Made by a program: the position numbers and the translations under genes. Shown here in pieces: positions 1 through 64,000 of a DNA stretch of 64,000 bases (positions are counted from its first letter, which is position 1; every line of letters begins with the position of its first letter). Origin of the DNA: Perna viridis (Eukaryota); NCBI GenBank assembly GCA_037379345.1, contig CM074511.1, forward strand, positions 18,600,001 to 18,664,000, read 5' to 3'. The notes beneath the pieces are model-generated. The model was not told the origin of the DNA and searched no databases. It saw only the letters and a program-made list of their open reading frames with translations.

Positions 1-974
1 CAAAGTGCATAACTGTACTTAAAATATACTAGAGCTTACTTAAAGGTGTGTTTACACTTGACCTTTTGGTGATCTCTGAAAATATTAACTATTTTGGATT
101 TAGATACATTTGTCATGTTTCACCACATCTATTCTTTTTTTCCATTGTCAAACTTCAATTTGCTCTACTTACTGTCTATTTTTAAATGATCTAACAGATG
201 GAGTCAACATTTTGGATTCTCTCAGCAATATTTCTTAAAAAAGAACATTTGTAATATCATTTTGACCTCCAACCCTTTTCATCGATACTTCATTGAGGAC
301 TTTTGGTTTTCCTGAAGTGGACATTTGATTAGAAACTTGGAAAATTCAGGATCTTCATCCCTTCAAAGTGAATTTGAAGTTCTGAGTACTTAATAGCACA
401 TGCCAAACACTTGCCATATACTTTCTTGTGTTTCATGTCTATACTCCATATACCAATCATATAACATGTAAGCTGTCTTATCCTGACAGCTAGAGATTAA
501 AATAAAACCATGACACCCATTAAAGACCAAATTTAGCAAAGAAATCATTAAGTACAAGTTGCTGATTTGAATTAAAAACAGAAGCTTCCTCACAGAAATT
601 AGTTCACATGTATTTTATTACAGACCAGATATATCATGTAATTAAAGAAAGGGGATGAGACTATTAAAATTCTTCCCTTTTTAGAACTCTTCTTGTAATG
701 TATAAGCCACAGAAAAAAATTATTGTCTGACACAATTGCTGAATAATAGTACAAATGAATGGATATAAAGAATACACTGGAATATAGAAGGATGGAGTCT
801 ATGGTATATAAAACAATGTTCCCAGAGTAATAAATTTTGTTATCTGACTGTCACCTACCAAAAGGTTACAACAGTATTTTTCTTAAGATACTATTTTAAC
901 TTGATGTTATAATTAAATCTGCCACTTGAAATTTATTTAAAAATGACAATAAATTAATGGAGAAAATATGTATA

Positions 975-1604
975 CAGTGGATTCCACTTAATTGCATACC
1001 TGTTAATTGCATATAAACTCAAAAGAACAACAAAGATTTCCCATTTTATCCATGTCAAAAATTCCTCTTATATGCAGATCATAAGACCAAAAATCAGAAA
1101 ATTCCTCTTAATCACATAAATATTTTTCAAAATTTACCCAAAAATGACCTTAATGGGTAAAACAACAATGCGTCATTAGTGAAATATCTTAGTTTTCTTA
1201 AGAAATTTGTTTTTACAACAATATTTTCTCTTTCTTTTGACTAGACACTAAAGCTGGAATCTAATTAGACATAAGAAAAGAACATTAAGCTCACTTAAAT
1301 ATTAAAAATACTAGATATTTCCCTTGAAATGATAATTTCTGTTACTGTGAAAGTACTATTGTTCGTGGGGTACCAATTTTCGTGGTTTTCGTGGGAAGGC
1401 CAATCCACAAAATTTGATTCCTATCAAATAAGGAGATTTTCATTGATGTGTATACTGAAAATCTCAAACCACTAATTCAAGAATCCATGAACTTGTGTTT
1501 CTTCCCTAATCCACGAATATTGGTATCCATGAATTAAAGTTCTTTCACAGTAATTGCATATTTTTTTCTGACAAATCGGTTATGTGATTAACAGGAATCT
1601 ACTG
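975..1604. mobile_element. Tc1/mariner(pogo)-like MITE
   Basis: Imperfect TIRs CAGTGGATTCCACTTAATTGCATA / TATGTGATTAACAGGAATCTACTG, flanked by TA on both sides. Confidence 0.7.
1345..1550. mobile_element. Nested ~206-bp MITE
   Basis: TIRs CTGTGAAAG...CTTTCACAG with TA duplication; interrupts a CTGTTAATTGCATA subterminal repeat of the outer MITE. Confidence 0.75.
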
Positions 1605-1800
1605 TATCAAACATACCAATCAATAACTTGTATGTATGTTTTTGTACTTGTGGCTTAGAAGGCTTAAAGACTAATGCACAGGACCTTTTCCATACACTCA
1701 TTAAATGTTGCTTTTCTTCGACACTAATGATAATATTTCAGTTATTCAAACAATAAATATAACATTAATATCACAGAGCAATGGGCTAAGATAAGCTTAA

Positions 1801-1960
1801 GACATGGGTTACATCCAATCCAGTGGTCAGTATAACTAAAGACATGGGTTACATCCAATCCAGTGGTCAGGATAACTAAAGACATGGGTTACATCCAATC
1901 CAGTGGTCAGGATAACTAAAGTCATGGGTTACATCCAATCCAGTGGTCAGTATAACTAAA
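1801..1960. repeat. 40-bp minisatellite x4
   Basis: Four near-identical copies of GACATGGGTTACATCCAATCCAGTGGTCAG(T/G)ATAACTAAA. Confidence 0.95.
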
Positions 1961-2957
1961 GCACTTTTACTTACATGTATGATCAGTTATAGCCCACATA
2001 TATTTGTTGGAAGGTAGTAATGCAAAAGATAGGATATTCTAATGTTGCACTTCATAGGAAAGTGCACTTCAATCTTCATCTGTAGATTTTTATCAAAGAA
2101 AGCACAAAAGAGCCCTGCACTTTGACACCACCCCCTCCCCTTGTCAATCTCATACCAATGACCTTTAATGAAAGTTAAAAAAGGATAAATGTGTTATACT
2201 TGTGTATTTATATATATATTGTCAGAAGTTAATGGGAAAGTCTCATGAATAAGAGATAATATATAACAACTTTTCTAAAGTTAAGAATTAAAATCCATAC
2301 ATATGACACCTTAGACCCCTCAAGGTTTTTAAATACTCATATTATAGAGGAACAATCTAAAAACTAAATTATCAAGTAAAGGCAGATAAAGGCAGTTTGG
2401 ATTTCATACCAATCCTAATCCCAATTCGGTTATTTGTAGAAAATTGTTATCTCAGTAGTATACAGTAATCCAAAAATACTTATCTAACATATAGATATAT
2501 ATAGAAGGCAAATAAGAACTATTCTTTAGAAATCAGTCCCTATTGAAACTATTGATTAATTGTTGGTGTAAGAATTTTTACCATAAATAGAAACAGAATT
2601 CTATTTTGGTGTACTATTATAGACAGTAGTATTGCTATATCAATAAAATATTTATTGTGGGTATCCAACAGTATTAAAAAATCCATAAGAACAGAACAAA
2701 AATATATATAACCTCTTGAGTCAGTAAGAAAGTGGTTGTGACATTAGTCTGAGTGAAACAGAGTGTTTTATAAGATAGAATGCAGAACATTTGTACAGAA
2801 TGTTTTATTGATTAACATGTGTGTTAGAAATATGTCCTTATAAAGGTTAGGGGTGACTTTAAAATATAAAGAACAATATACTGATAGTAACACTGCACAA
2901 CACAGGATAAAATCACCAAGTATTATCAATATTCATCCTTTTTACTCACTTTTGAAG

Positions 2958-3200
2958 TAATGGGTGCTGCTTGCAGAGCAGGACATGCTTACCTAACCAG
3001 AGTGCCTGATATCACATCCTATTTTTTGCCTTTTGTGACCAAGTTTGAAATTGCTTTAATTTTTGTTGGTCATCTTGTTTTCCTGATCTTTTGTTTTTAA
3101 AAGTAATTGTATTTTATTCTGTAGCCTATATTGTATATGTACCAGTAGATCATCACTGTTTTCTGATTTCAAGTTTTGGTCATTGTCTCTGAATTGTCTC
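2958..3200 (+). mobile_element. Decayed retroelement 3' tail fragment
   Basis: Resembles the common bivalve Penelope-associated tail (GGGTGCTGCTTGCAGAGCAGGACATGCTTACC...) followed by a T-rich tract; recognised from memory. Confidence 0.4.
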
Positions 3201-3946
3201 TGTTTTGATGCTTTGGTACTTTTCTTCTTGCTGATACCTTATACATGTACATGTACCTTACTGCTGCGATGTTAGTAACTCAAGTTATGTTGTCACTCTT
3301 AAGGTTTTAATATTGGGTCCATTAGTACCACCTGTTTATGTTTTAGAAGATAGGAAAATGCTGGCTATTTCAGGACTAAATTCCTGAAAATATGTTCAAT
3401 CATTCACATAAAAGAATTGTATTAATCAGTTTAAATTGCATACCAATACATTTCATCACAATGACTTTTCTCGTCAAGTTTTGCAAGCTCTTTTTAGCAG
3501 TACATTTATTTTATTTTATTTTATTCAAAACTTTTCTATCCTACAGAAAAATTAAATGCACACAACCCAATATGAATTGATACTGAGACAGTTCTGATGA
3601 AACTTACTCCAAAAATGTCATGTCCCTAGACAAGAACACAGTAATTTTTAATTTTTAATCAACACAAATCTCTCCAAAATCTCAGCCTTCAAATTAAAAT
3701 CGAGACACAACCAGTCAAATTTGTAGATTGATAAAGACACCCATGCAAACTGCTTACTTTATTCAGGCATCAATTTCTTTGTCGTTTAAGAAAAAATAAT
3801 GAAATACTCTGGCAGTAAATGATATGATGTCTTCAGAGAATTGTCCCTAGTCAAAGTTGGTGTTCCCTGATTTTATATAACACAGAGAATGATTCTAGCT
3901 AATATAAGTTCCATGATTATATATGGATGAGGATGTGGCTGCAAGA

Positions 3947-4485
3947 GTAATCAAGGGAACCTAGGTTATAGTGGTAATCAAAATAATGTAATCAAGGGAC
4001 AAAGCCCAGACATGGAAAACAGACATACACAACAAAGAACATGAAGTAACTAAAATCATACATACAAAGTAACAAAAGCAAATAAGCAACTTGGATGCCA
4101 CTAAAAACTGGGAGCATGAACCAGGTGCACCAGTAGAGTAAGTGTCCTCTGCTTTTCAAAGAACACCCGCCAAGTTGCTCATAAAAAAGTCAAGTCCAGG
4201 GCAGACGAAAGAGGAAAGGAAAACTATGACACGTTGAACAAATCAGTTTTCATGGCGCATATAGATACACCATAGCGATCCATGAGTTCATGATGATGAC
4301 CATAAAACTTCTGTAGTGATGACTTCAATCTTGTAGCAACATAACCATGTTCCAGAAGCCTATTTCTTAGAATTCTAGTGCGATACAAAAAGTCTACGTA
4401 TTTTCGGCAAGCTCTGGCATAATGTATGAGCTGTGATATGAACACTCAATACGCATGTGCTAAAGGGATGTTGCCACAGATGCAA
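3947..4485 (-). mobile_element. Penelope-like retroelement 3' fragment (RT C-terminus plus tail)
   Basis: ORF 4224-4445 ISQLIHYARAC...LKSSLQKFYGHHHEL; tail 3947-4220 is homologous to 32987-33240 and, inverted, to 33728-33822. Confidence 0.75.
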
Positions 4486-7400
4486 ATTACTAAAAGTAAC
4501 TCTTATATACAGTTAAAAAAAAGTAAACATCAAACATTCATTGAATTCAGAGAGATTTACCATAAACAATAAGTGGATGTGTTATCTTGCCAAAAGTCTT
4601 AGGGTTGGTTGAAGCTACATACATGTACATGTACCAAATTGGAAATCATTCCCATGAAAAAAAAGTCAAAGACAATGGAATATGACAGGACAGATGTCCA
4701 ACCAACAGCAGTAAAACTGAGAACCCACAAAGCTTAAAGGTGACGGGATGATACAGTAAGGACATAATAACTAAGAACATATATTTATAAGCCCGACATG
4801 AGGAGAGGGGAGGAGTTAGCTGAACTAATATAAAAAAAACCTCCTCTGCTTCTCTAGGAACACCAGCCAACTGTTAATTCTAAGACATGAAAAAAAAATT
4901 AATAAACTGATTTTGTGCCTCATTTTCACAAGAAGAACTTTAAATTCAGATTTTCCTCTAATCCTCTCTCAACCTATTTCAACCGATCAGATAACTTGAA
5001 ATCGAAGATTGAGGAAATACTCAAGATTTGAGGAAGTTCTCAACTTGAGAATTTTATGAAACCCAGGCTGGTTAAATTTTAAAAAAAAACATAGGCAAAT
5101 TGTGTGAAACATGAAAGTCCCACAAGTACTGTAATATAACAAAAACAGGTATGGTGTATATGTCGAAGAGACAATAACCTTAAGGCCACCAATTGGTCTT
5201 CCATGAATGATGAGGAAACCCTTATACCACAGGGCAGGCTGCAGGTGGCCCCAAAACATAATCATACACAGGCAGAAAGAAAGAGTTACAAAATCATACC
5301 TAAGTTTGAATTAATTTTTTCCACTGATATAACTTACAAACATTTACATTGTTGAATGTACATTTGTAAGTCTACTAAATCATCAACAGCAGATCATTAA
5401 AATAAATTGAAACCTATGTTTTATAGTAGACTGGAGATGTATTTGATGTCACAATCAGTAATGAAAAACAATTACATGTACATAATAACCACTGTTCATT
5501 AATCAACTGGTCTATAAAACTACGATTTTACATCCAACTATCTTCAAAGAAAAGTTGATTAATTTCAGGCAAAAATTCTTAATATACTAAATATATAGCA
5601 GTACCACTACAAGCAGCTATAACTCCAATAAGTAATAAAATGCTTCACAGGATGCGACTTAATATGACTGCATAGTTCAAAATCAGAATAGTTTGGGCAA
5701 TGGTAAGCAAAATATTAAAACTTGATATAACTTTTAATTGTGATAAAATGTTTAATACACCATAACTATCTGAAAATACATGTAATGAAAGTGGTTAAAG
5801 AACTTAAAATTTCAGACATACTTAAGAAATATTAAATCAATTGATAATGAGTTTGAGAAAATTCTGATTTGTTACCTTTTTTGGTCCCTTATTCAAACAT
5901 GGTAAAGACTATAAGCAATTAAATAAACCCAAACCTTATATTAATGATTTTCCTTTTGTGAAATGGAAACTTGTAGTGCAACTTCTGAGTAATTAAACTC
6001 TACTCAAGCTATAGTCAGGAGACAAGAAAAATGCTTTATTGTGGACCGAATATTCAACCCCTTATCCTAAAAGAGTTAAGGTGATAGTGCTAAAAATCAA
6101 TCTGAGTGTAACTTTGGTAAATTGCAAAAAACAGTTCCAAAACGTATTTGTTAATTAGAAAAACTGTGAGTCCACATTACTAGCTGTTACTCAACTCCTT
6201 CCCCTCAAGAATCTGAAGTCTTTCAGATGGAAAAACAAAACAAGAGGTACACACATTCAGATATTTATACAGTGCACATTGGCATCATGTGATAAAGAAT
6301 ATGTGAAAGTTTCATAAAATTCTATTCAATGACTTGAGAACTGGGGACAGACAAATAGAGGAGCAAACATACAGATAGACAGACTGATCACTATATACCC
6401 CCTTCTTTTCAAGCAACATCATCGGTTATCATAATCATCATTTTAAGGAGAGATACTGAGATCATGTGGGGCTCTTGTAGATTACTTCTCCACATAAGTT
6501 AGACTTGTAACTTCAATAAAACATAAGAAATAGAAAAATGGACCAAATCAGGTTGGCTTCAATTTAATGTCCAGTTGTCACCAAATCTCTTAATAATGCA
6601 ACACTAGTTACACACGTTTATGTCAGGTAATGTTTGCTACTTAACACTTTATATGGTAATCCTAAAAATCACTCCTATGAAATTGAAAATGACTTTGTTA
6701 AAAAAATTACTAATTTCTCCAGCCACCTTCTAAACATTATTTTAAAGACATCCAATTTTGTTCAGTACAATTGTAACTACATTTGCCTTTAAAATGTGAT
6801 GATAAAATGAAAATCATAGCAACAACTGTTCAGTTTTAGAAATAATTAATGGTTTAATGCGAGATAAATTTGACAATATCTCTTTAAAATATAGGCAAAA
6901 AGTATCAAAGCATCAAAAATAGAAAGACAATTAATCCAAATACATGGCCTAAACCTGAAAACAAGAATTAATTCATGACAGAATAAGGATATAACAATTC
7001 AATTTAATTATCAAACAACTAAAAAATAAAAAAATGATCAGCAGTGTCTCATAATGACAAAGACCTTAAAAAGTACATTTTGAAAGAGATTTGGATTCCA
7101 TCGGAAAATCAGATGACCATCCAACATTTTCAATACTTCCAAAAAAAAAAACACAAATAAATCCATTTCCAATATGATGCATAGAGTTTTCCATCAACAA
7201 ATACAAAGTACTATAGTCTATTTGATGAGAGGGGACTGAAACCCACAATAATGGGCTTTAAGGATGTAAGTACACTCCAATATGAAATCATTCAATAGTA
7301 ATTTGTAGAAATATCTAGATAAAACACTCTTTAATCTATCTAATAAAATGATATCCCTGTAGTCAATATTGCCATATGTTATATATTTGTTGTTACTGGA

Positions 7401-8154
7401 AAAATCATGGGCATTCCTAATGATATTTGGATTCCCATAAGGCATGTACAATGTATGTAGTCACAAGAAGGGCTGAAATTTTTCCCACCATTTTCAACAA
7501 TTTTCATTAATGCTTACAAAGAGAACAAGAAAAGTAATTCCAGCTAAAAATCATTTCATTTTTTTTTTACAATCAGACATGTACCATAAAAGGCAAAGTG
7601 AATATCTTCTTTTGACAGAATTCATGTAAATTAACAGCCACAAAAACTACATTATAATCATTGTTTCTCCCAGACCAAATGACAGTGTGCTTAGCAGTTC
7701 TGTCACTTTGGCACTGTGCCATCTGAACTAAATTTAAGTTTATATGCTTTATGAGTATTGAGGTATAAGTTTGGGGAGAAGCCTAAGGAGACATGCCTAA
7801 TCTCAAAGTCATGAGGAGAACATTTTAACACTTTACAGATTGAACAGGGGTCCCTGAGTCTGAAATAACTCAACTATACATTTGTATTAATGTTCTACCA
7901 AGTTATTGATAAAATTGGACAAAGCCATAAAGTTAATATGGAAAGTATGAATGTCAAATTAATATGGTACTCTGTATTCCAAACAAATAGCTATTATAAT
8001 AAAATGTCAACTGGATTCATATTTTATATTACAACTTTTATTTTAACATTAGGGCAATACCCTAGAATGTTAAGAATTATCTTTTTAATACAATCTATTG
8101 GATGTTTTTTGCTAATCACAAGGCATATATTACTGATCACAATTAGCACAAATA

Positions 8155-8220
8155 AAACAAAAATGGAATAAATTACCACAACCAAAACAAAAATGGAATA
8201 AATTACCACAACCAAAACAA
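8155..8220. repeat. 30-bp tandem duplication
   Basis: AAAACAAAAATGGAATAAATTACCACAACC x2. Confidence 0.85.
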
Positions 8221-10184
8221 TCAAAGACTGAAGTCTTAAAAGTCGCTGATTGTCAAATGTTATATGCTGTTGATCTGGCTTACATCAGAAGTGGCACGAA
8301 TGCAATATGCTTTAATATTGGTTGATTTTCGCTAAAATCTTGGTTTCCTTAATATGATTACTCTTTTGTAACCGTGATGACCCGAATGTTTTCCAATCAC
8401 AACAACTGGTTATCAGGAAGTGCTGGTAATGTTTTTGTTCCACAAGTTTCTCTCAAAATTTTAGCGATCATTGGGTCATTTTTTATATTGACCAGGGAAA
8501 TAAACAACTGGTAATGACTATCAGAGCCCCTATATATATATGTATATATATTGATCTGGTATGAAGCTAGAACTATAAAGTTATTATGGTAAACAAGGCA
8601 CCGATCAGCAGCATAATGTGGTGTAGTAATATATAATTATGAAAATTATATGCGAGTGTGAAGTACTGAAATTATGAGTGCAAGAAGTCGCTAACAATAT
8701 TAGCGACTTAAAAATGGGATAAAATTGTATGAACAAAGTTTACCAAACTTTGGCCTTCAATATAAAATTTGAAAATTTGATCCAAAAATACACAGGGTCC
8801 AATATTTCGGATTGTACTTTAAATTTCAGTTTTGGAATCTAAAACTTGGTTACGTTTGATACATGTACATGTATGACAAAAAAGAAATAAACAATGAAAA
8901 ATACATGTACATGTGAAGGATTTGAACAGCTACTGGGCCACTGATAAAACTTTTTTTTACTTTTGAAAGTGATGATAAGACTTAATGATTTTTTAAAAAA
9001 ACTTGTAGTGAAGGGGAAGGATCAATTATAAATTGAGTTACAGAAAAATATGAGTCTTATCACCTGTACAAATGGACATGTACATGTGTACAATGTAAAA
9101 TTTATCACTTCAACCACTGTTGAAATTATCTTTCATGCTGAGCATATCAACAACAAAAACAGACCTTAACACCAGATTTATAACAAATATTTTTCTTAGC
9201 ATAGCTACATTGAAGCATTAAAATGTATTACCAGAAAATTCCAATTGATTTTTCATTAAAGTCATTTCCCAATGGTCACAAATTACAAGTGGAATGTCCC
9301 AGTATTGATTCATCAGACCTGTTTCTACATGAAGATTTTCACAAATTACTATGGAACTTATATGTAAAAAAAAACAAAATTTATTTTCTTCATACCGGTA
9401 ATGTCATTTAAAAGGAGACAAACTCCTTTTGTAACGACTTCAGACATAATTTTCTGACTTTTCACATTTGATTTGAGGAAATTTGTCAGAGAAAATTTAC
9501 AGTGCCAACACAAATAATATAAGTCAATATAAATTTCTAATCAAGCATACAATTCAAGTGGAGACATGGATAAATTATCAAATTTCCTACAAGGATACTT
9601 ATCCTTAAATCAAATCCAATCATATGTGATAAGTTGAGAATATTACAGTGCTCAAGATATAAAACTTCCAACAGAGAGACATTTGCAATGCATTCATTTA
9701 CACATTTGATAAAAAAAAAGTACTGTTATAACCACTCAGACTGAATATATCCTATATTAATTTTCAAAAAGGCAAAAGTGAAGTTTTGTTGATCCCACTT
9801 GAGGTATATGTACAAATGTACATTTACATATATACCAGTGATCTCTTATTTACCACATTGTACATGTACATATCTGCTTAAAAAGAAAAACATATTAGTT
9901 TGATTCAGTAGATATACAAAATGTACTACAAGTACATGTAGTATTTTACATCCTGTTGTCCAGTTGTAGGTTTACAATGCTGATAATACAATGTATTCCA
10001 AGTAAAGAAAATCAATTTCCTGTCCAAGTACACCACTATCATTAAAATATTTCTCACTAAATTGGGGGTACTCTTAGAATACTTTAAAATACTTGTACAT
10101 GTATCTTTTAATAATTCATAATAATTACATCTACAAGTATTTCTTACTTCAGTATTAATTTCACAGCATGGGGAAAAAGTTTGA

Positions 10185-10577
10185 TTGACTGATTGTTTGT
10201 TTAACACCCAAGCAGCAATATTTCAGCTATATCCAGGCGATGAACATGAAATGGATGATAAAATGAACCTGAAATAATGATGAAATAAAAAATGGGATGG
10301 GACACAACAAGAATAGGGTGGATGAATTTTAACTGCCACTGGAAATAGGGAGAGGGGGTAGGGTTGGGAAATTCAGCATCCTGTGGCAAAAGAACCTACT
10401 CCTATCAAATACCACAGCAGGGTACTTTAATGTGCAAGGAATGTGGCATCATACCCAACCTGTTTCACCACTATAGTTTGCAGTCAGGTTTTCTGTATTT
10501 TAGACTGACAACCCAAGCAAGTAGCATGCCAGGGGAACCCCATTCCACCATCTGGGGCACACATCCTAGCTGCTCTT
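10185..10577 (-). mobile_element. Diverged, 5'-truncated copy of the ~515-bp SINE-like family
   Basis: Aligns by eye to 19219-19620; same 3' tail GATATAGCTGAAATATTGCTG...TTAAA. Confidence 0.8.
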
Positions 10578-10879
10578 ATACATGTAGATTCCAATATTGT
10601 ATCATAGTCTCACCACTTGTATGACAATACATATAGTTCCTTTAAGACAACAAAACAATAGTTATAATACACAAGTGCCATTCTATAATTAGAATTATGA
10701 GAGACTTTAAAACATATAATACAACTATACACATTATAAAACACATTATTTTAAGTATTAAAGAATATAAAAATTTATTCCTTCAACTAAAAATATTGAA
10801 GCAGGTTTTGGCAACTTAATATAAAAACTCATCCAATTTAAAAAGGTAAATAAATTTTTCGTCATCAGACAAACGATTA

Positions 10880-11420
10880 CAGTGTAAATTCAAAATTATC
10901 TCTACAGACTTCATTAAAAAGAGCAGATCTCAAATCTGACTATAATGGACAAAACATCATTTATCATCTTCTATGCAAGAATCATTACAATGAAAACAGG
11001 TTCTTTCTTCAATACTTTTATGCTCATAGTGACCAGTCTCAATCTTCAGTAGTGCAAAGCCACACCTAAATTTGGTAAATGCACTTCTATATTTATAATC
11101 AACATTACATCCCAAACATTTCTGTGTTCCATAGGAGCATTTAAATAATTTATATGAATGCAGTTTTTTACCAATGTCTTGATCTAAAATTCTATTTTCC
11201 CAATCAGCTTTAAATCTGCCAAAAAGTAACATTTCTAAATTCACAATAGACCTTTTGCTTAAAATATTATCAATATTAATAAAATTATCATCATTACATT
11301 CCTATAATTTTTCTTTTACTCTTTAACACCGGTTTTTCTTATTTATATTGAAACTCCATTGAAAAACTTTAAAATTGACTCTACATGTATCTCGAACCTT
11401 TTCCACTGTCTAAATACTGA
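10880..11420 (-). mobile_element. CR1/L2-group LINE ORF2 C-terminal remnant
   Basis: KLHSYKLFK...YRSAFTKFRCG..LKIETGHY...ERTCFHC...IED resembles the Cys/His-rich C-terminus of LINE ORF2. Confidence 0.65.
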
Positions 11421-12983
11421 TGTCCATAGTTTAGCGCATGGTGGCCTCCAGCAACTAAATTAACCTTTTTTAACTTGATTAACTTGCCCTTTCAAAAGCT
11501 ACAGAGAGCACTATATTGTGAAGGAAAGGGCTAGGACACTTTATTCTCTATAGACTTTATATATTCTTTAATTAAAGCCTTAACTATATCATTTCTCAAA
11601 CCTTAAGAGTCTATATTAACTCATTTATATTTGGGGTCATTTCTATACCTTAACACAAGAAGAATGGATATGGTGAACATGTCAAAGAGACAATAATCCC
11701 ATCAGGATGAAAAAGAACAGTTCAAGGCAACACTCATTGGTCTATCTAAAAATGTTTATCTGTTTACAGATACATTTGCCTAGGTCAAATTGTCTCCTTT
11801 TCATTTAACTGATTTTTTTATCTTATTTATGACATCTGCAAGAACATTAGTACATAAGCATCCTCCTAAAAAATCCCAAACAGGAAATGTATTTCTTATT
11901 TTAAAGTTTACAACAGTTTTAAGGCTATTAGGATGTTTTCTACAACCCATAGCATTATATTGCACTTCATTTTAATCATAAGCTTTCATACTCTTAGGCA
12001 GGGGGTTCAAGGGGTTCGGACTAACCCCCCATGGAAACCAACAAGCACTATTAAACTCAGCATTTAGATTGAAGTCTGACTATTAAAGCTGAGATTCGCA
12101 AGTCAATGTAACCCTCTTCACAAATACCTGCCTATGGGCATGACTTTAATGAATGAAATAGGTTTGCAACTAAAAATAAGGTCAATCGGGTGATCATTAA
12201 GACAGACACATGCAAGATACAGTTAAGTTGATAAAATTTTATCAACTTAATTGTACCTCAATCTGCACAATATAAAATATAATATTTTAAAAGTACATGT
12301 ATCCTCATATATTGTAAATACATGTACACATACATGAATGCCAAAAAAGATCTGCAATTTGGCTTTAACAAAGTAAAAGTTTTCCCATGAAAATTAAAAC
12401 ATTGGTATATGAATATGTAGTTTTCCTTACTGAGATAATAACTTAATATTTATTCTACTTTAGTCAAACTCAAGGTATAAAAAAAATTTAAAAAATCCTG
12501 TTTTTAAGGATTTGAGAAGATAAATGGAGTATAACATTGCTTTTATCACTCAGGGATTGAGATACCAAATGTAAATATACATGTACATTGTACATGTTTT
12601 TTAACTTTAAAAACTTTTATCCAAAAAGGGTAATATTACATAGTATTTCACTCTCTTGCAATAATAGGACCATGTTAGTCTCGTATATTTGAGTGTTAAA
12701 ATTTCTAGACTTTGTGTCCATGGAATTACTAGGAACAATTTGTAAGTGACCAATACACTAACACTTAATTGAAAACATAAAATTGTTTACAATGAATAAC
12801 ATTGTATATCTCAATTGACAGGTGCTTGATTTCTGATGACTGAACATTATGGTCATGTGGTAGTTTCTAATGAAGGGAAATGCATTGCGTTCCAAATTAA
12901 CAAAACAATGTGGGTAACGTTAAAAGTCACTAAATTATTTGAAAGGGGGGTGCTCCAAAGATGTGTATGGGAAAAAAACTCAC

Positions 12984-13078
12984 GTTCCAAGACGTTTCTT
13001 GAAGTCGTAACGCCTCCGTATATCCTCTTTCCCTTGGTGCTTCTTATCACTGTCCCCTTTCTTACCAAACAGTGGCAT
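12984..13078 (-). CDS. CAMK1: Calcium/calmodulin-dependent protein kinase I, first coding exon (rest of gene beyond the left edge)
   Basis: ATG at 13078 gives MPLFGKKGDSDKKHQGKEDIRRRYDFKKRLG(T), then AC|GTGAGT donor (phase 2). Resembles the invertebrate CaMKI N-terminus MPLFGKK and the CaMKI 'EDIR..YDF...LGT' leading into the GTGAFS loop. Confidence 0.8.
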
Positions 13079-13099
13079 TATGTCCAAAATGAAAGAGAA

Positions 13100-13215
13100 A
13101 TTATGCGACAAAATAAAATTCGTACGTCCCTCTCAAGTCATTTGTGTATTCGCACGACTTCTCATTCAACACTTTTACATGTCACGTGACGACACAAAAT
13201 GGAAGGCGAGTTTGC
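13100..13215 (-). promoter_or_regulatory. Likely CaMKI promoter/5'UTR with palindromic E-box and YY1-like motif
   Basis: CpG-rich patch directly upstream of the exon; GTCACGTGAC at 13181-13190; CAAAATGG at 13195-13202. Confidence 0.55.
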
Positions 13216-13849
13216 ATATGTTAAAGAAAATCAATAGTTGTCAGCTGTCATTATGTAATTAATACTATCGCTTATAAATCAATTACTATAATCCAATTAA
13301 ATTCTTTATTTATTCGTAAAATTACATTTGTAAATTGACCACTGTCAGAGTTTGATATAAATTTGTATCAATTAAGAATTATAAAGCGTCAACTCATTGC
13401 ACGAGTGAACTATTTTAAAGTTGAAATAGTATATTTTTCTCTCTTTTTTTCTCAATTTTGATATGTAAAAAAAGTTTTATCATTCTAATAATGGTAAATA
13501 GTTGAAAAACTATGATTTTGGTCTACTGCGTATTTCGCCAGGATAGGCAGTGTATATTAGATGCCTTAATGTTAGAATAAAACTTGTATTTATGAAGTTC
13601 CTGGCCAAGGCCATTCTTCGCATGTAATACAGAAAAATATTATTCGGTCTCTTAAATGGAAATGCCCTCATTCTCGCCCATTCTTGTCTACTGACGATCA
13701 CCGAGTCTCTTTCTGTTTCTTTTGCGCCAATTTTTGGAAATATTTACTATTTCATTTGTAAAGTGATTGCTGCTTTATACTAAACAATTTCGTTAGGTGG
13801 TGAATATTCTTATTTGTTTCGTTATGTGGTGAACTTTCTCTATCGTCAG

Positions 13850-27347: not shown

Positions 27348-27593
27348 CTGCTGTGGTATTCGATAGGAGTAGAAACCTTTGCGCTCCGCCACAGGAGGCT
27401 AAATTGCCCGACCCTACCCACCTCTCCCTATTTTCAGTGGCAATCAAAATTTGTCGACCTCATTGTTCTTGTGTCCCATTCCTTTCTCATTTCATAATTA
27501 TTTCATGTTCATGTTATCATCAACTTCATGTTCATCGTCTGGATATAGCTGAAATATTGTTGCTCGGACGTTAAAACCCAACAAACAAACAAA
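27346..27593 (+). mobile_element. 3' half of SINE-like copy (duplicate of ~20755-21005)
   Basis: Starts at ACCCTGCTGTGGTATTCG; retains the tail and right TSD ACCATTCTGATGTA. Confidence 0.9.
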
Positions 27594-29032
27594 CCATTCT
27601 GATGTACAATAATCAGACTTCTTACTTAATCAATATTTCTAATTTGGTAAGCAACTATATTAAGTTGCTTAACTTTGAATAAGAGAGTTTACAATCTAAA
27701 AAAAAATGTAGTAGTCAATGGCCAGGAGGTCCACCGTGCAATCACACTCATCAACATGACGTGTTGTATTTATATTTATTCCTCTTTAAAGTTTTCTTAT
27801 CAAATTTATGAGATATCTTCTATTTTAATAAGATATCTTAAAAATTTATAAAATATCTTATAAATTTTATGAGATATGTCATATAATGTACAGTTAAGAT
27901 ATCTTTTTAAATATTTGAAATATTTGATAAAGTATGTAGATATCGTATTAAGCTGATAAAATATTTTATATTAAAAACGTTCATAAAATATCTTATAAAG
28001 TGTTGAGATTTCTTATAAAGTTTATGATGTCTTTTAAGTTTTGCTTTATAAGATATCTCATAAACCTTATAAGATATCTTATTAACATTTTTAATATAAG
28101 ATATATGGCACGCCATATTTATTACATGTTCAGAGATATCCTACAAATATTATTATCTTATATTAAAAACATAAATAAGATATTTTATAAAGTTTATGAG
28201 AGATTTCTTATATACATGTACTATAAAATATATCTCGTATATTTAATGAGATCTTTTAAAGAAAAAAAACATATAATATATTTTCAAGATGTCTTATGAA
28301 AGATATAATATATCTCATAAACTTCAGAAGATATTTCATAAACTTTATAAGATATCCCATAAACTTTAGATATACATTGTAACAAATGAAATGAAAAAAA
28401 ATGATCAGAAATGGCTGCATTTCGTTTACCGTTTGTCCGGAATAAGATATTCGATAGGCCTGTTATCTTACTCCACAATATGGGGCCCATACCTGATACT
28501 TGATACCAAGTATCAAGAGGCTGCGATTGGTAGTTTCTGAGTCTTACCAAAGTATTTTCCCTTACATATTAATGAAAAAAATCTTGTATATTAATAAGAA
28601 AATTTTGAATAAAAATCGAAAGTGAGGAATTTTGCAACACATAACTTGCCATATCAGTGTGTTTCGATAAAATAATTATAATGTGGGAGGTGTACATTTA
28701 AATGTGATTTGATATTTTTATATCCCAAACAAGGAAGAGTAACAACAAAGAAGGATATACAAGTCATAGTCGTATATACGGCATGTGACTTCGTTTTCTT
28801 GCCACTCCAAGTAGAAGAATATTGTAAGTTAATCTGTTTACTGTGCTTCATGTAAAAGGCAATCTTCTTGCAGGTAGATTGGTCACTGTTCAATCTTCTT
28901 ACTGGTAGATAGGTCACTGTTCACTTTTATGTTTGATACTTGATAGTGTTTTGTGTGTTTAATGTTGATGTGGTATCTATATGCATGTAGTTGTTTATGG
29001 TTTGTTAGTTTTGTCCATACCCTCCCTAAAAT

Positions 29033-29489
29033 CCCCGTGCAGGTCCGGGTGATAAAAGAATAGGCCTGCAGCAGCGCTAAGCTTGTCGTAAAAGGTGACT
29101 AAATAGTGCTCAAAACCCTAGCCGGGGGCTAGGGCGCTCTGCCCACAGAGCAACTGGGGTGTGTGCCCCAGGTGGTGGAATGGGGTACCCCTGGCATGTT
29201 ACATGCTGGGGTTATCAGGCTATAATACGGAAAACCTGACCGCAAACCATAGTGGTGCACCGTGTTGGGAAAGATGCCACGTTCCTCGCACGTTAAAGAA
29301 CCCTGCTGTGGTATTCTCCCGGAGTAGGAACCATAGGGCTCCGCCACAGGAGGCTAAATTGCTCGACCCTATCCACCTCTCCCTATTTCCAGTGGCAATC
29401 AAAATTTGTCGACCCCCCATTGTCCTTGTGTCCCATCCCTTTTTCATTTTATCATCATTTCATGTTCATGTTATCATCAATTTCATGTT
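29033..29489 (+). mobile_element. SINE-like copy with intact 5' head, 3' tail lost
   Basis: Aligns to 20486-20940. Confidence 0.85.
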
Positions 29490-29761
29490 AATTGAATTAA
29501 ATGCCGTTCAAAGCAAGGTAAAAAGTATCATGGTGAAAATTTTAATTCTTAGCGATTTAGGGGGGGGCGTACGCCCGGTACGCCAGTCCTTCGATCCGCG
29601 CCTGCTATATAAAGTGTCATACGCTGAATTTCTAAGTATATTATAGACTTTAATAATTAATATATAGAAATAGATATCACTCAATAATCTACAGGAGTGA
29701 AATTCTGCTATGTTTCTATGTAGACTTCGCCAATGGCTTAATGAATATAGATATGAGCCCA

Positions 29762-29773
29762 TTTTCGGTTTCC
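29762..29773 (-). promoter_or_regulatory. ISRE/IRF-like motif upstream of the TLR
   Basis: GGAAACCGAAAA (minus strand) fits GAAANNGAAA, ~150 bp before the ATG. Confidence 0.3.
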
Positions 29774-29918
29774 ATGTGAATATAATATCAAACCCAACGT
29801 AACGTATTGCACGTGTAAGTCAATGATCTGCTCTTAATATATATGTGCATGGTATCTACGAGTTAAGATCAAAAACTAAAAAGTTATCAAATCATATTTA
29901 CAGGTACCAGAGCAACCA

Positions 29919-32330
29919 ATGCCTTGGATAGCTTTGTTCTTGGTCACTGGTACGACCGCAATCATCATATCTACAAACATGGCTGAATTCTGTACCAGCG
30001 AGGGCTTCGACCTTGGCAAATGGGTTAAATGTAAGTACACGAATGGAGGTCGGCTTCAGTACATACCAAAGATGGTTGATGTCACAAGCCTTGAATTTAT
30101 TGGTCATAACTTGTCTTACATTACGAGGGAGACTTTTCGTAATTTGACAAAGTGCGATTTGAAATCTCTTTCTCTTGTGAAGAATGACATCAAATATATT
30201 TCCACGAACGCCTTTTCACAGTTTGAAAGTTTATTCTTCCTTGACCTTGGATTCAACGACAGAGTTTCACTTGTGGCATTAAGAGAGTCGTTTTTCAGTC
30301 TAAACTTGAGAGAAAATGCTACATTGATATTGAGTGGACTTGGTTTAACGGATCGTGATATAACAAAGTTGTTTTCTAAACTCAAGACGAACAATATAAG
30401 ACACCTTTCACTTGCGAACAATAATCTTTCAGCGCTAGATAGTTGTTACTTCAAGAAGTTTTCAAGACTTAACTCGTTACTACTTTCAAATAATCGAATT
30501 AAGACCATTGATTTCTTTTGCAAGCTATCGACAAATTCGTTGATTCTCGAGAACAACCAATTGGCAGTTATTCCTAAATTTTGTATGCTCTCCGAAATCT
30601 TTATACACTTGATTTCCATGGAAAGCGCCGTTCCGGAACTAGTGGAGTTGGACATAAGAAAGAACCACATTTCAATAATATCACCAATGGTGGGGAAATG
30701 CACCCCTAATCTGAAGAAAATCAATCTTTTCGAGAATCCAATACAAAGAATAGCTTCCAGAAGTTTTGAAAGTCTCGAAAATCTCACAGAAATTTTATTA
30801 AGTTCGTGCAATACACAAAAGCCTGGCCAACGGTATCATATTTCCTTTGAAGCGTTAAGTTTTTCCAGTTTTTCACTAGCAAGAATTTTTTTAAGTAATT
30901 TCTCTTTAATAAAAAACCCATCTCAAAACGTTTTTGATGAACTTCCAAATCTTACAACTCTAGACTTGTCACTTTCTGAATTGCCAGAAGACGACCAGTC
31001 TCTCAAGAAGTTATTCAAACCTTTGTCTAATGTCTCAGAGTTATTTCTTTCCGGTATGTCCTGGACAAAATTTCCATGCGCCATATTTACAAGTGTCCCG
31101 AACTTGCACGTAGTCGACTTAAGTTACAATGATATAAAAGAAATTAATCTATCATGTATAAAGACTGCAAGCAACCTCAAATACATGGACATATCTAATA
31201 ACCCGTTTAACTGCTCATGTAAAAACTCGAAACTATTTGTGGGGACGTTTCTTCAGTCGTTAGTCGTAGACTATAACATTTCATTGAAAAACTATCCCGA
31301 CGACTATATCTGTAAAAGCCCTCCATCTAAACAAGGTAAGATTGTTACGGAGGTAGTGTGTCAATCGTTATTCGTGGTAGTCGTATTTTCAATACTAGTC
31401 ACAGTTGTGGCGTGTGGATCGATCGTTGTGGTTGCTTTTCGAACAAGATTTTACTTGAAGTTTTGGCTGTATAAACTCAGCCGTTCTTTAACAAAATGGC
31501 CTAGTAACCAGCTATGTTATAACAGCGATGCTATTTTTGATGGATTTGTGATTTTCAGCGAACATGACAAGCCATGGATCATGAAACATCTCTTAAAGTT
31601 TTTGGAAGAAAAACACAACTTTCGATTGTGTCTACACAATAGAGACTTTGAATATGGAAGGCTGATTCACGATAATATTATAGAAAACATGGGGAAAAGT
31701 AGGAAAATTCTGCTGGTTCTATCTAACAATCTTGCCCAAAGTAAATGGTGTAAGTTTGAGGTCCTTTTAGCTCACGAAAGATTTGTACAAAGTGGACCAG
31801 GTTCTGTGTTGTGTATTAAACTTGAGGAAATTAGCCCAGGTTTCATGACAAACGAATTAGAAATGTTAGTTAGATTTACAACCAATGCCGAGTGGAAACA
31901 CGATACGAAAGAGGAATTCGTAGTAAAACTTATAGATTGCCTTCGAGTAAACGAAAACAATTCTGAAAACAGAAGAAACAATTCACACACCCATGGAGAT
32001 GATACAGTCACAAGTGAGAACAACTGTGTAGATAGTTCTCACATTTCCGTTTTATACAGAAGAAATAGCGATACCGAAAACGAATCCATTCAAATGAGTG
32101 AAACAAACTTACGTTATTTTGACGTCAAAAATGACATCAAGGAATTAAGTGATGTAGTGAAAACTCTCTGTAATCATGTCAATTATTTAGGGGAGACACT
32201 TACAAAGCGAGTAGATTGTCTCGAACTTTCTGTTAAAAATGATATCAGCAGCTTAAGATCGAAAGTAGACAAATTAGAGCAAGATTTAATAGATCTTAAG
32301 AACAACAAAAAAGACGACGACATTGTGTAG
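29919..32330 (+). CDS. Toll-like receptor (single cysteine-cluster type), intronless CDS, 803 aa
   Basis: Signal peptide, multiple LxxLxLxxNxI LRRs, LRR-CT NPFNCSC...YICKSP, TM LFVVVVFSILVTVVACGSIVVVAF, TIR from aa ~540 (FDGFVIFS...LCLHNRDF...SKWCKFE), ~125-aa C-terminal tail. TTTACAG at 29897-29903 may be the acceptor of a 5'UTR intron. Confidence 0.95.
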   Translation: MPWIALFLVTGTTAIIISTNMAEFCTSEGFDLGKWVKCKYTNGGRLQYIPKMVDVTSLEFIGHNLSYITRETFRNLTKCDLKSLSLVKNDIKYISTNAFSQFESLFFLDLGFNDRVSLVALRESFFSLNLRENATLILSGLGLTDRDITKLFSKLKTNNIRHLSLANNNLSALDSCYFKKFSRLNSLLLSNNRIKTIDFFCKLSTNSLILENNQLAVIPKFCMLSEIFIHLISMESAVPELVELDIRKNHISIISPMVGKCTPNLKKINLFENPIQRIASRSFESLENLTEILLSSCNTQKPGQRYHISFEALSFSSFSLARIFLSNFSLIKNPSQNVFDELPNLTTLDLSLSELPEDDQSLKKLFKPLSNVSELFLSGMSWTKFPCAIFTSVPNLHVVDLSYNDIKEINLSCIKTASNLKYMDISNNPFNCSCKNSKLFVGTFLQSLVVDYNISLKNYPDDYICKSPPSKQGKIVTEVVCQSLFVVVVFSILVTVVACGSIVVVAFRTRFYLKFWLYKLSRSLTKWPSNQLCYNSDAIFDGFVIFSEHDKPWIMKHLLKFLEEKHNFRLCLHNRDFEYGRLIHDNIIENMGKSRKILLVLSNNLAQSKWCKFEVLLAHERFVQSGPGSVLCIKLEEISPGFMTNELEMLVRFTTNAEWKHDTKEEFVVKLIDCLRVNENNSENRRNNSHTHGDDTVTSENNCVDSSHISVLYRRNSDTENESIQMSETNLRYFDVKNDIKELSDVVKTLCNHVNYLGETLTKRVDCLELSVKNDISSLRSKVDKLEQDLIDLKNNKKDDDIV

Positions 32331-32986
32331 AGATGGTATCAAATCCAAAGTATGATACAGATAGAGAAGCCTATATGCAAAGTTGAACTCTCCGTTATAC
32401 GCTAATGGCGAGGCAAACACGTTGTGCATGCAGATTAAGCACCAAACAACAACGTATTTATCAGTTATTAGTCTGATAAAAGAATTTTGAATTGAAACAA
32501 TACAAGACAATCTAACAATAACATATACAGAAGAACAAAATCGTTGACAATCAAAGTCTTCTTCGTTTTGGTCACCAAAGAATAAGAATTTATTTCATGT
32601 CTTTGCTCTGGGTTTTTTTTTTGCTGGGTCATCTAGCGCACTACTAAGTTCTTATTAAGCTACTTACTCCCATTTTAACAACTGGTGAAATATGACCGTA
32701 AAAAACTGCGGTAATTGCAGGTTTCGCTCAGGAATTTAACGAGAATTTCTCAGTGGCTATTCCTGAAATTCCGAAAAAGGGGAGGGCCACTGGCCGACCT
32801 AAGGGGACCAACTCCAGCGATTCTCAATTAACCAAACTGATAGAGCATAAGGGGTGCTTCTTCGTGCATTAGCTCAGGAACTTTTGTGTTTCGACCCTTT
32901 TCATCCGTAACTACTATCCAGCATCCTCATATAAAAGAAATATTTAAATTTCTACGCTGTGTTCATTTTTCAAAGGCAGTGAAAGT

Positions 32987-33240
32987 GTAATCAAGGGAAC
33001 CATGGTTATAGCGGTAATCAAAAGAATGTAATCCCGGGACAAAGACCAGAATTGAAAACAGACATACACAACAAAGAACACGAGTAATTAAAATCACACA
33101 TACAAAGTAACAAAAGCAAATGAGCAACTAGGACTCCACTAAAAACTGGGAGCATGGACCAGATACACCGGTAGGGTGAGCGTCCTCTGCTTTTCTAGAA
33201 ACACCCACCAAGTCCGGGGTAGTCGAAAGAGGAAAGGATA
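32987..33240 (-). mobile_element. Retroelement 3' tail homologous to 3947-4220
   Basis: GTAATCAAGGGAACC...CAGACATACACAACAAAGAAC...AAAACTGGGAGCATG shared. Confidence 0.8.
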
Positions 33241-33389
33241 TGGAAAGGAAAGAACACGTGGATACATATCTTGTTATAGGACGAAAGAAACTTCGTTTTA
33301 TTTCTGAACTTGGTAAAAAATATAGATAATACTATCATTGCTATGTTGAACTTTTTGATTGAAAACATATTAACATTTAGCTATAGGTG

Positions 33390-36300
33390 CAGTGCTCAAG
33401 CTACTTGAGAAAAACAGGGAGAAATGACTCTCTTTCAGAGAGACACTAGGGAGAAGTGGGGATGAACAGGGAGAAGTGAATGTGTACGCGCATCATTTAC
33501 TAATGTTTTTTTTTAAATTATATGTGTTACTTACATGCACACAATATAAGCAAGCATTTTCAAATATTCATTTTCTTTTATTGAGATAAATGTTACTGCT
33601 TCTTTAAGCTACATATATAAGTAACTAAATATTTTTGACAAAATAAAATCAGCCTGCTGACTGAATGATTGCCTGTTTCATATATTCATGAAATTGCATT
33701 TCTAATCTATACTTCTATAATCTTCACTTTCTTGTTGTGTATGTCTGTTTTCCATGTCTGGTCTTTGTCCCTGGATTACATTCTTTTGATTACCGCTATA
33801 ACCTTGGTTCCCTTGATTACTCTTTCTCTACCCCTTACCAAGTTTATTACAGCAAAATTTATATATGATTGAGCAAAGCAAAGCTTGTTGCATTGCATTA
33901 TCCTATTGATTTTGTTCTTTTTAGCAGCACTGGAATAAAATTTCAGGCATTGACATTCTGTTGGAATTTTCATTTTCTTCTGTTTTTTTTTTCAGATCCC
34001 ACTTTATCCGTAATGATTTCTTGTTCAAAATATCCATTCTCTTGATATAAGTTGATCAAGAGTGTCAATAATCATATCAAAAATTTATTACTGACATATC
34101 AAGACTTAAACATTATTGACACATATTTTATAGCGGTCGGTACGAACTCGTCTCAAGCTTAAGAAATATTCCGTCGAAATGGAGAATTTACTTTTCTGTA
34201 ATGAAACATTAAGATCAAAAGAAACGCTTCGGGTTTGCTACTGAATTATCAATTAAGATAAATTTAATCTAAGTCCTAAGAACCCACACGACAAATTTGC
34301 ACGTTTCGTAACGAAATGCGAATGGTAAAACATGAATTATCATAAGCTGAATTGAAGAATGTTCGTTCCAAATCCAGTTTTAAACGTTTGAAACAAAAAG
34401 CTGATTAAAATTCTTGCTTGTAACCGATAATTCGATAGATTTCAAAAATTTTTACGATTTATTTTCTCGAACGGGCGCCATTTTTTGTTTGAAGGCACGA
34501 GACCACAATTAATTTTCAAGTGCATTTCAATATACATATTTGAGCAGATTAAAAAAATTCCACCGACGCAAACTGAAAAAAAAACTTCTCTGGCCTAAAG
34601 ATATGTACAAACAGGATTTTATACATATATTGTAGAAAATTTTACCATCATTTTCTGAAATTAATACATATGACCCGGAGATGGGATAAACATGGCAAAT
34701 GAACTGAGTTAAAAGTCCTAAATTTTAACCTTCTTCCACTGAACCAAATCACAACTTCTAGTCAGAATAGGATATGTAAGTCTCGTCGTGTGACCCCGTG
34801 ATTTCACGAGAATGGGTCCTAGTCTACCATTCAAAAGCATGGAGACTTGTCATAAAGAGCGTTGAGTTCAGTGTTGAGGGCAAAACATCTTTTTGTGTAA
34901 AAAATACGGATAAAAATGACAAATATCTATTTCTACATGATAAAGGTATTAAGAAAAAACATAAATTAGAAGATTTTGCATTGTTAGCGTTTCGAGTACC
35001 CTGTAGTAAACAATAAAATTCAGATCGGTCTTCGGTTTTCAATACGTTCTAGGCTAAAAACCACTAATTCCACTTCCCATAGCCTTTTATGCTAATTTCA
35101 CAATATTCAATGGCTTCTCTGGACTTTACCTTAACTTTAACCTGCAGAGGACTATATATCAGCATGATTCTACATATGTCAGCTCACAATCCTCAGAATG
35201 GCATGTGGGGTTAGCAGACTTGCAGTGCAGTACTGGTCACCGGAAGTGAAGGGTCTATAAATAGCATGGGAAATCCCAGTGTTTTCACAAGATAGGGGTA
35301 TATTTAAAAATCATTATGGAGATTAGGCTTCACATCACAAGAAGCAAAATGCACCTATAAAATGTACAGAAATGTTTTTCCTTTCAGAAACTGCTTAAAT
35401 AAGATAAGATGAGAACTATTTTCACAGCACTATGAGGAACAGGGGTAATTTCTGCGTAGGACTATTTTTGCGTACGTTCCAAATGCTCATTGGTTGAATT
35501 GGTGGTCTGTAACCTCTACGTCGTAAATTCCGGTAAAGATAATGAAACTAGAACGAGACTTGCATACCCTATTGATTAATGAAAAAAAAATCGCATGTAA
35601 TTTTAACCTATTTTCTACCAAAACTTAAGCAAATAAGTTACCAGTAAAAATATGAAAAAATGTGGAAGGTACCTACTACCAAAGTTGGAACTATATTCGA
35701 ATACAACGAAAACCGAGGGGAATTAATTGTGTTCTCGTACCTAGTGGTCTCAGTCTTGTACTGTTTGCCCCATAGGCTTCTATAGTATACCTTAAATTTT
35801 CATGATTTTATAAAAAAAAAATACACAAGCAGTTTCAATCTAACTTTTAACCATGTCTTTCAATTAAGGAAATGTCAAAAATAATTTTTAGGTCCATTTT
35901 AGAAAAAAAAGGCACAAACTTTGGTACACCAAGACGGGTCAAACTAAAAATAGACTTTCTACTTTCACTTTTATTTTTAGTTCATAATAATAGACCCCTT
36001 TTCTGAAGCATTATTTTTTCATGAAAACACTGTTTTTCCTCAAAAACAAGTTTATTGTGTCATAGCTTGATATTTACCCTGTACTTTTGATGAAAAATTA
36101 TAGCCATTTGCCAAGAAACAAAAACAGGAAAAGACAAAAAGGAAGCGCACTATAATTTTTAGCCTCCATGTTTAACGTACACCCGCTCAGGAACATGTAA
36201 TACAAGACTGACACCTAGTGTTATCGGAAGAGATATAACTCTGGTCAAAATACCACTAAAAGATGGAGTACAGTCCTGAACATACGCGATGTCTGAAAGT

Positions 36301-36398
36301 GAGAGGGCGACTTCACTTCGCTTTTGGTGTTGTCTGAGGGTGAAGTGAGCGACTCCAGGGCGACTATTTCACCCGAATCACCCAGTAGCGTGAGCCCT
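33390..36398. mobile_element. ~3.0-kb non-autonomous hAT-like DNA transposon
   Basis: Imperfect TIRs CAGTGCTCAAGCTAC / GTAGCGTGAGCCCT; subterminal GGGAGAAGTG and GGGCGACT repeats; TAGGTG on both flanks; no transposase ORF. Confidence 0.6.
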
Positions 36399-37047
36399 TA
36401 GGTGGATAAGTGTTTCATTAGACAACCCTATGTGAATCACTCCACTTGGTGGACATACGGACATACATGAAGAACATACCGTTATTACAATAGATCCAAA
36501 AAGTACACATACTGGAAAAAACAGAGCGAACCCCACCAAAAACCAGAGGTTAACTATACAAGCAAAAGCAAGCTTATTGCTGGAGCTCGGGCCTTTGAAA
36601 CCATTTTTAAAGTATTGTTGGAAAGTCGATGTATTGAGAAAAAATTAAGAAGGAAATAGGGTTAACTCGGATTTGAACATGCTATTGATATTTAGTTAAG
36701 TTTAAAAATTATATAAAAGGATTATCTATGTCTTGTCATTTCGTTTTATATAGTTCAAGAAGCTACTGTTCATCATATAGTTGAGTCCATAGTGTTTTAT
36801 AACTATGAAGTAATGACTTTGTGTGAGTTTTATACTACACATAAGTTATATCACTTCAGAGTGTACCTTAAGGGGATGATCCACAATGTATGGAACTCAG
36901 TAGGAGACATGCATCAAAATTTATATTTTAAATTTTTGTATAGAAAATATTGTATGAATGTTTTGTACTTGTATTTTGCTAATATTTTTTAAAACTGTGA
37001 AACAGTCAGGCAATTGCCATGAACAACATATGCTAGTGAAACCATAA

Positions 37048-37053
37048 TTTATT
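37048..37053 (-). other. Candidate polyadenylation signal of the dynein gene
   Basis: AATAAA on the minus strand ~970 nt past the stop codon. Confidence 0.3.
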
Positions 37054-38019
37054 TTTATAAAACACTGAAATTTTCAGGTATATCACAGACGTTAATGATT
37101 CATATTCTGTATACAACAAAGCTAATCAAAACTCCAGAAACATTCATTTCTTTGTGACGACAAAAAAGAACTTAAGATAAAGTTCAGTGACACTTACATT
37201 ACTTCATCTCTTCCTTAATTTTTTTAGACATTCAATCTTCATACAACCAGATATATTAGCCTAGTTATGTCATCCTAATTTTTGAGGATGTCTTAATTAC
37301 AAAATAACAATCCAATATGACATCCTTATGCATTCATGTAACATTTTCATTACTTGACCATAAGTCAACTGCACAAATTCAACACCTCAAAAACTGGAGT
37401 GAGAAATATTGAATATATAAACCATAAAAATTTGAAAAAAAAAAAACACATTTTAATTCTAGTCAATGAAAATTCCAACTGAAAGTACTGTTCAGGTTTG
37501 ACAAACCAAACCGTCTTTGTAACATTATGTAAACATCAGTAAAAACACTTATGGATGGAATGTTTGTTAATAGAATAAATATAATTAGGAAAAAAAGTTG
37601 TAATAACTTAGAAAATACTGGACGGAATAATGATTATGGATGACTATTAAGTTATGTATACATAAAAAAATATTACAGCTGAACAAATAAAATTTCATCA
37701 TCAGCCAAGTACTTCTATCACCATACCTATCAAAAGAAGCTGTGGTATTAGTACACCAGTGCTTGAAGTATCCATGAAACAGTAATTACTTCCAATACTT
37801 CGCAAAATATAAAAATAAAAACTAAAATAAATACATAAAAAAGAATTGAATATATCACAGCAGAACAATTATAAATAAAAATAACAAAATATGATGGAAA
37901 ATTAAACAAGGTGTATTTCATGTTTTTTAAACCCATTTGTCCATCACAAATGCATAGAGGATGATTGCTTGATAATAAACACAATGTTCAATGTGATAAC
38001 AGCACTAAAACATAACAAA

Positions 38020-38281
38020 CTAGTCATCGAGCTGACAGAGTAGAGCCAGACCACGTTTGATCCAGTGTGACACAGGTTTGTCTGTAGGCAGTAACATAGC
38101 CAACACAAAGTTTGTAGAGTGTCCAGTGGTGGACAACACACCACGTCTCTCACTTGTTTTGTAGATGGGGATCTCATACCGCTTGTCAGATCTGTCAATC
38201 TCTAGTTTCTTGGCTGGTTTGCACCAGATAATTGGCATTGGGTCAAAAAGAATCTTAGGTAGCTGTTCAGTTAAAAGACCC
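38020..38281 (-). CDS. DNAH12: Dynein last coding exon
   Basis: [22 protein letters not shown]...[14 protein letters not shown]. Confidence 0.92.
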
Positions 38282-41200
38282 CTGGGAAAAAAAATTAATA
38301 AATAAAGATACATGTATATAGAATTACACTTGGGCAATTTGGTTTTGTCAGAAAAACAAAATATTTTTTAAAAATCTTAATTTCAGAATTAACAAAATCT
38401 TTCAAAAGTTTATCACTACATTTATGCTTTTATCAATATGGCAAGATAAAGCTTACTTGTGTTTGTCCCATCGACCACCATCTAAGAATAGACCGTACAC
38501 ATAGCAACCATCATCTGGATGTTCAGTCATCATATCATGTGGCAGAACCTGTTGATATATAGTTTAAACTTCAAGTAAAACAAGCATGATAACATTGGTT
38601 GTTTAGGTTTAACAAATAACAAAATGGATTAGACACAAAAGCAATAACATATTTAAGAAGTCTTCTCCAGAAATAGTAATAATTCACAATATATAAAGTA
38701 ACAATGACAAAGCCACTAGGAGTAACCACAGACCAGGTGCAGTGATTGGGCAATCTTCAATCTAATTATTAATTAAAAAAATGTGATTTCGGAGAAAATC
38801 CTTGCCACAATGATACTTTCTGTCGTCACAATTAACAAGAGTAATGTGTTATAAGTTGGCTTTAAAGTAAGTATTTGTTGTGCAATTGAAGACAACCCTG
38901 AGATAAATATAATCTTAACTTACCTCAAAATCAAATCCTAGTGTGTCAATAGGGATAGTGTACTTCCTAGCAAAGTTCTGCATGACACCTGTCAGGAAAG
39001 CTTGGGTGAAGAAGAATCCAGATATCCAGAATGATGCTGGCTTTCCCTCATCATACCATTTCTACAACATATCAGTATCATTAAATTGGACTTTAGAAAT
39101 TAGATCTTTGACATTCAAGTAGGGCAAAATACTAGACTCAGCAAGTCTTTGCAAGAAAAGTATATCAAAATTCTCATAATTATCAGCAAACTGAGATAAA
39201 AAGAATCGTATTCAAAGTGTAACTTACCTGTAAGAATTTCAGTCTATCTAAGAAGTCATTGATGTAGCTTCCTAGAGGTTTTAGTGATGGGTATGACCTC
39301 TTAGACCACATGGCAGGTAATTGACCAATCGTCAGACTGTTTGATAGTTGTTCTAGTTCAGCAGACATGACCACTAAACCTTTAATGGCTTTCTGTATGT
39401 TTACCAAACTGGTTCGGATTATTGACAGCAATCTATGTAGACATAAGAATATTGATATATGATGTTAATGGTGTTTTTCTATCCTAAAGAGCTCTTCTTT
39501 ATAAAATTGTAAAAATATACTTTGATGCTGAGGTCAGTGTCAATTTTTGATTAAATATATTTGTGTGGATGTAATAATATCAAAGAGGTAATTTTTGTAT
39601 TTGCATAGCAACTAAACTATACAAAACTTTGGAAGCTTAGAAAGTTGTTGAGAATTAAATTTCTTTTCTTACCTAATTTCAATTCTTTGATTGATAATTG
39701 TTGTTCATTACATTGTTTAATTCTTTTCTTCTAAATTATTTTACAATAAAAATCACATTTATTGACCTTTTTTTCACAGTGTATTGTAAAAGTCATTAAT
39801 TTGTTGTATAAGTAAAATAAGTCAGTAGAACATGAAGTGGAAATGGCCTGTAAAAGCTTGTTGCCAAATCCTATTGACTTTTTAATAAATCGTATATTGT
39901 ACATTATATTTTCAAAATGTGTTTAATTTTCGATAAAACAGGTTTAATCTAATTAAATTTCCATAATGACATTTCTTTCATTTCATCACACAATACAATG
40001 ATACAAAAAAAATCTTTTTGCAATTTAAAAACTATGCAATTAATTGGCTGTAATCACAATAGCATTACTTACGTATTGAATCTTTCCATTTCCTGTACAA
40101 GGACAGTATTCATACTCTCAGAGTACAGTACAGGATATTTTTTAGTTGCTACTTCTATGTCATAATTCTTTGGAAGCTAGACGAAGGAAACAAAATATGC
40201 TATATCACATCAGAAAATTGTGTTGATACCATATATTGAAATAAATATATGCAACTCATATAACATGTTTTCATAACAAGCAATCAGAAGGAAACACATT
40301 TACAAATGAGTTTTAAAAGCTTGGTTCAGATTTCCTTTCATTTACATTAATTTAGAATAGAATGTGATTTGACAAACAAAATATGTTCTAATTACGGTAA
40401 TATAAAGTCTCACAGGATGGTAAAGAGAAAATCATCATTCTGTACCCAACCATGAACCTCTTGTTTAAATACCATAGCAAGGATGTTCCTAGCAATAGTG
40501 TAGAAAGAAGTCCATCAAACTGGTGTAGACAGAATCATTTGCCTGTCCATCAAACTAACCTCCCCCTTAACCTACCTTTGCCAGAATGTCACCAGGTAGA
40601 GAGAATCATGGACCTGTCTATCATACTAACCCCCTTAACATACCTTAGCCAGAATGTCACCAGCAATGGTGTAGAGAGAATCATCAGCCTGTCCTCCTCC
40701 GTGACCACCACCTCTGCCCTCTGTTAACAGCACTGAAGTAAACAGTAGTTTTGTATCCTGCATGTCTTTAGAAATGTCCACATTTTCGTGCATGCCAAAT
40801 ATTTCTGGTTGCTGGTTCATTGGTAAATTCTGAAAAAAAAAAAAAAAAAAAGACCATAATCTAAACAGTTACATAGATTAAAAAAAAAAGTGATATGGCT
40901 TTTTTGAATACTTTGATAAAATTCTTTAATTTATTGAAGTTGTCCAGAATTTCTCAGTCTACTAACAACTAACAGCACTTACCCTAATAAATTCAACATA
41001 ATCCTCATATGACATCTTAGGTGGAGAGAAGTAGTTGCCACTGGGTGAAAACTTGTAACGAGCCTCATTAATGATATTTGGAGTGTAGAAATCCCTTAGA
41101 ATAGCCCTGAGAACGCGCCTATCCCAGTCATCTGTGACACGACCACCATAGTTGCATTCTCCAGTCATATAAATAATGGCATCAAATGGAACCTCTTCAT

Positions 41201-44200
41201 ACTCATTGATAAACATCTAGAGATACAAAAAGAATGGTTCATTACGAAGTTTAATTTGACTTGATTTATGAAAAGAAATGGCAATGATAGGTATATTTAA
41301 AATAGGAGAAAAAAATTCAGATATGAAGGGCATTTAAAATTCCCTTTAAGAGATTTTTCTTGTGCTATGATGGCAGAAACTAGCGTTGTGTTCAACTGAT
41401 TTTAGAACTTTTCATTATGACACATAAAAGTGAAAAATAAACAGTACAGAACAAAGAAAAATTTGTTGAATTACATTAAAAAAATATTTAAATTTAAAAA
41501 CAGAACACTTAATTATTTCATACCAAGATACTATTCACTCTACCTCTTACCTGAAGTTGTCTGACAGAGATTCTAAGATCAGACTCATTAAATCCATAAG
41601 GTATGTTCCATCCAAGAGGTCCAAATTTACGTCTCTCCTGAACCAAGGCATGGAAGAAACACAGTCCATACAGCAACTTCTCAAAATTCTGCAAGCGGAA
41701 AAATATATAGTCCTTGTCTTTTAATACACAATTTTCACGCTATCATAAAACTTTATTGATATTTCTGGCACTTAAAACTAAATACACAATCACATAGTTG
41801 AGAGATAAATTGATGAAAAAAATTTTGCAACAAATAAACTGAATTTCAGAACTATTGCTAATGAACTTCACAATAACTTGCTTTGAGAATGAATTTAAAC
41901 TAAAAAAAAAAAAAAAAAAATTATTGTAACCCTACATGTTCCTTCCCAGGACATCCGACAAAGAATTCAGCATCACTGATGGGGTCATTGAGGTAAGATT
42001 GTAGTAAATTCTGTCTAAGTCCTGTTGGTGGTTCATTGGTCATCTTTACTCCATTCTGTAATACTGTAACTGGGAACTGTAACAAATAATTAGTCATCAT
42101 AGCCATTAAATCTAATATATTTGAAGAATATCCTGCTTGGTTGATGGGACAGTACATACCCCTTCATCAAAACAATCATCAGGCCTCAGTAATATTTCAA
42201 CCTTACAGGTTATATGGTAGATCAATTTCATTAATAAACAATCAATTTTACAGGGGCAACAATAGAATTCATAAATAATACATGATAGTGGAAAAAAGAT
42301 GTGGGAAATGTTTATGAGACATCCAGAAAGCAGCCATATATAGAAAAAACAAACAATAAGAGGACACTATTCTATACCTTATCTGATGGGTAGCTGGTGA
42401 GCCACAGTCTGAACTCTGGGTGAGTATTATCTGGTGTAAAGTCCTCACAGGTTTTTTCCAGAGGTGTCATCCATGATACAGCCAAATGACAGTTCTGTAA
42501 CATTACCCAGCTTCCCTCTTCTCTGGCTTGCTGGATCATCTTAGTAGCAATAGGTCCCTGTCACGAAATAAAAATACAATTTCAATGCTCTTCAAAATGA
42601 TTTATAAGATCAAATCCTGAATTATTTCATTATTTTTATACATTGGCTAATAATTTGTTGCTTGAACACAATAGACCCTTTTGTGCTAGCTGCGGGATAG
42701 TTGATGAGCATACGTGCTCAATACACACTTCCACGAGGAAAATTCTTTTGTTCTACCCAAGCCCTATCTCACGGAAGTGTCTATTGAGCATGCTCATCAA
42801 CTTACCACAAAAGAGTATGAATTGAAAAATCTATTGACACATATATAAGGGTGTTGAGATTGTCATGGGAAACAATGATAGTTCTTGATACAAGCACTTT
42901 AACACTGGTATAACATCACACTCAATTAGTACTTTTAATATTATTAAATCATGGTATTCAACGTTTGTCCAGCCCTCTAACACATTTGTATTAATTATTA
43001 GCCATAACAACTTACCTGTCCTTGACCTAAAGAAATAGAGTTGAATTTGTTTCCTCCAAAACCTTTGTCTTCTGCAAACTTCAACAAGGCCATGGTTGGA
43101 TCAGCTCCTGGTGACAACACAAAAATCAATGGAGCACAACAGTTAGAGTCAGCATAACTCTTGGCCAAATCAAATGGTGGAGGCTCAACAAACTTCTTAC
43201 CAAGCTTATCCTTCACAAAGTTATTTATGGCTGGTATAATCTGCAGAAGAAGAGAAAACATAAAGTCCAATCTTCATCAAGCAGAGATAAAAACCTAAAC
43301 AAATTTTGCACTGTGTCACTACATGGAACAAAAAAAACCCAAACAAACAAACAAACAGACAAACAAATGAAAAAAAGACCCTTCTAACCATGTAACCTAG
43401 GCAGGTTATGAGATATTTTTAAAACAGTCCATTGCTCAGTCTGTTTTTCTGTAGTATATTGTCTTTGTTCAAAAATCCATTTATTTCTAATTTCAGTATA
43501 AAATACTACATAAAATGTCTATGTCAGTGGAAAACAAACTACAGTGAACAAAGAAAAATTTGGAACAAACCTTGTCAGGTCTGATACAACGTAAAATCAA
43601 CATTCTCTGGAATTCATTCAAGTCTGATTGGAAAGGAGCAGGTAACTCTTCATTGTGGGGCTCACGGTAGTTATAGTATTTATTCCATGCCTCCAGATTC
43701 TTCATAAAATGTTCCCTGAAGAAAAATATTGGTGAAACTCTACCTATAAGACAGCTACAGTTATTGTTTGCAGAATACATACTGTATATTGCTGATAACG
43801 TGTTTGATAAGACAAAAATTTAACTCTCAAAACAATTCTTGCATAAAATGGATTGCACCTAATGACTCAATATGACAAAAAGGAACTTGTTTTTCAAAAG
43901 ATACATAACTTAAAAGGTGTTACCTGAAACTAAATATATGGCTCAACAAATTGTCATATGATCTTAATTAAAGATATAAATATTTATATTCATACCTTAG
44001 TTTTTTATAGGATTTAAGATCAGACAGACGACACAACTCATCCCAACTCTTATCAGTCAGCCATGTTGGGGCAGGATTAGAAAGCTTGTTCTCCAAACCG
44101 ACACCTCCAGTCAGGAAGAACATGTATTCCTCTTGATCAAGTTCTTTCTTAGATCTATAACAAAAAAGGACATGAGTTAAACAGAAGGAAATGAACAAAA

Positions 44201-47200
44201 ATTGAACAACAGTGCAAACAGTTAGAATTAATAAATTCATTTATTTTCTTTTTTAAACAAAATTAACCAAATATATAACACTTAAAATTATTGCACTAGA
44301 AATAAAAATAAGATTTACATTTTTGTACATACATGTCAATACAAAAGTCAAATTTCATAAGTACAATATGGGTAAAAAATGTATTTCAATTCAAATGGAA
44401 GGATGCTCATTTCAATTAACTTAAAATGTCTCTACTAACAGTGGCACTATATCCTTATCATAACATGATATGAGTTAAATCTGAATATAATCAATGTCAA
44501 GTAAAATAGTTTAAAGTAAATTAAAGATACTGCATGCAATGAACAAACAATGTAACAAATTTGAAACATGCGACTCAGATCATTAGAGAACAAAGCAGTA
44601 GATTTCTTCATCTTACAGGAGAACAGTGACCTAAAAAGCTTATTACAATTAACAAGCAGAGATTCAACCAAAAGGATTTATCTCCCTTGGTCATTTTTTT
44701 TTTGCAGCTTGTTGGATCACTGTATTGGGAAGAGAAATCTGCAATAGAACACAAAAAACACTCACATGAAAGGTGAATTCCTTTATAACAGAAGTACTCA
44801 GTATGAAGCCATAGATTATTCCATATAGTAATGTAAAGTCTAACCATATCGTGTGTAGTAACTTGAACCTTATGCATATCCATAATACATTTACTGATAA
44901 ATCTTGAGTTGATTAAAATATCCAACTTATATATATTAGAAGTGTTGTGATGGGATACCAAACTTATTTGCATAAGCACTACAGTGAAATTTCTATAGCA
45001 AAATTGATAAAAATCGATAAATATCATTTAAATGATCTTACTATGTTTTAAGATTTTCCTTGAAAATCTTACCATTAAAGTTGACATTAAAAGCTACCAA
45101 GCATGGGTTTAACCCAAAGAGAAAGCAAATACATCAAACAAAGCTCTATCTTTAAACTGATAGTACTACCTGCCTTTTGTTTATGTAAATATTACACCAA
45201 CAAACAAAAACAGGGAATTAATTGAACATTAAATGATACCCTGTGTAGCTGGGTATAAAAATTAAGTGTGAAAAATCATTAGGGTGAAAACTTGATTATA
45301 TCAACAAACAACAATAAAATTAACTTGACTTGTAAAAACAATATATGATGCTAACAAAATGTTAAATATGGGTAACATGTTATATATATGATTTTCAGGT
45401 TTAAAACGCTCAAATAAGAAAAAGTAAGAATATTATCACACAAACCAACACACAAGAACTTAAAAGGAATCCAACACACTTCAGTCCTGATGGACCTTCT
45501 CTACTTACTTTAGGATATTAGCAGTAAGAACAAAAGAAAAGAGAAGTTTGTCTTTCTCAAATAATGAGCGACAAACATTACAGTATAAACTGTATGTAAA
45601 GTGGTCAGAAAGGTATCTTAAACGTCTCTCCAGGATCTTGGATTTGTTGCTGAAAAAATGAAAAGATGATAGCAGAGTAAGAATATTGTGTTACTAGCCA
45701 AGTAGTCTGTTCTCCACAGGGCACCACTGAAAGATCTGATACAACATTTTACATGCTGATGTTAGTGCTACTAGAGTATTTATTCACTTGAACCATTATC
45801 TCAAGAAGTCAACAACATCAGAGTTTAAATTGTCTAAATTGTATTTAAGTGAGGATAATCAGCATTCAATAAAAATTTTGATAACCCATAGTCCTCCTCT
45901 TAAAGACCTGATTTTAAGATATAGTTAGAAAAGTAGAAGAACAGATTTTATTATTGTAATACATGTACATGCAATTCTAAACTAATCTACATATTAAAAC
46001 TAGCCTTGAATCTACAAGATCAGGTCTGACTGATAATGTTATTGACTTCTTGATGTTTTGCTACCAGGTTCCATGCAATGTTTGATTACAGTGCTACTGA
46101 TTGATTGGTTGCTGGAAGGCATTAAAGTTCTGATTTATCTCCCTTGAAAGTTTATAATGACCAAATAATATCATACAGTAAACAAAAACATATTTATTTA
46201 TTGTCAAACCTCAATTTCAACTGTTATAGATGCTATAGGTTAAAACTGATAAGTTGGCAATTTTGTTTTGGAGTCCAAATTACCCAGTAACCTGGTAGAA
46301 GGATATAATCATCCTTTATGCCTTCCATCACTATTCCATTCTACTCCTGATGTATATATGTCTAGTGAGTGGTTCTGAGTACATTATCTACTCATTCATA
46401 CTCACAACAATAGGTTTGCACAGAGCAGGAATGAAAACACCAACTTGTGGTGAGCAAATAATGATCTAGTAATGTTATCGTATAACTGAAACTGGAAATG
46501 GTCGTTCAGGTAGCGTAATCGTCGCTCCAGTATCTTTGATTTATTGCTGTAAACAAACCAAGCCTTTTACTGACATACGGTTATCAACTTTATGTGTCAT
46601 GTAAGTACTTGTACATGTTGTACTCATCATTTTAACACTAATACTGATTTTTCACACTGAGATATTTTCAATATAACATCAAAGATGTACTTTCATCAAC
46701 ATGATCATGGATGTTTAACAACAATATAATATCATACTGATATTGATGTACCAATAAAAAGAACAAGATCAGTTTGAAGGCCTTGACAGTAATTATCAAA
46801 TTTTGTCCCTTAAGTTCTCTGCCAAAATGGAGGCATTTTTCTTTTAACCTTAAACATTGGCTTTATTCTATGTAAATTTTCCTGATATATTTGTTTCCTC
46901 TTCACACTTCAGTTTAATCTTTTTCTGTCAATCTATTAGTGATTGAAGTTATTATAAACACATACACCAATGACTGACAACATGATCTATATTGATGTTC
47001 TGAAGGAAATGACTTCATGCTGAATTTGAAGCATCAATTTATAAACAACAGCAAATTATATAGGGAGAGTATACAGGTTAGAAATTCCTACAAATAAATT
47101 GATTTGTCAATATACCATGAAACATTATTATACATCATAATTACACATAAAACATTCTAAAAAAAAAAAATACAAATAAACTGTTATCACAGATATGTCT

Positions 47201-50200
47201 TGCCTATCAAACATGGACACTATTATTCAACACTTGATTGATGGTGTCAGTGTTACTAATGATTTATATAATATTAATTCAAGCATTTGACTCCATCAAA
47301 GTGGACAGATTACTCGTGTATAGTTTATTGTTTGAATGTGTGGAACAGTGACGAAGTGATCATCTGGAGGTCAATAGACCATGACTACTGGGGCATATGC
47401 TGGAAATTTAGAATCAGTAATGTTAATGCAGCTGCATACCAAATATGAATGACCTAACATAAGTGGTTCATATCAAACTGACCTAATTTGTTGAAGTGAT
47501 GAAGTCTTCTTTAATGCATATCTTTTCACTTCCATGATATTTTTGTTTGTTTTTTATTTAATTGTACTTTACTAAAACTTTGCTATGGATAACCTTACCT
47601 TTCCTGAATTGATAATATGTACAGGTTGACAAACCATGTCAATGAATACTGGTACATAGGGTCAATATTTGGAAGATCAGCGATGGAGAAAAACAGGATG
47701 GAGGAGTGTTTGGCAATGGGACGGTAGCCCATTCTAGAAGCATCAATCTTCTGTTCTGTTTCCTCAGCAATCTAAAATGTAAGTTATCCAACATGAAATT
47801 AACCTGAACATGCAGTTAGACCCATATAAACCTAGACCATGTCCTTTATTTAAGTCTTTATGCATTTTTTAAACCATTGATATTCTACCACCTCTAATAA
47901 GTGTAGCAATTGAAAGAACATGTTTTATTCAGGTAGAACCTAGGGAACATTTGGTACATTTTTGATCATACCATTTTATTTTGGATTTTCAAAAAGTTTG
48001 CCTAAAAAAATTCTAAAGAACTGGAAAACCAATTTAATTAAATCTGACTTGGGTTCTCCTGGTACCATTATTTTTCTGGTGCCATGCCTAGTTGGCAACT
48101 TGACCATCTTTCAATAATGGTACAAATATCAAATGAGTTTCAACGTCACTATGTGGACAACCTATTTAAACATTTCCATACCTTTTGTTTCTTGGAGATT
48201 TCATCTGACAATATTTTGGAGTTGTCAAGAATCTTAATGGCTGTCTCATCCTCAAGAATGTTACCCTCTGAGGATGATAGTGTATGAAGGATCTTGTCTT
48301 CAATCTCCTTCAATTGTTTCTTATTAGCAGCACTCTGTACAATCAGAGCCTGTCTCTCTTCCTCTAACTCTGGCCTAAAGAAATAAAATGTTTCCATATG
48401 ATTCCTTTACATAGTATTTTTAAAACACACAAGTTTCATGTATTTTGTGTTGTAGACAACAACACAATTGGTGCCCATGAAAATTGTTCTTTTTACAAGA
48501 CCTTTCATTCAACAGAATTATCATTATAAGAACTGAATATTTCAGTCTTTCAAAAATTTTGTGGTTATATTCTCCTGAATTCATAACACTGAATATAGAT
48601 ATGGTCCCTTAGTTAGTTGGCAGGGTTGAAAGAAACTTAAAATAGCTACGTCAAAAATACTAGTAGTCTAGACAAGGTTTATAGAAATAGTCTAGACAAG
48701 GTTTATACTAGTAGTCTAGACAAGGTTTATAGAAATGTATCTTACTTTTCTTTAGCTACAACTATACCCAGGAGCTGATCCTCTAGACCCTCAGGTGTGA
48801 TCATAAAGTTAAGGAGTGACACCTTGACAGCCACCTCTGGTAGATAGTGAGGGTTTCTCAGTTTAGTTGTGATATAGAATTTAAAATCTTTACTGTATTC
48901 AATTACATTTTCTCCTAGTTTGATCATGTCAATGCCAGCTAAAACAGAAATAACATACATTCATAGCAATGATTCTTTGCAGTTAAGAAGGTCAAATACT
49001 ATTCAAGACAATTCTGAAGAATCACCAAGATTTATACATCTTTCATTACAACATGGCATTTGTATTTAGACCTAGCCTGGGAATAAAGAGCTTTAAAATG
49101 TTTTATCTTGACTTGACTTTTTTCAACAAATTTAAATTTGGCTTGATTAAGTTGCTTTGAGCACAAAAGTGCAGTCAGGACTCTAATCATATAGAAATTA
49201 TTACAGAATCATTAAAGATCCAACATTTCTGTGGTAGTAGTACTGCATACCTTGTTTGTACGTTTGTTTCAATAACAAAGGTTCCAGTGAAGGATCCAAC
49301 TCTTCAGCTACATTCTCCAGGAGACAGGGATATCCAAAGGTGATACAGTTCTCCAGAGTTCTCATGTAGTCAGAATCTGTCAGCTTGATGACTGCTAACT
49401 TATGTTCCTTCTCCATACTCTTGACCCATTTGTTGGCCTGACCTTGAGGATCTATCATCAGGGGCCTGAATTTGAAGAAAAACAATTAGGAAGTTATCCA
49501 TTTTATCTAATCAAAAAAATAATTTCAGACCACTGTGTTTCTAGAAGTCAAAACTGCTTACCAGCAACGTAATTTTTAAAAATGGCCATCATCAAACATT
49601 TTTGTGCATAGAATGCTGGTTTATGATTTTTTGTTAGATTTCCTAAAATTTAATTAAACTGATCAAGGGCCAACTACCATCCCCACTCTATCTAACATTC
49701 ATATTTTTAGCATTAAAATAATACAAGAAACCAATGAAATCATTTATTGACATTTTTCTGATATCTATTTGTTCCTAGTAAGTGGAGTATTGTATTACCA
49801 TCTTCTAGAATTTGCAACAATAACACCATTGTCAATGGAAAAACTGTCTCTAGGTAAACCATGGATATTCCATGCCTGGATCTTGATTGGCTCTCCAAGG
49901 GTCTTACTCAGGGAGAAGTCCTGAGAACATGGAATCTTCTTTTCCTGTGAGAGAATATAGACAATAAAAATTACAGCAGCCAGTAACTATAGCTGTAAGT
50001 GCAAAAATTAGTGTGGGTGAATGTCATTTCTAGTAAGGGATCCGATATTTTGTTATCATAAGAGCAATACCTACCTTTTCCTATGATAAATACATTAAAA
50101 CTATCAATTATTCAGTAAAAGTACATATATATTAGGAACAAGTAACTTCAATTCAATTATAGGAAAATTCTGAAAAATTTTTCTTACAATTAACATTTAA

Positions 50201-53200
50201 TAAAAAACATTTTAAAAGAAACACAACTACACATTTTTGGTGCATTTCCAAAGCTTGGGCAAAATCTACTAAAAACATATCAATTCTGGCTTCAAATAAC
50301 AGTTTTTCTTTCAAAATCTACACACTAATTTTCTAAGAGACAACCAGTGTTGTCTTATTTCTATCAAATATAAAAAAACTACGCTAAGGACAGGTGATGA
50401 AAATTAATCTTTAAAAGCAAAGTTTCACATCAAAACATGTACACACTAAATCTACATTAATGAAGAAACTATTTTCCAAAGGATATCTTTTAGTTAATGT
50501 AGGACAATTCTATCTAGAAGGAAACAAAGGACTAAGATTCTTTATAGTACATACCCTCTCCTATTTAGTAAGATAAAACCAGGAATAAAAAAATTGTTAT
50601 ACAATCAGAGCTCATAACAGAAGAAACAGGTAACTATACAATATTTTGTTTATACTTTACATAACAAGATTTCTTTTCATCAATGAATGAAGAAAATCCA
50701 TAAAACTGAAATAATACTTTCATCGAGTTTGATCACATCGAATCAGCAAAAATTTTGAATATAAGATCATTCTAAACTTACCGTACAAACTTTAACCCAA
50801 TCTTTTGTGCATTCATCTCTGAATGATATGGTGAAGGGACCAAGGTAGGCAATAACACCAGCAGCAATCAACACATCACCAACTAAATTATCAAAAATAT
50901 TCTGCAAGTTTGTAGCAGCTACTGTCCATCTATCTTTCTCTCCTCCAAGTCCACCAATCAGTTTCTCAGCTCTTTCTAATTTCTTGGCACACAAGTCAAC
51001 CTGGAACTCCAAATTTTCTTTCTTTTCAACCATTTCCTGGAATGTGGCACGCAGATCAGCCAAGCGTTTCTCAACTGCTGCCAATTCAGCACGTTTGGCA
51101 TTTAGCAGTGTCATTGTCTTGTTCAAGTCATCTTCAGCTTCTTTCAAAGCTATCTTCTTAGGAGCTACCACCTTTGCAACTCTATCATATATCTCCATGG
51201 CCAAGATCCACTTACACAGACCTTCAGCAGCTGAAGAAGCATTGGCTACCTTGGCAGGGTCAAAATCTGGGTTGGTAATGAATTCCTTACGAATCTTTGT
51301 CATTACATGTACCTATCAAAGATCCAGAGATTTGAATAATTGTAAATTTGAAAGAAAAAAACATTTCGTTAATATACATCATGACATGGAAATTGATTTG
51401 AGTAAATAGATAGAACTAAATAAAATGAGCATTTCATTCCCTATTATTAAACTAAATCTATAAAAATTAGAGAGGATTTTACAAGGAACAACAGGTATGC
51501 AGAAATTGGTAAAACTGGAAGTAAATAAACTGTAATATAAAGAATCCTTACGGTAAAATCCAGATTAGAAAATATGGATACCTGCCAAAAAGAGGAAGAA
51601 AATCATCCCTGAAAAATGAATGACCTCACATATATTATCAACATCTCCTATACTCACGGGAATATTATCTCTGTCATAAGCTTTCAGATTAGCCAAGAAG
51701 CTCATGTCACCCAACACTTTCTTGGATGGTCCCCAGAAGTCTAGAATCTTCTGTCCTGGTTTGTCTGGGTCATTGACCCTATCAGGTTTAATGTCCTTCA
51801 TTACACAAACAGCAGCCATCACAAGTTTGACACCAGGTGGGGGGTTCTTCATAGACTTTACAATGACAATGTCAGCAGGCTATTAAATAGAAACAGAATG
51901 TCATTTACTGAAATCAGTAAACGATCCCAGTTTGCTACTCGATCTATAAGAAAGTTAAATTCAGTAGAATAAAAAAGTTTACTGTCATCTTTAACATGTT
52001 TAATGCATAAAAATAAATAGAATTTTTATAACATTTCCAAATCATCCTTTTTTTAGAACAATTGATAATACAATCAGCTACTTCTGAATTGGAGGGATGA
52101 AACATTTGTCTAATAAATATGCTGTCTGGATATCAAGCATAGTATCTAGACATTTGTATACCTTCAGGGTATCCAGAGCAGCTAGGGCAGCTTCAAGAGC
52201 AGGTATAGCTTCAGCCAGTTCAGCTTCACATTCATCTTTCAATGCCTGAGCCTTTGCAGCCTGTTCATTGGCAACAGCTTCATCAGCTTTTACTACTTTA
52301 CTTGTGGCTTCTACTTCAGCCGACTCTTTCTCAATAACTATCATCATCTTTGAGTTTTCCTCAGCAGAAACTACAAGCTGTGGCTGTAGTTCTTCTAATT
52401 CTTTCTGCATGTCTGCAACCTATACAAAAAAAATAGAGTCAAACAGAAGAAAATGTTCTTGTAACTTTAATAAAAAGTAAAGTACTGGTGTGCAAATAGT
52501 CAAGTACGGTTAATAAATTCTAGTTCATGTATATACAACCAATCCCTTTTAATAGCTCAGGCAATGGCAGAATTTTTTGAATATCAAAATATGCCATATC
52601 CTTTTTGCTTTCTGTTTCAACTTTGTATAGCTGAGTCTTGGTAGGCTAAATGCCTACATTTTGAACATAAATTCTCAACACAGTTAAGAATGTAGTCTGA
52701 CAAGTAAAGAAATTTAATGCAGAGTGGATAGTAGGACCTTTAAATTTCTCTATAAGCTTACATAACAAAAGCAGATGAAGGTTGTGTGGGTTGCATTTTT
52801 TTTGCATACCATACAATATACTAAAACAACACATACCTGTGATGCAGCAAAAGCAAGTTTCTCCAGACCCACTACATATCTCCTCTTAGCCTTGGAGATT
52901 TCATCTTGTTTTGACTGCAATAGATTCTTGAATGAGTAAATCAATTCCAAGTAGGATGTTGGAGTGACATAGTTATGTCTGCCCAGGTCATTCAAAAACT
53001 TAGTTGACAGTGTCATGGTACTCTGATGAAAGTATTTGACAATCATTACAGATTCTTTCCTATCATGGTCAGATAGTTCCGTGTTCTCCAAGAATTTGTT
53101 TGCGACTCTCTCTAAAGCATCGTCAGGCCAAGACTACAAAATGGATTACATGCTTGTATTTAAGAGTTAGATTAAAATCTATTCATCCTAATCAAAATAT

Positions 53201-56200
53201 ATCAAAAAGAGGCATTATAATAACATTTCTTACAGTATTGGTCAGTTATAATATACAGGAATAAACCTGAAAAGGGATTTGTTTGTATGTGGTTAAAAAT
53301 GTCTTTGTCAATATCAATAACATATAACAGAGATACTGCACATATTGGACCTAATTTGTTAGGAATGTGTTTTAGGAATATTTAGACATTGATCGTAAAC
53401 AATGATCTCCTATCTAGTAACTTGTTGACTTGTGAACATTTGTGCATTCTTTGAATACTGTATAGTGAGAAATATTTGTTTATCTTATTGGTTTGTCTAA
53501 AGATGCCAAATTGATTTCCACAAAATATTGATTCTGGGCTTCAGTACTCAGTGCATCAATTACCATAGTATATCTTTAAGCCTCAAAATTGCCAAATTTT
53601 ACACCTTTCATACAGTATATACATCTAATTTCATTCCAAAAGAATAGGATTTACAAAGCTCTAAAGTGGGATTTCTTTTTCTTTACAAAGATATTTTCCA
53701 TAATTCTAGTCATTATTGTGATATGTAGTTGTGTCTAGTTTTCGACAATACAACTTTCATATTTCCTCACCTGGAACCAGTCAATGGTACAACAGTTGAT
53801 CAATGAAGGAAACTGTCTCAGTCTATTACGGAAGGCATCTCCAATAGGACTGAAGGCAATTATGATATGTAAATTCTCTCTGATACGGTTCACAAAGAAA
53901 GCAAACAATGCCAGGGGACTGAAGTCTGCCATTTTGTCTCCAGCCTGTGCAATTGGTCTAACAGTCTCCATGATCTCTGCTTTCTCATCAGGTGGGAACA
54001 GATTTGGAACTTCCCCAGTGTTCAGTAAATTGTCAATGTCCTCCAGGAAGGACTCCTCTTTGATCTGAGTGTCTGTTACAAGGAATACAGTAGTCTTACC
54101 ACTGGCACCACAACCTTTCAACACTGACTTGATGTCCTCTCTCCACTCAGTTTTTCCATAGTTTTTGGAGATTTCTGGTTGAAACATTTCATATCCTGCC
54201 ATGGCTGTGGCTAGCTTTGTTAGAGATTGACGCCCACTACCGCCAACACCAACCAGTAGGGCATTACCTCCAGGAATTCTCAGGACACGACAGATTCGGG
54301 AAAGATGTTCAAGTACATATCTGTGAAAGAAAGACAAAATATGTATTCATAGTACTGCAAACTGGAACTTTAGTTAACCAGTGACATTAATATTTACCAG
54401 TAAAAGGAACCATTGTCAATCAATATTTCCTACTGGTAACCATTTTCAGTTTAGGTAAGTAAATCAAGCAATCGATAACCAGTTTGTATCATTGGTGTAG
54501 ACTGCCTACCAACAGTTGAAACAATGAAATATTTTACTAAGTACTAATTTGTTAACTCTGAAGTCAGTTTGTATTAGTCAGTTCCACACTATTTAATGTA
54601 TCTAATACTGAAGAGAAACATAAAGAATGTCATAACTTCTAATCAATATTGTACATCAAAAGATTTTTTTGCCGAAAAAAATTAAAAATGTAGATGTTAC
54701 CTGAAGATGACAAGGTTCATTCCAGTTTTATGTGTATTGTTATACTCCTCAAGACATTGTTCTACAATGGTGTACATATTGTCCATTGATTTGACCTCAT
54801 CGTAGACACGCTCCTCCTGTTCAGCATCAGGGTTCATGTAGTCACCAAACATCAAACTTCTCAAATCATCCTCTTTAACCTAGGGAATGAGATAAATTGT
54901 GTATATAATATGTAAGACAACATAAAAACTAAAAAATTGTTCTTATAAAATTATAAAATCATCAAAAAAGAAATAAAAACTAAGGTATTACTATTTAGAA
55001 AAAAAATAGTAATAAGAACCATCAGTACATCAAGACAATATAGGTTTCACTGTAGCTGATCATTTGAAAAGCAAACAATAAAGGAAAGATTTCACTTTTA
55101 CATTATACATTTTAACTGTTCACAATGATTTACTGTTTCAAGCTCAATAGGAATATAAAATCCTGATGAATAAAATGGACAGTGCAAATTCAAAAATATG
55201 AAAATTCATGCATTCTGATATGAAATGATCAAACAGTGAAAAAACTATAAAATAAAAAAAAACTTTATGAAACAATGCTTGAGTTTTTCTTAAATTCGAG
55301 TACAAGTAAATCTCAAGATACAGGTATATAGAAACATCATATGTGAGCAATAACTAGTATGACCAACTTCTCCCAAAGGAGAAGTCCACTCTTTTTTTAA
55401 TTTTAACATGTTTCCAGTGGTTTGTATTAACAAAGATCTTTGTATAATATGAACCATGTACACAAACTTAGTAAGCAATTCTAAAATAATCTGATGACAC
55501 AACATTCAATATCAGAAAAAAAAACTTGATCTAAATTGTTGTCGAACTTGTCATAAATTAAAAGATCAAAGATATAAATAAGAAAGGGAAATCATTTTCA
55601 AACTGAAAAAAAAAATGAACATGATGTGTAACTTGAATGCTTTTCTCACCTCTAAATCACCACACTGTTTTATAGGAAATTACAGATCAATTATTTTAAG
55701 TTTAAAAAAAAAAACCATGACAAATTAAATCCTGCTACATGTACATCAAAAACCCAATTTCTTGTTCTACTTTGCATAATTATCTTATTCATAAAGCTAA
55801 AATGAAAACATGGGCACCATTTTTTTTCAAGCCACAGATATAATATCTAATTGACTTGAAGACAACAAAGTATTACAGTTGAGATATTACAAGAATCTAA
55901 TGACTTTTGAAACAGAAAATTGACAGTCTAGATAGACAAGATCAGAACACATATAGACAGTCTAGATAGACAAGATCAGAACATATAGACAGTCTAGATA
56001 GACAAGATCAGAACATATATAGACAGTCTAGATAGACAAGATCAGAACATATAGACAGTCTAGATAGACAAGATCAGAACATATAGACAGTCTAGATAGA
56101 CAAGATCAGAACACATATAGACAGTCTAGATAGACAAGATCAGAACATATAGACAGTCTAGACCATTGGAAAATCTTGTCAGTTTAAGAAAGTTAGAAGG

Positions 56201-59200
56201 AATTTGTATAACAGAGGACATGACACTCTATTAGACAACAATTTTGTAACAACATATTCCTGTTTTGTGAAATGAATTTAGGCTTAAAATAAGAAACAAA
56301 GCTACTAATATTTGCTTTCAAAAGTTTCATTCATTAATATCCAAGTTTTATAACCACACAGAACAAATGAATGACATGATTTCTTTTTGTAACAGATGGA
56401 AAATATTTCAAGCTCCAGTTGCTTCCTTTGCTTGCATTATGAAACAAACTAGTTTGTAAATCTTCCATTAAAAATGAAGTGCTATATAGCCTGAGAAATT
56501 ATTTAACTCTAAGCATATTCTCAACTTCAATTACAAAGAAATGTGAAAGAGCTTTCATTTACATGAACTAGAAAGAAAGACACACAGTACTAAATATCTA
56601 CAACAATATTCTAGCAGTCACTTTAATGTCTAGTACCTTTCCAGGAGGACCCTGTTAAATCAGTAATACTCGAGTTATTTCTAATTTCATACTGGTCTCA
56701 ATGTGCTGATTGAAGACTTTATTCATAAAATCATACTTTAATTGTTAAATCAGAGTATGAACAAGAAGGATTTTGCTTTTTAAGTGAAACAAGGTCAGGT
56801 CTGTATTTCCTTCTCAACTTAAAGTATATTTTAAAAGTTTCTCAAACTTTAACACACCTTTTTTCATAGTAATAAAAAAAAGATGATTTTAAAGATGTTG
56901 TTATAAATAAAAAAAAATGATGCTCTAGTATCGATTGAAAAACTGTTTTCATTTTTTAACTGAAATACTGAAATTAGCAAATAATTTTACCTTTCCTTCT
57001 CCTGTGCCACCACCAGCAAGGTGTTCAAACAAGCTGTCAAAACTTTCCTTGAAAAAGTCTTTGACAGCATTCTGTGTTGTCCTGTAAATAATTTAAAAAA
57101 GAGACTTGTTGTGTATTGCAATTGAGTTAATAAAATCACTACAATGTTGTTAAAGTCATCTAATTCAATTTTTTTTTGGCCTCCCATTCCTGAGCACGGT
57201 TATTCTAAGATGAAATATATGAAATAACGTAATGTCATTACACATATTTCATACTGTAGAAATTTAAAGTTTAAAGGTGCACAAATTTGATAGAAGTTTA
57301 CTAAACTTACTTGAATAGCCAGGATCTGTCAGCATCATCTGTGAGACGGTCATAGAACACTCTCATTACTTCATGCACCCATAGTCTGTAAAATACAAAA
57401 TCAAATTTATTGGCATAAAAAAACTTATCCCCAAAACAACATGTATGAACATGTATTTTAAGGAGTAGCAAGTAGGTTGAGTTTAATTTAATTTCTAAAT
57501 GACAAAAAAAAGTGATTTAAAAAGAAAAAGAGTGGAAGTGAAAATATTTTCATTGTAAAACTGAACAAACCAAAATAAGCACCTCATCATGACTTTCTTG
57601 TTCTGAACTTCATTTTTCTTGATAAGGCAGACACCAAGGATGACTCTGGAGAAATCTCTCAAGTTAAACACATAATGAGATTTGGCTGGAGTAGGCAGCA
57701 GGTTAGCCATGGCCTGTTTGTACATGTCATTGGTGGCTTGTACAATTTGGTTTCCTAACGCCAGGAAATCTCCTGAAAACTCTGCTCCCTGAAAGTTGAT
57801 AATAGTGTTGAAGAATTACCGATCAATTACATTTTGTTTTACTGACTTTTTAAGCAAATAAATGAAAAATATTACCTTACACTATATCTATTACATGCAC
57901 AACTAATTTAAACAAACCACATCTAAAAATAAAAACTAAAAATGTATCTATTTAAATTAAATCTGCAGTTTTTATCACTTACTCTGAGATAAGTTGTAAT
58001 ATGCAGTTTTTATCACTTACTCTGAGATAAGTTGTGATGAGGATAGAGAAAATCTTGACCATGGTTTCTTCACTGAAGGAATTAATTCCAATGATGTTAA
58101 AATGTCTCATAAATCTGAGTGTGACATCATTTCTGCCACCTCCAGGGGGTCCCATAGCACAGATCAGCTGGACATCTTGTAGGCGGAGCTTAGAGGTGTC
58201 CTTCAAGTCGTACCTAAAAACAGAAATATATCATTTTATTAGTGGTTTCAAGTACATCTGAGTACATTCTTTGAAATTCAAGACAAATTATATGGATTTA
58301 ATAGAAATAAAATTTTGAATATGATGCTATGATAACCACAAGAAAAATAGCTTGTTGATATTTTGTATTTCAGGGAAAGTGCCTCAATAATGTTGAATTT
58401 TATGGATCTAAATTCAAGGTCTACTTGAGATTATCAGCAATGATTATAGAGCTGAAAAAATTGATACGGCAATATGTGCTAAAAAAAATTATCGAGTGAA
58501 GTGCCACTAGACTTGTGAATTTACTGTACTGAAGTTTTAAAGTAATACCCTACCAGTATCCATGATCCTGAAACTGTCTCAGTAATTCTATTGGAGGTTG
58601 TGCACCATACACTTCCTTGGCGGGCATGTTCAGATCATCTACAAAGATGACACATTTCTTGCCCATTTGAGGTCCAAATACTCCCTTTCTTCTCTTGTCC
58701 AATCTTGACATGATAATGTTCTGAAAATATTATGGCATAATTTTTTTTTATAAGACTTTGAAAGAAATCATTGTAACTTAATATTATCTAAACTACCGGC
58801 ATGTTTTTTTACTAGAGAACAAAACTGCCAATAGAATGTTAAAACACAGGATGTTTCTATAATTTATTTTTGCCTTAAGTACATTCATGTCACAAGAAAA
58901 ATGTCAAAATACTTGATGTATCTAAAATGCTTTAGGTGAAAAGTGTGATGGACATTTTAATGTGATCATCATCATGTCCAACAACACCGAGATAGGAGAA
59001 AAAAAACAATACCTGTGTCTGGTTAGCACTTGTTTGTGCAGAGAAGTTGACAAAATTAGGCAGGTATTTGTCCTTAGATAGACCATTCATCAATTTATCC
59101 TGTACATACACTGATTTACCAGTTCCAGTGGGTCCAACAAATAAGATAGGTCTGAAAAGTAGGACAACAAAAAGTTACTTGTCAACAAATTATCTATGTT

Positions 59201-62200
59201 ATAAATACATTCCATCTTGTTTCTTAATCGAGGTATTTACAACTGAAGCATATATTAACCATAATGAAAGTAAAATACCAAAGAGTAATAGTGCTTAGAA
59301 TATCTTAGATTTTAGAAATAATGAAAGTCTGTACCCAAATTATCAAAGAGAGAACCTACCTTCCGTTTTCTATACAGAGATCCATTAGGAAGGTATATCT
59401 AGCTGTATCCATAGTGGGTACCAACATTTCTCTGATCTTCTTTGCTTTTATCTCCTGACCTTTGATCAATTCATTCCAGTGTTTCCATGCACCACGGTTC
59501 TTGAACTAAAAACAGAATTCATCAATTTTTCCTCTATTTCTGGGAAAACTACAAGTGGCTGAGAACAATATCAACATTCTTCTCTTATCAATTATCCTCA
59601 GAGGAAACAATATGTTTTATTGATGTAATCTTTCCTGAAACCTTGACCTTTTTTCTTTGTTAAGCATCCCCCGTCTTGATCCTCGATGGTTTAGTTCATG
59701 GAAAAAGGGTGTAACTCTTGTTTGTTTTTATTAGTTTATGCAGCTTGTAGTCCCCAGTTATTCCAATGTACATCAATGATTTGATAGTTTGTAGTTAATA
59801 AATAGGTATCATAGCATTTGTGTTTCATTTTATATATCTGATAAGAAAGAGGTACGGGGAAATGTGGATGATTCTTAATTCATACAGAAGTATATTTACC
59901 AAGAATAAGGACCCTGACTTCGACACCACAGTGCAATAAACTACAAAGTTTATTGCGCTGTTGTGAAGATTTATACATGTATATATTAGACACCTTGATT
60001 ATTCCCGTCTTGCGTTCTTTATGAGGTATCAATTTATTGCCTAAGGCATCTTCAGAATGGAAAGGAAAATAAATAAGGCATTGTATAAGATAACAACCAC
60101 TTACTTCATAGAAGACTTCATATACATTTTGGTTGTCAGGCATTGGTACATCAAACTTGGTTCCTATAGCTTTAGGCATAGGGAACTCCTCCATCTTGCC
60201 CGAGATAAGCTCTTTGTAGAAGGCATCAAACTTAGTTCTACCTTCATTGTCTACACATGCAGCAATACTCCAGGGAATAGAGAACAAGATGGCAGACTGA
60301 AATGAAATAATAAATGATTGTCATATCTACACTATAAGTTATGATTTCTTAATTCTTTTTTCCACGAAAGACACGAGGTAAAATCTTTTAGTGTTTAGCT
60401 TTTGCCCTATATTGACAGAATCTATATCAACAGAAATAAAATTACATAAAAAAAAATAACTCAATTTAGAGTGTACTATGATCTAACATATATGGTCTAT
60501 AATACAAATATTGTGAACAACAGAAACTTTTTAATTTAAAACAAAAGACAAAGCTTTGTATAAAAGTCTAGATTTTCTTAGCGTCAATTTATAACGTAAC
60601 TTACCACAGCATATATCTTGAGATTTTTGTTGTCATGGGCATCTTCTGCATGGACATGCTCATGTAATAACATGTCAAACAAGTACATCAAAGATCTGAC
60701 TTGGTTACCATAGCGACCAGCTACATACTCCTACAAAAGGAAGAAAATTAAATGGGAGGTGTAAAATAAATGTTATAAATATCATTATTCAATGTTAAGA
60801 TCACAAGATAATGTGTTTTAAATTACTGGAATATCTAACTGATAAATACAAATAATATATAAATAAGAAATTGAATATGAATTAATAGTAATTACGATGA
60901 TATAAGTGATGAAAAGACAACAAAAAATGTTGGTTTGAAGTCTATATATAGTATAAGTGAAATTGACATTTCATCAGAATACTATGTACATGACAAAAAG
61001 TGTACAGGATGGATTGTATGTGATACTTTAAAGAGGAATTATTATTGGGGGTTATAATTATTTTAAAAGAAAAAAAAATATATATATAGAATATCCAATG
61101 GGTTTTCCATATCATATCCCATTACAACCCTGAGAGATAATAACACCAGAGCTGTTTTTTTGTATATCATATGTTTCAACATCTAAACTGTGAAACATAT
61201 TTTAATGTCAAACAAGGGACATCAATCATTTAGGATGTGTTTTGGATTTTTCCTTAATATTAACTTTGGCCTTAAAAACAAATTCAATAAACCCATACTT
61301 TCCACTTAACAAGATAATTTTTAAAGGAGATCCTTTTATTGGTTAATTTTAACCAAACGTGAAAACTCAAATTCTGGTTCAATTTAAATAAACAGACATT
61401 GAAATGAAAAGAAATAACAATATCCAATAGTACATCAAATCATTGCAGTGTGATACTGTGTGAAAAAGTGTTACAATGTAAAATATAAATTTACCATATC
61501 ATCCTTTTGTTTATAACAGAAATAATTAGTTGTTTAGACATATAGCATATAGCAGAATGTTACCTTATACAAATTTTGAAGGAAAAAATTAAAAAATGAA
61601 AACTGAAAGTTGAGGACTACAAAAACATTTACTATTATTTCAACATTTTAGGACATTTAATGTTCATGTCCTCCATATTGTTAATTAGATACTTAATGAA
61701 TGACTAGGGTTGTAATGATGGAAGACTTCTGAATGAGAAAAATAGTAACTACTTAACCACTTTACCTTTGTACTTTTTCTGACAAATTCAAGACATGGGT
61801 CAACAAGCCATTCAAACATATTTTCTACAACATCCAAGGCTTCTTTTGCCAGTGCTTCAGGCATTACATTTAACCAAGACTTAAAGATAGGTCTCCAACC
61901 CAGAGATGATGGTTCCAAGTAGATCATACCACATCTGCTCACTGTGGCAGGCTGTAATGAAATAAGAACTAAAACTGGGATATTGTTCTATATAAATATG
62001 CTGCTTGTTTTTTTTTCTCGAAAATATGGTGATTATTTTTATTAATTAACACACAGCACAATATAATAGTTCAACACCATGCATGCCTAATATGGAAATC
62101 TCATCAAATAATAAGTCTTTCAATATTACCAAAATCTTTTGTGTAGTCACAGTTTTGACAAATTCAACTACAGATTAAATACTTACAGAAGCCTGTGACA

Positions 62201-63913
62201 AATCCATGGTCTCAAAGATCAAACTCATTGGATTGGACAGCTGAATAATTTCTCCACTCATCAGACAAAGTTTCTTATTGTCATCTAATACAGTGTTCAT
62301 GTTTTCAATCCACAAAGCATCAATAGGCCCATCAAATATTACCCATTTACGATCTGGTGTGTCATTAGAAGAGAATTCTCTGAATGTGTTAGCAACAACA
62401 CCATCTGTCCATTCGTGAGACACAGGATCAAACATACCAAACAGCTGACCCATAGTGATGGATTTAGGGTTTATTATTCTGTACATGACCTTTTCAAAAT
62501 CTTGGTCATGACCCTGTTCATTCAGCAAGGTCATTCCTTCACATAAAGTTTCCAGTACCATGGTCTTACCACCAAATGGTTCACCCACCAACATAAAACT
62601 GCAAAAAAAAAGAAAGTAAACATTAAATAATGACTGCATTTAAAATTTCTCTGAACAAAACTTTGTAATTAATTTTATTACAACACCTACATGTATGCAA
62701 GTACTTTATACTGAAGGATAAAGTTAACATTTGCTTTTCATTATACAATGAGCCCATAATCTTGATTCGTGAAAGATATTGCAAGTGTTTTTAATGTAGG
62801 AAAACCTTATCAAGTATATGCATAGCACACTGCCTTTGCATGATATTCCTCCATTTTTTAATGTGTTGATGTACAAACATTACTTCAACACAATGATAAT
62901 ACCTTCTTGATACTTATGCATACATATTTCTAAAAATAAAATTCAAAATATCAGCTGTATACATCCTATACTCTATAGTTACACATACCCGTGTCTGACA
63001 ATCATCATTTCATATGTCTGAATAATCTTTTCTCTGAAGAAATCAACAAATTGTAGGTTCTTCTTTTGACATATTGTTTCCATGGCTTCCAGGAAGAGTT
63101 TGTAGTCAGCTTCTGGCAGAGTGACACCAGGGAACAAATCTGATGTGATACCATTAAAGAGTGGAATATCATGGGACAAGAATTTGGGTAAGTTGACATC
63201 AATGATAGATCTCAGTAGCTGAAAAAGTACACAAATATCTATCAAGTGATGCTTCTAGTAGAAATTACCATTGTAACAAGAGAAGTATTATAAACTTATT
63301 CACTATGTTGATTAATAATATTTTGTATTTTCATACAATACAAGGTTGACAAAAAAATTATTATAGAATCAATTTACCTGATATATCTTGCAATAATACC
63401 TGCTCCACCCTATGAGCAGCTTAATTTGTTAGGTGTTTGTTATGAGTTTTGTTATTACACTGACTAATAATTAAACTGAACCAATATATTGTACCTCTGC
63501 AAAATGAAATTTTTCCTTACCAGAATGTCTTCATCCTCATCTGGGAACTTGAGTTTGAGATTACCAGCTGCAGACAACACAGCTTTTACTGCTCTCATTC
63601 CATAATCATAGTGAAACTGTGATGACAGCTGTTCAGAGCACAGTCTATATACTGTCACAATTTTAACAGATAAATTTCTAGCATTCTGGAACCCAAAGGA
63701 GTACAGGGAGATTTCAGCAATCATAGCATAATCTGGTACCATCATAGCAACAGTTCTGAACAAGACTTTGAGATTATCAGGAAGTTCTGATCGCCCAGCA
63801 TAACCTGGGTTCATTGTAATACAGACATAGCAGTTGGGATTCAGATCCAGTTCCGTTCCTTCAAAAATGAATCTGTCTAAATGAGCTTGAACAGCTCTGA
63901 TAATACACAGAAT
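38020..63913 (-). CDS. DNAH12: Axonemal inner-arm dynein heavy chain, DNAH12-like; 5'-partial (part of AAA1 to C-terminus), 38 exon positions
   Basis: [18 protein letters not shown] (AAA1), GEPFGGKT (AAA2), GPTGTGKS (AAA3), GVGGSGRQS (AAA4), stalk/MTBD, AAA5, AAA6, terminal [14 protein letters not shown]. All exon phases join in frame. DNAH12 rather than DNAH3/7 is from recalled motifs ([23 protein letters not shown]). Confidence 0.9.
38457..38548 (-). CDS. DNAH12: Dynein exon
   Basis: [18 protein letters not shown]; AG/GT. Confidence 0.9.
38924..39061 (-). CDS. DNAH12: Dynein exon
   Basis: [24 protein letters not shown]; AG/GT. Confidence 0.9.
39228..39432 (-). CDS. DNAH12: Dynein exon
   Basis: [10 protein letters not shown]...[11 protein letters not shown]; AG/GT. 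Confidence 0.9.
40073..40176 (-). CDS. DNAH12: Dynein exon
   Basis: [21 protein letters not shown]; AG/GT. Confidence 0.9.
40644..40829 (-). CDS. DNAH12: Dynein exon
   Basis: [12 protein letters not shown]...IAGDILAK; AG/GT. Confidence 0.9.
40983..41216 (-). CDS. DNAH12: Dynein exon
   Basis: [15 protein letters not shown]; AG/GT. Confidence 0.9.
41551..41688 (-). CDS. DNAH12: Dynein exon
   Basis: [28 protein letters not shown]; AG/GT. Confidence 0.9.
41936..42076 (-). CDS. DNAH12: Dynein exon
   Basis: [17 protein letters not shown]; AG/GT. Confidence 0.9.
42378..42557 (-). CDS. DNAH12: Dynein exon
   Basis: [14 protein letters not shown]...[10 protein letters not shown]; AG/GT. Confidence 0.9.
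42669..42836. mobile_element. Palindromic intronic MITE
   Basis: CAATAGA...TCTATTG ends and an internal inverted repeat AGTTGATGAGCAT..TGCTCAATA.ACACTTCC / GGAAGTGTCTATTGAGCATGCTCATCAACT. Confidence 0.6.
43016..43240 (-). CDS. DNAH12: Dynein exon (AAA6)
   Basis: [12 protein letters not shown]...SISLGQGQ; AG/GT. Confidence 0.9.
43571..43715 (-). CDS. DNAH12: Dynein exon
   Basis: [10 protein letters not shown]...LRCIRPDK; AG/GT. Confidence 0.9.
43996..44154 (-). CDS. DNAH12: Dynein exon
   Basis: [11 protein letters not shown]...[13 protein letters not shown]; AG/GT. Confidence 0.9.
45509..45649 (-). CDS. DNAH12: Dynein alternative exon A (putative mutually exclusive)
   Basis: 141 nt, CAG/GTAAGT; [46 protein letters not shown]. 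Confidence 0.9.
46406..46546 (-). CDS. DNAH12: Dynein alternative exon B (putative mutually exclusive)
   Basis: 141 nt, CAG/GTGAGT; [46 protein letters not shown]. Confidence 0.8.
47599..47771 (-). CDS. DNAH12: Dynein exon
   Basis: [10 protein letters not shown]...[12 protein letters not shown]; AG/GT; ends phase 2. Confidence 0.9.
48182..48374 (-). CDS. DNAH12: Dynein exon (buttress)
   Basis: [10 protein letters not shown]...SEGNILEDE; AG/GT. Confidence 0.9.
48660..48735. repeat. Short imperfect intronic tandem repeat x3
   Basis: TAGTCTAGACAAGGTTTATA units. Confidence 0.8.
48746..48938 (-). CDS. DNAH12: Dynein exon
   Basis: [14 protein letters not shown]...GLEDQLLG; AG/GT. Confidence 0.9.
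49251..49465 (-). CDS. DNAH12: Dynein exon (AAA5)
   Basis: [13 protein letters not shown]...LEPLLLKQ; AG/GT. Confidence 0.9.
49799..49944 (-). CDS. DNAH12: Dynein exon
   Basis: [19 protein letters not shown]; AG/GT. Confidence 0.9.
50782..51312 (-). CDS. DNAH12: Dynein exon (MTBD/stalk CC2)
   Basis: [11 protein letters not shown]...GLGGEKDRW...YLGPF; AG/GT. Confidence 0.9.
51658..51879 (-). CDS. DNAH12: Dynein exon (MTBD)
   Basis: [21 protein letters not shown]...YDRDNIP; AG/GT. Confidence 0.9.
52162..52419 (-). CDS. DNAH12: Dynein exon (stalk CC1)
   Basis: [13 protein letters not shown]...ALDTLK; AG/GT. Confidence 0.9.
52837..53133 (-). CDS. DNAH12: Dynein exon
   Basis: [11 protein letters not shown]...[10 protein letters not shown]...FAASQ; AG/GT. 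Confidence 0.9.
53771..54320 (-). CDS. DNAH12: Dynein exon (AAA4)
   Basis: [13 protein letters not shown]...CCTIDWFQ; AG/GT. Confidence 0.9.
54701..54879 (-). CDS. DNAH12: Dynein exon
   Basis: [15 protein letters not shown]...MNLVIF; AG/GT. Confidence 0.9.
55922..56162. repeat. 32/34-bp intronic minisatellite, ~7.3 copies
   Basis: GACAGTCTAGATAGACAAGATCAGAACA(CA/TA)TATA repeats. Confidence 0.95.
56991..57081 (-). CDS. DNAH12: Dynein exon
   Basis: [30 protein letters not shown]; AG/GT. Confidence 0.85.
57311..57385 (-). CDS. DNAH12: Dynein exon
   Basis: [24 protein letters not shown]; AG/GT. Confidence 0.9.
57583..57788 (-). CDS. DNAH12: Dynein exon
   Basis: [20 protein letters not shown]; AG/GT. 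Confidence 0.9.
58021..58213 (-). CDS. DNAH12: Dynein exon
   Basis: YDLKDTSK...[10 protein letters not shown]...TTYLR; AG/GT. Confidence 0.9.
58554..58720 (-). CDS. DNAH12: Dynein exon
   Basis: [12 protein letters not shown]...FVDDLNMP...[12 protein letters not shown]; AG/GT. Confidence 0.9.
59013..59151 (-). CDS. DNAH12: Dynein exon (AAA3 P-loop)
   Basis: [13 protein letters not shown]...[11 protein letters not shown]; AG/GT. Confidence 0.9.
59360..59505 (-). CDS. DNAH12: Dynein exon
   Basis: [10 protein letters not shown]...[10 protein letters not shown]; AG/GT. Confidence 0.9.
60105..60296 (-). CDS. DNAH12: Dynein exon
   Basis: [14 protein letters not shown]...VYEVFYE; AG/GT. Confidence 0.9.
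60605..60730 (-). CDS. DNAH12: Dynein exon
   Basis: [20 protein letters not shown]...KIYAV; AG/GT. Confidence 0.85.
61766..61951 (-). CDS. DNAH12: Dynein exon
   Basis: [14 protein letters not shown]...RKSTK; AG/GT. Confidence 0.9.
62187..62598 (-). CDS. DNAH12: Dynein exon (AAA2 P-loop)
   Basis: [12 protein letters not shown]...DLSQAS; AG/GT. Confidence 0.9.
62989..63218 (-). CDS. DNAH12: Dynein exon
   Basis: [13 protein letters not shown]...MIVRH; AG/GT. Confidence 0.9.
63521..63913 (-). CDS. DNAH12: Dynein exon (AAA1)
   Basis: ILCIIRAVQ...FPDEDEDIL; AG/GT; 393 nt. Confidence 0.9.
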
Positions 63914-64000
63914 CTGAAATAACAATACAATAAGTAAACAGCTCTGATAATACACAGAATCTGAAATAACAATACAACAGACCTGCATAATCATTATTCC

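What the first reader, a model, noticed from the sequence alone, without database searches (positions are those of the whole stretch)
45509..46546. Duplicated, probably mutually exclusive exons giving two versions of an axonemal dynein motor
Seen: two 141-nt exons, both phase 2-2, both with CAG acceptors and strong donors (GTAAGT, GTGAGT), both open, 32/46 aa identical. The first 13 residues are identical while 7 of those 13 codons differ silently, which points to long-term purifying selection on both copies. Exon A keeps the usual [13 protein letters not shown]; exon B has [13 protein letters not shown] (charge change, paired His). Known: this segment follows the buttress in the AAA5 small-domain/extension region. 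Inference: switchable motor isoforms, e.g. sperm flagella versus gill or larval cilia. Because 141 is a multiple of 3, exclusivity cannot be enforced by frameshift/NMD and would need a splicing mechanism. I do not know whether this has been described for DNAH12 orthologues.
Basis: partly seen in the sequence, partly recalled or inferred. Interest (0 to 1): 0.82.

Follow-up and report, generated by a model that had tools for sequence, protein, structure and literature searches.

The report
Alternative exon pair in dynein DNAH12
An invertebrate's inner-arm ciliary dynein gene (DNAH12 type) has two interchangeable 141-base exons for part of its motor ring; RNA shows one or the other is used, never both, and at least six other animal lineages keep the same pair, so one gene makes two versions of the motor.

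Summary

- **The exons.** Exon B (46546-46406) and exon A (45649-45509), minus strand, are each 141 nt, phase 2-2, with intact AG/GT sites. They share 32 of 46 residues. Synonymous sites are saturated (pS 0.90) against pN 0.23.
- **RNA evidence.** Spliced contigs from three independent studies join the upstream exon (donor 47599) to B or to A. Each variant then joins the downstream exon (acceptor 44154). No B-to-A joint and no skip-both joint was seen. B contigs are as deep as or deeper than A contigs, and A plus B roughly equals the flanking exon.
- **Gene identity.** The gene is a DNAH12 (IDAa) orthologue. The segment matches human DNAH12 residues 3179-3224, in the AAA5 small domain just after the buttress.
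- **Conservation.** B-type exons occur in at least six other unnamed animal lineages. They always lie 5' of the A-type exon, are always 141 nt and form one clade. Some lineages have three copies.
- **What enforces exclusivity.** This is unknown. U12 incompatibility, steric hindrance and NMD are excluded. Candidate RNA pairings exist but are unproven.
- **Tissue specificity.** Not testable here, because the samples are coded.
- **Novelty.** It is a new member of a known kind. Mutually exclusive exons in dynein heavy chains are on record, and this scan has already found other such pairs in this genome, including one in dynein-1. I found no paper on this pair.

The parts
47599..47771 (-). Upstream constitutive exon (end of buttress CC2 and next AAA5 small-domain helix); its donor after 47599 splices to either B or A
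   Evidence: 318-321-nt contigs join 48182 to 47771 and stop exactly at 47599, the branch point of the assembly graph. The translation runs into both variants in frame.
46547..47598 (-). Intron 1 (1052 nt), GT..AG
   Evidence: Joint 47599>46546 in runs X1, X6 and X7.
46406..46546 (-). Exon B, the derived variant (…[22 protein letters not shown]…)
   Evidence: 198-nt contigs consist of 27 nt of upstream exon, these 141 nt and 30 nt of downstream exon. Orthologues were found in other taxa.
45650..46405 (-). Intron 2 (756 nt) between B and A; never seen removed on its own
   Evidence: No joint 46406>45649. Only low-depth unspliced contigs cover it.
45509..45649 (-). Exon A, the ancestral-type variant (…[22 protein letters not shown]…)
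   Evidence: 198-nt contigs carry both constitutive flanks. It is 85% identical to human DNAH12 residues 3179-3224.
44155..45508 (-). Intron 3 (1354 nt), GT..AG
   Evidence: Joint 45509>44154 in X6 and X7. The joint 46406>44154 in X1, X6 and X7 removes intron 2, exon A and intron 3 together.
43996..44154 (-). Downstream constitutive exon (…[20 protein letters not shown]…)
   Evidence: The acceptor at 44154 is shown by the joints. The 3' end at 43996 is inferred from the reading frame, the GT donor and homology in L013.
47336..47359 (-). Hypothetical RNA pairing element in intron 1; partner is 46322-46345, 60-85 nt downstream of the B donor (-22 kcal/mol). Pairing would loop out exon B.
   Evidence: Duplex scan. 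Not conserved and not tested; it is only part of a modest excess over shuffles.
46316..46345 (-). Hypothetical shared pairing element downstream of exon B. It can pair with 47336-47359 (intron 1), 46106-46135 (intron 2) or 44618-44641 (intron 3).
   Evidence: Speculative.
45692..45733 (-). Hypothetical pairing elements 43-84 nt upstream of the exon A acceptor. Partners are 45230-45253 (-23.8 kcal/mol, would loop out A) and 44618-44641 (-19.4 kcal/mol).
   Evidence: The 45206-45239 partner region behaves as a dispersed repeat in the contigs, which argues for chance.
44618..44641 (-). Hypothetical docking-like element in intron 3
   Evidence: Speculative.

Best explanation
This is a true mutually exclusive exon pair that arose by an old tandem exon duplication in the orthologue of DNAH12, the heavy chain of single-headed inner dynein arm a.

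Each mature mRNA carries exon B or exon A between the same two constitutive exons. The gene therefore makes two full-length motors that differ at 14 of 47 residues. The differing residues lie in the helices of the AAA5 small domain that follow the buttress.

Exon A keeps the sequence shared by all dynein paralogues. Exon B is a derived but strongly conserved version:
- Gln at positions 18 and 20;
- Cys23 to Asp;
- Cys26 to Thr;
- Glu-Lys-Asp at 31-33 changed to Ala-His-His.

Shown here: the exon structure, exclusive use in RNA, orthology, age and purifying selection.

Inferred: the swap changes a surface or packing face of AAA5S. That would tune either the coupling of buttress and stalk to the ATPase ring, or contact of the head with axonemal regulators, giving two functional grades of the same arm.

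How exclusivity is enforced is not shown. U12/U2 incompatibility, steric hindrance and NMD are excluded. What remains is cis RNA structures and/or cell-type-specific splicing factors.
For: - **Anatomy:**
- **RNA:** In X1, X6 and X7, from three different studies, joints 47599>46546 and 46406>44154 have depth 31-44. Joint 47599>45649 has depth 20-24 in X1, X6 and X7. Joint 45509>44154 has depth 21-24 in X6 and X7 only.
- **Contigs:** 198-nt contigs contain one variant flanked by both constitutive exons. All ends are canonical GT..AG.
- **Depth balance:** A plus B depth is about that of the flanking exon contig (X6 20.7 + 43.7 against 74.3; X7 23.8 + 31.2 against 51.9).
- **No retrocopy or second locus:** none in the genome.
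- **DNAH12 is clearly the best solved match:** 75 bits against 61 for DNAH7 on exon A; 312 against 248 bits on an AAA4 exon.
- **Position:** between Pfam AAA_9 and the D6 P-loop domain, after the buttress-like coiled-coil exons.
- **Other lineages:** B-type exons lie 5' of A-type exons in L010/L011, L016, L017, L018, L013-15, L019 and L020-22 (L012 holds a B-type exon only). All are 141 nt with AG/GT.
- **Single origin:** B exons form one clade, UFboot 85 and in 88% of bootstrap trees.
- **Selection:** omega is 0.086 for L010/L016 and 0.012 for L012/L017.
- **Paralogues:** other dynein genes in this genome have a single A-like copy.
Against: - The RNA evidence is assembled contigs, which drop rare variants. 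Low-level B+A or skip-both mRNAs cannot be excluded.
- The flanks on the variant contigs are only 27-30 nt, the k-mer limit.
- Run types are not on record. RNA origin is inferred from the spliced joints.
- Tissue or stage of the runs is unknown, and the three B shares are similar (0.57-0.68), so no switch has been seen.
- The B clade has only moderate support, from 46 columns.
- No protein-level or structural test of a functional difference was possible.
Confidence: 0.87

Rival explanations
1. These are two independently regulated cassette exons rather than an enforced exclusive pair. B-only and A-only mRNAs dominate, but in-frame B+A (+47 aa) and skip-both (-47 aa) mRNAs also exist at low level, because nothing forbids them.
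For: Both aberrant forms keep the reading frame, so NMD would not remove them (sequence). No enforcing mechanism was identified. Contigs drop rare variants (notes).
Against: No such joint appeared in any of the four runs. A plus B depth accounts for the depth of the flanking exon. Conservation of identical length and phase in every lineage is typical of true MXE clusters.
Confidence: 0.1
2. Exclusivity is enforced by competing long-range RNA pairings. An element just downstream of B (46316-46345) would pair either with intron 1 (47336-47359), looping out B, or with intron 3 (44618-44641), looping out A.
For: Duplexes of -20 to -24 kcal/mol sit at these places. The region has 5 window pairs at or below -22 kcal/mol, against 0-2 in 11 shuffles. 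In a related pair of species there are conserved non-coding islands next to the B donor and inside the B-A1 intron.
Against: No intronic motif is shared across lineages. Local folds at the two acceptors are unremarkable, z -1.4 and +1.1. One partner lies in a dispersed repeat. The excess over shuffles is also what transposon-derived inverted repeats would give. The choice of elements was made post hoc.
Confidence: 0.25
3. Exon B is a decaying or noise-level duplicate with no function of its own.
For: None was found. This was the null hypothesis to be tested.
Against: B is spliced into mRNA at depth equal to or above A in three studies. It is intact and under purifying selection in at least seven lineages.
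Confidence: 0.02

Closest known systems
Mutually exclusive exon in the cytoplasmic dynein heavy chain of Schistosoma mansoni (SmDHC1; Pillmann et al. 2011, PMC3228551), with the remark in Kollmar 2016 (PMC5100056) that some DHC genes have alternative splice forms in the motor domain
   Same: Tandem homologous exons of identical length and phase inside a dynein heavy-chain motor domain, read as mutually exclusive.
   Different: That case is cytoplasmic dynein-1, at another position, and was used as a prediction example. Here the gene is an axonemal single-headed inner-arm dynein and the segment is AAA5S after the buttress. There is RNA junction evidence, and conservation was shown across several lineages with clusters of 2-3 exons.
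Muscle myosin heavy chain (Mhc) clusters of mutually exclusive exons in insects (own knowledge; named as an example gene in PMC3228551)
   Same: One motor gene produces isoforms by swapping small homologous pieces of the motor domain.
   Different: It is a different motor superfamily. The functional consequences are established there and unknown here.
Sperm-specific versus epithelial-cilia dynein paralogues in mammals (DNAH8/DNAH17 versus DNAH5/DNAH9; PMC11779644)
   Same: Possible logic: different axonemal motor versions for different ciliated cell types. Mammalian DNAH12 itself behaves differently in sperm and in cilia (PMC11949491).
   Different: Mammals use whole-gene duplicates of outer-arm chains. 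Here a single exon of an inner-arm chain is duplicated. Cell-type specificity is not shown.
MXE systems controlled by competing RNA structures (Dscam1, ATE1; PMC6071210, PMC7797038)
   Same: A frame-preserving MXE cluster derived from tandem duplication that needs a mechanism at the splicing level. Candidate long-range pairings are present.
   Different: No conserved docking or selector sequences were demonstrated here.

Membership tests
Mutually exclusive exon cluster from tandem exon duplication | Adjacent homologous exons of equal length and equal intron phases with intact splice sites | tested here: met
   Both are 141 nt and phase 2-2, with AG/GT sites and 32/46 identical residues.
Mutually exclusive exon cluster from tandem exon duplication | Each variant is spliced to the same upstream and downstream constitutive exons | tested here: met
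   Joints 47599>46546, 46406>44154 and 47599>45649 are in three runs (X1, X6, X7) from three studies. Joint 45509>44154 is in X6 and X7 only.
Mutually exclusive exon cluster from tandem exon duplication | Variants are never joined to each other and never both skipped | tested here: met
   No 46406>45649 or 47599>44154 joint was seen in four runs. Limit: contigs drop rare forms.
DNAH12 / inner dynein arm a heavy chain orthologue | Closer to DNAH12 than to any other dynein heavy-chain class | tested here: met
   DNAH12 is the top PDB match for three separate exons, by clear margins. No full phylogeny was made.
MXE enforced by U2/U12 spliceosome incompatibility | One of the competing introns has U12-type splice sites (donor consensus RTATCCTT; own knowledge) | tested here: not met
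   The donors are GTAAGG, GTGAGT and GTAAGT, and all acceptors are AG.
MXE enforced by steric hindrance | The intron between the variants is too short, or its branch point too close to the donor, to be spliced | tested here: not met
   The intron is 756 nt, with a pyrimidine tract and a branch-like TTCTTAC near the A acceptor. Branch point not mapped. In L010/L016 the A1-A2 intron is only 71-73 nt, so steric hindrance may apply there.
MXE enforced by frameshift and NMD | Inclusion of both variants or of neither shifts the reading frame | tested here: not met
   141 = 3 x 47. The junction codons are TTC (B+A) and AGA (skip-both), so both forms stay in frame.
MXE controlled by competing RNA secondary structures | A conserved docking site complementary to a selector next to each variant | tested here: inconclusive
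   Candidates were found with a modest excess over shuffles. No cross-lineage motif was found and local folds are unremarkable.

The most novel reading that the evidence does not exclude
The A/B switch is an ancient splice-level way of building two kinds of inner dynein arm a from one gene. The kinds would be deployed in different ciliated cell types or axonemal regions, such as sperm flagellum versus epithelial or larval cilia. This would be the invertebrate counterpart of vertebrate cell-type-specific dynein paralogues. The B version would alter an AAA5 small-domain surface that sets buttress/stalk coupling or contact with regulators such as the CFAP43/44 tether complex.
Probability: 0.3. 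Interest if true: 0.75.

Novelty: new member of a known kind. Interest (0 to 1): 0.55.

Why it matters
Axonemal dyneins are usually treated as one gene giving one motor. Differences between sperm and epithelial cilia are explained by paralogues or accessory proteins.

A conserved, expressed exon switch inside the motor ring of IDAa shows that some animals also diversify an axonemal motor by splicing. It also marks 14 residues of the AAA5 small domain that evolution has kept in two alternative states.

That gives dynein biophysicists a natural pair of variants to compare. It gives cilia biologists a direct test: isoform-specific in situ hybridisation or knockouts would show whether different cilia in one animal use different versions of the same arm. 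As a splicing case it is also useful, because the three simplest enforcement mechanisms are excluded.

Tried and rejected
1. **Shared intronic motifs.** A search for 10-mers shared across seven lineages found only chance hits and exon spill-over.
2. **Inverted repeats and duplexes.** The inverted-repeat and duplex scans of the three introns gave candidates. They show only a modest excess over 11 shuffles, and the choice of elements was post hoc.
3. **Local RNA folds.** Folds at the B and A acceptors gave z -1.4 and +1.1.
4. **Failed runs.** Two multiprocessing shuffle runs timed out without output.
5. **A third copy.** A degenerate third copy in the window's introns was sought by tblastn at E up to 10, word size 2. 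None was found.
6. **Naming the other taxa.** Cluster names, two paper searches on accession numbers and locus origins gave nothing.
7. **Literature.** Searches for this pair or for DNAH12 isoforms found general precedent only.
   - P0009 carries the exact human DNAH12 peptide and may be human. It appeared only in a bulk fetch and a bulk pattern count. It was left out of alignments, trees and contig look-ups.
   - Run choice was limited to one call of each reads tool, so tissue comparison was impossible.

Full report
**1. Observation**

The gene runs on the minus strand from beyond 64000 to a stop near 38023. Its open frames read as a dynein heavy chain from about AAA3 to the C-terminus.

Exon B is 46546-46406 and exon A is 45649-45509.
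- Both are 141 nt.
- Both follow a CAG acceptor and end before GTGAGT (B) or GTAAGT (A).
- The upstream exon ends …CAGGAAAG at 47599, before GTAAGG. The downstream exon starts at 44154 after TATAG.
- With the split codons, both variants are phase 2-2 and in frame with both neighbours.
- Identity is 32/46 residues and 62% at the nucleotide level.
- Of about 30 synonymous sites, 27 differ (pS 0.90, saturated), while pN is 0.23.
- The first 13 codons encode the same residues although 7 of them differ.

In a six-frame search of the whole 723-Mb assembly, the two exons hit each other at E 1.2e-13. They are the only copies at this locus, and no intronless copy exists.

**2. Gene and position**

Three separate exons each have human or mammalian DNAH12 as their best solved match:
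- exon A aligns to DNAH12 residues 3179-3224 (PDB 8J07 chain g1, and 9FQR) at 39/46 identity, 75 bits against 61 for DNAH7;
- an AAA4 exon scores 312 bits on DNAH12 against 248 for the next chain;
- an MTBD exon also has DNAH12 as its top match.

DNAH12 is the heavy chain of inner dynein arm a (PMC11779644).

In primary-sequence order, the exon at 48406-48182 ends Pfam AAA_9 (AAA5 large domain) and begins a coiled coil. The exon 47771-47599 finishes the coiled coil. Then comes the A/B exon. The D6 P-loop domain starts about 190 residues after the start of the segment, judged on a relative's cDNA fragment. Assigning it to the last two helices of that domain is my inference.

**3. RNA**

No run is on record as RNA. 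I laid four runs from four different studies on 43400-48500. Three of them behave as RNA, because they contain contigs with canonical GT..AG joints.

In X1, X6 and X7:
- the upstream exon joins B (47599>46546) and B joins the downstream exon (46406>44154), at depths 38/39, 43.7 and 31.2;
- the upstream exon joins A (47599>45649), at depths 19.9, 20.7 and 23.8;
- A joins the downstream exon (45509>44154) in X6 and X7.

The carrier contigs are 198 nt long: 27 nt of upstream exon, 141 nt of one variant and 30 nt of downstream exon. This is the two arms of a bubble in the assembly graph. The constitutive contig (48326-48182 joined to 47771-47599) ends exactly at 47599, where the bubble opens.

No B-to-A joint and no skip-both joint is listed. 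A plus B depth roughly equals the depth of the constitutive contig (X6 64 against 74; X7 55 against 52). B is the more abundant arm, with a share of 0.57-0.68.

X4 covered the region only with thin intronic contigs and says nothing either way.

Limits:
- contigs drop rare variants;
- the flanks are limited to k-1 letters;
- sample identities are coded, so tissue usage is unknown.

**4. Age and selection**

A search with the exon B peptide against 1.84 billion representative proteins returned short ORFs from genomic contigs. Eight of the top hits carry B-type features. I fetched their contigs and scanned them.

- Wherever the contig is long enough, a B-type exon is followed downstream by one or two A-type exons. 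L012, a 788-nt contig, holds only the B-type exon.
- The window, L017, L018, L019 and L020-22 have B then A.
- L010/L011 and L016 have B, A1, A2, with only 71-73 nt between A1 and A2.
- L013-15 have B, a divergent third copy, then A.
- All 28 copies are 141 nt and flanked by AG and GT. Eleven of the 12 B-type copies listed have a GTGAGT donor; the exception is L019.
- Neighbouring called genes carry AAA_9 upstream and Dynein_heavy downstream.
- Synonymous divergence between lineages is saturated, except within L010/L016 (dS 0.2-0.3) and L012/L017 (dS 0.77). In those two pairs, omega for B is 0.086 and 0.012.
- In a maximum-likelihood tree rooted on this genome's own dynein paralogues, the nine B exons form one clade (UFboot 85, SH-aLRT 74, present in 88% of bootstrap trees). 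The A exons are unresolved at the base.
- The paralogues have a single A-like copy each. A is therefore the ancestral state and B the derived one.

Hallmarks of B:
- Ala instead of Glu at position 31 in all nine B exons;
- Gln at position 18 in eight of nine;
- a charged residue instead of Cys, Thr or Ile at position 23;
- usually His at position 33.

Ala at position 31 also occurs in some other dyneins, so it is not unique to B.

The duplication thus predates the split of at least seven lineages. I could not name them. Earlier scan notes call this genome a mussel; I did not verify that.

**5. Mechanism of exclusivity**

Three mechanisms are excluded.
- **NMD.** Both-in and both-out mRNAs stay in frame.
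- **U2/U12 incompatibility.** All sites are U2-type GT-AG.
- **Steric hindrance.** The B-A intron is 756 nt, with its pyrimidine tract and a branch-like sequence next to the A acceptor.

What remains is RNA structure and/or splicing factors. Duplex scans give several pairings of -19 to -24 kcal/mol that flank B or flank A. One element downstream of B could pair alternatively with intron 1 or with intron 3.

The region has 5 window pairs at or below -22 kcal/mol, against 0-2 in 11 shuffles. That is also what repeat-derived inverted repeats would give, and one partner lies in a dispersed repeat. No intronic motif is shared across lineages, and local folds are unremarkable.

In the one closely related species pair available (L010/L016), introns are otherwise unalignable. 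Even so, about 75 nt after the B donor, a non-coding island of about 200 nt in the B-A1 intron and the whole A1-A2 intron are 75-95% conserved. This fits cis-regulated splicing in that lineage. I rate the RNA-structure mechanism at about 0.25.

**6. What it does**

Shown: two mRNA forms, and hence two predicted proteins differing at 14 of 47 residues.

Inferred: the differences concentrate in the second half of the first helix (positions 18-26) and in the turn before the second helix (positions 31-33). They change charge, from Glu-Lys-Asp to Ala-His-His and from Cys to Asp. They also replace residues (CRSLFE) that are invariant in the other dynein genes of this genome.

The AAA5 small domain carries the buttress that supports the stalk. 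In bovine sperm the IDAa head is contacted by CFAP44 of the tether complex in the prestroke state (PMC11779644). The likeliest effect is therefore a tuned mechanochemical coupling or a changed regulatory contact.

In mice, loss of DNAH12 affects sperm flagella but not tracheal or oviductal cilia (PMC11949491). That makes a cell-type role plausible, but it is not evidence for one.

**7. Novelty**

Mutually exclusive exons in dynein heavy chains are on record. SmDHC1 is described in PMC3228551, and PMC5100056 remarks in general that DHC motor domains have alternative splice forms.

This scan has already followed up several MXE pairs in this same genome, including one in the dynein-1 microtubule-binding domain. 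None of those overlaps this locus.

I found no paper describing this DNAH12 pair. It may well be present in automatic annotations, which I could not check. Verdict: real, old and expressed; a new member of a known kind.

Noticed in passing
window 47632-47666 and 48288-48326: All four runs contain a long contig (up to 3.7 kb) matching only these two short exonic patches, joined non-canonically (AT..GA) and running on into unlike sequence. It is present even in X4, where this gene's A and B exons are not covered. Most likely it is the transcript of a paralogous dynein cross-mapping on conserved codons, not an isoform of this gene.
   Followed up: partly
window 45206-45239 and 47450-47487: Many contigs from all runs match only these short intronic stretches and then diverge in several different directions. 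This suggests fragments of dispersed repeats inside introns 3 and 1.
   Followed up: no
L010:5215-5290, 5805-6030, 6948-7020 (aligned with L016): In another lineage's three-exon cluster the introns are otherwise unalignable between two related species. Three non-coding stretches are nevertheless 75-95% conserved: about 75 nt after the B donor, a ~200-nt island in the B-A1 intron, and the whole 73-nt A1-A2 intron. They are candidate splicing control elements.
   Followed up: partly
L010/L011/L016 and L013-L015: Some lineages carry three tandem copies of this exon: B, A1, A2 in one group, and B, a divergent third type, A in another. The cluster has therefore expanded more than once. The A1-A2 spacing of 71-73 nt could by itself prevent joining A1 to A2.
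   Followed up: partly
window 51658-51879 and 50773-51306 (minus strand): This gene encodes an ordinary-looking microtubule-binding domain. The exon aligns to human DNAH12 residues 2621-2694 and to solved MTBD constructs of DNAH7, DHC9 and DNAH1. PMC11949491 describes DNAH12 as lacking an MTBD, which looks like a domain-annotation gap rather than a real absence.
   Followed up: partly
window 43913-44083: No contig was laid on the body of the downstream constitutive exon, although both variant contigs run 30 nt into it. The tool warns that conserved, human-like contigs are filtered out, so this gap is not a finding.
   Followed up: no
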